The translations under genes were made by a program, and so were the position numbers. From the sequence record DRR723986_19395: a DNA stretch of 52,286 nucleotides; one strand, written 5' to 3'. Within the stretch, counting starts at the first letter, position 1. Every line of letters begins with the position of its first letter. Under the pieces are notes generated by a model. It was given only the letters and a program-made list of their open reading frames with translations. It searched no databases and was not told the origin of the DNA. Shown piece after piece: positions 1-52,286 of the stretch.

Positions 1-1
1 T

Positions 2-1585
2 ACCATTGCTTGTTTTCCCCTGTAGGATTATTTTCGTAGAGTCAAAGAAGATAAGGTCTTGGATTTCAAACTCACCTTTAGAATTGGTTACTGCAGTTTT
101 TGACTCTGGGAAGGGGAATAAGGATAGGTAGGATACAGTTCCCGATTCTATAGGCTGATTTTTCTTTTCATCAGTAAGTACTCCTCTGATCGTCAATCCT
201 TTTTCAACGCCATATTCAGGATCTGTCACCTTTTCGCTCAATGCCTCTTTTATCGTAAATCGCCGCCAGCCTTGCGTCAGCATAAGGATGTCCAGGTCTT
301 TTGCGCGATCCTGATTGCTGGGATTGAAATAATAACCCGGCGATTCGATATGTCCTTTCAGTTCTGAGGAAAGTAAAAGGTTCGATTGTATCGTTTCTTT
401 GTTTTCAGACAAAGCTACCTGACTTCCGTCAACTACGCTTAAAGACATATTAGCAGCGACTGGATTTCCTTCTTTATCCTTTGCTTCAATGTCAATTTGA
501 ACTCGTTCTCTAGGCTTATAAACCGATTTGTCCATGGATGCTGTGATGGTCATCTGATCTTGATGATCGATGAAAACTAGCCGCTCTGCCAAGGGATTTC
601 CGGCCTCATCTAAAACAGTGATTTGAGCGATTCCTGAGGGAAATTCTTTCTTTGGGATTCGGGTAAAGCTTACTTTCTTTGATAGATCAGCTTGACTGGA
701 TGCACAGACTATTCCACGTGTTTGCGCCAAAAGATAGACAGTTTGAAGGGTGGAATTCTCTGAAGCTTGAACCTTCACGAGGAGATCTGCTGTAGTAGGC
801 GAATTCGTCACAGAGAGAATTATTCCTGAATCAAGGGCTTTTGGTAGCGTTACTATTTCTTGGCTATTCTCGATCGTTGCCGTGTATTTCTTCCCTTCTT
901 TGGGCATCAAGGCAAAAACGCCCATCCCAAATTGATTGCTTTCAAATGTGGCAACTTCCTTTTCGCCTTCATAGACTTTTCCGCTCACCACTTTACCCAA
1001 GCCATCCATTCCGATAGCTTTGAAGCCTACTTTACTCATGATCCCATTGATTAAATTACCTCCTTCGGGAAAGAACTGAAGAGCTATAGTTTCATCACTT
1101 AGGGCGTTATTGATGGGGTCTTGGGTATTCCATATTTTTATCTGCTTATGAAAAAAATAGGCTTCATCGGCATTCCGCATCCAATTGGTATAGGAGCGAA
1201 CTAGGTAGTTTCCTGAGGGAAGTGATTCATCTAATTCTAGCTGACCTGCCGCAAAACCTTCTCTAGAAAATAGCTGATCCTGCTGTATTACTTCACCGGA
1301 ACTATTGATCAACTCTACATAAATAGTGTTGCTGAATAACGATGGTTCATGGTATGAACCCGCTGTGAGATAGACTTTAAACCAAATTGTCTCACCTGCG
1401 GAATAGTTTGGTCTGTCTAGGTGGAGATAAACCTTTTCTTGAGGAAGCTCGGTGATATACCTTTTGAATCCTGCGATGATCCTCTCTAAGGGATTAGAGA
1501 GTGGAGAAAAGGAGAAGAGTAAAATGGTAAAGATGGTAATAAATACCGTCGAGCTAAACTTATTTATTTTTAGATAAGCCATCAT
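2..1585 (-). CDS. Large secreted/outer-membrane MG2 (macroglobulin-like) domain protein of the Bacteroidota 'TonB-dependent receptor plug' type; 3' end lies beyond the window start
   Basis: Not in the ORF track because it runs off the edge. Manual translation of parts from ATG 1585: hydrophobic N-terminus, then PQEKVYLHLDRPNYSAGETIWFKVYL and later DLDILMLTQGWRRF, both typical of this family. Confidence 0.8.
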   Translation of the reverse strand, partial: MMAYLKINKFSSTVFITIFTILLFSFSPLSNPLERIIAGFKRYITELPQEKVYLHLDRPNYSAGETIWFKVYLTAGSYHEPSLFSNTIYVELINSSGEVIQQDQLFSREGFAAGQLELDESLPSGNYLVRSYTNWMRNADEAYFFHKQIKIWNTQDPINNALSDETIALQFFPEGGNLINGIMSKVGFKAIGMDGLGKVVSGKVYEGEKEVATFESNQFGMGVFALMPKEGKKYTATIENSQEIVTLPKALDSGIILSVTNSPTTADLLVKVQASENSTLQTVYLLAQTRGIVCASSQADLSKKVSFTRIPKKEFPSGIAQITVLDEAGNPLAERLVFIDHQDQMTITASMDKSVYKPRERVQIDIEAKDKEGNPVAANMSLSVVDGSQVALSENKETIQSNLLLSSELKGHIESPGYYFNPSNQDRAKDLDILMLTQGWRRFTIKEALSEKVTDPEYGVEKGLTIRGVLTDEKKNQPIESGTVSYLSLFPFPESKTAVTNSKGEFEIQDLIFFDSTKIILQGKTSNG

Positions 1586-1627
1586 AGGATAGGTGTTTAG
1601 ATGAAAAAGAGATATAATCTATATTGT

Positions 1628-1665
1628 AAAAATGAAAGCACAACCCATAATCAATGAGTTGTGCT
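1628..1665 (-). terminator. Intrinsic terminator after the 66-aa peptide gene
   Basis: Minus strand AGCACAACTCAT-TGATT-ATGGGTTGTGCT (12 bp, one G-U) followed by TTCATTTTT. Confidence 0.7.
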
Positions 1666-1693
1666 GACTTGCTTCTACAAGACTATTAATTCA

Positions 1694-1894
1694 TCAAGTG
1701 TCACATTCTGTCTCTATTAAAACTACAATTACATTCTGACAAAATGGGTCGCCTGTTGACCAAAATAGCTCTCCACATCCATTGTAATAATCTGTTCTAG
1801 TACAACCATTCATTCCATATCCAGATTGATATGGCAATAAAGTATTGATTAAAATGGCTAAGGTAACGACAAGCACTGTCTTTAATTTTTTCAT
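1694..1894 (-). CDS. Small secreted Cys-rich peptide (66 aa)
   Basis: MKKLK plus a hydrophobic signal-like N-terminus, 4 Cys in the C-terminal 40 aa, A-rich sequence before the ATG and its own terminator. Confidence 0.65.
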   Translation of the reverse strand: MKKLKTVLVVTLAILINTLLPYQSGYGMNGCTRTDYYNGCGELFWSTGDPFCQNVIVVLIETECDT

Positions 1895-2005
1895 GATTTT
1901 TTTAATTTGGGTTTATTTTTGATGGATTATACGCCATTTTATTTGAAGGGTTTTCCTAATTCTAGGAATTCAAACTATTTTTTAAATCAATCCTATATGT
2001 GTTTT

Positions 2006-2200
2006 TCAGCTGGATAAAATAAAGTAGGTCCATCCAATAATCGTCAAGGAAACGACGATGATTAAAGGTATGGTCAAGAATTTCAGCGAATTCATACTAC
2101 TCATAAATACATTTAGGATAAAAGAAATCAAAGCCACCACGCTTCCTATAGATTGGGCTTTCTGGATTTGAGATAAAATATCGTTCTCCGTATTTTTCAT
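2006..2200 (-). CDS. Small hypothetical membrane protein (two hydrophobic segments), possibly truncated
   Basis: ORF MKNTENDILSQ... with two TM-like stretches; no family recognised. Confidence 0.4.
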   Translation of the reverse strand: MKNTENDILSQIQKAQSIGSVVALISFILNVFMSSMNSLKFLTIPLIIVVSLTIIGWTYFILSS

Positions 2201-2278
2201 GATTTGATTCTTCACTTTTTTTGAAAGGATTGAGGAAAATGCGACTTAGAAAGAGCATCACTCTAAGTTTTAGGCATC

Positions 2279-2306
2279 ATCGGTCACCCAGCATCGGGCA
2301 TCGGAC
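2279..2306 (-). repeat. Four tandem degenerate heptamers (GTCCGAT GCCCGAT GCTGGGT GACCGAT)
   Basis: Read directly; overlaps the ade stop codon; the same family occurs at 14539 and 44631. Confidence 0.65.
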
Positions 2307-3930
2307 TCTCCAAAAACACCTCCTCAAACTCAAATCGCTGCCCATTAAACAAGCCCTTGTCACTCAGTTTCAAATCAGGAATCACCAGCAACCCCATAAA
2401 GCTTAGCGTCATAAAAGGAGAGTTAAGCGTAGCTCCCATTTCCTTGGCAAGTCTATCAATCTTCGTGTAAGCAGCAGCAACTTCATAACCGTCCGAAACA
2501 GACATGATTCCTCCTACAGGAAGGGGGAGAATTTCTTCCTGATCTCCAGATACAGCAGAAACTCCACCTTTTGCTTCGATTATTAGATTAACTGCTTTGC
2601 AGATGGATTCGTCATCGATTCCTACCGCGATAATATTATGGGAGTCATGACCAACTGAGGAAGCGATGGCACCGGTTTTCAACCCAAAGTTCTTGATAAA
2701 AGCCACTGCTGGGGGAGCATCCTCGTAGCGATTGACCACGGTAATTTTTAAAATGTCTTCCGCAGGATTTGGTTCTGCGAAGCCGTTTCTGATAAGGATT
2801 TCACCAGTGATTTCAGGAGTAATTAATTGTCCGTCTAAAGCTTCGATAACTCTGACTTTAGTCCCTTTGGCTTTGATATGGAAGTTTTCAGGCCTTTTTA
2901 GGGATGTGCGGAAATTGTTAATGATTTCGTTTGTGATGGGCTGAATTAGCGTCTTCCCCTTCTCAGCTACTTTCTCACCATCTATATAGGTGCTGATAAC
3001 CTGAAAGTCTTTCAAGTTATTCACTAGAATAAAATCAGCAGGATCTCCTTCTCTCAATTGTCCTACATTCATGGAATAGTGAGCAATTGGATTCAAGCAA
3101 GCAGCCCGAAGAACATTGAACACATCTTTGCCTTTTGCGACAGCTCTGGCTGCTAGCTCATTGATATGAGAAACTGCCAGATTATCGGGATGTTTATCGT
3201 CCGAGCAAAACATAATCATCTCAGGATAGTCATCGATCAGGTCTATAAGAGCTTCGAAGTTTTTGGCCGCGGAACCTTCTCGGATAGCGATTTTCATTCC
3301 CAGCTTTAATTTCCCCAAAGCCTCCTCAGCTGTGAAGCATTCATGGTCAGTGCTTGGGCCAGCGCTTACATATTTTTCAGCCAATTCGCCTTTTAGTCCT
3401 GGCGCGTGTCCATCGATGGGTTTTCCGTATTTCTTTGAGATTCGAATTTTCTCCATCACCAATTCATCCCGATTTACCGTTCCTGGCCAGTTCATCATTT
3501 CTGCCAAGTAGTGAATCTCAGGACGAGACATTAGGTTTTCTATGTCCTGAGCATTGATTTCTCCACCCGCTGTTTCAAAAGGTGTGGCAGGAACACAAGA
3601 GGGTGCGCCGAAGTAAAATTTAAAAGGAACCTGTTTCCCATTCTCGATCATGTATTCCACACCTTCCATTCCACAGACATTGGCGATCTCATGTGGATCT
3701 GAAATCGTCGCAACCGTGCCATGAACGACTGCAAGTCTGGCAAATTCGGAAGGGACAAGCATGGAACTCTCTACGTGTACATGCGCGTCGATGAACCCAG
3801 GCATCAAATAAGGCAAAGAAGAATCTTCATCTATTTTTTCCAGCTTTACTATTTTTCCATGGGCTACACTGAGAGAAACAGCATGAATTTCACGGTTTGG
3901 AATGTCTACGAATTGACCTAGGATTTGCAT
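2284..3930 (-). CDS. ade: Adenine deaminase
   Basis: [40 protein letters not shown] and SSVGHDSHN motifs; start set at MQILGQ. Confidence 0.93.
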
Positions 3931-4014
3931 AAAAATGTGGGAGAAATTAATTGGAGAGAATCTGTATAAGCGATTCGATTCCAAGGTTTGGGGATTGGTT
4001 TAGATTAAAACTAC

Positions 4015-4022
4015 TATATTTG
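4015..4022 (+). promoter_or_regulatory. Bacteroidota -7 promoter box (TATATTTG) for cmk-ispH
   Basis: Matches the TAnnTTTG consensus ~40 nt before the cmk ATG. Confidence 0.55.
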
Positions 4023-4059
4023 CGCAGTAATAAAAAAACGAATTAAGCGGGTTTTTTGA

Positions 4060-4764
4060 ATGAATAAAATCGTCATCGCCATCGATGGATATTCTGGATG
4101 TGGGAAGAGTTCCACTGCCAAAGCAGTAGCAAAGGATTTGGGATATACTTACATCGATTCCGGAGCCATGTATAGAGCGGCGACTCTACACTTTTTGAAT
4201 AATTTCCTTTCTCCATCCAATCCACATGATGTGGAAAAAGGGCTTAAATCCTTAGAGATTTCTTTTCATCTAAATCCGGACACCCATAAACAAGAGACCT
4301 ATCTCAATGGTTTGAATGTGGAGGGTGAGATCCGTACTATGCGAATTTCCAATAAAGTGTCTGAAGTCGCCACGGTCGCTGCCATCAGAAAAGAGTTGGT
4401 AGCGCAGCAGCAACGACTTGGAAAGAAAAAAGGAGTGGTAATGGATGGACGTGATATTGGCTCGGTAGTTTTTCCTAATGCAGATCTGAAAGTGTTTATG
4501 ACTGCGGACTTAGATACTCGTGCTATCAGAAGGCAAGAAGAGCTTTTGGAAAAAGGTGAGTTGGTGGACTTGCAAGAGATTAAAGCTAACCTCGCTGATC
4601 GAGACAGAGTAGATTCTTCTCGTGTAGAAAGCCCACTAAAGAAAATGCCAGATGCTCTGGAGGTAGATACCAGTAATATTACCTTTGCGGAGCAGGTGGG
4701 GAAGATCGTCCACTCGGCAAGACAAATTATTGATAAACAAGAGAGCTATGCAGGTAAGCATTGA
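4060..4764 (+). CDS. cmk: (d)CMP kinase
   Basis: IAIDGYSGCGKSS P-loop, YIDSGAMYRA, VMDGRDIG. Confidence 0.95.
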   Translation: MNKIVIAIDGYSGCGKSSTAKAVAKDLGYTYIDSGAMYRAATLHFLNNFLSPSNPHDVEKGLKSLEISFHLNPDTHKQETYLNGLNVEGEIRTMRISNKVSEVATVAAIRKELVAQQQRLGKKKGVVMDGRDIGSVVFPNADLKVFMTADLDTRAIRRQEELLEKGELVDLQEIKANLADRDRVDSSRVESPLKKMPDALEVDTSNITFAEQVGKIVHSARQIIDKQESYAGKH

Positions 4765-5644
4765 TAAAAACTCTGGGTATTGCTTCGGTGTCGAATTTGC
4801 CATCAAAATGGCGGAGGATGAGATGGAGCAAAGCGACCAGCTGTATTGCCTTGGCGATATCGTGCATAATGATATGGAGGTTTCGCGTCTTAGCGCCAAA
4901 GGTTTGGTTGTTATAGATCGAGAGCAGTTGTCAGAATTGCATGATTGCAAGGTGTTGATTCGTGCACATGGCGAACCGCCTGAGACCTATAGAACTGCCA
5001 TAGAAAACAATATTGAACTAATTGATGCTTCCTGTCCAGTAGTGTTGAAGCTACAACATCGCGTGAAAAGTGCATTCGATAAAATGGAGCGTGAAGACGG
5101 ACAGATTGTTATTTATGGTAAAAAAGGCCATGCGGAAGTAATTGGCTTGACTGGACAGACTTTGGAAAAGGCTATCGTGGTGATGGAAGAGGCTGATTTG
5201 GATAAGATAGATTTTACTAGACCTGTGACGCTTTTCAGTCAGACTACCAAAAGCACGAAAGGCTTCTATGAGATTTCTCAGAAAATAGAAGATCGCATTC
5301 AGGCTGCTAAGCAAGAACTTACGCGAGAGACTTTCAATGCAAATGATTCGATTTGCCGGCAGGTGTCTAATCGTGAACCACAGCTACAGCGATTTTCTCA
5401 AGAAAATGATGTGATTTTATTTGTGTCTGGAAAGAAAAGCTCAAATGGCAAGGCACTTCATCAAGTGTGTCTGGCTCAAAATGAAAGAAGCTATTTCATT
5501 GAAAATGAGAAAGAGATTAATCCAGATTGGTTTCAAAAAGATGAAAAAGTAGGGATATGCGGAGCAACATCTACACCAATGTGGCTGATGGAGCAAGTGA
5601 AATCATACGTGGAATCACTCGAAGAAGGGGTGCTTTCAGTTTAA
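4748..5644 (+). CDS. ispH: 4-hydroxy-3-methylbut-2-enyl diphosphate reductase
   Basis: GYCFGV, IRAHG, DASCP, GHAEV, SQTT, SICRQV, SSNG and GATSTP motifs; ATG at 4748 overlaps the cmk end. Confidence 0.95.
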   Translation: MQVSIDKNSGYCFGVEFAIKMAEDEMEQSDQLYCLGDIVHNDMEVSRLSAKGLVVIDREQLSELHDCKVLIRAHGEPPETYRTAIENNIELIDASCPVVLKLQHRVKSAFDKMEREDGQIVIYGKKGHAEVIGLTGQTLEKAIVVMEEADLDKIDFTRPVTLFSQTTKSTKGFYEISQKIEDRIQAAKQELTRETFNANDSICRQVSNREPQLQRFSQENDVILFVSGKKSSNGKALHQVCLAQNERSYFIENEKEINPDWFQKDEKVGICGATSTPMWLMEQVKSYVESLEEGVLSV

Positions 5645-5733
5645 AATAGAGTTATTTAAAAACTTAGGAAGCCATTCTTCCAAAAGTTCAAACATTAAAG
5701 TTCATATACCCTCAAATTAAAAAGGTTATTTAT

Positions 5734-5741
5734 TAGATTTG
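5734..5741 (+). promoter_or_regulatory. -7 promoter box (TAGATTTG) for the nqr operon
   Basis: TAnnTTTG consensus 36 nt upstream of the nqrA ATG. Confidence 0.5.
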
Positions 5742-5777
5742 GGGCGTTTTTCAAAAGCTCATAGTTCAAAAACAGAT

Positions 5778-7130
5778 ATGTCTAAAATAGTGAAGCTTAA
5801 GAAAGGTTTTGACATCAACTTGGTGGGAAAGGCTAAGCAAGAGCTTGCTGATTTCGCCCCGGCTCAAACCTTCGCAATTAAGCCGACAGACTTTATCGGG
5901 CTCCAGCGCCCTAAAGTTCTTGTCAATGAAGGAGATACCGTTAAGGCAGGTACTCCAGTCCTGATCGACAAAGCATTGGATCAAGTAATTTATGCGGCTC
6001 CTGTTTCCGGCAAAATTGTCGAGATTAAAAGAGGCGATCGCAGGAAATTGCTTGAAATCAGTATTTTGGCGGATGCTACCATCGTCCACGAGCAACTAGG
6101 TGCTGTTAATATTGCTTCTCTAGATAGAGATGCTTTGGCAGCAAAACTGGCAGCGAGTGGTGTTTGGCCAAACATCATCCAAAGACCTTACGGTATAGTC
6201 GCAAATCCAGCGGATACTCCTAAGAGTATTTTCATATCTGCTTTTGATACCCATCCATTGGCTCCAGACTATGCTTTCGCATTGCAGGGCCAAGAGAAAT
6301 ATCTTCAGGCAGGAATTGAAGCTTTGGCTAAACTGACAAGTGGCAAAGTCCACCTGAATGTGGACGGCTCAAAGGCGACTCCATCTGTTTTTGCAGAATT
6401 GAAAGGCGCTCAAGTGAACAAATTCTCTGGACCGCACCCTGCAGGAAATGTAGGAGTGCAGATTCACCACTTAGATCCGATCAATAAAGGTGAAATCGCT
6501 TGGACGATCACTCCATACGGAGTTGCTCAGATCGGGAAATTAATTTTAGAAGGTGTTTACGATGCTTCTAAAGTTATAGCAGTAACCGGTTCTGAATTGA
6601 CCAAGGCTGCCTATGTAAAGACTTACATGGGAGCTTCTGTTTCTACTTTTGTGAAAGGAAATCTTAATTCAGGTCACGTAAGAGTGATCTCTGGAAATGT
6701 CCTTACTGGAGAGAAAATTTCGTTGGAAGGTTTCTTAGGTTTCTATCACAATCAGATTACCGTTATTCCTGAGGGAGATTACTATGAGTTCATGGGATGG
6801 GCAAAACCTACCACTAGATTGAGTTACCACAGAGCACTAGGATTACTTTCCTTCCTTACACCAAATAAAGAATTCGTCATGGATTCAAACGGTAGAGGCG
6901 AAGAAAGAGCATTCGTGCAAACTGGTGTTTTTGAATCTGTTACTCCCATGGATATACTTCCAGTTTACCTTTTGAAAGCTATCATGGCTGAGGATTTTGA
7001 CGAAATCGAAGAATTGGGAATCTATGAGATCGTGGAAGAAGATTTAGCTCTTTGCGAGTTTGTGGATGTGTCAAAGCATCCTGTGCAGGAGTTGGTGAGA
7101 AAAGGAATTGAATTAATCCAATACAGTTAA
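5778..7130 (+). CDS. nqrA: Na+-translocating NADH:quinone reductase subunit A
   Basis: KLKKGFDINL N-terminus, FSGPHPAGNVG, RVISGNVLTG, EEDLALCEFV. Confidence 0.95.
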   Translation: MSKIVKLKKGFDINLVGKAKQELADFAPAQTFAIKPTDFIGLQRPKVLVNEGDTVKAGTPVLIDKALDQVIYAAPVSGKIVEIKRGDRRKLLEISILADATIVHEQLGAVNIASLDRDALAAKLAASGVWPNIIQRPYGIVANPADTPKSIFISAFDTHPLAPDYAFALQGQEKYLQAGIEALAKLTSGKVHLNVDGSKATPSVFAELKGAQVNKFSGPHPAGNVGVQIHHLDPINKGEIAWTITPYGVAQIGKLILEGVYDASKVIAVTGSELTKAAYVKTYMGASVSTFVKGNLNSGHVRVISGNVLTGEKISLEGFLGFYHNQITVIPEGDYYEFMGWAKPTTRLSYHRALGLLSFLTPNKEFVMDSNGRGEERAFVQTGVFESVTPMDILPVYLLKAIMAEDFDEIEELGIYEIVEEDLALCEFVDVSKHPVQELVRKGIELIQYS

Positions 7131-7135
7131 TCCAT

Positions 7136-8353
7136 ATGAAGTTTCTAAGAGATTTATTGGACAAGCAGAAGCCACTTTTCGAAAAAGGTGGCAAGCTTGA
7201 AAGTCTATATTACGCGTTTGAAGCAGGGGAGACATTTATGTTCAGCCCTAAGCATACTACCGGCATCAAAGGTGCTCAGGTAAAAGATGCTATTGATTTG
7301 AAGCGAATGATGATCACAGTGGTAATTGCTATGATTCCTTGTTTGCTTTTTGGTATGTACAATACTGGTCATCAGCATTTACTCGCAACTGGCGGAACAG
7401 CCGGTTTGTGGGAGAATTTTGGTGAGAAGTTAGGCATTGGAGCAATGCTCGTACTTCCTCTTGTTTTAGTAGCCTATACAGCCGGTGGTATTGTAGAAGC
7501 AGTTTTCGCAATCGTGCGTAAGCACCCGATCAACGAAGGCTTCCTGGTAACAGGGATGCTTATTCCTTTGGTAGTGCCTGCTACTACTCCTTTGTGGCAA
7601 GTAGCTTTAGCTACTGTATTTGCAGTAGTGATTGCAAAGGAAGTATTCGGTGGTACTGGTATGAATGTGTTAAACGTAGCCATGACAGCAAGAGCGTTTT
7701 TGTATTTTGCTTACCCGGCACAGATTTCTGGTGACCAGGTTTGGACTTACTTAGGTGATAAGATGCCAGTTGATGGTTTCTCAGGAGCTACTGCTCTTTC
7801 AGTAGTTTACAATGCAGGCGTAGAAGGAACCCAGTCAGCAGTAGAGGCTTTAGCTGCCCATAATACAGTTTTGGGATCAGGATTATATGAATTTGCAAAT
7901 CTATTTATGGGTTGGATTCCTGGCTCCATCGGTGAGACATCTACTTTGATGGCTTTGGTTGGCGCGGCGATTTTAATTGCTACTGGCGTTGCTAGCTGGA
8001 AGATTATCTTCTCAGGATTTGCAGGAGCATACATCATGGGCTTTGTGATGAATCTATTTGCAGTAAATGAATACATGGCTTTACCTCCTCAGTACCACTG
8101 GGTGATGGGTGGTTTAGCCTTTGGAATTGTCTTTATGGCAACTGATCCAGTATCTGCCGCTCAGACAGAAACGGGTAAATGGATATACGGTTTATTGATC
8201 GGATTCCTGACTGTGATCATTCGAGTGACTAACCCAGCTTATCCTGAGGGAATTATGCTAGCGGTTCTATTCATGAACGTGTTCGCTCCACTGATCGATT
8301 ATTATGTAGTTAAGGCAAATAAAACAAGGAGGTTACAACGTGCAACAGTCTAA
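7136..8353 (+). CDS. nqrB: Na+-NQR subunit B
   Basis: DLKRMMITV, KEVFGGTGMN, SGAT FMN-attachment motif, GSIGETS, MATDPVSA. Confidence 0.95.
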   Translation: MKFLRDLLDKQKPLFEKGGKLESLYYAFEAGETFMFSPKHTTGIKGAQVKDAIDLKRMMITVVIAMIPCLLFGMYNTGHQHLLATGGTAGLWENFGEKLGIGAMLVLPLVLVAYTAGGIVEAVFAIVRKHPINEGFLVTGMLIPLVVPATTPLWQVALATVFAVVIAKEVFGGTGMNVLNVAMTARAFLYFAYPAQISGDQVWTYLGDKMPVDGFSGATALSVVYNAGVEGTQSAVEALAAHNTVLGSGLYEFANLFMGWIPGSIGETSTLMALVGAAILIATGVASWKIIFSGFAGAYIMGFVMNLFAVNEYMALPPQYHWVMGGLAFGIVFMATDPVSAAQTETGKWIYGLLIGFLTVIIRVTNPAYPEGIMLAVLFMNVFAPLIDYYVVKANKTRRLQRATV

Positions 8354-9104
8354 TACTTATATTATTACGTTCTCCGTCATCTTGACGGTGGTTCTAGGAT
8401 TACTTCTTTCAGGGACTTCTCAAGTTTTGGGTCCAATGCAAAAAGAAGCAATTGCTTTAGATAACAAAAAGCAAATCTTGGGTGCAGTTATATCTGGAGA
8501 AGAGATTGCTGCCATGACTCCTCAGGAGGTGAATGACTACTATAATAGCAGAATTGCTTCCGTTGTAGTAGATCTAAGTGGCAAAGAAGTTACTGAGCGT
8601 GAAGGAGTAGCTGTCACTGCAGAAACTGTGGATATCGCTAAGAACTATAAAAAGCCAGCAGAAGAAAGACTATACCCAGTTTATATTTATCATGCAGAGG
8701 GAAGTCCTGAAGCAGCTGAGAATTATATTTTACCTCTTTACGGAGCAGGTCTTTGGGATGCAATCTGGGGATATGTGGCTTTAGAAACAGATATGAACAC
8801 AGTGGGTGGGATTACTTTGGCTCACGCTGGCGAGACTCCAGGTCTTGGTGCTAGAATCACTGAGCCAGGTGTTCAACAGAGATATGAAGGCAAGACTATT
8901 TACAATGAATCAGGAGAGTTAGTAGCAGTGGAGATGCAAAAAGGGGAAGGCAAAGACTATTCTGATGATCCTCATCAGGTGGACGGTATGTCTGGAGCTA
9001 CGATTACTGCTAAAGGAGTTAATAATATGCTTAAGAATTACTTGGGCTACTATGAAGCTTACATTGAAAATAAGAAGTCTTCTTCATCTGTAGCAACACT
9101 ATAA
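8340..9104 (+). CDS. nqrC: Na+-NQR subunit C
   Basis: GAGLWDAIWGY, HAGETPGLG, VDGMSGATIT FMN motif; GTG start. Confidence 0.95.
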   Translation: MQQSNTYIITFSVILTVVLGLLLSGTSQVLGPMQKEAIALDNKKQILGAVISGEEIAAMTPQEVNDYYNSRIASVVVDLSGKEVTEREGVAVTAETVDIAKNYKKPAEERLYPVYIYHAEGSPEAAENYILPLYGAGLWDAIWGYVALETDMNTVGGITLAHAGETPGLGARITEPGVQQRYEGKTIYNESGELVAVEMQKGEGKDYSDDPHQVDGMSGATITAKGVNNMLKNYLGYYEAYIENKKSSSSVATL

Positions 9105-9134
9105 TCGAACTATTCAACTCAATAATTATTAAAT

Positions 9135-9806
9135 ATGAGTGCTGAAACTATAGAAAAAAAGCCTGCAGAGGCATTACTCTCCAAGCGCAGGAAAAAACTG
9201 GTAACTGATCCTTTGATTGATGACAACCCAGTGACCATTCAGGTACTTGGCATTTGTTCTGCTCTTGCAGTTACGACGCAAATGAAACCTACACTGGTTA
9301 TGGCTATTGCGGTTATCTTCGTAATTGTGATGTCAAATTTTTTGATTTCTCTTATGAGAAATACTATTCCTAGCCGAGTTAGGATTATCGTACAGCTTGC
9401 AGTAGTAGCTACCTTGGTAACTTTAGTGAATGAGGTATTGAAAGCTTTTGCATATGATATGTACAAAGAACTATCCGTATTCGTTGGTTTGATCATTACC
9501 AATTGTATAGTAATGGGTCGTTTAGAAGCTTTCGCTTTGGGTAATAAACCATATGATTCCATTCTTGATGGATTTGGGTCTGCTCTAGGATACTCTTGGA
9601 TTATCTTGACTGTAGCATTCTTTAGAGAACTGCTAGGATCAGGTGCTGTTTTTGGAATTCCTATTTACGACTATATATCCGGCTTATTTGGTCCTGACTT
9701 CCAACTGGCAACAAATGGCCTCATGGTCTCTCCTGTAGGGGCATTTATGGTATTGGGATTATTGATTTGGGTACAGCGTACCAAAACTGGATATGTTGAA
9801 CACTAA
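9135..9806 (+). CDS. nqrD: Na+-NQR subunit D
   Basis: [25 protein letters not shown]. Confidence 0.95.
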
Positions 9807-9820
9807 AACCAACTGAAGAA

Positions 9821-10432
9821 ATGGATTTATTTAATTTAGGTATTCGGTCGATCTTTATCGACAATATGATTTTCGCTTACTTCCTTGGGATGTGTTCCTT
9901 CTTAGCAGTTTCCAAGAAAGTAACTACTGCAATTGGTCTAGGTGCAGCAGTAATATTTGTATTGACTGTGACTGTACCGGTGAACTGGTTGTTGAATGAA
10001 TATGTACTGAAAGAAGGCGCTTTATCTTGGGTAAATGCAGGATTAGCAGACATAGATCTCTCCTTTCTAAGATTCATCATGTTTATTGCGATTATCGCAG
10101 CGATGGTTCAATTGGTGGAAATGGTGGTTGAGAAATTTGCTCCAGCTCTTTACGGTGCTTTGGGTATATTTCTGCCTTTGATCGCAGTAAACTGTGCTAT
10201 CCTAGGTGGTTCTCTTTTCATGGCACAACGTGATTATACGCTTGCAGAATCTGCTGTTTATGGTTTTGGATCTGGTACTGGATTTTGCCTTGCTATTGTG
10301 GCCTTGGCTGCGATTCGTGAGAAATTAAAATATTCACATGTTCCAAATGGCTTGAAAGGATTGGGTATAACAATGCTTCTAACTGGATTGATGGGAATCG
10401 CGTTTATGTCCTTTATGGGAATCGATTTGTAA
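9821..10432 (+). CDS. nqrE: Na+-NQR subunit E
   Basis: [28 protein letters not shown]. Confidence 0.95.
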
Positions 10433-10453
10433 TCAGGTTCTTGCTCAAATATT

Positions 10454-10491
10454 CAAAAGCTCCGAGATACTATCTCGGAGCTTTTGTTTTT
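10454..10491 (+). terminator. Intrinsic terminator after nqrE
   Basis: CAAAAGCTCCGAGATA-C-TATCTCGGAGCTTTTG followed by a T run. Confidence 0.85.
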
Positions 10492-10562
10492 AGCGGTGTT
10501 TGATTTTGTCTAATAGCTCGTAACTTTTACCTTTAATTTACTATTCAAGAACCCTGACTCTT

Positions 10563-11192
10563 ATGAAAACCCTATTGGCATTGTGCTGCTTTGTAGCACT
10601 TTCATTTTCTGCTACCTCACAAAGCGGAGACTGGATTGAGCTATTCAATGGCGAAAATCTGGACGGCTGGAAAATATCAGAAAACTCTGAATCTTTTCAA
10701 GTGGAAGATGGAGTAATCAAAGTGGCTGGACCACGAGGTCATGCTTTCTATAATGGAGAAGTAGCAAATCATGACTTCAACAACTTTGAAGTAATTGCAG
10801 AAGTAAAGACTATGCCAGGAGCCAACTCCGGTATTTTTATCCATACCCAATACCAAGAAGATGGCTGGCCAAATGTAGGCTATGAAATCCAAGTGAATCA
10901 AAGCCATACGGACTGGAGAAAAACTGGTAGTGTGTATTCTTTCCAAGATGTAAAAGATGTCTATGTTAAAGACGGAGAGTGGTACACTGAGCATATCATC
11001 GTACAAGGAGATGTAGTAACTGTTAAAATCAACGGTGAAACAGTCAATGTATATGACCAATCCAAAGATGAAAACCGTAAAGGTGATCTAGGCACCAAAA
11101 AAGTTGATCATGGAACCATCGCACTTCAAGCACACGATCCTAAATCTGTGATTTATTATAAAAGTGTGAAAGTGAAATTGCTTCCAGACTGA
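10563..11192 (+). CDS. Secreted DUF1080 (3-keto-disaccharide hydrolase family) protein
   Basis: Signal peptide, LFNGENLDGW, ANSGIF, GYEIQV, GTIALQAH. Confidence 0.88.
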   Translation: MKTLLALCCFVALSFSATSQSGDWIELFNGENLDGWKISENSESFQVEDGVIKVAGPRGHAFYNGEVANHDFNNFEVIAEVKTMPGANSGIFIHTQYQEDGWPNVGYEIQVNQSHTDWRKTGSVYSFQDVKDVYVKDGEWYTEHIIVQGDVVTVKINGETVNVYDQSKDENRKGDLGTKKVDHGTIALQAHDPKSVIYYKSVKVKLLPD

Positions 11193-11228
11193 TCTAAAGA
11201 AATTTAAGCGGAAGCTATCTTCCAGTTT

Positions 11229-11263
11229 AAATCCTGATTATTATTGAGTAATAATCAGGATTT
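11229..11263. repeat. Perfect 15-bp inverted repeat (terminator or operator)
   Basis: AAATCCTGATTATTA-TTGAG-TAATAATCAGGATTT between the DUF1080 and DUF502 genes. Confidence 0.7.
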
Positions 11264-11276
11264 TCATTTTACCACC

Positions 11277-11831
11277 ATGGCATTTACTTACAAACGCATC
11301 ATTTCTTATTTTCTTCGGGGCTTGCTATTCATCACTCCGGTGGCAGTGACGCTTTATATAATTTTCCAAACTATCCTTTTTCTGGACAACTTGATTCCAG
11401 TACCCCTGCCGGGAATTGGTATTGTGATGGTTTTGGCATTGATCACTTTTGTAGGCTATCTGGCAAGTCTATTCTTTGCTCAACCTATTTTTGATTGGTT
11501 TGAGAGAGGCCTGATCAAGATCCCTTTGGTGAATTTGATCTACACCAGTATCAAAGATTTGATGGGAGCTTTTGTGGGTGATAAAAAGAAGTTTTCTTCA
11601 CCTGTCAAAGTGCAGCTGAGTGATACGCTTATCCGTTTGGGTTTCATAACCCAGGAAGATATGTCCATCGTGGGTGAGCCTGATATGGTGTCTGTTTATT
11701 TCCCGCATAGCTACAATGTTTCTGGAAATGTATTCTTGGTACCAAAAGATAAGGTGACTCCGCTAATAGGCGTGAAAAGCTCTGATGTGATGAAGTTTAT
11801 GGTAAGTGGGGGAGTTTCGCCATTAATTTAA
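11277..11831 (+). CDS. DUF502 family membrane protein
   Basis: FLRGLL..PV..T, KIPLVNLIYTSIKDL, VYFPHSYNVSG and VSGG pattern. Confidence 0.85.
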   Translation: MAFTYKRIISYFLRGLLFITPVAVTLYIIFQTILFLDNLIPVPLPGIGIVMVLALITFVGYLASLFFAQPIFDWFERGLIKIPLVNLIYTSIKDLMGAFVGDKKKFSSPVKVQLSDTLIRLGFITQEDMSIVGEPDMVSVYFPHSYNVSGNVFLVPKDKVTPLIGVKSSDVMKFMVSGGVSPLI

Positions 11832-11882
11832 TAATCAGAGGAGCTAAGATAAGAGCCTGTGGTTTCCAAAGGCTCTAATGTC

Positions 11883-12926
11883 CTACTGCAAAACTTCCAC
11901 CACTTGCTCATTTCTTTCTGTGAATCTGCCAATCTCCCAGATCACCTGATTTTGGAGCTTCATTGCTTCTTCAAACCAATCCTTATTATCTGGATCTACA
12001 GCAACCATTAATCCGCCGCTAGTTTGTGGGTCGCAAAGTTTGACCAAGTCCATTCCGACTACTCCTTTTGTTTTGGCGCTGTATGCATTCCAATTACGGT
12101 AGGTATTATCAGGGAAAATAAACTGATTGATGTATTCCTGTACCCCAACTATCATTGGGAGTTTATGGAGATCTATTTCAGCTGAAAGGCCTGATCCCTC
12201 ACACATTTCTATCAGATGCCCAAGCAATCCGAATCCTGTGACGTCCGTCATGGCATGGACCTCCTCATGATTTCCAATGATTTCACCAATAGAATTCAAT
12301 CTACAAGCGGTATCAAGTAAGCTCAGGTAATCTTTATCAGATATCTTCTGACGCTTAAGCGCTGTAGCCAATACGCCTACTCCCAGCGGTTTCGTGAGGT
12401 AAATGATATCGCCAATTTTAGCTCCTTGGTTCTTTTTGATTTTATGCGGATGAACAATTCCGTTCACTGAAAGACCAAAAATCGGATCCTTAGCAGCAAT
12501 GGAATGCCCGCCTGCCAATTCAATTCCAGCAGATTTGCAAATAGATTTTGCTCCTTCCATCACTTTAGCTGCAAGTTCAGGAGCAAGTTTTTCCACCGGC
12601 CAACTTAGAATGGCATTCGCGAAAATTGGCTTACCACCCATGGCGTAGACATCTGAAAGTGCATTTGCAGCAGCTATTCTACCAAAGTCAAGAGGATCAT
12701 CTACGATAGGCGTGAAAAAGTCAACCGTATTGATCACCGCCAAATCTTCCGAAACCTGGTAAACGGCAGCATCATCCTTTCCTGAATTTCCTACCAATAA
12801 ATTAGGGTCAGATTGCGTGAAGGAGCCACTTGAACTTAAGATTTGGTCTAAAATGGCCGGTGCGATTTTACAACCACAGCCTGAGCCTTCACTCCATTCA
12901 GTTAGTCGGGTTGGTGTATTTTCCAT
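11883..12926 (-). CDS. selD: Selenide, water dikinase (Cys-type)
   Basis: GSGCGCKI, DDAAVY, TVDFFTPIVDDP, NALSDVYAMGG, TDVTGFGLLGH, DPQTSGGL. Confidence 0.95.
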   Translation of the reverse strand: MENTPTRLTEWSEGSGCGCKIAPAILDQILSSSGSFTQSDPNLLVGNSGKDDAAVYQVSEDLAVINTVDFFTPIVDDPLDFGRIAAANALSDVYAMGGKPIFANAILSWPVEKLAPELAAKVMEGAKSICKSAGIELAGGHSIAAKDPIFGLSVNGIVHPHKIKKNQGAKIGDIIYLTKPLGVGVLATALKRQKISDKDYLSLLDTACRLNSIGEIIGNHEEVHAMTDVTGFGLLGHLIEMCEGSGLSAEIDLHKLPMIVGVQEYINQFIFPDNTYRNWNAYSAKTKGVVGMDLVKLCDPQTSGGLMVAVDPDNKDWFEEAMKLQNQVIWEIGRFTERNEQVVEVLQ

Positions 12927-13953
12927 GAAATTGGGATTTTGCTTCAAGTAGGTTTTTGGTGGATGTGTCCTCGTCGATTCCTGACAGGTCTAATTGGATC
13001 GTTTTTCCATCAGCGTGTTTATCAAGATCAAAATTGTAAGCCTTGTCATAATAGATCAGCATATTTGCGATCCAAGCTTCATGATTTCCATCTACAATTG
13101 CTTGTATTGCTTCTGAAGTCCGTAAACCACCAAGTCGTTTTTTGATTCGTAGGACAGCGAGAATCAACTCGTCCTGAGGTAAACTTCCGTATTCTTCTAC
13201 GATCAAATTGATTCGTTCTTGATCAGTCTTATAAATATCGATCAGGGGTGATGCTAGCATTTGGTGGTAGAAATTGTCCGGGAGAATCAATCTTCCGATT
13301 TTCCGGCTTTCATTTTCCACCCAACTTGGTTTCTTAGGGTCAAGCTTTTGTAAAGTTTCAGCAAATATGTTCTCAAATTGCTCCACCGTGGGCTGAGCAG
13401 GTTGGCCTATAGCACCAAATGAGGATCCTTTATGGTTAGCGAGCCCTTCCAAATCGATAATTTGCTCTCCAGATTCCTGAAGTTTTTTAAGTAGTCGAGT
13501 TTTGCCAGTTCCTGTTTTTCCTCCCAAAACAATCAGGTTCCAGTCTTTTCTGACCATATCAAAACTGAACGTTCTATAAGTTTTATAACCACCTCTTAAG
13601 CGGAAAATCTCAAAACCTATCATACTTAATAGCCATGCAAGAATATGACTTCTCATCCCTCCGCGCCAACAGTAGATTATAACTTTTTTCTCAGGAAAGC
13701 GCTTTAGAACGTCTTTTAGGATTAAATGAAACCTAGGCCCAACTAATTCAAATCCTTTGATAGTGGCTTCTTCGGGGCCTCGTTCTTTGTAAAGCGTGCC
13801 GACTTGAATTCGCTCAGTATTATTCAGGATTGGGATGTTGATAGAGCCGGGGATGTGGCTTTGATCGAATTCTTTTTCGCTACGGGCATCGATCACTGGA
13901 ATCTGATCTCTCAAACTCCAAAACTCATCTAAAGAAATTAATTGCTCCGCCAT
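12898..13953 (-). CDS. mnmH: tRNA 2-selenouridine synthase (rhodanese + P-loop)
   Basis: IDARSEKEF, YCWRGGMRS, GGYKTYR, GKTGTGKT, DLEGLANHKGSSFG; overlaps selD. Confidence 0.93.
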   Translation of the reverse strand: MAEQLISLDEFWSLRDQIPVIDARSEKEFDQSHIPGSINIPILNNTERIQVGTLYKERGPEEATIKGFELVGPRFHLILKDVLKRFPEKKVIIYCWRGGMRSHILAWLLSMIGFEIFRLRGGYKTYRTFSFDMVRKDWNLIVLGGKTGTGKTRLLKKLQESGEQIIDLEGLANHKGSSFGAIGQPAQPTVEQFENIFAETLQKLDPKKPSWVENESRKIGRLILPDNFYHQMLASPLIDIYKTDQERINLIVEEYGSLPQDELILAVLRIKKRLGGLRTSEAIQAIVDGNHEAWIANMLIYYDKAYNFDLDKHADGKTIQLDLSGIDEDTSTKNLLEAKSQFHGKYTNPTN

Positions 13954-13966
13954 AAAGTTTGAAGAT

Positions 13967-13996
13967 AAAAAAAGCCGCAAGGAATTCCTTGCGGCT
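13967..13996 (-). terminator. Intrinsic terminator after trxA
   Basis: Minus strand AGCCGCAAGG-AATT-CCTTGCGGCT followed by a T run. Confidence 0.85.
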
Positions 13997-14019
13997 CTGA
14001 CTGTAATATAGTCAACTAA

Positions 14020-14340
14020 TTAAAGTTGAGCATCTAGTTTTTGAGATAAAACAGATTTTGGAACTGCTCCAACCTGCTTGTCTACGATTTCTCCACCTTT
14101 GAAGAATAGGAGTGTTGGGATAGATCTGATTCCGAACGCTTGAGCTACACCTGGATTTGCATCCACGTCTACTTTACCTACGACAGCTTTGCCATCATAA
14201 TCTCCAGCTAGTTCTTCCACCACTGGACCGATCATTTTACAAGGTCCGCACCACTCAGCCCAAAAATCCACTAGGATTGGCTGCTCAGATTTGATGATTT
14301 CTTCAAAGTTTGCGTCAGTAATTTCTATTGCTTTTGACAT
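14020..14340 (-). CDS. trxA: Thioredoxin
   Basis: VDFWAEWCGPCK, IRSIPTLL. Confidence 0.97.
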   Translation of the reverse strand: MSKAIEITDANFEEIIKSEQPILVDFWAEWCGPCKMIGPVVEELAGDYDGKAVVGKVDVDANPGVAQAFGIRSIPTLLFFKGGEIVDKQVGAVPKSVLSQKLDAQL

Positions 14341-14369
14341 TGTATGTTTGGTTTTTGATTTCTAAATTT

Positions 14370-14377
14370 CAAATATA
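14370..14377 (-). promoter_or_regulatory. -7 promoter box (TATATTTG) for trxA
   Basis: Consensus match on the minus strand ~30 nt upstream of the ATG. Confidence 0.55.
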
Positions 14378-14538
14378 TGTGCAAAAGCCAATAGCGTATT
14401 AATAAGTTCCGAGGGAGTTGATTTTTTTGTCAATGAATGATTGACAAAAACGATGATATTAATGGTTTTAATTTCTTTCCTATATCTAATTGAGAACAGT
14501 TTTGAATTGAAATCACTGAGGTAAACCTTAATGTGAAT

Positions 14539-14566
14539 ACCCGACATCGGTCTCCATACATCGGTC
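14539..14566 (-). repeat. Four tandem degenerate heptamers (GACCGAT GTATGGA GACCGAT GTCGGGT)
   Basis: Starts 8 nt after the dnaE stop. Confidence 0.6.
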
Positions 14567-14573
14567 TTACTTT

Positions 14574-17500
14574 TTAAACCACCTTATACATCACCTCAGG
14601 AATTTGTTTCAGCTCATTGATCATTTCTGCACATGGATCGATAGAAAATCTCTTTGAAAATAGCTCTAACGCTAAATTTTCTTTCCGATCAACCACATCA
14701 AAATACAACTTGGCATCACCTTTATATTTCTCAGTAATTGCTTCTAGTTTTTCCATAAGATCCAACGTCAAATCGTCCAAGTCAATATTTACCCGAAGGC
14801 CTTTGACCATTTTACCGCGGATCTCGTCTAGCAAAGTAATGTTACCAATCTTAAATTCTAGTTCATTTTCGGCCCATCGTTTACCAGCAACAGTTCCGCT
14901 GATAAACAAGAACCAGCCAGGCATAAAGTACTCTTTGAATCTCACGTAATCATCTCCAAATAGGAAAAACGTAAAGGCCCCTTGATAATCTTCCAATGTC
15001 AGCGTTCCGAAAGGCTTTCCGTTTTTGGTAGTTCGATGTGCAAAAGTCGAAACCGATCCAGCCAATTTGATGTCTGTTCGATTTCTCAAACTTTCCAAGT
15101 CATTCAAATCAGGCAAAGAAGCATTAGTGAACGACTCAATTTCCAATCTAAATTGGTCTAGTGGATGACCGGAGATATATAGACCTACCACTTCTTTTTC
15201 GATGTTTAATTGCTGCAATTGAGTGAAAGGCTCCATCGGTGCAATAGTAGGAAGCGGTACTTCCATATTTCCTGCACCTCCGCCGAAAAGACTTACCTGA
15301 TTGCTTTCTTCTTCCTGCTGCACTTTTTGAGCATACTTTGTCGCTTTCTCGATCAAATTCAAATCTCCATCTGCAGCTTCTAAATATTGTCTTCTATGAT
15401 GCTGTGGAAAACAATCAAACCCACCGGCCATCGCCAAAGCTTCCATGGTTTTCTTATTCAAAGCCTTGGAACTTACCCGCTTTGCAAAGTCAAAGATGTT
15501 TTTATAAGGGCCATTCTTCTCCCGTTCTTCAATAATCGCATCAACTGCTGCGGAGCCCGCTCCTTTAATTGCAGCCATGCCAAACCGGATTTCTCCAGCC
15601 TGGTTTACGGTAAATCCATTTTTGGATTCATTCACATCCGGCCCTAAAACTGGGATTCCGGCACGCTTACATTCCTCCATGAAAAACGTCACCTGAGTGA
15701 TGTCGTTCATGTTATTACTCAGTACGGAAGCAAGATATTCCGCTGGATAATGAGCTTTTAGATACGCCGTTTGATAAGCGATCCATGCATAGCAAGTTGA
15801 GTGGGATTTGTTAAATGCATAGGATGCAAATGCTTCCCAGTCAGTCCAAATCTTTGAAAGTTTCTTTGCATCATGACCTTTTGCAGAAGCCTGCTCGACA
15901 AACTTCGGTTTCATTTTGTCGAGTACATCTTTCTGCTTTTTACCCATCGCCTTACGCAAAACATCCGCCTCACCTTTAGTGAATCCAGCAAGTTTTTGGG
16001 ACAAAAGCATCACTTGTTCTTGGTAAACTGTAATTCCGTATGTTTCCTCCAAGTATTCCTGCATGTCGTCCAGATCATATTCGATCGCTTCAGTTCCATG
16101 CTTTCTTTTAATAAAAGAAGGGATATATGCCAAAGGCCCCGGTCTATACAAGGCATTCATAGCAATCAAATCTGCAAAAACCGTAGGCTTTAGCTCGCGC
16201 ATGTATTTCTGCATTCCGGCAGATTCATACTGGAAAATGCCGACGGTTTCACCACGTTGGAAAAGCTCGTAGGTTTTAGCATCGTCAATTGGGAAATGGT
16301 CCGCATCCAACTCGATTCCGTGACGTTCTTTTACAATCCGAACGGCGGTTTTAATCAGTGTCAGCGTTTTTAGACCCAAAAAGTCCATCTTCAACAGTCC
16401 TGCAGATTCCACTACGGAGTTATCAAACTGCGTACAAACCATGTCAGAATCCTTCGCTAGTGCTACCGGTACATAATTCGTAATATCTGCGGGCGTAATG
16501 ATGACACCACAGGCATGGATTCCAAGGTTTCGAACAGAGCCTTCCAGCATAGTTGCCTGATTGATCGTTTTCGCAGAATCATCCTGTCCTTTGGAAATCC
16601 GGATCAATTCGTCTGCTTTGGCGATCATTTCACCTTGCCCTTTTAGCTTATCAGAAAGTGCAGCCCGATTTCCTGCTAAGCCAAATAACGCTTTTAGCTT
16701 GATATCTGGTACCAAACCGGCAAGTCTTCCAGCTTCAGGAAGAGGTAAATTTAAAACTCGTGCTGTATCACGGATGGCGGACTTAGCTGCCATGGTGCCA
16801 TAGGTGATGATTTGTGCAACTTGGTTGGAACCGTATTTTTTGATTACATAATCGATTACGGAACCCCTACCTTCATCGTCAAAGTCAATATCAATATCGG
16901 GAAGTGAGACTCGATCTGGATTTAGGAATCTCTCAAATAGTAGATTGTATGCGATTGGGTCAATGTTAGTGATGCCTGTGCAATAAGCAACGGCTGAACC
17001 TGCAGCAGATCCACGACCTGGGCCTACAGACACCCCCATTTTTCTAGCCTCCACAATGAAATCCTGAACAATCAGGAAATATCCGGGATAACCTGTATTC
17101 TCAATAGTTGCCAATTCAAAATCCAAGCGTTCTGTTATCTCCGGAGTGATTTCCGCATACCGTTTTTTTGCACCTTCGTAGGTAAGATGTCTTAAAAAAG
17201 CATTTTCTCCACGTTTTCCTCCATCGACTTCGTCCTCTGGATGTTTGAATTCATCAGGAATCTCAAAAGCAGGAAGAAGTACTTCTCTGGCTAATTTATA
17301 GGTCTCGATTTTCTCGGTAATCTCATTGGTACATTCGATGGCTTCAGGCAAATCCGCGAAGAGCTTTTTCATCTCATCGGGAGTTTTGATGTAGAATTCA
17401 TCATTTGGGAAGCCATAGCGGAATTCTCTTCCTCGCTTTCCAATGTATTTTTTTGGCTTGTCGTAAAGCTCACCGTCTTTCACACAAAGCAATACATCAT

Positions 17501-18860
17501 GCGCTTTTGCATCAGTTTTCTCACTGTAATAGGAATTGTTTGCTGCAAAATATTTCACATCATATTTCTTGGCAAACTCCAAGAGCACTTCATTCACTTT
17601 CTCCTCTTCTGGTATTCCATGTCGATTGAGCTCCACATAGAAGTCTTCTCCAAACTGCTCTTTCCACCAGACGAAAGCTTCCTCTGCTTGTGTTTCTCCG
17701 ACATTCAAAATCAAAAAAGGAATCTCTCCCCATAGCCCGCCGGTGGTTGCAATGAGGTCTCCTTTGTATTGAACCAAGAGCTCTTTGTCTATTCTAGGTA
17801 GATAGTAAAAGCCTTCGATGTTGGCATAAGAAGCTAGTTTTGCCAGGTTATGATAGCCAGCTTTATTTTTTGCCAAGAGGACAGTTTGATAACCATCATC
17901 CTTATTGGATTTGTTTTTTCTGTCTCGACACAGGTTGAATTCGCAACCTAAAATTGGTTTAATGTCTTTGCCTAACGCTTCTTTTACAAAGTGGAAAGCA
18001 CCCATCATATTTCCGTGATCAGTCAATGCGATGGCTGGCATTCCGAGCTCCTTTGCACGAGCAATCATGGCCGGAATCTCAGAAGTCGCTTGCAACACAG
18101 AATACTGACTGTGCACGTGCAGGTGAGTGAATGGAATGTCAGTTAAATCTGAAATGTCAGCTTTACCTGCTTGCTTTAGCACATCTTTGGCGGCCGCTTT
18201 CTGTGCATCTTTTGCTTGCGCAAAGTTTGCTTCTTCTAGCTTTGGAGCTTCGTAGATTACTTCAGCGATGGTAACTCCAGCTTCGGGAGCTTGGACGCCT
18301 TGATTAATCAACCCAAAGAAACAGCGTGCAGTAGCATCAACATCATAAGCTGCATCGTGCGCATCACCGAAGCCTTTCCCGAAAAGCTTTTGATGAAGTT
18401 CAGTAAGTGTTGGCCACTTGTATTTGCCACCTCTACCGCCAGGAAGTGCACAGAAATCAGTTGATATGTCCTTGGTGTCCAGTTGTTGTGCCGTCAGAGG
18501 CATGGTGGCTTCTGCGCGGTAATATTCCGAACCGGTTACATTGACATCAAACTCAACATTGTGTCCAACCAAATATTTGGCTTGCTTCACATCACCTTCA
18601 AAAATCCCAAGGATTTGCTTCAGGTCATGACCCTCTGCTAAGGCGCGCTTGGTGGAAATTCCATGGACTTTTTCCGCATTGTAAGGAATGGTAAATCCTT
18701 CCGGTCGGATAATGTAATTGTGATTCGAAATCAGATTTCCCTTAGCATCATGCAGTTGCCAAGCGAGCTGGACAAGGCGTGGCCAGTTGTCCACATCCGA
18801 CATGGGAGCATTGTAATCGCGAGGAAGACCGGTGGTTTCGGTGTCAAAAATTAAATACAT
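14574..18860 (-). CDS. dnaE: DNA polymerase III alpha subunit with N-terminal DEDDh 3'-5' exonuclease domain
   Basis: FDTETTG...HDAAYD exonuclease; HLHVHSQYS PHP domain; GPGRGSAAGS; PDIDIDF; YAFNKSHS. Confidence 0.96.
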   Translation of the reverse strand: MYLIFDTETTGLPRDYNAPMSDVDNWPRLVQLAWQLHDAKGNLISNHNYIIRPEGFTIPYNAEKVHGISTKRALAEGHDLKQILGIFEGDVKQAKYLVGHNVEFDVNVTGSEYYRAEATMPLTAQQLDTKDISTDFCALPGGRGGKYKWPTLTELHQKLFGKGFGDAHDAAYDVDATARCFFGLINQGVQAPEAGVTIAEVIYEAPKLEEANFAQAKDAQKAAAKDVLKQAGKADISDLTDIPFTHLHVHSQYSVLQATSEIPAMIARAKELGMPAIALTDHGNMMGAFHFVKEALGKDIKPILGCEFNLCRDRKNKSNKDDGYQTVLLAKNKAGYHNLAKLASYANIEGFYYLPRIDKELLVQYKGDLIATTGGLWGEIPFLILNVGETQAEEAFVWWKEQFGEDFYVELNRHGIPEEEKVNEVLLEFAKKYDVKYFAANNSYYSEKTDAKAHDVLLCVKDGELYDKPKKYIGKRGREFRYGFPNDEFYIKTPDEMKKLFADLPEAIECTNEITEKIETYKLAREVLLPAFEIPDEFKHPEDEVDGGKRGENAFLRHLTYEGAKKRYAEITPEITERLDFELATIENTGYPGYFLIVQDFIVEARKMGVSVGPGRGSAAGSAVAYCTGITNIDPIAYNLLFERFLNPDRVSLPDIDIDFDDEGRGSVIDYVIKKYGSNQVAQIITYGTMAAKSAIRDTARVLNLPLPEAGRLAGLVPDIKLKALFGLAGNRAALSDKLKGQGEMIAKADELIRISKGQDDSAKTINQATMLEGSVRNLGIHACGVIITPADITNYVPVALAKDSDMVCTQFDNSVVESAGLLKMDFLGLKTLTLIKTAVRIVKERHGIELDADHFPIDDAKTYELFQRGETVGIFQYESAGMQKYMRELKPTVFADLIAMNALYRPGPLAYIPSFIKRKHGTEAIEYDLDDMQEYLEETYGITVYQEQVMLLSQKLAGFTKGEADVLRKAMGKKQKDVLDKMKPKFVEQASAKGHDAKKLSKIWTDWEAFASYAFNKSHSTCYAWIAYQTAYLKAHYPAEYLASVLSNNMNDITQVTFFMEECKRAGIPVLGPDVNESKNGFTVNQAGEIRFGMAAIKGAGSAAVDAIIEEREKNGPYKNIFDFAKRVSSKALNKKTMEALAMAGGFDCFPQHHRRQYLEAADGDLNLIEKATKYAQKVQQEEESNQVSLFGGGAGNMEVPLPTIAPMEPFTQLQQLNIEKEVVGLYISGHPLDQFRLEIESFTNASLPDLNDLESLRNRTDIKLAGSVSTFAHRTTKNGKPFGTLTLEDYQGAFTFFLFGDDYVRFKEYFMPGWFLFISGTVAGKRWAENELEFKIGNITLLDEIRGKMVKGLRVNIDLDDLTLDLMEKLEAITEKYKGDAKLYFDVVDRKENLALELFSKRFSIDPCAEMINELKQIPEVMYKVV

Positions 18861-19080
18861 ACAGCTTGGGTAATTGAGCCTTCAAATTAGGGCTAATCTC
18901 TGAAAGGAGGCAAGCGTACTGGAGGTAATTGTCGGAGAATTAAAAAAAAATATGTACTTAAATCTTAGATCTAAATAAACTATGAGATTGATAAATCACA
19001 TGATTAAAATAGCTATCGATAGATTTTTTATTTCAGATTTTTGACATCAGAATTCCGATATCAGAAATTCCAAATTCATT

Positions 19081-19725
19081 CTACCTCTTATCCTCCCAAG
19101 GCATATAAATCACCTTTTTTGTCTCAAAAAATTCTTCTTTGAAGTAGTCTTCCAAGTGATATACCACATAAGATTTACCTAGCTCCTCCATCTCCTCATC
19201 CACTTCCCCGCCTTTCAGGTAAAGAATACCGTTTGGGTATTCGTTGATATCTTCCTTACGGATTTTGTTTTTCACCCAAGGGTAAAAATTGATCATTCGG
19301 GTAACTGCTCGACTGATCACGAAGTCATATTTACGGACAAGCTGCTCCGCTCTAGCTTGCTGAGCTTCCACGTTTGTCAGCTTCAATTGTTTGACTACGT
19401 CTTTCACAACGGTAATCTTTTTCCCGATAGAATCTACCAGATGAAAATGAGTCTCAGGAAACATAATCGCCAAAGGAATTCCAGGAAATCCGCCTCCAGT
19501 ACCAATATCTAATATCTTCGTCCCAGGCTCGAAAGGCATCACTTTCACTATTCCCAAAGAGTGGAGCACATGGTGAATGTAAAATTGCTCCATGTCCTTA
19601 CGGGAAATCACGTTGATTTTGGAATTCCAATCTTCATAAAGAGCCTGAAGCTGATCAAACTGTGAAAGTTGATATTCTGTAAGATCAGGGAAATAAGATT
19701 GGATAAGTTGGGTGCCGGAATTCAT
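19081..19725 (-). CDS. rsmG: 16S rRNA m7G527 methyltransferase
   Basis: WNSKINVISR, HVLHSL, LDIGTGGGFPGIPLAI, SRAV, YLKG. Confidence 0.95.
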   Translation of the reverse strand: MNSGTQLIQSYFPDLTEYQLSQFDQLQALYEDWNSKINVISRKDMEQFYIHHVLHSLGIVKVMPFEPGTKILDIGTGGGFPGIPLAIMFPETHFHLVDSIGKKITVVKDVVKQLKLTNVEAQQARAEQLVRKYDFVISRAVTRMINFYPWVKNKIRKEDINEYPNGILYLKGGEVDEEMEELGKSYVVYHLEDYFKEEFFETKKVIYMPWEDKR

Positions 19726-20336
19726 TAAATGTGTTTTTGTTTGCCTGCGGCAATTTCGTAAAGTAATTCTCTAGATCTATGAAGTTGTGCCTTCACAGTT
19801 CCAAGGGGTTTTTCCAATTCCTGAGCGATTTCCTCATACGAAAGCTCGTCGAAATAGCGAAGCTGTACGAGTTTGCGGTATTTTGCAGGTAATTTATCCA
19901 CGAAAATTCGAACCATCTCGATCCGTTGGGTACGAATGAATTCATCCTGAGGATTATTATCATCGTCTTCCACATCAATGGTCACGGAATTTCCTCCATC
20001 ATCAGACATCGTGGTATTCAAACTCATCGTTTTGAGCTTTTTCTTTCGAATGAAGTCAATGGTATTATTCGTTGCGATTCGAAAAAGCCAAGTAGAGAAG
20101 GTATAATCTTTCTTGAATCGATGCAGATTTTTAAATGCTTTAGCGAAAGCTTCCATCGTAAGATCTTCCGCGTCGTCAGCATCCCGGATCATTTTCAAGA
20201 TCATGTAATAAACGGCCTTTTTATAGCGCTTCATCAAGGAGGCATATGCTTGCTGATCTTTGTGATCTACAGCCTGATCAATTAACTCAAAGTCCTCGAG
20301 TGCTTTCTTAGAAAAACCGCGTTCATTTATTTCCAT
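19725..20336 (-). CDS. ECF-type RNA polymerase sigma-70 factor
   Basis: DAEDLTMEAFAKAF, FSTWLFRIATN, SYEEIAQELEKPLGTVKAQLHR. Confidence 0.93.
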   Translation of the reverse strand: MEINERGFSKKALEDFELIDQAVDHKDQQAYASLMKRYKKAVYYMILKMIRDADDAEDLTMEAFAKAFKNLHRFKKDYTFSTWLFRIATNNTIDFIRKKKLKTMSLNTTMSDDGGNSVTIDVEDDDNNPQDEFIRTQRIEMVRIFVDKLPAKYRKLVQLRYFDELSYEEIAQELEKPLGTVKAQLHRSRELLYEIAAGKQKHI

Positions 20337-21463
20337 TGGATGTCTTTTGCCTGATGGGATATTGTCCCTAAAACCCAAAAATAACCTAAATACAAGAAAT
20401 CAAGTATCCAGATATTTTTTGGTGGTTTAGTGCCTTGAATCTTTTTCTCAGCTGCTTTGAAAATTAGCGTGAGTAGAATAGACCTCAATAGGATAATACC
20501 GAAAACAGCTGAAAAATGTTCCCAGCTTTGGGCTAAACCGAAATAAATAAGCAATCCTATCCCACCAAGCCAGAATAATGCATGTGAAAAGGAGTATAAT
20601 CCAATCTTTCTCTTGTCTTCGCGCCGATAATATTTGCCCACGTGCAGGTGTCGTTTTTTCTGGGTGAGGTATTCTTTGCGGGTTTCTTTTGGTTTGGAAA
20701 TCGTATTTGCTTCTGGATCTAAAATTATTGCTGTGTTGCCGCCGCTTGCATACTGATTTAGGAAAAGGTCATCATCTCCACCTTCAATATGCCAAATGCC
20801 CTTGAAGGCTTTGACGCTCATGAAAAATTCCTTTCGGTAGCAGAGATTCCTGCCGATTCCCATGAAGGGTCTTTTCCACAAACCGAAAGACATATAGTAT
20901 AAGGCTGTTAACAAGGTCTCAAATTGAATCCAGTTGTTTAAGAAACCAGGTTTTTGCTCGTATCCTGAAAATCCCACTGCAAATGTTTTGTCTTGATTTC
21001 GAACTGGTGCAGTCATTTTTCTGATCCATTGATCGGTTTCTGGAATGCAATCTGCATCGGTCAGAAGTATAACGTCATTTTTGGCGACTTTAATACCTAG
21101 TGTAAGTGCATACTTTTTGGCAGTGACATGCGCTGGTGTGTATTTGATCGTAACAGAGCGAAGTTTAGGGTAAATTTCCATCATTTGCTCCAGCAGTCGC
21201 TTAGTTCTATCGGAAGATCTATCGTTGACGATCATCACATCGAAAGCAGGATAGTCTTGCTCGAAAAGCTTAGGGATGAGTGTTTTAAGATTTGCAAACT
21301 CATTGTGAGCGCAGATTACAACAGTCACTCCTTCCTCGTTTTCATTAACGGAATGCGACTGATTACCATTGTAAAAGGCTGACTTTCCAAAAATAACCAA
21401 TAGGTAAACTGCTTGGATGAGGATTCCAATTCCGAAGAAAAACCAAAGTAAAAATAGGCCCAT
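20327..21463 (-). CDS. Family 2 membrane glycosyltransferase
   Basis: VVICAHNE, VNDRSSD, KKYAL, LTDADC, GDDDLF, QKKRH; TM segments at both ends. Confidence 0.9.
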   Translation of the reverse strand: MGLFLLWFFFGIGILIQAVYLLVIFGKSAFYNGNQSHSVNENEEGVTVVICAHNEFANLKTLIPKLFEQDYPAFDVMIVNDRSSDRTKRLLEQMMEIYPKLRSVTIKYTPAHVTAKKYALTLGIKVAKNDVILLTDADCIPETDQWIRKMTAPVRNQDKTFAVGFSGYEQKPGFLNNWIQFETLLTALYYMSFGLWKRPFMGIGRNLCYRKEFFMSVKAFKGIWHIEGGDDDLFLNQYASGGNTAIILDPEANTISKPKETRKEYLTQKKRHLHVGKYYRREDKRKIGLYSFSHALFWLGGIGLLIYFGLAQSWEHFSAVFGIILLRSILLTLIFKAAEKKIQGTKPPKNIWILDFLYLGYFWVLGTISHQAKDIQWK

Positions 21464-21584
21464 AGGTCGCTTTTGCTGAGCAAATATAAAATCAAATTCA
21501 GCAAACCATTTAAGAATAAGCGTATATTTTTGTAGGCCGAATGAGACAATGTGTAGAATGTCTCAACAGCAACCCATTAGCGAT

Positions 21585-22715
21585 ATGAAGTTTACTTTAA
21601 CCCACCAAGATTCCAAGAGTAGAGCCAGAGCAGGTGTAGTGAAAACTGACCACGGTGATATTCAGACACCGATTTTTATGCCTGTAGGTACTGCGGGTTC
21701 TGTGAAGGCAGTTCATCAGCGGGAATTGGATCAGGATATCAAGGCTCAAATTATCCTTGGAAATACCTATCATTTGTATTTGAGGCCTGGGCTTGATGTG
21801 CTGGAAAAAGCTGGAGGACTTCACAAATTCAATGGTTGGGAGAAACCTATCTTGACCGATAGTGGAGGATACCAGGTTTTTTCTTTGTCAGGAACACGCA
21901 AAATCAAGGAAGATGGTGTGATGTTCAAGTCTCACATTGACGGTTCCAAACACCATTTCACTCCAGAGAATGTCATGGATATTCAGCGAACGATAGGAGC
22001 CGATATCATTATGGCATTTGACGAGTGTACTCCTTATCCCTGTGAATATGGCTATGCGAGGAATTCCATGGAGATGACACATCGCTGGTTGACTCGTTGT
22101 ATCGATCGATTTGATGCTACAGAAGGAAAGTATGGTTACGACCAAACGCTGTTTCCGATTGTGCAAGGCTCAGTCTACAAGGATTTGCGCAAGCAAAGTG
22201 CGGAATTCATTGCTTCTACCAATCAGCAGGGGAATGCAATTGGCGGACTTTCAGTAGGGGAGCCTGCTGAAATGATGTATGAGATGACAGAGTTGGTCAC
22301 TGATATTTTGCCGCAGGACAAGCCACGCTACTTGATGGGAGTGGGAACTCCCGCCAATATCCTGGAGTGCATTGCACTTGGGGTAGATATGTTTGACTGC
22401 GTAATGCCCACCCGAAATGCTCGAAATGGCATGCTATTCACCTCTGAGGGATTTATTAATATCCGAAATGAAAAGTGGAAGGAAGATTTTAGTGGAATTG
22501 ATCCGGCTATTGGTGGATACGTGAGTACCTTCTATTCTAAAGCATATTTAAGGCATTTGACGATCAGCAAGGAGATCTTGGCGGCTCAAATAGCCAGTAT
22601 TCATAACCTAAGTTTTTATCTTTGGCTTGTGGGCCAAGCTAGAGAACATATCCTAGCTGGTGATTTTGCCGTTTGGAAAGATCAAATGGTGAAGAAAGTG
22701 AGCACCAGACTCTAA
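21585..22715 (+). CDS. tgt: tRNA-guanine transglycosylase (queuine)
   Basis: TPIFMPVGT, LGNTYHL, TDSGGYQV, AFDEC, YLMGVG, DMFDCVMPTR; start uncertain (21549/21558/21585). Confidence 0.95.
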   Translation: MKFTLTHQDSKSRARAGVVKTDHGDIQTPIFMPVGTAGSVKAVHQRELDQDIKAQIILGNTYHLYLRPGLDVLEKAGGLHKFNGWEKPILTDSGGYQVFSLSGTRKIKEDGVMFKSHIDGSKHHFTPENVMDIQRTIGADIIMAFDECTPYPCEYGYARNSMEMTHRWLTRCIDRFDATEGKYGYDQTLFPIVQGSVYKDLRKQSAEFIASTNQQGNAIGGLSVGEPAEMMYEMTELVTDILPQDKPRYLMGVGTPANILECIALGVDMFDCVMPTRNARNGMLFTSEGFINIRNEKWKEDFSGIDPAIGGYVSTFYSKAYLRHLTISKEILAAQIASIHNLSFYLWLVGQAREHILAGDFAVWKDQMVKKVSTRL

Positions 22716-22717
22716 TT

Positions 22718-23791
22718 ATGAAGCTACTCGACAAACTGATCATCAAGGATTTTCTCAAGACCTACTTTTTCGTAGTGGTAATGCTGGTCCTGGTGGTTTT
22801 GGTTTTGGATTTCACTGAAAAGAACGATACCTACATCAGGAATGAAGTTCCTTCCAGGGAAATTTTTAAATACATGATCAATTATGGGCTTTATTTGAAT
22901 AACCTTCTGACCCCAATCACTGTATTTATTTCGGTTATTTTTATCACTTCCAAAATGGCTGGAAGAACGGAAATTATTGCAATACTGAGCAGTGGGGTTA
23001 GCTTTATTAGAATGCTTAGACCATTTCTCTTTGCCGCGACTATGATCGGTGGGGCTAGTTTTTTACTGAATGGCTGGGTGCTGCCAGGAGCTACTGCGGG
23101 AGTTACTGAGTTCCGCATCAATTATTTGGAAAAAGAGAAAACCACTTCAGAAGCAAATATCCACATTAAAGTAGGCGAAGAGTCATATGCGTATATCAGC
23201 CGATTTTACAACACTTCTTTGATAGGTTATTCTTTTACTTTGGAAACCATAAAAGATGGGGAGCTTTTGGCTAAACTCTCTGCAGATAATATCGAGTGGG
23301 ACACTGCCAAGAATGTTTGGACAATAAATAATTGGAGGCTACGCAAACTTAAAGGTAGGATAGAAGAATATACAGTTGGCGAAGAACTCGACACGATGCT
23401 CTCTATCCGGCCTGAAGACTTTGACCTGCCACCTAATCATCATGAAACCTTGAAACTTCCCGAATTAGGAAAGCAGATTAAAGTGTTGGAAGCGCGAGGA
23501 GCAGATAATGTCGGCTTTTATAAAATCGAACGCTATGTCCGTTTTATGTCCCCATTTGCGGCTATTATTTTGACTTTTATTGGAGTGATTATGTCTGCAA
23601 AGAAAACCAGAGGTGGTTCTGGATTTCAGATTGCGATGGGTTTTCTATTAGCATTTATTTATATCATCCTTTTTATTCTCTCTAGGACATTTGCAGAAAA
23701 CGGAGCTACTTACCCGATTTTTGCGGTTTGGCTCCCCAATATTCTTTTTGCTTTTACTGGTCTATTACTTTATAAAACTGTCCCTCGATAA
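22718..23791 (+). CDS. LptF/LptG family LPS export permease
   Basis: MKLLDKLIIKDF, EIIAILSSGVS..R..RP; 3 TM, periplasmic domain, 3 TM. Confidence 0.88.
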   Translation: MKLLDKLIIKDFLKTYFFVVVMLVLVVLVLDFTEKNDTYIRNEVPSREIFKYMINYGLYLNNLLTPITVFISVIFITSKMAGRTEIIAILSSGVSFIRMLRPFLFAATMIGGASFLLNGWVLPGATAGVTEFRINYLEKEKTTSEANIHIKVGEESYAYISRFYNTSLIGYSFTLETIKDGELLAKLSADNIEWDTAKNVWTINNWRLRKLKGRIEEYTVGEELDTMLSIRPEDFDLPPNHHETLKLPELGKQIKVLEARGADNVGFYKIERYVRFMSPFAAIILTFIGVIMSAKKTRGGSGFQIAMGFLLAFIYIILFILSRTFAENGATYPIFAVWLPNILFAFTGLLLYKTVPR

Positions 23792-24700
23792 ATGAACGCA
23801 ACGATCAAGGATTACTTGATGCTTCATTTGATAGTACTCATTTGGGGATTTACAGCTATTCTGGGATTGCTCATTAGCTTACCTGCGATTGAGCTGGTGT
23901 TTTATAGAACCTTGATCGCATCTATAGGAGTCGCTGGACTTTTCTTGCTGAGGAAGAAAAATCTGCTGATGCCATTACCTGATATGATCAAAGTCACTGG
24001 AGTTGGCTTTGTGATCGCAATGCACTGGATTTTGTTTTTCTGGTCAGCTCGAGTTTCTACAGCTTCAGTTTGTCTGGCAGGAATGGCAACAACATCACTT
24101 TGGACTGCATTCGTAGAGCCCTTATTCAATCGCACAAAAATCAAATGGTATGAAGTAGGGCTCGGTTTGATGGTGATTTCTGGTCTTTTGGTGATTTTCA
24201 GTTTCGAGACAGGTTATTGGCTTGGGTTAAGTATGGCGCTCGCTTCATCATTTTTGGCAGCAGTTTTCTCAGTCTTAAATGGAAAGCTAGCCCACAGGCA
24301 CAATCCTTATCAGATCACTTTCTTTGAGATGGCGGGTGCTTGCTTATTTACGATACTCTTTATGCCGATTTATTCCAATTTCATGACTGAAGGAGGATTG
24401 CAGCTTACTTGGGTAGGTTACGATTGGTTTTGGTTATTTATCCTTGGGGGGATTTGTACAGTCTATGCATTCTCAGTTTCGGTAGAATTGATGAAACGAC
24501 TTTCAGTCTTTTCAATCAATCTGACCATTAACTTAGAGCCTGTATACGGTATTATTCTGGCTGTATTGATTTTTGGGGAAAGCGAAAAAATGACTCCTCA
24601 ATTTTATGTAGGAACGGCGATAATTCTGGTGTCGGTACTTACTTATCCCGTATTGAATTACTTGAATAAAAGGAGGAAGCCAGTACGGCCGTTGGGGTGA
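23792..24700 (+). CDS. DMT/EamA family transporter
   Basis: ~10 TM, LHLIVLIWGFTAILG, NLEPVYGI. Confidence 0.88.
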   Translation: MNATIKDYLMLHLIVLIWGFTAILGLLISLPAIELVFYRTLIASIGVAGLFLLRKKNLLMPLPDMIKVTGVGFVIAMHWILFFWSARVSTASVCLAGMATTSLWTAFVEPLFNRTKIKWYEVGLGLMVISGLLVIFSFETGYWLGLSMALASSFLAAVFSVLNGKLAHRHNPYQITFFEMAGACLFTILFMPIYSNFMTEGGLQLTWVGYDWFWLFILGGICTVYAFSVSVELMKRLSVFSINLTINLEPVYGIILAVLIFGESEKMTPQFYVGTAIILVSVLTYPVLNYLNKRRKPVRPLG

Positions 24701-24727
24701 ATTATTCCTCGGGATCATCTATTCGCC

Positions 24728-24961
24728 TTAAATAACCTCCAGGCCTTCATTCGCCATTGATATCACAATGTTTTGTTGCGTAGCTTGATCAACGGAGATA
24801 AAATATAGCTGTTTCTTAAAGTCCTGAGTATTAAAATCAGGATTTGCTTTAGTTTGATTTTGCTTTTTAGCTTTTGAAAAAGCCTTATTGAAGTGCTTTA
24901 TTTGATTAATAGAATTTAGTTTTTTAGTTGATTCGAAGTCGTAATTGCTAAGAATACTAAG
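24728..24961 (-). pseudogene. Start-less 77-codon open frame directly after the ispE stop; probable gene remnant
   Basis: Manual translation LSILSNYDFESTKKLNSINQIKHFNKAFSKAKKQNQTKANPDFNTQDFKKQLYFISVDQATQQNIVISMANEGLEVI*. Confidence 0.4.
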
Positions 24962-25774
24962 CTATACCAACTGGCTTTCAAATACGAAGAACTTATTGTC
25001 CCAATCAATTTGAGATGGCTTTTCCTCAAATAAGCCAAACACAGATGAACCTGAGCCGGACATTGCTGCGTAATAAGCTCCATTTTCATACAGTTTATCT
25101 TTTACCCTCGCGATTTCGGGATGATTGGGGAATATGCTCGCTTCAAAGTCATTTACAAGTTCATCTTTCCATCGTCTCTTATCAGCCAGAACTTCTTCGA
25201 GTTTCACTTTTGGCGCACTTGGAGTGACACCAGCGTAAGCTTCTTTTGTGCCGATATGAATCCCGGGATTTATTAAAACTAAATGATTCCCTTTTAAATT
25301 TACCGCTATAGGTTCCAGAATTTCGCCTCTCCCAGTTGCAATTTTTGGTGTGTTTTCAATGAAAAACGCACAATCACTTCCAAGTTGAGCAGCATATTCC
25401 TCCAGGAAGAACTCATCAAGAATCAGATCAAATAGATTATTCATTAAGGTCAGTGCAAATGCTGCATCAGCAGAGCCTCCGCCTAATCCAGCTCCCATCG
25501 GGATATTTTTCTGCAGATGAATACTTAAGTGAGGAAGATTAGGGAAATCCTTCTTTAAAAGCCGGTAGGCCTTTAGAATAAGATTATCCTTTTTATCGCC
25601 GGGGATGTTGAGACCAGAGCTTTCAAAAGTTGTTTTCTTATTGTCATTAATCATTTCCAAGGCATCAAAAAGCGGAATTGGGATCATACAGGTCTCAATA
25701 TCATGGTATCCATCTTTTCTTTTGGCGGTGATGTGAAGCCCTAGGTTAATCTTAGCGTTTGGAAATGAAATCAT
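24962..25774 (-). CDS. ispE: 4-(cytidine 5'-diphospho)-2-C-methyl-D-erythritol kinase
   Basis: AKINLGL, GYHDIET, KNIPMGAGLGGGSADAA, LGSDC, NDFE, MSGSGS. Confidence 0.96.
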   Translation of the reverse strand: MISFPNAKINLGLHITAKRKDGYHDIETCMIPIPLFDALEMINDNKKTTFESSGLNIPGDKKDNLILKAYRLLKKDFPNLPHLSIHLQKNIPMGAGLGGGSADAAFALTLMNNLFDLILDEFFLEEYAAQLGSDCAFFIENTPKIATGRGEILEPIAVNLKGNHLVLINPGIHIGTKEAYAGVTPSAPKVKLEEVLADKRRWKDELVNDFEASIFPNHPEIARVKDKLYENGAYYAAMSGSGSSVFGLFEEKPSQIDWDNKFFVFESQLV

Positions 25775-26089
25775 TGGAATTATGTTTGGTCAAAATTAGA
25801 ATAAATTTCAGAGGGGAAAGACTTTTCCTTTATTGAGAATTCGGTAAAAAATTTAGCATTTATTGAAGTAATTATGATATATCATTTTTCTTATTAAAAA
25901 AAAGAGAATAACTTTTGATAAATATTGAAGAAATCGGAAATCAGTACAAAATTTTGAAAATCGAAATTTTCAACAAATCATTTGCTGAAATACAGGGGTA
26001 AAGTGAGGGTTTTGAAAATTTATATTTTGAAAAAATAAATTTTGCATACATTTTTCAACTGAGATAGATGAAAAATGTAAAATTAAATA

Positions 26090-26120
26090 TTGTAAGTCTC
26101 AAAATTCGGTTTTAAGTTTG
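26090..26120 (+). promoter_or_regulatory. Promoter of the ilv-leu operon (-33 TTG, -7 TAAGTTTG)
   Basis: TTG at 26090-26092 and TAAGTTTG at 26113-26120, 20-nt spacer, matching the Bacteroidota consensus. Confidence 0.6.
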
Positions 26121-26164
26121 TCCTACACTTCAACATAGAGTTGGGGGAAGTCTCAAAAAATAGT

Positions 26165-26215
26165 ATGTATAAAGTAGTCATTTTGCTAAGCGTCATTATT
26201 CTCATTAGATTTTAA
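26165..26215 (+). CDS. ilv-leu operon leader peptide MYKVVILLSVIILIRF
   Basis: 10 of 16 codons are Val/Ile/Leu; lies between the promoter and the attenuator upstream of ilvD. Confidence 0.85.
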   Translation: MYKVVILLSVIILIRF

Positions 26216-26216
26216 T

Positions 26217-26292
26217 GTGAGGCACTAGACTATTATTTATAATGAAATAAAAAACATCTAAAGTGCCTCACTAAGCTGAGGCACTTTTTTTT
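26217..26292 (+). promoter_or_regulatory. Transcription attenuator: antiterminator arm 26217-26226, terminator 26260-26292
   Basis: GTGAGGCACT is the perfect complement of AGTGCCTCAC (26262-26271), which is also the 5' arm of the terminator AAAGTGCCTCA-CTAAGC-TGAGGCAC+T8. Confidence 0.85.
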
Positions 26293-26306
26293 ATACCCAT
26301 TAAAAT

Positions 26307-27986
26307 ATGACCCTGAAAAAATACAGTTGGGAGATAAGTGACAATCCTGAGCATCCAGCAGGAATGGCAATGTTGTATGCCACTGGGATGAGTGATAAAA
26401 AGATGAAACAGCCTTTTGTAGGGGTGGCCAGTTGTGGCTATGAAAGTAACCCCTGCAATATGCATCTTAACGACTTTGCCGGTCTGATCAAGGAGTCTTC
26501 ACAAGACCATGATCTGACCGGTTTAATTTTTAATACCATTGGGATTTCTGATGGAACTTCAATGGGGACGCTGGGAATGCGCTATTCCTTGGTCTCAAGG
26601 GAGATAATAGCGGATTCAATTGAGTCTTTTATTCTTGGGCACTCTTTTGATGGCTGTGTGGCTGTGGCAGGTTGCGACAAGAACATGCCAGGAGCCGTGA
26701 TGGGAATGCTTCGTATAGACAGGCCCTCTATCATGGTTTACGGAGGTACGATAGCTTCAGGTAATTATAAAGGAGAAAAGCTGAATATCGTCTCGGCTTT
26801 CGAAGCTTTTGGTAAACGAGTAAATGGAAATATCTCTGACGAAGATTACGATGGCGTAATCCGAAATGCTTGCCCTGGTGCCGGTGCTTGTGGTGGGATG
26901 TACACAGCCAACACTATGTCTTCGGCAATAGAAGCATTGGGAATGTCTTTACCTTATTCTGCATCTAATCCGGCAAACTCTCCTGAGAAGCTTCAGGAAT
27001 GCCGAGATGTCAATAAGTACATGAGAATACTTCTGGAGAAAGATATCAAACCAAGTGATATCGTTACTAGAAAAAGCATAGAGAATGCAGTGACTGTTGC
27101 TATAGCCTTAGGTGGAAGTACCAATGCTGTAATGCACATCATAGCGATCGCTAGAACAGCTGGGGTTGATTTTACCATAAATGACTTCAAAGCGATAAAT
27201 GCAAAAACCCCAATGATCGGTGACTTCAAGCCATCCGGCAAATTCATGATGGAAGACCTGCATGAGCAAGGTGGAGTTCCGGCATTTATGAAATACATGT
27301 TGCAAAATGGATTTATCCATGGAGACTGTCTCACCGTGACAGGAAAAACTGTAGAAGAGAATTTAAAAGATATAGCACCGGTGACCGTTTCTATGGTGAA
27401 TGTCATTCATCCATTGGAGACTCCTATAAAAGCAACTGGGCACCTTTGCATTTTGGATGGCAATTTGGCTCCAGAAGGAGCTGTCGCCAAAATTACAGGA
27501 AAAGAAGGAAGTTCGTTTACAGGTCCAGCTCATGTGTTTGACTCCGAGCAGGAAGCAAATGACGCCATTCGTGATCATAAAGTACAAAAAGGTGAAGTGC
27601 TTGTCATTAGAAATATAGGTCCAAAAGGTGGTCCGGGAATGCCGGAAATGTTGAAGCCTACTTCTATGATTATCGGTGCTGGGTTGGGTTCTGACGTGGC
27701 GTTGATTACCGACGGAAGGTTCTCAGGAGGCACGCACGGTTTTGTCGTTGGACATGTGACCCCAGAGGCATGGTCTGGTGGACCAATTGGACTCGTCCAA
27801 AATGGAGATATCATAACCATCGATGCTGATGGCTTAAAACTTTCAGTCGCAGTATCTGATGCAGAATTAGCAGAAAGAAAGAAATCCTGGAAACAGAAAG
27901 AAATGCCTGAATTACAGGGGACATTAAAGAAATACAACAAATTAGTATCTACCGCATCCGAAGGTTGCGTAACAGACAAATTCTAA
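26307..27986 (+). CDS. ilvD: Dihydroxy-acid dehydratase
   Basis: [49 protein letters not shown]. Confidence 0.96.
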
Positions 27987-27990
27987 GCCC

Positions 27991-29685
27991 ATGAAGGATT
28001 CAATGATAAGAGGTGCTGACATCGTTGTCAGATCGCTCATTGCCGAGAATGCGGAAATAATCTTCGGGTATCCCGGAGGAGCAATAATGCCCGTATACGA
28101 CGCATTGCATGATTATCACGACCAGTTAAGACATGTATTAACTCGCCATGAGCAAGGAGCAATCCATGCAGCTCAGGGGTATGCTCGTGTGTCTGGAAAA
28201 GTCGGCGTCTGTATTGCTACTTCTGGTCCTGGTGCCACGAATTTGATTACAGGTCTTGCGGATGCACAGATTGACAGCACTCCTTTGGTATGTATTACCG
28301 GACAAGTTGCCTCACATCTTTTAGGAACTGATGCTTTTCAGGAGACAGATGTAGTCGGCATCTCAATGCCGGGTACCAAGTGGAATATCCAAGTCAGAAG
28401 AGTAGAAGATATCGCTCCTGCTATCGCAAAAGGATTTTATATCGCAAAATCTGGAAGACCAGGGCCGGTTTTGATTGATATCACCAAAGATGCTCAGACG
28501 AATTTTGGGGATTTTAATTATGAGCCTTGCTTAGGATTTAGATCTTACAGAACGCATATTCCTATTGAAAAATCTGCAATTCAAGAAGCCGCTTTCTTGA
28601 TCAATATGGCTAAGAGACCCTATGTTCTTTTTGGACAGGGCGTGGTACTTGGCGGAGCCGAAACTGAATTGAAAGCATTTTTGGAAAAATCTGGTATTCC
28701 TGCTGCATGCACCTTATTAGGGTCGGGCGCCTTGTCTGAAGATCATCCAAACTATGTGGGGAAACTTGGCATGCATGGAAACTACGCCCCAAACATGCTA
28801 ACTAATCAGTGTGATATTTTGATCGCAGTGGGAATGAGATTTGATGACCGGGTGACCGGAGATCTAAAGCGGTACGCGAAGCAGGCTAAAGTGATCCACC
28901 TGGAACTTGATCCAGCAGAAATCAATAAAAATGTGAAATGCGAAGTTGCTGTATTAGGCAGCTGTAAGGATAGCTTGGCATTATTGACTGCCGCTGTGAA
29001 TAAAAACACTTATTCAGATTGGATGGCAAAATTCAAAGAATTGTCAGATCAGGAGAAAGCAACAGTCATCGATCCTGATTTGACACCGACTAAACCTGGA
29101 TTGACCATGGGTGAAGTAATTCATCAGGTTAATAAATACAAAGCTGATGATGCGATCCTAGTCACTGACGTAGGCCAGCACCAAATGATCTCTTGGAGAT
29201 ATTTCAATTACAAGAAACCACGGACACAAGTGACTTCTGGTGGCTTAGGAACTATGGGTTTTGCCCTTCCAGCAGCTCTAGGAGCCCAGATGTATGATTT
29301 CTCCAGACAGGTAATCTGTGTAGTAGGAGATGGAGGTATCCAGATGACGATCCAGGAATTGGGTACCATTATGCAGACCAAGGCTCCAGTGAAGATTGTG
29401 TTACTTAACAATAATTTTCTTGGAATGGTAAGACAGTGGCAGCAAATGTTCTTTGACAAGCGCTACTCTTTTACCGAACTTGATAATCCTGATTTCATCA
29501 AAATAGCAGAGGCATATAATATTCAAGCGCAGAAAGTTTCCGTCAGGGATGATCTGCAAGAAGCTATAGAAGATATGCTGATTCACGATGGACCTTATTT
29601 CCTCGAAGTGGTAGTGGAAAAAGAAGACAATGTATTCCCCATGATTGCCACTGGCTGTTCAGTGGAAGAGGTTAGACTTAGCTAA
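27991..29685 (+). CDS. ilvB: Acetolactate synthase large subunit
   Basis: FGYPGGA, RHEQGA, TSGPGATN, RFDDRVTG, DVGQHQM, GDGG...NN TPP motif. Confidence 0.96.
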   Translation: MKDSMIRGADIVVRSLIAENAEIIFGYPGGAIMPVYDALHDYHDQLRHVLTRHEQGAIHAAQGYARVSGKVGVCIATSGPGATNLITGLADAQIDSTPLVCITGQVASHLLGTDAFQETDVVGISMPGTKWNIQVRRVEDIAPAIAKGFYIAKSGRPGPVLIDITKDAQTNFGDFNYEPCLGFRSYRTHIPIEKSAIQEAAFLINMAKRPYVLFGQGVVLGGAETELKAFLEKSGIPAACTLLGSGALSEDHPNYVGKLGMHGNYAPNMLTNQCDILIAVGMRFDDRVTGDLKRYAKQAKVIHLELDPAEINKNVKCEVAVLGSCKDSLALLTAAVNKNTYSDWMAKFKELSDQEKATVIDPDLTPTKPGLTMGEVIHQVNKYKADDAILVTDVGQHQMISWRYFNYKKPRTQVTSGGLGTMGFALPAALGAQMYDFSRQVICVVGDGGIQMTIQELGTIMQTKAPVKIVLLNNNFLGMVRQWQQMFFDKRYSFTELDNPDFIKIAEAYNIQAQKVSVRDDLQEAIEDMLIHDGPYFLEVVVEKEDNVFPMIATGCSVEEVRLS

Positions 29686-29696
29686 ACCAACCCTAA

Positions 29697-30197
29697 ATGA
29701 AACGATATACCATATTCGTTATTACCGAAAATTTCATCGGTATTCTTAATCGCATCACCATTATTTTTACCCGTAGAGGTATCAATATCGATGCACTCAC
29801 TGCTTCAGAGAGCCGCTTGGAAGGAATCCATCGGATCACCATCGAAGTCACCGCTTCTGAGGATACCGTGATACAGCTGGTCAATCAGATAGAAAAGATC
29901 ATTGACGTGATCAAGGCTTTTTACCATGAAGATGAAAGCGTAGTCTATCAGGAAATAGCATTGTACAAAATCCCAGTGTCCAGACTGGATGCAGGACTGG
30001 AGAAAATCATCCGTCAGCACAATGCGAAAATCATTGCCGCAGAACCTGATTTTGTGGTATTGGAACTATCCGGCCACAAAGAGCAAACGCAGGAGCTACT
30101 GGAAATTTTAAAAGGCTATGGTCTTCTGGAATTTGCTAGATCAGGCAGAGTAGCTGTTGCAAAGAGAATGCTCACGATTGACAGTTTTGTCAAATAA
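29697..30197 (+). CDS. ilvN: Acetolactate synthase small (regulatory ACT) subunit
   Basis: EN..GILNRI..IFTRRGINI, E.ARSG.VA. Confidence 0.92.
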   Translation: MKRYTIFVITENFIGILNRITIIFTRRGINIDALTASESRLEGIHRITIEVTASEDTVIQLVNQIEKIIDVIKAFYHEDESVVYQEIALYKIPVSRLDAGLEKIIRQHNAKIIAAEPDFVVLELSGHKEQTQELLEILKGYGLLEFARSGRVAVAKRMLTIDSFVK

Positions 30198-30261
30198 TAA
30201 TAAACCAATAAAAAGGCTTCCTCTGGAACCTATCAAACACTAGTAATAAATAAAAAAACAG

Positions 30262-31305
30262 ATGAAATTAAAATTCGGCTCAACAGAAGAAAACGTAGTA
30301 ACTAGGGAAGAATTTCCACTGGAAAAAGCAAGAGAAGTACTCAAAGACGAAGTGATCGCGGTATTAGGTTACGGTGTACAAGGTCCTGGTCAGGCACTTA
30401 ACTTAAAAGACAACGGGTTCAACGTGATTGTAGGTCAGCGTAAAGGCTCCAAGACTTGGGATAAAGCTGTAGCTGATGGCTGGGTTCCTGGCGAAACACT
30501 TTTCGAACTGGAAGAAGCATGCGAGAAAGGTACTATCCTTCAGTTCCTACTTTCTGATGCAGGCCAGATCGCTCTTTGGCCAACAGTTAAAAAACACCTT
30601 ACTCCTGGAAAGGCATTGTATTTCTCTCATGGCTTCGGTGTGACTTATAAAGAAAAAACAGGTATCGTCCCTCCAGCTGACGTAGATGTGATCTTGGTAG
30701 CTCCAAAAGGTTCTGGTACATCTTTGAGAAGAATGTTTGTAGAAGGTAGAGGATTGAACTCTTCTTATGCAATCTATCAGGATGGAACTGGTAAGGCAAA
30801 AGACCGGGTTGTAGCTCTAGGTATTGGCGTAGGATCTGGATATTTGTTCGAAACAGACTTCTATCGTGAAGTAACCTCTGATTTGACTGGCGAAAGAGGT
30901 ACCTTGATGGGCGCTATCCAAGGTATATTTGCAGCTCAGTACGAAGTATTGAGATCAAATGGTCACACTCCTTCTGAAGCTTTCAACGAAACCGTGGAAG
31001 AATTGACCCAGTCATTGATGCCATTGGTCGCTGAAAACGGAATGGACTGGATGTATGCTAACTGCTCTACTACAGCTCAAAGAGGTGCTTTGGATTGGTG
31101 GAAACCTTTCAGAGATGCTACTAAGCCGGTATTTGAAGAACTATACAACAGTGTAAAAACAGGTCAAGAGGCTCAGAAGTCTATTGACTCTAACTCTAAA
31201 GAAGATTACCGAGTGAAACTGGAAGCTGAATTGAAAGAATTGAGAGATTCTGAAATGTGGCAGGCAGGTGCTGTCGTCCGTCAGTTGAGACCAGAAAATA
31301 ACTAA
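30262..31305 (+). CDS. ilvC: Ketol-acid reductoisomerase
   Basis: [39 protein letters not shown]. Confidence 0.96.
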
Positions 31306-31324
31306 TACAAAACCCCCAAGAATT

Positions 31325-32833
31325 ATGAGTGAGAAGCTATGGATATTTGACACTACCCTGAGAGATGGGGAGCAAGTACCCGGGTGTCAGCTGAATACCC
31401 AGGAGAAAATTGTGGTAGCAAAAGCGCTGGAAGAACTAGGTGTAGATATTATCGAAGCCGGCTTTCCAATTTCAAGTCCAGGAGATTTCAATTCTGTACT
31501 TGAGATTTCAAAGGCAGTTTCTAACCCGATTATCTGCGCCCTTTCCAGAGCTGTAGAAAAAGATATCGAAGTAGCGGCTCAATCCCTCAAATTCGCGAAG
31601 AAGGGTCGTATTCATACTGGAATCGGTGTTTCACCATATCATATTCAATATAAACTGCGCTCCACTCCCGAGGATATTATTGCTCGGGGTGTAGCTGCAG
31701 TGAAGTTTGCTAGACGGTTTGTAGATGACGTGGAATTTTATGCTGAAGATGCAGGTCGTGCAGACGCAGACTTTCTAAATAAGATTATTGAGGAAGTGAT
31801 CAAGGCAGGAGCGACTGTGGTGAATATTCCTGATACTACAGGATATACCCTTCCAGAGCAATACGGTGCTATTATCGCTAGTTTGAAGAATAATGTGCCA
31901 AATATTGACAAAGCGATTATTGCTACCCATTGTCACAATGACCTTGGAATGGCTACGGCAAACACGGTGTCAGGCGTACAGCATGGTGCCCGTCAGGTCG
32001 AAGTCACTATCAATGGTATCGGAGAAAGAGCAGGAAATACCTCCCTGGAAGAAGTGGTTATGGCAATTAAATGTCATAAAACCATCGAAGTACATACTGA
32101 TATCGTAACTCCAAGAATTTACAACACCAGTCGCCTGATTTCTAAATTGATGAATATGCCAGTACAGCCAAATAAGGCTATTGTTGGCAGAAATGCATTT
32201 GCACATTCATCAGGAATTCACCAGGATGGTGTATTGAAGCACAGAGAAAATTACGAAATCATTGACCCTAAAGATGTGGGTGTCGGTGAGTCAACAATTG
32301 TGTTGACAGCAAGATCCGGAAGAGCTGCTTTGAAGCACCATTTGGATGCTTTGGGTGTAGAATTGGAAGGTGAGGCACTTCGTGAAGTGTATGAAGAATT
32401 CTTGATTTTGGCTGATAGCAAGCGCGATATAGGCCGTAAAGACCTGATGGGCTTGGTTGGTAAGTTTGTGACTGATTCCAATTTTATTGAATTGGGTAAA
32501 GTTACTTATTCATCAAATGGCTCAATTCAAGCTCAGGTAGAAATGAAAATCGGAGACGAATCCCACACGTCTACTGCAAGCGGAAATGGTCCTGTAGATG
32601 CAGTTCTGAAAGCTATAGACAAAATCGCCAAGCCAGCCGTAGAATTAGAAGAATTCCTTATTCAGGCCATAACTCACGGCAGTGATGATGTGGCAAAAGT
32701 TCATATGAGATTAATCAAAGGAGACAAACCTTACTATGGTTTTGCCTCACATACAGACATCGTATTGGCTTCAGCTCAGGCCTTTGTAGATGCACTCAAT
32801 AAAATCCCGGTCAAAGAATACGCGACCGCTTAA
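31325..32833 (+). CDS. leuA: 2-isopropylmalate synthase
   Basis: [50 protein letters not shown]. Confidence 0.95.
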
Positions 32834-32835
32834 TT

Positions 32836-34242
32836 ATGGAAAAGACAACATTATTTGATAAAATCTGGGATGCTCACGTCGTGAAATCCGTTCCCTCTGG
32901 TCCAGATGTATTCTTCATCGATAAGCATTTTATCCATGAAGTAACTTCTCCTGTCGCTTTTCTAAACTTGGAAAAGCGTGGAATTGGAGTGAAAAACCCA
33001 AGCCGAACAGTAGCTACTCCAGATCACAACGTACCTACAGTCGATCAGGATAAAACAATTAAGGACAAGCTTTCACGCATGCAAGTAGAAAGACTTCGTG
33101 AGAACTGTGCCAAATACGGCATCGAACTACACGATTTGGGCTCTGCTCATCATGGGATTGTTCACGTGATTGGTCCAGAATTGGGTATCACGCAGCCAGG
33201 TATGACTATCGTGTGTGGTGATAGCCATACTTCTACTCACGGCGCTTTCGGAGCAATTGCCTTCGGGATCGGTACTTCTGAAGTAGAAATGGTTTTGGCG
33301 ACGCAGTGTATTATGCAGTCCAAGGCTAAGAAAATGAGAATCACCATCGATGGCGTAGCTGGACCAGGTGTAACTTCCAAAGACTTGATACTTTATGTAA
33401 TTGCACAGATTTCGGCGGCAGGTGCTACTGGGTACTTCGTGGAATATGCTGGATCAGCGATCCAAAGTCTTTCCATGGAAGCTAGAATGACGGTTTGTAA
33501 CATGTCTATCGAAATGGGAGCACGTGGAGGTTTGATCGCTCCTGATGAAACTACTTTCGAATACTTAAAAGGAAAAGAATACGCTCCAAAAGGCGAAGAT
33601 TGGGACAAAGCTGTTGCTCACTGGAAAACTTTGAAAACAGACGAAGGTGCTGTTTTCGATAAGGAGTATCACTTCGATGCTGCGGATATCGAACCGATGA
33701 TTACCTACGGTACCAATCCAGGCATGGGAATCAAAGTGAAGGGAAATATTCCTACCACTGAAGGCATGGAAGGAAGCAATAAATCTTCTTACCTGAAGTC
33801 CTTAGCTTACATGGGCTTCGAGCCAGGTGAAGCTATCAAGGGTAAAAAAGTTGACTTCGTATTCGTAGGGTCTTGTACCAATGGACGTATTGAAGATATC
33901 CGTTCTGTGGCGGCTTATGTAAAGGGTCACAAAAAAGCTGACAACATCACTGCTTGGATCGTTCCAGGTTCTCGCGAAGTTGAGAAAATGGCACATGAAG
34001 AAGGTTTGGTTAAAATCTTGGAAGAAGCTGGATTCGAACTTCGTCAGCCGGGCTGTTCAGCTTGTCTAGCGATGAACGATGATAAGATTCCTTCTGGTAA
34101 ATATGCAGTATCTACTTCCAATAGAAACTTCGAAGGCCGTCAGGGACCCGGAGCAAGAACAATGCTCGCATCTCCTTTGACCGTAGCAGCAGTAGCCATT
34201 GCCGGTGAAATCTGCGATCCAAGAGAAGTTTTTCAAAATTAA
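32836..34242 (+). CDS. leuC: 3-isopropylmalate dehydratase large subunit
   Basis: [46 protein letters not shown]. Confidence 0.96.
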
Positions 34243-34250
34243 AAACACGA

Positions 34251-34338
34251 AGTCAGAAATGGGAAGTAAGAATTTGAATCGGTAAGTAAAGTTTATGAAC
34301 GATCAAATTTTCCAATTTTCCAATTTTCCAATCTTTCA
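34251..34338 (+). repeat. Short tandem repeats between leuC and leuD
   Basis: Heptamers AGTCAGA AATGGGA AGTAAGA (34251-34271) and ATTTTCCA x3 + ATCTTTCA (34307-34338). Confidence 0.6.
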
Positions 34339-34349
34339 ATTAAAATAAA

Positions 34350-34940
34350 ATGGCTTACGATAAATTTACTGTTCTCACGAGCACTGCGGTTCCATTACCG
34401 ACAGACAATGTGGATACAGATCAGATCATCCCAGCTCGATTCCTTAAGGCTACAGAGCGTGAAGGTTTCGGTGACAATCTTTTCCGTGACTGGAGATATG
34501 ATGTAGAAGGCAATCCTAAAAAGGATTTTGTCCTGAACGACCCTACTTACAGCGGTAAAATCTTGGTTTCAGGAAGGAACTTCGGTTCTGGATCCAGCAG
34601 AGAACACGCCGTTTGGGCTATTTACGATTACGGCTTCAGATGTGTGGTTTCAAGCTTTTTCGCAGACATCTTCAAAAATAACTGTCTAAATATCGGTGTT
34701 TTGCCAGTGACAGTTTCCCCGGAATTTGCCGATAAATTACTGGAAACCATCACTGCAAATCCTGAAACTACGATTACTGTAGACATTCCTAGTCAGAAGA
34801 TTACTTTGGACTCCACTGGAGAATCCGAATCTTTTGACATCAATGAATACAAAAAAGACAACATGCAAAATGGCTTTGACGATATCGACTATTTACTGAA
34901 TATGTCAGATGAAATCGATGCTTTTGCTGCTAACAAATAA
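34350..34940 (+). CDS. leuD: 3-isopropylmalate dehydratase small subunit
   Basis: NVDTDQIIPARFL, NFGSGSSREHA, FADIF. Confidence 0.96.
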   Translation: MAYDKFTVLTSTAVPLPTDNVDTDQIIPARFLKATEREGFGDNLFRDWRYDVEGNPKKDFVLNDPTYSGKILVSGRNFGSGSSREHAVWAIYDYGFRCVVSSFFADIFKNNCLNIGVLPVTVSPEFADKLLETITANPETTITVDIPSQKITLDSTGESESFDINEYKKDNMQNGFDDIDYLLNMSDEIDAFAANK

Positions 34941-34946
34941 GTAAAA

Positions 34947-36533
34947 ATGACCGCAGGGAAGCGCATTGAAATAATGGATACAACGCTGAGGGATGGTGAA
35001 CAGACCTCAAGCGTTTCCTTCTTGCCTTCTGAAAAGCTGCAGATCGCTAAGCTTTTGCTGGATGAATTGAAGGTAGATCGAATAGAGGTTGCTTCAGCTA
35101 GAGTTTCAGAGGGGGAATTAGAAGGGGTGCAGAAAATTACTCACTGGGCAGCCGAGAAAGGCTATCTGGATCGAGTGGAAGTTTTAGGTTTTGTAGATAC
35201 ACCTGCTTCGGTGGATTGGTTACTAAAGGCTGGTGGCAAAGTGATGAATCTACTTACTAAAGGTTCCCTTAATCACCTTGTGCACCAATTGAAAAAAACT
35301 CAGGAGGAGCATTTTGCTGATATTCAAAAGAGCATAGTATACGCTCAGGAAAATGGGATTGATGTAAATGTGTATCTGGAAGATTGGTCGAATGGTATGC
35401 GGAATTCTCAGGAATATACGCTGGATTTGATTGGATTTCTGACCACACTTCCCGTGAAGAGAATTATGCTCCCAGATACCTTGGGACTTCTTTCTCCGGA
35501 AGAGACAAAGGCATTTTTCATCCAAATCTCTACCAAATTCCCGAACGCTCATTTTGATTTCCATGCGCATAATGACTACGATCTTTCTGTAGCCAATGTC
35601 ATGGAAGCCATCATGTACGGAGCTTCAGGAATTCATACCACAATCAATGGACTTGGAGAAAGAGCTGGAAATGCTCCTTTGGAGTCAGTGATTGCAGTGA
35701 TCAAAGATTTTACCGATCTTCAGATCAATGTGCAGGAGCAGAAAATCTACCGTGTAAGTAAATTGGTAGAGCAGTTTTCCGGACAGCATATTCCAGCAAA
35801 TAAGCCGGTTGTAGGAGAGAATGTCTTTACTCAAACTGCAGGAATACACGCCGACGGGGACAATAAAAAGAATCTCTATTTCAACGATTTGCTTCCTGAG
35901 CGATTTGGCCGTCAGCGGAAATATGCCCTAGGTAAAACTTCCGGCAAAGCTAATATCCTTAAGAATTTGGAAGAATTGGGGATTTCTTTGGAAAAGGACG
36001 AGCTGACGAAAGTGACTCAGCGGATCATCGAACTTGGTGATAAAAAAGAGCGGGTGACTACGGAAGATCTGCCTTACATCATTTCCGATGTGTTGCAGAA
36101 TAACTCCATTTCCAAAAATATTTTCATCGAAGGCTACCACATGACCCATTCTCAAGGGCTCAAGCCTTCTGTGCAACTTCGCTTAAACATTTACGGCAAA
36201 TCCTATGACGCCCATGCATCTGGAGATGGACAGTATGATGCTTTTATGCGTGCAGTAAAAGAAATTTACAAATCCCGAAAAAGACAACTTCCTAAGTTGA
36301 TCGATTACCACGTTTCGATTCCTCCAGGAGGCAAAACAGATGCTTTTGTGGAGACCGTTGTAACCTGGGATTATGGAAAAATATTTAAAACGAAAGGGCT
36401 AGATCCCGATCAAACAGTGGCTGCGATGATGGCCACAGAGAAAATGCTAAACATCGTCGAATCATTCAATCAAACACCAACGAAAGAAGAATCCAAGTTT
36501 TATGGAAATGAATATCGCGCTGTTGCCGGGTGA
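34947..36533 (+). CDS. cimA: (R)-citramalate synthase (second LeuA paralog)
   Basis: [54 protein letters not shown]: Leptospira/Bacteroidota CimA-type signature. Confidence 0.85.
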
Positions 36534-37569
36534 CGGCATCGGACCTGAAGTAATCGACCAGGCTGTGAAAGTAGTGAAAGCTATTGGCCAGAAATTCGGA
36601 CACAAAATCACTTTTACAGAAGCAGTAGTAGGAGCCGCAGCTATTGATGCGACTGGTGAACCTTATCCAGATTCAACCCACGAAATAGCTGCTGCCTCAG
36701 ACGCAGTACTTTTCGGAGCTATCGGAGATCCGAAATACGATAACGATCCAAAAGCTAAGGTTCGTCCTGAGCAAGGGTTATTATTGATGCGCCAGAAATT
36801 GGGCTTATTCGCAAATGTTCGCCCAACTTTCACTTTTCCTTCTTTGGTGCACAAATCTCCCTTGAAATTGGATCGTGTAGATGGCGTTGACTTTGTTTTC
36901 TTCAGAGAATTGACTGGCGGAATCTACTTCGGCGAGCCAAGAGGAAGAAATGAGCAAGGCACCAAGGCTTTTGATACCAATGTGTATAGCAAGCATGAGA
37001 TTGTTCGCTTGGCGAGAATGGGTTTCGAAGCTGCGCAAAAAAGAAGAAAACTCCTGACTTGCGTAGATAAAGCTAATGTGATGGCTACTTCTAGACTTTG
37101 GAGAGAAACCGTACAAGAACTTGCTCCGGAATATCCAGATGTGAAAGTAGAATATGAATTCGTAGATGCAGTAGCGATGCGATTGATTCAGTGGCCAAAA
37201 GCTTATGATGTCTTGATCACTGAAAACTTGTTCGGAGATATCCTGACAGATGAGGCTTCAGTGATTTCAGGTTCTATGGGCTTAATGCCATCTGCATCCT
37301 TGGGAACTTCCATCAAATTGTTCGAACCAATTCACGGTTCTTATCCACAAGCTGCTGGAAAAGATATTGCCAATCCTTTGGCAACAGTTCTATCAGCTGC
37401 GATGATGTTCGATTATGCTTTTGATTTGAAAGAAGAAGCTAAACTAATTTCTGATGTAGTAAATCTTTCACTTGATGAAGGTTATGTGACTGAGGATATT
37501 GCCGATGGCGGTACTTCCTACAAAACTTCTGAAGTTGGCGATTGGCTAGCTGCGAAGATTTTGGCTTAA
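36502..37569 (+). CDS. leuB: 3-isopropylmalate dehydrogenase
   Basis: [50 protein letters not shown]. Confidence 0.96.
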
Positions 37570-37621
37570 GGTAAACCATATAGAATTGAGCTGTTCGATA
37601 TTTGTAAACTCGAATATTAGC

Positions 37622-37654
37622 AAAAAACCACCTCAGGAATGGGGTGGTTTTTTT
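37622..37654. terminator. Terminator at the end of the ilv-leu operon (probably bidirectional)
   Basis: AAAAAACCACCTCA-GGAA-TGGGGTGGTTTTTTT. Confidence 0.85.
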
Positions 37655-37776
37655 ATTCATTTCATCGATTTTGAGCAACCGAGAATTTATTTGACTTTTT
37701 TAATCCTTTTGTATTTGATATAAAACATCGATTCCAATTCTTAAACAGAAAAGTATAAAAATATTTGGTGAGCTAT

Positions 37777-37980
37777 CTATTTTTTGGTTTTCTTAAAACC
37801 TAGAAACTCTTTCAAAAAAGCCTGCTCATTAAACGTTTGTTGTGACTTTTTTTCACTTCGAAATTTCATCCAAACCAATACTATAATTGTGAGGAGAAAT
37901 ATCATAAAAACTAAATATACCCAGTTAGGTACACCCTCTATTCGGTGTAATCTTCCCGCCCAACTTCGTCCGTAGCCCAA
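37777..37980 (-). pseudogene. Possible C-terminal remnant of a membrane protein
   Basis: 67-codon frame with one TM stretch and a basic tail; only a TTG start 1 nt after the DUF2442 stop. Confidence 0.35.
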
Positions 37981-37981
37981 G

Positions 37982-38215
37982 TTATTTCTTATTATCTTTA
38001 ATCAACTCATTCACTGAAATATCCTCATCAATCAAAGGCCAGTGAACGCCATATCCGGAAGGTGAGATCTTATACATGGAACGCTCCATGTCCGAGGCCT
38101 CTAAAAGTTTGTTGGATACATCCGCAATATCAAGGATGATTTCCCGCTCATCTACTGAGAGGATCATTTTATCATTGACGAAATTGATGTCAGAAATATG
38201 GTAGCTAACTTTCAT
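37982..38215 (-). CDS. DUF2442 family protein (putative antitoxin, DhiA-like)
   Basis: KLLEAS..ER..Y.ISPSGYGVHWPLIDEDIS signature; directly downstream of DUF4160. Confidence 0.85.
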   Translation of the reverse strand: MKVSYHISDINFVNDKMILSVDEREIILDIADVSNKLLEASDMERSMYKISPSGYGVHWPLIDEDISVNELIKDNKK

Positions 38216-38302
38216 GTGATTATAATTGATTTTTATTGGCCACATGGAATACCCTATAAAATCATTCCCTTGCGTGAGAACTTTTTTCTGGGGCATTTCA
38301 TA

Positions 38303-38551
38303 TTATTTATTGAAATAGGAATTCCAAGAGTCTACAATCAAATCAAAGTTCTTGAAAATTATCTTACGAATCTCTTTTCTCCCTGAAGTACTCAAATTAT
38401 ACGAAAAAGCTTCCTTAATGTCTACTTCCTCGGTAAAAATCCAAAATTTACATTCCATGTCAGCTTTCTGTGCATGAATGTGGATTGGCTCAGAACCTTC
38501 ATTTGAATAAAAGAAAAGTCTCCATCCTGAAATGTAAAGTACGGTTGGCAT
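38303..38551 (-). CDS. DUF4160 family protein (putative toxin, DhiT-like)
   Basis: MPTVL...GWRLFFYSNE..EPIHIH...ECKFW...W..YF signature. Confidence 0.88.
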   Translation of the reverse strand: MPTVLYISGWRLFFYSNEGSEPIHIHAQKADMECKFWIFTEEVDIKEAFSYNLSTSGRKEIRKIIFKNFDLIVDSWNSYFNK

Positions 38552-38710
38552 TACCTAATTTATCAAATAGTGAGGTAATTAAATATACCAGATTGCATTT
38601 TATGGAGTTGGAACTGCCACTCAGACACTAAATTCTTGCTAAATCCTTAATCAAAATCTAACACTTGAGAACTTTGGGTTGCTTATCTTAAGATTCTAAA
38701 CCCCAATCTG

Positions 38711-39913
38711 ATGAAACGCTGCTATTCCATTTTTACTCTTTCCTTATTTTTCTTGATTTCCTGCACTTCTCAAGAAAAGACTGCATCCACCAAACAATGG
38801 TACAAAGGTAATCTTCATACGCATTCTTATTGGTCCGATGGGGACGATTATCCTGAGATGATCATGGATTGGTATAAATCACACGACTATGATTTTGTGG
38901 TTTTATCTGATCATAACACACTGGCGCAAGGTGAAAAGTGGAAGTTGATTCCGAAATCTCCATCTCATGAAATGGGATTTCAGAAATACTTGGATAAGTA
39001 TGGAGATGAAGTTCAATATCGTGAGGATTCAGCAGGTAGGATAGAAGTCAAGTTAAAAACCCTAGCAGAATATGCTCCGATGTTTGAGGAGAAAGAAAAG
39101 TTTTTGATTATTAAATCTCAGGAGTTAACTGAGAGTTTTGAGAGTAAACCACTTCATATGAATGTGACGAACATTCAGAAACTAATACCTGCAAAAGGAG
39201 GGAATTCTATTCCTGAGATTATGCAAAATGGTTTGGATCGCGTGAAAGCACAGCGGGATTCTACTGGAGTGCCAATGTTTTTACATATCAATCATCCGAA
39301 TTTTATCTGGGCTATCACGCCTGAGGATATTATTGCCTTGAATGGTGAGCGATTTTTTGAAGTGTATAATGGTCATCCGCAGGTCAATAATTATGGTGAT
39401 TCCTTGAGGCCAAGTATGGAAGTGCTTTGGGACAAAGTTCAAGCAGCCTATCTGGAAGCGGGGAAGCCATTGCTTTATGGTTTGGCTGTAGATGATGCGC
39501 ATAATTATCATGTTTTTGATCAAAATAGTAGCAATCCAGGTAGAGGATGGGTAATGGTTTTGTCTGAAAGCTTAGACCCGACATCTTTGGTTGAAGCTAT
39601 GGAACGTGGGGATTTCTATTCAAGTACGGGTGTAACCTTGGAATCAATAGACTTCAGTGGAAAAAGGCTAAATGTCGAAGTGAAGGCGGAGGAAGGTGTA
39701 TCCTATGAAATCCAATTCTTTGGCACCAAAAAATCTTCACCAGAAGAAAGCGGAATATTATTGAGTGAAATAAGCGGAACTTCAGGATCGTATACTTTGG
39801 AATCAGATGATATGTATGTTCGAGCTAAAATCATTTCCTCCAAACCCAAAGAAAATCCTTATCAGATTGGTGATACAGAAACGGCCTGGACACAGCCAGT
39901 GACCGGGAAGTAA
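38711..39913 (+). CDS. PHP-family metallo-phosphoesterase lipoprotein
   Basis: Lipobox LISC; WYKGNLHTHSYWSDG, SDHN, NHPN, EVYNGH, DDAH. Confidence 0.8.
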   Translation: MKRCYSIFTLSLFFLISCTSQEKTASTKQWYKGNLHTHSYWSDGDDYPEMIMDWYKSHDYDFVVLSDHNTLAQGEKWKLIPKSPSHEMGFQKYLDKYGDEVQYREDSAGRIEVKLKTLAEYAPMFEEKEKFLIIKSQELTESFESKPLHMNVTNIQKLIPAKGGNSIPEIMQNGLDRVKAQRDSTGVPMFLHINHPNFIWAITPEDIIALNGERFFEVYNGHPQVNNYGDSLRPSMEVLWDKVQAAYLEAGKPLLYGLAVDDAHNYHVFDQNSSNPGRGWVMVLSESLDPTSLVEAMERGDFYSSTGVTLESIDFSGKRLNVEVKAEEGVSYEIQFFGTKKSSPEESGILLSEISGTSGSYTLESDDMYVRAKIISSKPKENPYQIGDTETAWTQPVTGK

Positions 39914-39949
39914 TTGCAATTCTTGAGTAGTTGATTGATTTGAACGAAA

Positions 39950-40777
39950 TTGACCCTAATTTCAAACTTCAAATCACAAATCGTTATTTCATTGCAATCC
40001 CGACCACATTCCTATCTTTTTTCCATTTCCTATTTCGGTGCTCGATACAAGGGTTGGGCTCCTCAGCCCAATCAGCCTACGGTGCAGCGGAGATTGGAGC
40101 GAGTGATTAGACATGTGTTGGGACATGAGGATTTTTCTTTGATTGGATCAAGCAGAACAGACTCTGGAGTTTCCTGTGTTGGAGGGTATGTGCAGATTTT
40201 CCTTCGGGAAAAAGTTGAAATGAGTTCACTCTTGCCCGATTTAAATGAACACTTGCCTCAGGATATTCAGCTGAATTCCGTACAGGAGGTTACCACCAAT
40301 TTTAATTTGATCCAATCCGTAAAGCAGAAAACTTACCGCTATTATTTTTCTAACTCAATAGATTTCCATCCTTTCGCTTCGGCTTTTCTAGTCAATATAA
40401 AGGAGAATTTGAATTGGGAAGCGATGAAAGAAGCTTGTCAATTATTTAAAGGGAAGCATGATTTTAAAGGCTTTTGCAAACCTTCAGGAAACAAAACTGA
40501 CTATGTCCGAGAAGTTCTTTCTTCTGGAATTTACACTTCCAATGAATTTCTAGGACAGTTTTTTCCGCAGGATATTTATTACTTCGAGATCACTGGTTCT
40601 GGTTTTCTTCATCATCAAGTGCGTATGATGATGTCTGCTGTTTGGCAGATAGGTAAAGGAGAAATGGATTTATCAGAAATCTCTGCTCGGTTTGAGTCTC
40701 CTGATAGGTTTGAAAAATTACCACCAGCACCGGCAAATGGATTGGTTCTTTGGGAGACTATTTTGAATAACCTTTGA
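39950..40777 (+). CDS. truA: tRNA pseudouridine(38-40) synthase TruA family
   Basis: SY.G..YKGW..Q, GSSRTDSGV catalytic Asp, KTYRYY, GKHDF, GSGFL..QVR.M, APANGL; start uncertain. Confidence 0.85.
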   Translation: MTLISNFKSQIVISLQSRPHSYLFSISYFGARYKGWAPQPNQPTVQRRLERVIRHVLGHEDFSLIGSSRTDSGVSCVGGYVQIFLREKVEMSSLLPDLNEHLPQDIQLNSVQEVTTNFNLIQSVKQKTYRYYFSNSIDFHPFASAFLVNIKENLNWEAMKEACQLFKGKHDFKGFCKPSGNKTDYVREVLSSGIYTSNEFLGQFFPQDIYYFEITGSGFLHHQVRMMMSAVWQIGKGEMDLSEISARFESPDRFEKLPPAPANGLVLWETILNNL

Positions 40778-40871
40778 GGTGTCATTTCGAAGGAGGAACG
40801 ACTGAGAAATCTCCTCTAAAACTTTAAATTTTTATTTTAAACCTTCGAGGTCAAAAAAGACCTCAAAGGTT
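40769..40871. repeat. Composite REP-like palindromic element between convergent truA and GNAT
   Basis: AACCTTTGAGGT (40769-40780), GTCATTTCGAAGGAGGAACGACTGAGAAATCT (40781-40812), AACCTTCGAGGTC-AAAAAA-GACCTCAAAGGTT (40840-40871). Confidence 0.6.
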
Positions 40872-40877
40872 AGATCC

Positions 40878-41372
40878 TCAAAGTTTCAATTCAAACACAT
40901 AATCATCCATTACATAGCCATTTCCAATGTCTATCACTTCCTCTTTGATGTTTACAAAACCCAAGTATTCGTAAAATTCAATGGCTCCCGTATTATACTT
41001 ATTCACATTTAACAGTAGACTGCTTTGCTCATTTTCTAAGGCAATCTTTTTAATAGCCTGAATTAATTTCTTCCCAATACCTTTTCCTTGAGCTGTGGGA
41101 AGAATATATATCTTGTGGATTTTGGTTTGACCTGGCTTTAGATTGGGTTGAATTCCCGTAAACCCTAATTCTACTCCATCTTCATAGGCAAGCAAAAAAA
41201 TATGACCGTTCTCAAATTGCTCTTCGAGATGGGGTATATCATAAAACCAATTTAGCATGTAATCGATTTGGGCTGGGCTAAGAATTTCTCCAAAAGTGTC
41301 TGGCCAAGTCCTGTAGGCAATAGATTGAACTAGTTTTAAATCTTCTTTGGATGCGGGTCTTATTTGAATCAT
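40878..41372 (-). CDS. GNAT family N-acetyltransferase
   Basis: IHKIYILPTAQGKGIGK acetyl-CoA motif, LNVNKYN..AI.FY...GF, GYVMDDY. Confidence 0.9.
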   Translation of the reverse strand: MIQIRPASKEDLKLVQSIAYRTWPDTFGEILSPAQIDYMLNWFYDIPHLEEQFENGHIFLLAYEDGVELGFTGIQPNLKPGQTKIHKIYILPTAQGKGIGKKLIQAIKKIALENEQSSLLLNVNKYNTGAIEFYEYLGFVNIKEEVIDIGNGYVMDDYVFELKL

Positions 41373-41412
41373 AGATCTTGACAATGAAAATTCAATTTAT
41401 CCCGATTGTATT

Positions 41413-41453
41413 AAAAAATAGAAACCGAGCCCCTTTTTGTGAGACTCGGTTTC
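41413..41453 (-). terminator. Terminator after the Gfo/Idh/MocA gene
   Basis: Minus strand GAAACCGAGTCTC-ACAAAAA-GGGGCTCGGTTTC-TATTTTT. Confidence 0.65.
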
Positions 41454-41472
41454 CATTTATTAGTTATAAGTA

Positions 41473-42840
41473 TTAGATTTTATTTGGTTCCGGGTGAATG
41501 TACCCATCTCTATAAGGTCTTCTCAAAAGTGCCGTGGCTTCTTCATCTCCTTCAACCTTCATCGTTTTAGGATTGTAGCGAAGTGGTCTTCCGTCTAGTT
41601 CCATAGACATATTTGCCAAAATGCAGGAAGCGGTAGAAATATGACCTTCCAAAACGTCTGCAACTGGCAAAGTGTCATTTTCTATGGCCTTAAGCCAGTC
41701 TCTCATTTGCTCACGCGTAGCAGGTGCAGCGTGAACTTCATTGTCTTTTTCGGTGACATCTTCTGGATATTGCTCCTTTTCCAATACCACCGGGTAATGG
41801 ATTTGCTCACCATTATTTCGCCCTTCCGGATAAAAATCCGCTCGCATAGGACTGCCAGCGAGCATTCCATTTTCCCCGTATATTTTAAAAGCCCAAGGAT
41901 AATCCTTATCCACTGGATTGCCCCAAGTTCTGTGCTGCCAGACTACATTCAATTCATCAAACTCAAAAAGCGCAGTTTGGGTATCTGAAATATTAGCCAC
42001 GCTATCTTTCTGCACATAGATCCCGCCCGTAGAAGTCACTTGTACAGGCCACCCCAAATCCAACATCCACCGAACTGTATCTAGCATGTGTACGCACATG
42101 TCGCCCACTATTCCGTTTCCATATTCCATAAATGCCCTCCAGCCACGATGCAAAATACCTCGATAAGGTAGCATTGGGGCTGGTCCGGCCCATAGGTCAT
42201 AATTCAGATTTTCAGGAACAGGCATCACGGGAGGATTGCTGTTGTTTCGCATATGATAATAGCAGCAAACCTCAGCATGGGAGATTTTTCCTAATTTTCC
42301 AGAGTCAATAATTTCTTTTTTCGCTTGTACCAAATGTGGGGTGCTTCTACGTTGAGTTCCAATTTGCACTTTGCGATCGTATTTTCTGGCTGCTGCCAAA
42401 ATCGCTTCTCCTTCAATTACATCCACTGAAATCGGTTTTTGTAAATAAACATGAGCTCCGCTTTTCAATGCAGCTATTGCAATCAATGCATGCCAGTGAT
42501 CCGGCGTACCGACAAGGACATATTCTGGTTTTTCTTTGGATAGAAGCTCCTTATAATCCTCGTAAAGAGGCGGGACTTTACCAGACTTTTGTCTGGTGGA
42601 TACTAATTTTCCAGCTTCGGCCAGTTGCTTGCTATCCACATCACATAGGCCTACTACTTCCACGTCTGCTACTTGAATCAATCGGAAAAGATCGGACTTT
42701 CCGTACCAGCCCGTACCGATCAAAGCAACTTGCAGGGGGCCTTCGCGGTCTTTAAAGTCCATGCCAAGCAAGCCAAAACTTGCCAGCGACATCAAGGCAG
42801 TACTTCCTTTTAAAAATTCTCTTCGATTTAAGGGATTCAT
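41473..42840 (-). CDS. Tat-exported Gfo/Idh/MocA family oxidoreductase
   Basis: NRREFLK Tat motif, LIGTGWYG, GTPDHWH, YLQKP, GDMCVH. Confidence 0.9.
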   Translation of the reverse strand: MNPLNRREFLKGSTALMSLASFGLLGMDFKDREGPLQVALIGTGWYGKSDLFRLIQVADVEVVGLCDVDSKQLAEAGKLVSTRQKSGKVPPLYEDYKELLSKEKPEYVLVGTPDHWHALIAIAALKSGAHVYLQKPISVDVIEGEAILAAARKYDRKVQIGTQRRSTPHLVQAKKEIIDSGKLGKISHAEVCCYYHMRNNSNPPVMPVPENLNYDLWAGPAPMLPYRGILHRGWRAFMEYGNGIVGDMCVHMLDTVRWMLDLGWPVQVTSTGGIYVQKDSVANISDTQTALFEFDELNVVWQHRTWGNPVDKDYPWAFKIYGENGMLAGSPMRADFYPEGRNNGEQIHYPVVLEKEQYPEDVTEKDNEVHAAPATREQMRDWLKAIENDTLPVADVLEGHISTASCILANMSMELDGRPLRYNPKTMKVEGDEEATALLRRPYRDGYIHPEPNKI

Positions 42841-43016
42841 AGGTTATGGGTTTGAGTTAAAAGCGCTTCAAATTACAAAAAGATAGAACATTGGCAAGTG
42901 ATTTCCTGTTGACTGGCATTTGTCCATGAAGGGTGATTTTCAACAGACATTGACGCGCTTCTACTGCGAAAAAGCTATCTTAGTTTTTACTTTTCTCTAC
43001 TTAAACTTTTGATACC

Positions 43017-43499
43017 ATGGGACTTGAAAATCAGATTTCTGTGCGGATATCCGACGAGGATATGATTCTTTTGAATGAATACCTGAGCAAATCCACCGAG
43101 ATTTTGCATAAGTACACCGTGGAGATGTCTGCCAAAGACAGGCAGCGCAAGGACAAATTCGGAGATAAAGCGTCTTTATATGTGAGCAAATGCATCGCTT
43201 TTGCAAAGACGAACCCTGAATTTATCCCGGGCTTTATGGAGTTGGAAGAATTGGAAAAAGACTATGATCTGACCAAGCAAATGCGTTCGCTCATCATTAA
43301 AGTCATGCAAATCCGTGATTCGCTGACTGCTACCCGTGCACTTGCAGGCTTTGAAGCCAATCGTCAGGGAAATCTGTATTATAAAACAGTCAAATCGGCC
43401 ATGAAAATGGGCATCACCAATGCGATTACGATCTATAATGAGCTGAAATTTCGCTTTGCTGGTATGGGAAAAAGACCTAAAGCGAAGCCTCAGGACTAG
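43017..43499 (+). CDS. Conserved hypothetical 160-aa predicted all-helical protein
   Basis: KFGDK..YV.K...A..NPEFIP....EE...DY, AG.EA......YY..VK.A.K, A..IY.ELK.RF pattern, which I recall from an uncharacterised family in Bacteroidota and cyanobacteria; basic C-terminal tail. Confidence 0.8.
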   Translation: MGLENQISVRISDEDMILLNEYLSKSTEILHKYTVEMSAKDRQRKDKFGDKASLYVSKCIAFAKTNPEFIPGFMELEELEKDYDLTKQMRSLIIKVMQIRDSLTATRALAGFEANRQGNLYYKTVKSAMKMGITNAITIYNELKFRFAGMGKRPKAKPQD

Positions 43500-43521
43500 A
43501 TAACGCAGCTTTCATTGGAAG

Positions 43522-44061
43522 TTTGCTTCTATTGGGAAATAATCACTCGTAGTTCTTCTCCATTTTTAAGGTAAAAAAAATACCTGGAGAATTCCATAGC
43601 TGAGTTCAGTCTGCTTTTTCTACAAACAAGTCTGTGAAAAATTGTGTCATTTCTAGTAGAAATATACCCAGTCAACTTATGCAGTTAACTTTTCTACTTT
43701 CTAAGTTGGTTATTCTACTCCTAAAGTAGGATAGATCTCCAAAATGCACTGAAGACTAGCCTTTTTTGATAGTTAGTTCTATTCTGAGGAGACCGAGTTA
43801 ACTAATTGACTTGAATAAGCTACTTAATAGGTTCAATAATCAACTTATTAACTTGAATAACTGACTTATCAAGTTGATAGACTGGGTAAAATATATAACT
43901 GGTTATACTTTGGGAGGAATATACTGAGAAAAAACACTAAATGGGCTCACAAAATGGCAGGAATTGGCAATTACTCGAACAACGTATTGTGTCGATCTAA
44001 GCGCTGGCATGGTAAAAAGATGTGATTTCTGTACTTGGAAGTGACGTGATTTAGGAGCGAG
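43522..44061 (+). ncRNA. Candidate long rod-like structured RNA downstream of the 160-aa gene
   Basis: At least 10 nested complementary segment pairs across the spacer; several need G-U pairs that form only on the + strand; no ORF of 60 aa or more in the track. Confidence 0.45.
43802..43885 (+). repeat. Four degenerate 21-nt tandem repeats
   Basis: CTAATTGACTTGAATAAGCTA / CTTAATAGGTTCAATAATCAA / CTTATTAACTTGAATAACTGA / CTTATCAAGTTGATAGACTGG. Confidence 0.6.
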
Positions 44062-44075
44062 GGGTGTAGGGCCGG

Positions 44076-44537
44076 CTATTTGGCTACCCAGTCCAGTTGT
44101 CGGCCTTCTTCATTGGCTTGTTTATCCTTTGATGAACCTACAGCTATGCCAATGGCCATTCCTATTGGTAGTCCGATTCCCAAAAAAGCTAGATTTCCAA
44201 GGGAAATGCCAAATACCACTCCTAGCGGGATCCCGAAAGTAGCCATTCCAAGAACAAGCCATTGGAGTTGATAGTGATTTTGCGGGACAAGCTTGAGTTC
44301 TTGATCTAGTAGTTTGATGATACCTGCTTGTGCGGCTTTTAGTTGCTTCAGCAATTCTGGATCTGGACCTGGGAAATTATTTACTCCCGAAACAATCTCG
44401 TTTATTTTCTGCTCTTGCTCATCAGGAATAGACTTAAACTCAATAGCAGAAAGTAACGTGCTCAGATTATTGGCTGCTTTGGCAAGCTTAGGGTTTTCTT
44501 CGAAAGAAGGGCGGTGAGTTAATTCAGAAAGGGGCAT
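44076..44537 (-). CDS. Hypothetical membrane protein with C-terminal Gly-rich TM hairpin
   Basis: LVPQNHYQ..W..LGM..FGIPLG...GIGLPIGMAIG...DK.A..EGRQL. Confidence 0.75.
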   Translation of the reverse strand: MPLSELTHRPSFEENPKLAKAANNLSTLLSAIEFKSIPDEQEQKINEIVSGVNNFPGPDPELLKQLKAAQAGIIKLLDQELKLVPQNHYQLQWLVLGMATFGIPLGVVFGISLGNLAFLGIGLPIGMAIGIAVGSSKDKQANEEGRQLDWVAK

Positions 44538-44630
44538 GAGTTAAAGTTAAAAAAAGATATTTTAAAAAACCGTATGTATATCACTCCCTATCTCCAATCT
44601 CTTTTCACGTAATTTCTACAGACTTAAAAC

Positions 44631-44658
44631 ATCGGTCACCCAACACCCAACACCCCAC
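44631..44658 (-). repeat. Four tandem heptamers (GTGGGGT GTTGGGT GTTGGGT GACCGAT)
   Basis: Starts 5 nt after the stop of the Ldh-family gene. Confidence 0.65.
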
Positions 44659-44662
44659 ATCC

Positions 44663-45733
44663 TCAAAACTTCACACCAAATCGCTCTCCCAATTCAGTCA
44701 AATCCTTTACCACAGGATCAAGCAAAGGAATTCCATCTTTCATACGAATAGCTTCTAATTCCCGCTCGGGATCACCTGGGATCAATACCTTCTCATTGCC
44801 AGGTGTAGGTTTAGCCGCTCTGAATCTAGTGATCCAATTATCCATGTGAGCCTTGAATTCATCTGCTGGACGGAATGCATCTACGCGCATTGCACCGAAG
44901 AAATGGCCGATTCCTTCTCCAACTGGATTAGGATCTGGCTCGAGGAATGCCACAAAAGGTGGAACCCAAGGACCGTAATTAGCACCTGAAAGTACTGCCG
45001 AGAAAATGTCCACAACTGACCCTAATGCATAACCTTTATGAGAACCATGTTCTCGATCTCCTCCAAGAGGTAGTAATGCTCCACCGTCTTTTACACCATT
45101 GGCGGAAGTAGTTGGATTTCCTTCTTTGTCTTGAACCCAGCCAGTTGGTGTATCCATTCCTTTTCTTTGAAGGATTTCTAATTTACCGTTCGCAGCAGTT
45201 GTCGTAGCCAAATCTGCCACAAAAGGAGGTTGGTCTTTTGCAGGGATTGCAACAGCGATTGGATTTGTGCCTAGAAGTCTCTCCTGAGAAAAAGTCGGAG
45301 CGACCAGTGGACTGGCATTTGTCAGAGAAATCCCAATCATGTCATGATCCAAAGCCTGCATAGCATGGTAACCTGCGATGCCGTAATGATTTGAATTCTT
45401 CACAGAGACCCAACCTGTGCCGGCAATCTTAGCTTTTTCAATAGCAACTTTCATTGCAAATGGAGCTACAACCAAGCCCAATCCACCGTCTCCATCAACG
45501 ACAGCAGTGGAAGGTGTTTCGTGAACGACACGCACATTTGGCGTAGCATTTATCCTTCCTTTCTCCCACAAACGCACATATCCGGAAAGTCTAGCTACCC
45601 CATGACTATCCACTCCACGAAGATCTGCAGACAGTAATACATCCGCTGCAGTTTTAGCTTGGTTTTCCGGACAGCCGATTTTAGTAAGCATGCCTAGCGT
45701 AAAAGCGTGAAGTTGTTCGAAGGAATAGGTCAT
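44663..45733 (-). CDS. Ldh_2 family (type 2 malate/L-lactate dehydrogenase-like) oxidoreductase
   Basis: ADLRGVDSHG, NSNHYG, LGTNPIA, HKGY, IPGD. Confidence 0.9.
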   Translation of the reverse strand: MTYSFEQLHAFTLGMLTKIGCPENQAKTAADVLLSADLRGVDSHGVARLSGYVRLWEKGRINATPNVRVVHETPSTAVVDGDGGLGLVVAPFAMKVAIEKAKIAGTGWVSVKNSNHYGIAGYHAMQALDHDMIGISLTNASPLVAPTFSQERLLGTNPIAVAIPAKDQPPFVADLATTTAANGKLEILQRKGMDTPTGWVQDKEGNPTTSANGVKDGGALLPLGGDREHGSHKGYALGSVVDIFSAVLSGANYGPWVPPFVAFLEPDPNPVGEGIGHFFGAMRVDAFRPADEFKAHMDNWITRFRAAKPTPGNEKVLIPGDPERELEAIRMKDGIPLLDPVVKDLTELGERFGVKF

Positions 45734-45801
45734 AGGAATAGTGGATTAATCTGGTGAAAAACTACCAGCCAAATATAAGAAATGAAATTTTTTAGAAAGG
45801 C

Positions 45802-46746
45802 TTAAAGAGCTGTCTGCTCCGGAATAAGCAAGGAAGCGATTGCTCCTTCTTTCAATGCATAATGGGAGCAGGTGATGAAATCCACTTCAATATATCGCAA
45901 AATAAACTCGATCAAACTTGAAGCGACCACGATCATATCTACTCTCATTGGAATCATACCAGGAATCAGGAGGCGCTCTTCCTTGTTTTTACTCAAAATC
46001 ATACGATGAATCGCCTCGTATTCTTCTACGGGAAGCTCAAATACATGCCGTCCAGTGAGTTTGCACTGGAGCATGGATTCAAAGTAAATGTCTGTGAGGG
46101 TGTCAAAAGTGCCTGAAGCTCCTACTAGACCTGATGGTTTGTATTTTTTAATCGCTTGGATTAGTGGCTGAAGCTTTTCTTCCAAATAACTTTCCAGCTT
46201 ATCGATTTCTTCAGGTAAAATAGGGTCATGGTAGTGAAAAAGCTCCAACAGGCGCTGTCCACCGATTTCGAAACTTTGTTTCCAAAGTGATTCCTGACTG
46301 TTGCCTATGATGAATTCGACCGAACCACCACCAATATCCATCATTAGTTCGGTTTGCCCATTAAGAGATCCAGATAAACGAATACCCTGATAAATCATTT
46401 GGGCTTCTTCTTCGCCGGATAGTACTTGAATGTTTATACCAATGGTTTCTTTGACCGTTTGGACGAATTCAGGGCCATTTTTAGCATTACGTACAGCAGA
46501 GGTAGCAAAAGCAAAAACCTGATCTATGTTTTCACCATCGATCAGGTTTTTAAAATGTTTAAGCGTATGATATGCTCTTTTTAATGCATCTTCAGCAAGA
46601 TTATTTTGATTGATTCCGCCTTTTCCCAATTTGACAGGGATTTTCTCCTTGTAAATTGTTTTAAAAGTTACATCATCCAATTCTACCAATAACAAATGAA
46701 ATGTATTGGTGCCCATGTCAATTACCGCCGCCTTTCGGGTACTCAT
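45802..46746 (-). CDS. ppx: Ppx/GppA family exopolyphosphatase
   Basis: IDMGTNTFHL, ATSAVRNA, SGEEEA, DIGGGSVE, GASGT, ALKEG. Confidence 0.88.
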   Translation of the reverse strand: MSTRKAAVIDMGTNTFHLLLVELDDVTFKTIYKEKIPVKLGKGGINQNNLAEDALKRAYHTLKHFKNLIDGENIDQVFAFATSAVRNAKNGPEFVQTVKETIGINIQVLSGEEEAQMIYQGIRLSGSLNGQTELMMDIGGGSVEFIIGNSQESLWKQSFEIGGQRLLELFHYHDPILPEEIDKLESYLEEKLQPLIQAIKKYKPSGLVGASGTFDTLTDIYFESMLQCKLTGRHVFELPVEEYEAIHRMILSKNKEERLLIPGMIPMRVDMIVVASSLIEFILRYIEVDFITCSHYALKEGAIASLLIPEQTAL

Positions 46747-47018
46747 ACGCTGCCAATTTTTAAAGATGGGCGAATATAGAAAGTTATTTGAAATGAGGTC
46801 TTTCCATATAAATTTAATTGCCTGATTTTTTTCTAAACACTAGTTCATCACAGCACGCGCTGAGGTTTTACGGAGATGAACAGCGACAACTAGTAGCCTA
46901 CTGATGCTGTGCTGGCGAAAGCTTCCTTGGCTATGGATTTTTCCTAACAGCTTTTACTACTTTCTTTTTACAATAATTACATCTGGAAACAATCCTTTCC
47001 ATAGCTAACAAAGCCTGT

Positions 47019-47026
47019 TATATTTG
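47019..47026 (+). promoter_or_regulatory. -7 promoter box (TATATTTG) for the carboxylase gene
   Basis: Consensus match 21 nt before ATG 47048. Confidence 0.55.
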
Positions 47027-47047
47027 AGCAAGTCTAAAAACTATACT

Positions 47048-48631
47048 ATGAGCAATCAGGATAAACCCAATTATAATTTGCCCGGAAAGGAAGGAAAGAT
47101 AGAGCTGCTGAAGCAGAAAAATGCGGAAGCACTCCTTGGTGGAGGAGAAAAAAGAATAGCTTCTCAACACAAAAAAGGAAAACTCACTGCTCGTGAGCGT
47201 GTGGAGTTATTGTTGGATGAAGGTACTTTTCAGGAGATTGATAAATTCGTCATGCATCGGGCAAAGGATTTTGGCCTGGACAAAGAACATTACCTGGGTG
47301 ATGGTGTGATTACCGGGTACGGAGAAGTCAATGGGCGGTTAGTCTATGTATTTTCCCAGGATTTTACCGTTTTTGGAGGTTCTCTTTCCGAAACACATGC
47401 AGAGAAAATCTGCAAAATCATGGATATGGCTATGAAAAATGGTGCTCCTGTGATTGGATTGAATGATTCTGGGGGAGCTCGGATCCAAGAGGGGGTGAAT
47501 TCACTTGGGGGATATGCCGATATATTTTATAGAAATACACTTGCTTCTGGAGTTGTACCTCAGATCTCTGCGATCATGGGGCCATGTGCTGGTGGAGCAG
47601 TTTATTCCCCTGCGATTACTGACTTTATATTAATGGTGGAAAACACCTCCTATATGTTTGTGACTGGGCCAAATGTGGTTAAAACCGTCACTCAAGAAAA
47701 TGTAACTGCTGAGGAACTTGGCGGGGCTTCAGCTCACAGCACTAAAAGCGGTGTGACGCATTTTGCTTGTGCAAATGAGTTGGAATGTATCCAGCATATC
47801 AAAAAGATATTGAGCTATATGCCTCAGAACTGTGAGGAAATCGCTCCAGTTTATCCTTATGAACTTTTGGAGGATGAAAGCCGAAAGGAGCTTGATAGTT
47901 TGATTCCAGATAACCCAAATCAGCCGTACGATATTCGTGATGCTGTTAAAGGAATCGTAGATGAGGATTCATTTTTAGAGGTTCATGAAAACTTTGCTGA
48001 CAATATTGTTGTTGGTTACGCCAGAATTGCGGGTAGAAGTATTGGTATTGTCGGAAATCAACCTCAGTCTATGGCTGGAGTTTTGGATAATGATGCTTCT
48101 GTAAAAGCTGCTCGCTTCGTAAGAACTTGCGACAGTTTCAATGTCCCACTTTTGGTCTTGGTAGATGTGCCTGGATTTTTGCCTGGCACAGATCAAGAAT
48201 GGAATGGGATAATTGTGAATGGAGCCAAATTGCTGTATGCTTTCTCAGAAGCAACTGTTCCTAGAATTACGGTCATTACCAGAAAAGCATACGGGGGCGC
48301 ATATGATGTAATGAATTCTAAACACATTGGTGCAGATTTGAACTTTGCTTGGCCTACTGCAGAGATCGCTGTAATGGGAGCAAAGGGAGCTTCGGAGATT
48401 ATTTTTAAAAAAGAGATCGCAGAAGCCGAAGATCCCGAAGCTAAGCTGCAGGAAAAAGTAGATGAGTACACGGATAAGTTTGCCAACCCATATCGGGCTG
48501 CACATCGAGGATTTATTGATGAAGTGATCATGCCTTCGGAAACTAGGGTCAAACTAATCAAAGCCTTCAAAATGCTTGAAAACAAAGTCGATAAAATCCC
48601 GAGGAAGAAGCACGGGAACATTCCACTTTAA
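47048..48631 (+). CDS. pccB: Acyl-CoA (propionyl-CoA) carboxylase beta / carboxyltransferase subunit
   Basis: [52 protein letters not shown]. Confidence 0.9.
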
Positions 48632-48666
48632 TAAATTCAATTATCAATTTTCAAATACAATTTTCA

Positions 48667-49731
48667 ATGGATTCGAATACCTTTTTATATAAGTATCTCA
48701 ACAACGCTTCCCCAACGGGCTTTGAAGCTTCAGGTCAGCAGATTTGGTTGGATTACATCAAGCCTTTTGCGGATGATTATTTCACAGATAATTATGGAAC
48801 TGCTGTTGCGGTGATCAACCCAGAGGCAGAATATAAGGTCGTGATTGAAGCGCATGCGGATGAGATTAGCTGGTTCGTTAACTACATTAAAGATGACGGC
48901 TATATCTATGTCCGTCGCAATGGAGGCTCCGATCATATGATCGCTCCATCCATGCGGGTAAATATTCATACAGATAAAGGTGTGCTTCCTGGAGTATTTG
49001 GCTGGCCGGCGATCCATGTGAGAAAAGACGGAAAAGAAGATGCGCCGACATTAGATAATATCTTCATCGATGTAGGAGCAAGATCAAAGGATGAAGTAGA
49101 GGAAATGGGAATTCATGTAGGATGTGTGATCACCTTCAAAGATGAGTTGACTGAATTGAATGGCAAATACTACTCTGGCCGAGCTTTGGATAACAGAATC
49201 GGCGGATACATGATCGCCCAAGTTGCCAAGAGAATCAAAGAGAATAACATAGAATTACCTTTTGGGCTCTATATAGTAAATGCCGTACAAGAGGAAATTG
49301 GTCTTCGTGGCGCTCAAATGATCGCTGCCAAAATCAAGCCTAATGCTGCAATTATTACGGACGTTTGTCATGATACCACAGCGCCTCTATATAATAAGGT
49401 GACAAGTGGAGATTTCACTGCAGGCAAAGGGCCAGTTTTGCCAGTGGGCGCTTCGGTGCACAAGAAGTTATTGGATCTGATTATTGCGACAGCGAAAAAG
49501 AATGATATTCCATTTCAAAGAGCTGCAGCCTCACGAGGTACTGGCACAGATACCGATGCTTTTGCTTATTCAAATGAAGGAGTGCCATCGGCATTGATTT
49601 CACTTCCTTTGAAATACATGCATACCACCGTAGAAACTGCCAGTAAAGATGACATCGAGCAGGTGATCAACTTGATGTATGAGTTCTTAGTGGATTTTGA
49701 TCCTACATTTGATTTTAGATATATAAAATAA
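48667..49731 (+). CDS. M42 family metallopeptidase
   Basis: SPTGFE, AHADEI, ALDNRIG, VQEEIGLRGA, GTDTDA, YMHT. Confidence 0.9.
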   Translation: MDSNTFLYKYLNNASPTGFEASGQQIWLDYIKPFADDYFTDNYGTAVAVINPEAEYKVVIEAHADEISWFVNYIKDDGYIYVRRNGGSDHMIAPSMRVNIHTDKGVLPGVFGWPAIHVRKDGKEDAPTLDNIFIDVGARSKDEVEEMGIHVGCVITFKDELTELNGKYYSGRALDNRIGGYMIAQVAKRIKENNIELPFGLYIVNAVQEEIGLRGAQMIAAKIKPNAAIITDVCHDTTAPLYNKVTSGDFTAGKGPVLPVGASVHKKLLDLIIATAKKNDIPFQRAAASRGTGTDTDAFAYSNEGVPSALISLPLKYMHTTVETASKDDIEQVINLMYEFLVDFDPTFDFRYIK

Positions 49732-49737
49732 GTACGG

Positions 49738-49768
49738 AGTCCACAGCTAAAAACCTGTGGACTTTTTT
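49738..49768 (+). terminator. Intrinsic terminator after the M42 peptidase
   Basis: AGTCCACAG-CTAAAAAC-CTGTGGAC+T6. Confidence 0.75.
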
Positions 49769-49776
49769 GCTTTTAC

Positions 49777-50535
49777 ATGGAATACCTAGATCAACTTAAG
49801 CGAAGAATAGCACTTCCTTCAACTCCTCAACGGATCATTTCACTCGTTCCATCTCAGACTGAACTGTTGGTTGATTTGGGTTTGGAGGAGAGAATTGTAG
49901 GTGTGACCAAGTTTTGTGTTCATCCGCTTGAACTCAAAAATCGAAAAACAATAATCGGTGGAACAAAGGACTATCGAATGGATGTCATTGATTCTTTATA
50001 CCCGGATTTAATTATTGGTAATAAGGAGGAGAATGAGCAGGTAGGAATAGAAGAGCTAATGGGGAAGTACCCTGTTTGGATGAGTGATATCTATACGCTG
50101 GCTGATAGTTTGGAGATGATCGAGGTTTTGGGAGAAATGCTAGATGCGGAAGAGAAAGCTGAAGCAATCATTAAGCAATTGAACTCAGACTTTGAAATAC
50201 CATTGCATAGGAAAGGCTCTGCCATTTATTTGATTTGGAAGAATCCAATAATGGTAGTAGGAACTAATACCTTTATAAATGAGATGTTGGATTTTGCTGG
50301 GTATGAGAATTTAATTCAGACTGCGCGATATCCAGAGCTATCTGAGAAGGAACTGGTTGAATTGAATCCTGAAAACCTATTGCTTAGTTCGGAGCCTTTT
50401 CCATTTAAAGAAAGTCATATCGAGTTCTACCAATCCTTGTTGCCGAAAGCTAAAATTAGAATAGTAGATGGGGAGATGTTCTCTTGGTATGGTAGTAGGC
50501 TTTTGAAAGCTAAATCCTATTTCGAGAATTTTTGA
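49777..50535 (+). CDS. Helical-backbone metal receptor (BtuF/TroA-like substrate-binding protein)
   Basis: PQRIISLVPSQTELL, VGVTKFC.HP, GGTK, PDLII.NKEEN, LSSEPFPF, DGEMFSWYGSR. Confidence 0.85.
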   Translation: MEYLDQLKRRIALPSTPQRIISLVPSQTELLVDLGLEERIVGVTKFCVHPLELKNRKTIIGGTKDYRMDVIDSLYPDLIIGNKEENEQVGIEELMGKYPVWMSDIYTLADSLEMIEVLGEMLDAEEKAEAIIKQLNSDFEIPLHRKGSAIYLIWKNPIMVVGTNTFINEMLDFAGYENLIQTARYPELSEKELVELNPENLLLSSEPFPFKESHIEFYQSLLPKAKIRIVDGEMFSWYGSRLLKAKSYFENF

Positions 50536-50658
50536 AATTAGTAAAAAGAGTAGGAGGTTCCTCCTTATACCGCTCATGAAAAAATTCATTTACCCGAAGG
50601 ACTTTATTAAAAAAATCAATTAACTTTTGACTTTAATTAGTTTGTAATTAATCGTACT

Positions 50659-51423
50659 ATGAAAAACACAAAATACGCTTGGGTGGCATTATTAGCCTTA
50701 GCTTGGTCATGTGGGCCTAAGCCAGCAGAAGATTCTGTTACTGAAACAGTTGTTGAAGAGGTTTTGGTGCCAGAGAACTCACTTACAGAGGAAGAGAAAG
50801 CTGATGGCTGGATGTTACTTTTTGACGGTACTAATACCGATGGTTGGCGAGCTTTCAACGGAGATAGCTTTCCTTCAGATGGCTGGACAGTAGAAAATGG
50901 AGCTTTGAAAGCATTAGGAAAAGGTGGTGATATAGGAGGCGATATCGTATTTGGTCCTGTGGAATTTGAGCAATTTGAAATGGAATGGACTTGGAAAATA
51001 GCGCCGGGAGGAAATAGTGGAGTACTTTATCATGTGGTAGAGGATCCAAAATACGATGCTCCATACGAGACTGGGCCAGAATATCAGATGATAGATCAGT
51101 TGGGTTTTGCCGAACCTCTGGAAAAATGGCAGTCAATTGGCGCGGATTATGCAATGACAGAGCCGGATTACGAAGGAGCAGTTAAACCCGCAGGAGAGTG
51201 GAATACTTCCAAAATCATTTTCTCAGAAGAGGGATCAAGTTATTATTTGAATGGGAAAAAGACCGTTGAGTTCGTTCCTTACTCTGAAGCATGGACAACG
51301 GCACGTAATTCGGGTAAGTGGAATGATTTTCCTGATTATGCAATTTCAAAAACAGGGTTAATCTCACTTCAGGATCATGGAGCTGAGACCTGGTTTAAAA
51401 ATATTAAGATTAGAAAATTGTAA
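50659..51423 (+). CDS. DUF1080 family lipoprotein
   Basis: Lipobox AWSC; LT.EEKADGW.LLFDG, GNSG, GPEYQ, ISLQDHG, FKNIKIR. Confidence 0.88.
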   Translation: MKNTKYAWVALLALAWSCGPKPAEDSVTETVVEEVLVPENSLTEEEKADGWMLLFDGTNTDGWRAFNGDSFPSDGWTVENGALKALGKGGDIGGDIVFGPVEFEQFEMEWTWKIAPGGNSGVLYHVVEDPKYDAPYETGPEYQMIDQLGFAEPLEKWQSIGADYAMTEPDYEGAVKPAGEWNTSKIIFSEEGSSYYLNGKKTVEFVPYSEAWTTARNSGKWNDFPDYAISKTGLISLQDHGAETWFKNIKIRKL

Positions 51424-51535
51424 TTCCGAGCATATACTCAAGTATAATTCGTGGCTAGTATTTCAATTAATGCTTGCCTTTACAGAATGGAGCAAGGATA
51501 GGATAGATGACATAAGAATGATAAATTATAAACAT

Positions 51536-52132
51536 ATGAAAAAGGTAATAGTGGTGATGCTCTTGTTAGCATCTGTAAATTTTGCTTACGCGCAGAAGAA
51601 AATTAAACTCTTTAACGGCAAGGACCTTTCCGGTTGGACCATTTATGGTACAGAGAAATGGTACGTGGAGGATGGCTTGTTGATTTCAGAAAGTGGACCT
51701 GATAAAGGATATGGTTATTTAGGTACAGATGAAGAGTACGATGATTTTGAAATTACCTTAGAATTCAAGCAAGAGGCCAATGGAAATTCAGGCGTTTTTA
51801 TCAGATCTACAGTAGAAGGCACAAAAGTTTCTGGTTGGCAAGTAGAAGTTGCGCCTCCAGGTCATGATACTGGCGGGATCTACGAATCTTACGGTAGAGG
51901 CTGGTTGGTAAAACCAGATCCTGAAAAAGACAAGAACTTGAAGTTTGGAGAATGGAACAAAATGAAGATTGTAGTAAAAGGAGATAATGTTACTTCTTAT
52001 CTTAATGGAGTAGAAATGGTCAACTTCTCTGATGCTAAAATAGGAGCAGGAAAAGGTGGCGTTAACCTTCAAATCCACGATGGTGGTGGGATAAAAGTTT
52101 ATTGGCGAAATATTGTTTTGAAAAAGCTTTAA
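51536..52132 (+). CDS. Secreted DUF1080 family protein
   Basis: Signal peptide MKKVIVV...AYA; LFNGKDLSGW, GNSGVF, GWQVE, LQIH, WRNI. Confidence 0.88.
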   Translation: MKKVIVVMLLLASVNFAYAQKKIKLFNGKDLSGWTIYGTEKWYVEDGLLISESGPDKGYGYLGTDEEYDDFEITLEFKQEANGNSGVFIRSTVEGTKVSGWQVEVAPPGHDTGGIYESYGRGWLVKPDPEKDKNLKFGEWNKMKIVVKGDNVTSYLNGVEMVNFSDAKIGAGKGGVNLQIHDGGGIKVYWRNIVLKKL

Positions 52133-52151
52133 TATACCAAAAGTTATATAG

Positions 52152-52192
52152 AAAATGCCTTGATGATTATGTCATCAGGGCATTTTTATTTT
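52152..52192 (+). terminator. Intrinsic terminator after the DUF1080 pair
   Basis: AAAATGCCTTGATGA-TTATG-TCATCAGGGCATTTTT. Confidence 0.8.
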
Positions 52193-52286
52193 GTGGAAAC
52201 TTTTCCCCGTCTCTATCAGGAGCTTACCAGAAAAGAGGCTTTAATCTCAGATATTCTCTTGCCGATAAATAAAAAAGGTAGATATT

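What the first reader, a model, noticed from the sequence alone, without database searches (positions are those of the whole stretch)
43017..44061. Uncharacterised 160-aa helical protein followed by a ~540-nt rod-like RNA candidate: possible new protein + ncRNA system
Seen: the spacer 43500-44075 has no ORF in the track, yet its two halves pair in nested order. From outside in: TTTGCTTCTA 43522-31 / TAGGAGCGAG 44052-61; AATCAC 43541-46 / GTGATT 44046-51; AATTCC 43590-95 / GGAATT 43960-65; TGAGTTCA 43601-08 / TGGGCTCA 43942-49; TTTTTCT 43615-21 / AGAAAAA 43927-33; TACCCAGTC 43665-73 / GACTGGGTA 43880-88; AACTT 43674-78 / AAGTT 43871-75; CAGTTA 43682-87 / TAACTG 43858-63; TAAGTTGGTTATT 43702-14 / AATAATCAACTTA 43835-47; CCTA+AAGTAG 43720-29 / CTACTT+TAGG 43820-31; apical TAGTTAGTTC 43770-79 / GAGTTAACTA 43795-804. 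Several helices need G-U pairs that exist only on the + strand, the strand of the upstream gene, and I see no terminator between gene and spacer. From recall, not a search: the protein resembles a widespread function-unknown family in Bacteroidota and cyanobacteria. Inference: gene and structured RNA form a unit, for example a protein that binds or polymerises on its own RNA, an RNA-antitoxin/defence module or a small selfish element.
Basis: partly seen in the sequence, partly recalled or inferred. Interest (0 to 1): 0.8.

Follow-up and report, generated by a model that had tools for sequence, protein, structure and literature searches.

The report
Small gene with phased repeat array
A 1.1-kb inserted cassette carries an unknown small helical protein gene followed by DNA built from 21-base phased repeats; this pairing recurs in many Bacteroidota genomes and has no described function.

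Summary
The quoted helices are at the stated coordinates. Only the inner 43665-43888 part folds better than shuffles (z -4.4 on +, -3.7 on -). The whole spacer does not (z -0.4 / -1.2).

The self-complementarity comes from two sets of three ACTT-N3-AAGT junction palindromes. All six lie in one 21-nt register and the two sets face each other. All seven A-runs of the spacer (43573-44014) start in the same 21-nt phase.

The 160-aa protein belongs to a large unnamed family (3925 cluster representatives) with no Pfam, PDB or fold match. In 80 relatives' loci, 55 carry a 21/42/63/84-nt tandem array within 1.5 kb downstream, against 3 in each of three control regions. These arrays end in conserved G-rich "cap" units with the same junction palindrome and the same A-tract phase as in the window.

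Gene and spacer entered together. About 12 genus relatives have the two flanking genes 110-190 nt apart.

A rod-like, co-transcribed RNA is not supported. My best reading is a DNA-level phased scaffold for protein assembly (confidence 0.4). A tandem-hairpin RNA and inert satellite DNA remain open. Rfam and two paper searches found nothing like it.

The parts
42898..42909 (+). Left edge of the inserted cassette: GTGATTTCCTGT, direct repeat of 44022-44032. Homology with 'empty' sites of relatives ends at TTGGCAAG 42891-42898. A further GTGATTT lies at 42933.
   Evidence: (empty-site alignment)
42910..43016 (+). Upstream non-coding part of the cassette (presumed promoter and 5' leader of the gene; inferred, no motif shown).
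43017..43499 (+). 160-aa all-helical protein, a divergent member (24-35% identity to the 18 relatives in A1 from other loci) of a large unnamed ~160-aa family. 98-99% identical in G001 and G178.
43476..43494 (-). Terminator-like hairpin plus T-run on the minus strand, inside the 3' end of the gene. It would stop transcription that arrives from the spacer.
   Evidence: consensus scan only
43500..44021 (.). 21-bp phased, sequence-degenerate repeat region. 7 of 7 A-runs (>=4 nt; 43573, 43637, 43741, 43888, 43929, 43951, 44014) start at phase 2-4 of one 21-nt register. GGTAAAA relics lie at 43570, 43885 and 44011. No indel against two relatives.
43665..43727 (.). Left 'cap': junction palindromes ACTT-N3-AAGT at 43675 (1 mismatch), 43696 (exact) and 43717 (1 mismatch), 21 nt apart. 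The outer end is TACCCAGTC.
43728..43821 (.). Central segment between the caps (about 4.5 units), apical part of the predicted hairpin. Less conserved than the caps.
43822..43888 (.). Right 'cap', inverted copy of the left one: junctions at 43822 (1 mismatch), 43843 (1 mismatch) and 43864 (exact). TRF finds period 21 over 43800-43877. The outer end is GACTGGGTA.
44022..44032 (+). Right edge of the cassette: GTGATTTCTGT, direct repeat of the left edge. A further GTGATTT lies at 44046. 44033-44075 resembles the ancestral intergenic DNA of relatives.

Best explanation
43017-44061 is most of a ~1.1-kb two-part cassette (about 42898-44032) that was inserted between an oxidoreductase gene and a 153-aa membrane-protein gene. 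Part one is a gene for a ~160-aa all-helical protein of a large, unnamed, patchily distributed family. Part two is that family's usual companion: non-coding DNA built from 21-bp units. In typical relatives the order is gene, intrinsic terminator, 9-14 tandem units (an imperfect 16-bp dyad plus an A5 tract), then 2-4 conserved 'cap' units (AAGT-GGRRGGGGGT-ACTT) whose junctions form the palindrome ACYT-N3-ARGT. SHOWN: the insertion; the family-wide gene-array linkage; the common 21-nt register; the identical A-tract phase; the lack of coding capacity; the lack of strand asymmetry. INFERRED: the array works as double-stranded DNA. Its A-tracts recur every two helical turns, so they should bend the DNA in one direction. 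The dyad-symmetric junctions would then all face one side of the helix and nucleate a dimeric or oligomeric protein, most plausibly the cassette's own protein. The result would be a higher-order nucleoprotein complex that works like iteron or centromere arrays (ParR-parC, omega protein and its heptads). Its purpose (cassette maintenance or spread, local insulation, chromosome organisation) is unknown.
For: Insertion: in about 12 genus relatives the two flanking genes lie 110-190 nt apart, while the window, G001 and G178 have 1235 nt between them. The edges carry an 11-12-nt direct repeat. Linkage: ACTT-N3-AAGT gives 55 hits at +250..+499 nt after the stop in 80 loci, 2.8/kb against about 0.05/kb elsewhere. 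ACYT-N3-ARGT occurs in 58 of 78 loci, 1.88/kb against 0.04-0.18/kb in controls. Period-21-family tandem arrays occur in 55 of 80 loci downstream, against 3/79, 3/68 and 3/76 in control regions. Window as a member: all six hits with at most 1 mismatch share one 21-nt register, and lag-21 autocorrelation has z 6.3. 7 of 7 A-runs are in phase 2-4, Rayleigh R 0.99, reached by 0 of 773 shuffles. Relatives peak at the same phase 3 (147 of 435 A-runs). Constraint: no indel in 576 nt and 3 differences in 260 cap positions against two relatives, while the other spacer segments are 87-97% identical. DNA rather than RNA or protein: both strands fold equally. Units pair in 44% of cells against 20-28% in shifted registers, with G-T 272 vs A-C 270 outside position 1. 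9 of 33 arrays are closed in all six frames, and orthologous orphan arrays are open in different frames. A terminator lies between gene and array in 54 of 80 loci. Genome level: the G-rich cap unit is found in 6 of 121 family genomes (reversed control 0); 4 of these have an intact gene and 1 a remnant, against 28 of 121 overall.
Against: No binding, bending or expression was measured. The protein has no recognisable DNA-binding domain: nothing significant in Pfam, NCBIfam, PHROGs or PADLOC, and the fold searches gave only generic helical hairpins, best Z 6.8. Two paralogous loci of one genome (L055/L057) encode proteins with identical first 20 residues that are near-identical over their length by my reading of their sequences (L029/L046), yet their arrays have different unit cores, so the cores are not read specifically by the protein. 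Array modules occur without the gene: 4 of 10 cap places, L145-L149, 5 cap places for 2 genes in G107, and G055 has a cap but no gene hit. At in-register junction positions G-T slightly exceeds A-C on the gene strand (165 vs 120), which leans towards RNA or reflects G-richness. The window itself has no terminator after the gene, so read-through into the array is possible here. Multiples of 21 follow trivially from tandem duplication, so the period alone does not prove helical phasing.
Confidence: 0.4

Rival explanations
1. The array is the gene for a non-coding RNA made of tandem short hairpins with A-rich linkers and closed by very stable cap hairpins. In the window this would be one long imperfect hairpin. 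The RNA would bind, sequester or be processed by the neighbouring protein, like a sponge RNA or a type III antitoxin.
For: Units are imperfect palindromes whose sequence differs between loci while the dyad symmetry stays. Junction variants change on both sides (ACTT/AAGT to ACCT/AGGT). The last cap often reads GGGGTACTTCNGAAGTACCCC followed by a T-rich stretch. The window core has z -4.4. There is a slight G-T excess on the gene strand at junction registers (165 vs 120). The window has no terminator between gene and spacer.
Against: Only 44% of unit cells form Watson-Crick pairs and 34% are non-pairing, so the hairpins would be weak. There is no G-T over A-C excess within units (272 vs 270). 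Both strands fold equally, and the whole spacer folds no better than shuffles. A terminator precedes the array in 54 of 80 loci, and I found no conserved promoter by eye. There is no Rfam match in the window or in 20 relatives' loci. G-rich and C-rich caps occur on the same strand in different orders.
Confidence: 0.22
2. The array is selfish or neutral satellite DNA: a tandem repeat that expands and contracts by slippage and spreads with, or next to, an accessory gene. Neither the array nor its hairpin potential has a function.
For: Unit cores evolve fast and differ even between paralogous loci of one genome. Some copies are orphans, and gene fragments and pseudogenes exist. The distribution is patchy: 23 of 61 genus genomes and 28 of 121 family genomes. 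Other dispersed repeats lie right after some arrays. In the window the unit sequence has largely decayed.
Against: Caps, A-tract phase and the 21-nt period are kept from Cyclobacteriaceae to Prolixibacteraceae, Ignavibacteria and other phyla. In the window the phase survives although unit similarity is lost, with no indel in 576 nt, and the caps are far more conserved than their surroundings. An orphan array sits at the same place beside the same two CxxCH genes in two genera.
Confidence: 0.2
3. The caps are recombination or mobility sites: cruciform or hairpin ends, or inverted repeats of an invertible segment. A recombinase encoded elsewhere would recognise them and move the cassette or flip the segment between the caps.
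For: The cassette is a clean insertion without a recombinase gene of its own. It has direct repeats at its edges. In the window the inverted caps flank about 94 nt. Array-only copies exist beside gene-carrying copies, like non-autonomous elements.
Against: The caps lie inside the cassette, not at its ends. All three strains show the same orientation. The window's spacer is single-copy in the nearest genome. No attC core sites are present. No integrase or transposase recurs within 4 kb; the commonest neighbour family is seen in 9 of 80 loci.
Confidence: 0.1
4. The spacer is a decayed protein gene or hides a small gene.
For: In some relatives a frame runs open through the array and reads as heptads, for example xELxxLF in L145.
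Against: The longest ORF in the window's spacer is 48 aa. 9 of 33 arrays are closed in all six frames. The open frame differs between orthologous arrays. By my reading of the units, the residues the frame would encode are not conserved between loci, while the DNA dyad symmetry and the A-tract are.
Confidence: 0.03

Closest known systems
Centromere or iteron arrays with a small cognate binding protein (ParR-parC of plasmids R1/pSK41; omega protein and its heptad repeats). Recalled from general knowledge, not from a call.
   Same: A small protein gene lies next to a block of about 10 tandem ~20-bp repeats in helical phase. The repeats carry dyad symmetry. Extra repeat blocks lie elsewhere in the genome.
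   Different: No ribbon-helix-helix or other DNA-binding domain was detected. No ParM/ParA-type partner gene recurs nearby. The loci are chromosomal, and tblastn found nothing in 72,556 plasmid or 50,697 phage records. The array lies downstream of the gene, behind a terminator. Binding is untested.
REP/BIME clusters and their RAYT transposases (PMC3733652: only its search listing and the start of its abstract were seen)
   Same: Imperfect palindromes in alternating orientation in intergenic DNA at gene ends, with one protein gene flanked by its repeats and further copies elsewhere.
   Different: The protein is all-helical with no HUH/Y1 transposase match. There are only 2-5 places per genome. 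The 21-bp tandem period with A-tracts and G-rich caps is strict, and I saw no GTAG/CGTC head.
Phased A-tract clusters read as intrinsically curved DNA (bioRxiv 10.64898/2026.10.21.760802: passages only)
   Same: Runs of 4-6 A or T recur in helical phase in intergenic DNA, interpreted there as DNA curvature rather than RNA.
   Different: There the period is 10-11 nt. Here it is 21 nt, with dyad cores, conserved caps and a linked protein family. No 21-nt class appears in the passages I saw.
Type III toxin-antitoxin loci (ToxIN-like; features recalled)
   Same: A tandem short-repeat array lies next to a single small protein gene, separated by a terminator, on a small self-contained module.
   Different: There the repeats precede the toxin gene and are about 34-36 nt. 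Here they follow the gene and are 21 nt. There is no PADLOC or Pfam match to ToxN/AbiQ-type proteins, and the protein is helical.
Integron gene cassette with attC
   Same: One ORF is followed by an imperfect inverted repeat, and the two are inserted as a unit.
   Different: No RYYYAAC or GTTRRRY core sites are present. The repeat is 224 nt and built of 21-nt units. There is no cassette array or integrase nearby.

Membership tests
Module defined here: ~160-aa helical protein family plus downstream 21-bp phased array | Protein is a homolog of the family | tested here: met
   24-35% identity to the 18 relatives in A1 from other loci, with shared invariant columns. E 5.7e-27 to relatives. The profile finds 3925 cluster representatives.
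Module defined here: ~160-aa helical protein family plus downstream 21-bp phased array | Tandem or phased 21-nt periodicity within ~1 kb downstream of the stop codon | tested here: met
   TRF period 21 over 43800-43877. Lag-21 z 6.3 in the core and 3.7 in the whole spacer. A-run phasing R 0.99. Relatives: 55 of 80 loci.
Module defined here: ~160-aa helical protein family plus downstream 21-bp phased array | Cap junction palindromes ACYT-N3-ARGT spaced 21 nt apart | tested here: met
   Six sites with at most 1 mismatch, all in one register. The G-rich spacer of typical caps is replaced here by AT-rich TGAATAACYR-like spacers.
Module defined here: ~160-aa helical protein family plus downstream 21-bp phased array | A/T-runs start at phase ~3 relative to the junction register | tested here: met
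   Window 7 of 7 A-runs at phase 2-4. Relatives peak at phase 3.
Module defined here: ~160-aa helical protein family plus downstream 21-bp phased array | Intrinsic terminator between gene and array | tested here: not met
   Present in 54 of 80 relatives; none found in the window by two scans.
Any Rfam 15 RNA family | Covariance-model score at or above the family's gathering score | tested here: not met
   Window 42800-44300: best 21.1 bits (cut-off 34) and 17.3 bits (cut-off 50). 20 relatives' loci: two hits far below cut-off.
Type III toxin-antitoxin (ToxIN-like) | Repeat array upstream of a ToxN/AbiQ-type endoribonuclease gene | tested here: not met
   The array lies downstream. No PADLOC hit at E<=1 and no Pfam hit. 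The family's features are recalled.
Integron cassette / attC | Core sites RYYYAAC ... GTTRRRY at the ends of the inverted repeat (recalled) | tested here: not met
   0 matches to either pattern in 43500-44075.
ParR-type / ribbon-helix-helix centromere-binding system | Recognisable RHH (or other) DNA-binding domain in the protein | tested here: inconclusive
   No Pfam or NCBIfam match. The model leaves residues 1-12 without secondary structure ahead of helix 13-31. The conserved N-x-I-S-I-x-I stretch could be a strand that pairs only in a dimer. The dimer prediction could not be run.
ParR-type / ribbon-helix-helix centromere-binding system | Adjacent partition NTPase gene (ParM/ParA) | tested here: not met
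   No conserved neighbour within 1.5 kb or 4 kb. In the window the flanks are an oxidoreductase and a membrane protein.
REP/BIME with RAYT | HUH Y1 transposase gene; tens to hundreds of REP copies | tested here: not met
   No transposase domain. 2-5 cap places per genome.
MITE | Many near-identical copies in the genome, terminal inverted repeats and a target-site duplication | tested here: not met
   The spacer has one full-length match in the nearest genome G001; the other 31 matches are 15-35 nt with E>=0.03. It was found in 2 of 61 genus genomes. The inverted caps are internal to the cassette.
CRISPR / TIGR-type guide arrays | Constant repeats alternating with unique spacers | tested here: not met
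   Units are degenerate copies of one another without unique spacers (reading). Period 21 lies outside the 60-79/18/5-nt bands quoted (passages only).

The most novel reading that the evidence does not exclude
This is a previously unrecognised class of small mobile cassette of Bacteroidota and neighbouring phyla. A ~160-aa helical protein of a new fold family assembles along a 21-bp-phased, intrinsically bent DNA array, nucleated at ACYT-N3-ARGT caps (G-quadruplex-prone in most lineages). This would be a self-contained protein-DNA superstructure that acts as a chromosomal centromere-, insulator- or addiction-like element, with array-only copies served in trans.
Probability: 0.25. Interest if true: 0.85.

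Novelty: new variant of a known kind. Interest (0 to 1): 0.68.

Why it matters
If the reading holds, thousands of 'hypothetical' ~160-aa proteins (3925 cluster representatives) and the long 'empty' spacers behind them get a joint annotation. The module is compact, about 1.1 kb, and easy to test, since it has only two parts: a protein of unknown fold class and a strictly phased DNA repeat with conserved caps.

It would add a chromosomal example from Bacteroidota to the few known cases where a small protein and a tandem repeat array form a unit. It also explains why assemblies of these genomes often break about 0.5-1 kb behind this gene.

There is a lesson for genome scans. A long imperfect hairpin that folds equally on both strands and sits in a fixed repeat register points to inverted DNA repeats, not to a rod-like RNA.

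Tried and rejected
- **RNA expression:** The look-up of sequencing runs listed no RNA holder for 42900-44200.
- **Own genome:** the window's assembly is not held. I worked with the nearest genome, G001.
- **Homodimer prediction:** Complex prediction with two copies of A1 was never accepted because the queue was full. Oligomerisation is untested.
- **Word-index protein search:** only 2 near-identical proteins. The search for longer, fused forms found none, which is weak evidence.
- **Sequence search of the PDB:** one hit, E 0.18.
- **Fold searches:** Foldseek gave 0 matches at E<=0.001 in both PDB and BFVD. VIA wide gave a best Z of 6.8, generic helical hairpins.
- **ESM Atlas:** only unnamed Bacteroidota clusters and one automatic 'putative LemA' label.
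- **Plasmid and phage collections:** no tblastn match.
- **Protein-to-repeat specificity:** N-terminal residues do not track unit cores. ACTT/AAGT and ACCT/AGGT junctions co-occur within single loci.
- **Upstream regions:** AT-rich only, with no shared motif.
- **Coding in the array:** rejected.
- **MITE:** rejected for the window's sequence.
- **attC:** rejected.
- **Papers:** a search for the junction strings found only primer lists in unrelated papers (listing only). Two keyword searches found nothing on such arrays (listings). The TAACTGA direct-repeat paper PMC4679880 (start of abstract only) concerns 7-nt repeats and does not fit.
Full report
**1. The observation**

The 160-aa ORF (43017-43499, +) is followed by 576 nt without any ORF above 48 aa, up to a convergent 153-aa ORF at 44076-44537.

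Folding separates an inner part that is real from an outer part that is not.
- 43660-43895 gives -60.7 kcal/mol on the + strand: z -4.38, 0 of 200 shuffles as good.
- The same stretch gives -59.4 kcal/mol on the - strand: z -3.74, 1 of 200. With DNA parameters z is -2.95.
- 43585-43970 gives z -1.38.
- The whole spacer gives z -0.40 on + and -1.19 on -.

So there is a ~224-nt imperfect inverted repeat at the DNA level, with no strand preference. The outer 'helices' are what AT-rich sequence yields by chance.

**2. What makes the inverted repeat**

The core has a 21-nt period. TRF finds period 21 over 43800-43877, and lag-21 autocorrelation has z 6.3.

Every site in the spacer that matches ACTT-N3-AAGT with at most one mismatch lies in one 21-nt register: 43675, 43696 and 43717 on the left, 43822, 43843 and 43864 on the right. 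The two triplets are inverted copies of each other, and that produces the hairpin.

The phasing reaches far beyond the core. All seven runs of four or more A (43573 to 44014) start at phase 2-4 of the same register, with Rayleigh R 0.99, reached by 0 of 773 shuffles.

I compared the window with its two close relatives, G001 and G178.
- The 576 nt show no indel.
- The two caps differ at 3 of 260 compared positions.
- The other spacer segments are 87-97% identical, and the neighbouring genes 89-96%.

**3. The protein**

No library gives a significant match: Pfam, NCBIfam, PHROGs or PADLOC. Pfam on 20 family members gives nothing shared by more than 2 of them.

A profile of 20 homologs finds 3925 cluster representatives at E<=1e-3, of which 2205 reach E<=1e-10. 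The names I could look up are all 'hypothetical protein'.

AlphaFold gives a confident all-helical model (pLDDT 88), with helices 13-31, 50-65, 76-130 and 134-146 and an unstructured N-terminus. The fold searches returned only generic helical hairpins:
- Foldseek against PDB and against BFVD: 0 matches at E<=0.001.
- VIA wide: best Z 6.8.

The family is patchy: 23 of 61 genomes of the genus and 28 of 121 of the family, with 1-4 copies per genome, some of them fragments or interrupted by stops. tblastn with one typical family member (the L028 protein) found nothing in the plasmid or phage collections.

**4. The family-wide companion**

BLASTN between the downstream regions of 22 homolog loci showed a shared palindromic motif. 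I then examined 80 further loci from named genomes (Cyclobacteriaceae, Reichenbachiella, Marinoscillum, Prolixibacteraceae, Ignavibacteria, Calditrichaceae, KSB1 and others).
- ACTT-N3-AAGT occurs 55 times between +250 and +499 nt after the stop, 2.8/kb against about 0.05/kb elsewhere.
- The wider form ACYT-N3-ARGT is present in 58 of 78 loci, and in 31 of them as in-phase pairs: 1.88/kb against 0.04-0.18/kb in three control regions.
- TRF finds arrays of period 21, 42, 63 or 84 in 55 of 80 loci within 1.5 kb downstream, against 3 of 79, 3 of 68 and 3 of 76 in control regions.

Read directly, the usual order of parts is:
1. The stop codon.
2. A strong hairpin+T-run terminator; a scan finds one in 54 of 80 loci.
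3. 9-14 units of 21 nt, each an imperfect 16-nt dyad plus AAAAAG.
4. 2-4 cap units, AAGT-GG[GA][GAT][GA]GGGGT-ACTT, taken from 33 units.

A-run starts in these relatives peak at phase 3 relative to the junction motif (147 of 435), the same phase as in the window. The window's spacer cannot be aligned with them base by base. It shares the period, the junction palindrome and the A-tract phase, so it is an AT-rich, degenerate member of the same module class.

**5. Gene and spacer as one inserted unit**

In about 12 relatives of the genus, the orthologs of the oxidoreductase (41473-42840) and of the 153-aa gene are direct neighbours with 110-190 nt between them. The window, G001 and G178 have 1235 nt there. 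The spacer DNA itself was found in 2 of the 61 genus genomes searched, and as one full-length copy in G001.

Homology with the empty sites ends at TTGGCAAG (42891-42898) and resumes near 44033. The edges carry GTGATTTCCTGT (42898-42909) and GTGATTTCTGT (44022-44032). Intergenic divergence makes the exact ends uncertain, and I cannot say whether this repeat is a target duplication.

No neighbouring gene family recurs: none within 1.5 kb, and the commonest within 4 kb is seen in 9 of 80 loci.

**6. Arrays without the gene**

The double-junction pattern occurs at 2-3 places per genome in 4 of 5 genomes, with a reversed control of 0. Those are 10 distinct places:
- 5 have the full gene within 1.5 kb.
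- 1 has a 43-aa remnant.
- 4 have no gene.

Five further orphan modules, L145-L149, show no gene at E<=10 within about 2.5 kb. L150 holds one orphan and one gene-linked array.

One orphan (L141) is 75% identical over 611 nt to a gene-linked module of the same genome. The shared stretch covers the array, the caps and about 200 nt beyond them. Another orphan array sits beside the same two CxxCH genes in two genera.

At genome level, the G-rich cap unit is found in 6 of 121 family genomes (control 0 of 121). Four of the six have an intact gene, one has a 34-aa remnant and one has none. These genomes are related to each other, so they are not independent counts.

**7. DNA, RNA or protein?**

*Protein.* 9 of 33 arrays are closed in all six frames. 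Orthologous orphan arrays are open in different frames. The array is not coding.

*RNA.* These observations weigh against it:
- The core folds equally on both strands.
- Units are truly dyad-symmetric, 44% Watson-Crick cells against 20-28% in shifted registers, but 34% of cells cannot pair.
- G-T equals A-C once the fixed first position is set aside, 272 vs 270.
- A terminator usually precedes the array.
- Rfam finds nothing.

These weigh for it:
- Dyad symmetry survives turnover of the unit sequence.
- G-T modestly exceeds A-C at junction registers on the gene strand, 165 vs 120, though this may only reflect G-richness.
- The window has no terminator after the gene.
- No RNA data could be obtained.

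*DNA.* A-tracts recur every 21 bp, which is two helical turns, and keep their phase in the window even where unit similarity has decayed, without indels. All the dyad junctions then fall on one face of the helix. A recent preprint reads phased A-tract clusters of period 10-11 as DNA curvature (passages only).

I therefore favour a DNA-level, bent, phased scaffold for a dimeric or oligomeric protein, at confidence 0.4. The cassette's own protein is the obvious candidate, but two findings weaken that link. The proteins of the paralogous loci L055/L057 share identical first 20 residues and are near-identical over their length by my reading of their sequences (L029/L046), yet their arrays have different unit cores. 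And some arrays occur where no gene was found.

**8. Comparison with known systems**

The module works most like iteron or centromere arrays with a small cognate protein. It also recalls REP/BIME clusters with their RAYT genes, type III toxin-antitoxin loci and integron cassettes. Each membership test that could be run failed on a defining feature; see the membership table.

Two keyword searches and one search for the junction strings in the paper library found no description of such arrays (listings only). Supplements were not consulted.

**9. Verdict**

What is there is a local, degenerate copy of a widespread gene-plus-phased-repeat cassette that I could not find described. Its function is unknown and can be tested.

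Noticed in passing
window 40781-40815: The sequence GTCATTTCGAAGGAGGAACGACTGAGAAATCTCC resembles a short dispersed repeat (GTCATTTCGA...GAGAAATCCCC) that occurs several times just behind the arrays of loci L055/L057. It is probably a REP- or MITE-like element of this bacterial family.
   Followed up: no
L022:2390-2611 (G001 paralog locus): The ~220 nt right behind the paralog's array is a dispersed repeat. It has several copies in G178 and G145, including one on each side of G145's copy of the gene and one next to a 77-aa gene fragment in G178.
   Followed up: partly
L145:2297-2563 and L150:2176-2540: An array module without the gene lies at the same position, about 0.3-0.8 kb from the same pair of small CxxCH (heme-binding-like) genes, in two different genera. 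This suggests long-term retention of an orphan array.
   Followed up: partly
window 42300-44537 against G001/G178: Identity is mosaic. The 160-aa gene is 99.6% identical to G001, but the flanking oxidoreductase is 91%, the left spacer 87% and the 153-aa gene 89%. Against G178 the order is partly reversed. This suggests recombination within the cassette region among close strains.
   Followed up: no
loci (e.g. L060, L064, L070, L075, L078, L093, L103, L107): Many public contigs end 0.15-1 kb downstream of this gene, probably because short-read assemblies break in the 21-nt arrays. Counts of arrays in draft genomes are therefore lower bounds.
   Followed up: no
cap units in relatives (e.g. L055, L081, L091): Adjacent G-rich cap units read GGGAGGGGG-TACTTCNGAAGT-GGGAGGGGG, that is four G-runs with a hairpin-forming middle loop, which gives G-quadruplex potential. 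The window's own caps have no G-runs.
   Followed up: no
window 43476-43494 (- strand): A terminator-like hairpin plus T-run on the minus strand lies inside the 3' end of the 160-aa gene. It is the only terminator-like site in 42800-44300.
   Followed up: no
L134/L138/L141, about 100-250 nt beyond the caps; also L081, L091: A second palindrome, GAATT-N3-AATTC (GAATTTGTAATTC), recurs up to four times outside the caps, once as the stem of a strong minus-strand terminator-like hairpin. The window has GGAATTGGCAATTAC at 43959-43973.
   Followed up: no
relatives' loci L152-L170: In most genus relatives the oxidoreductase has a second copy, 72-77% identical, directly beside it on the side away from the cassette. 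I did not check the window for this.
   Followed up: no
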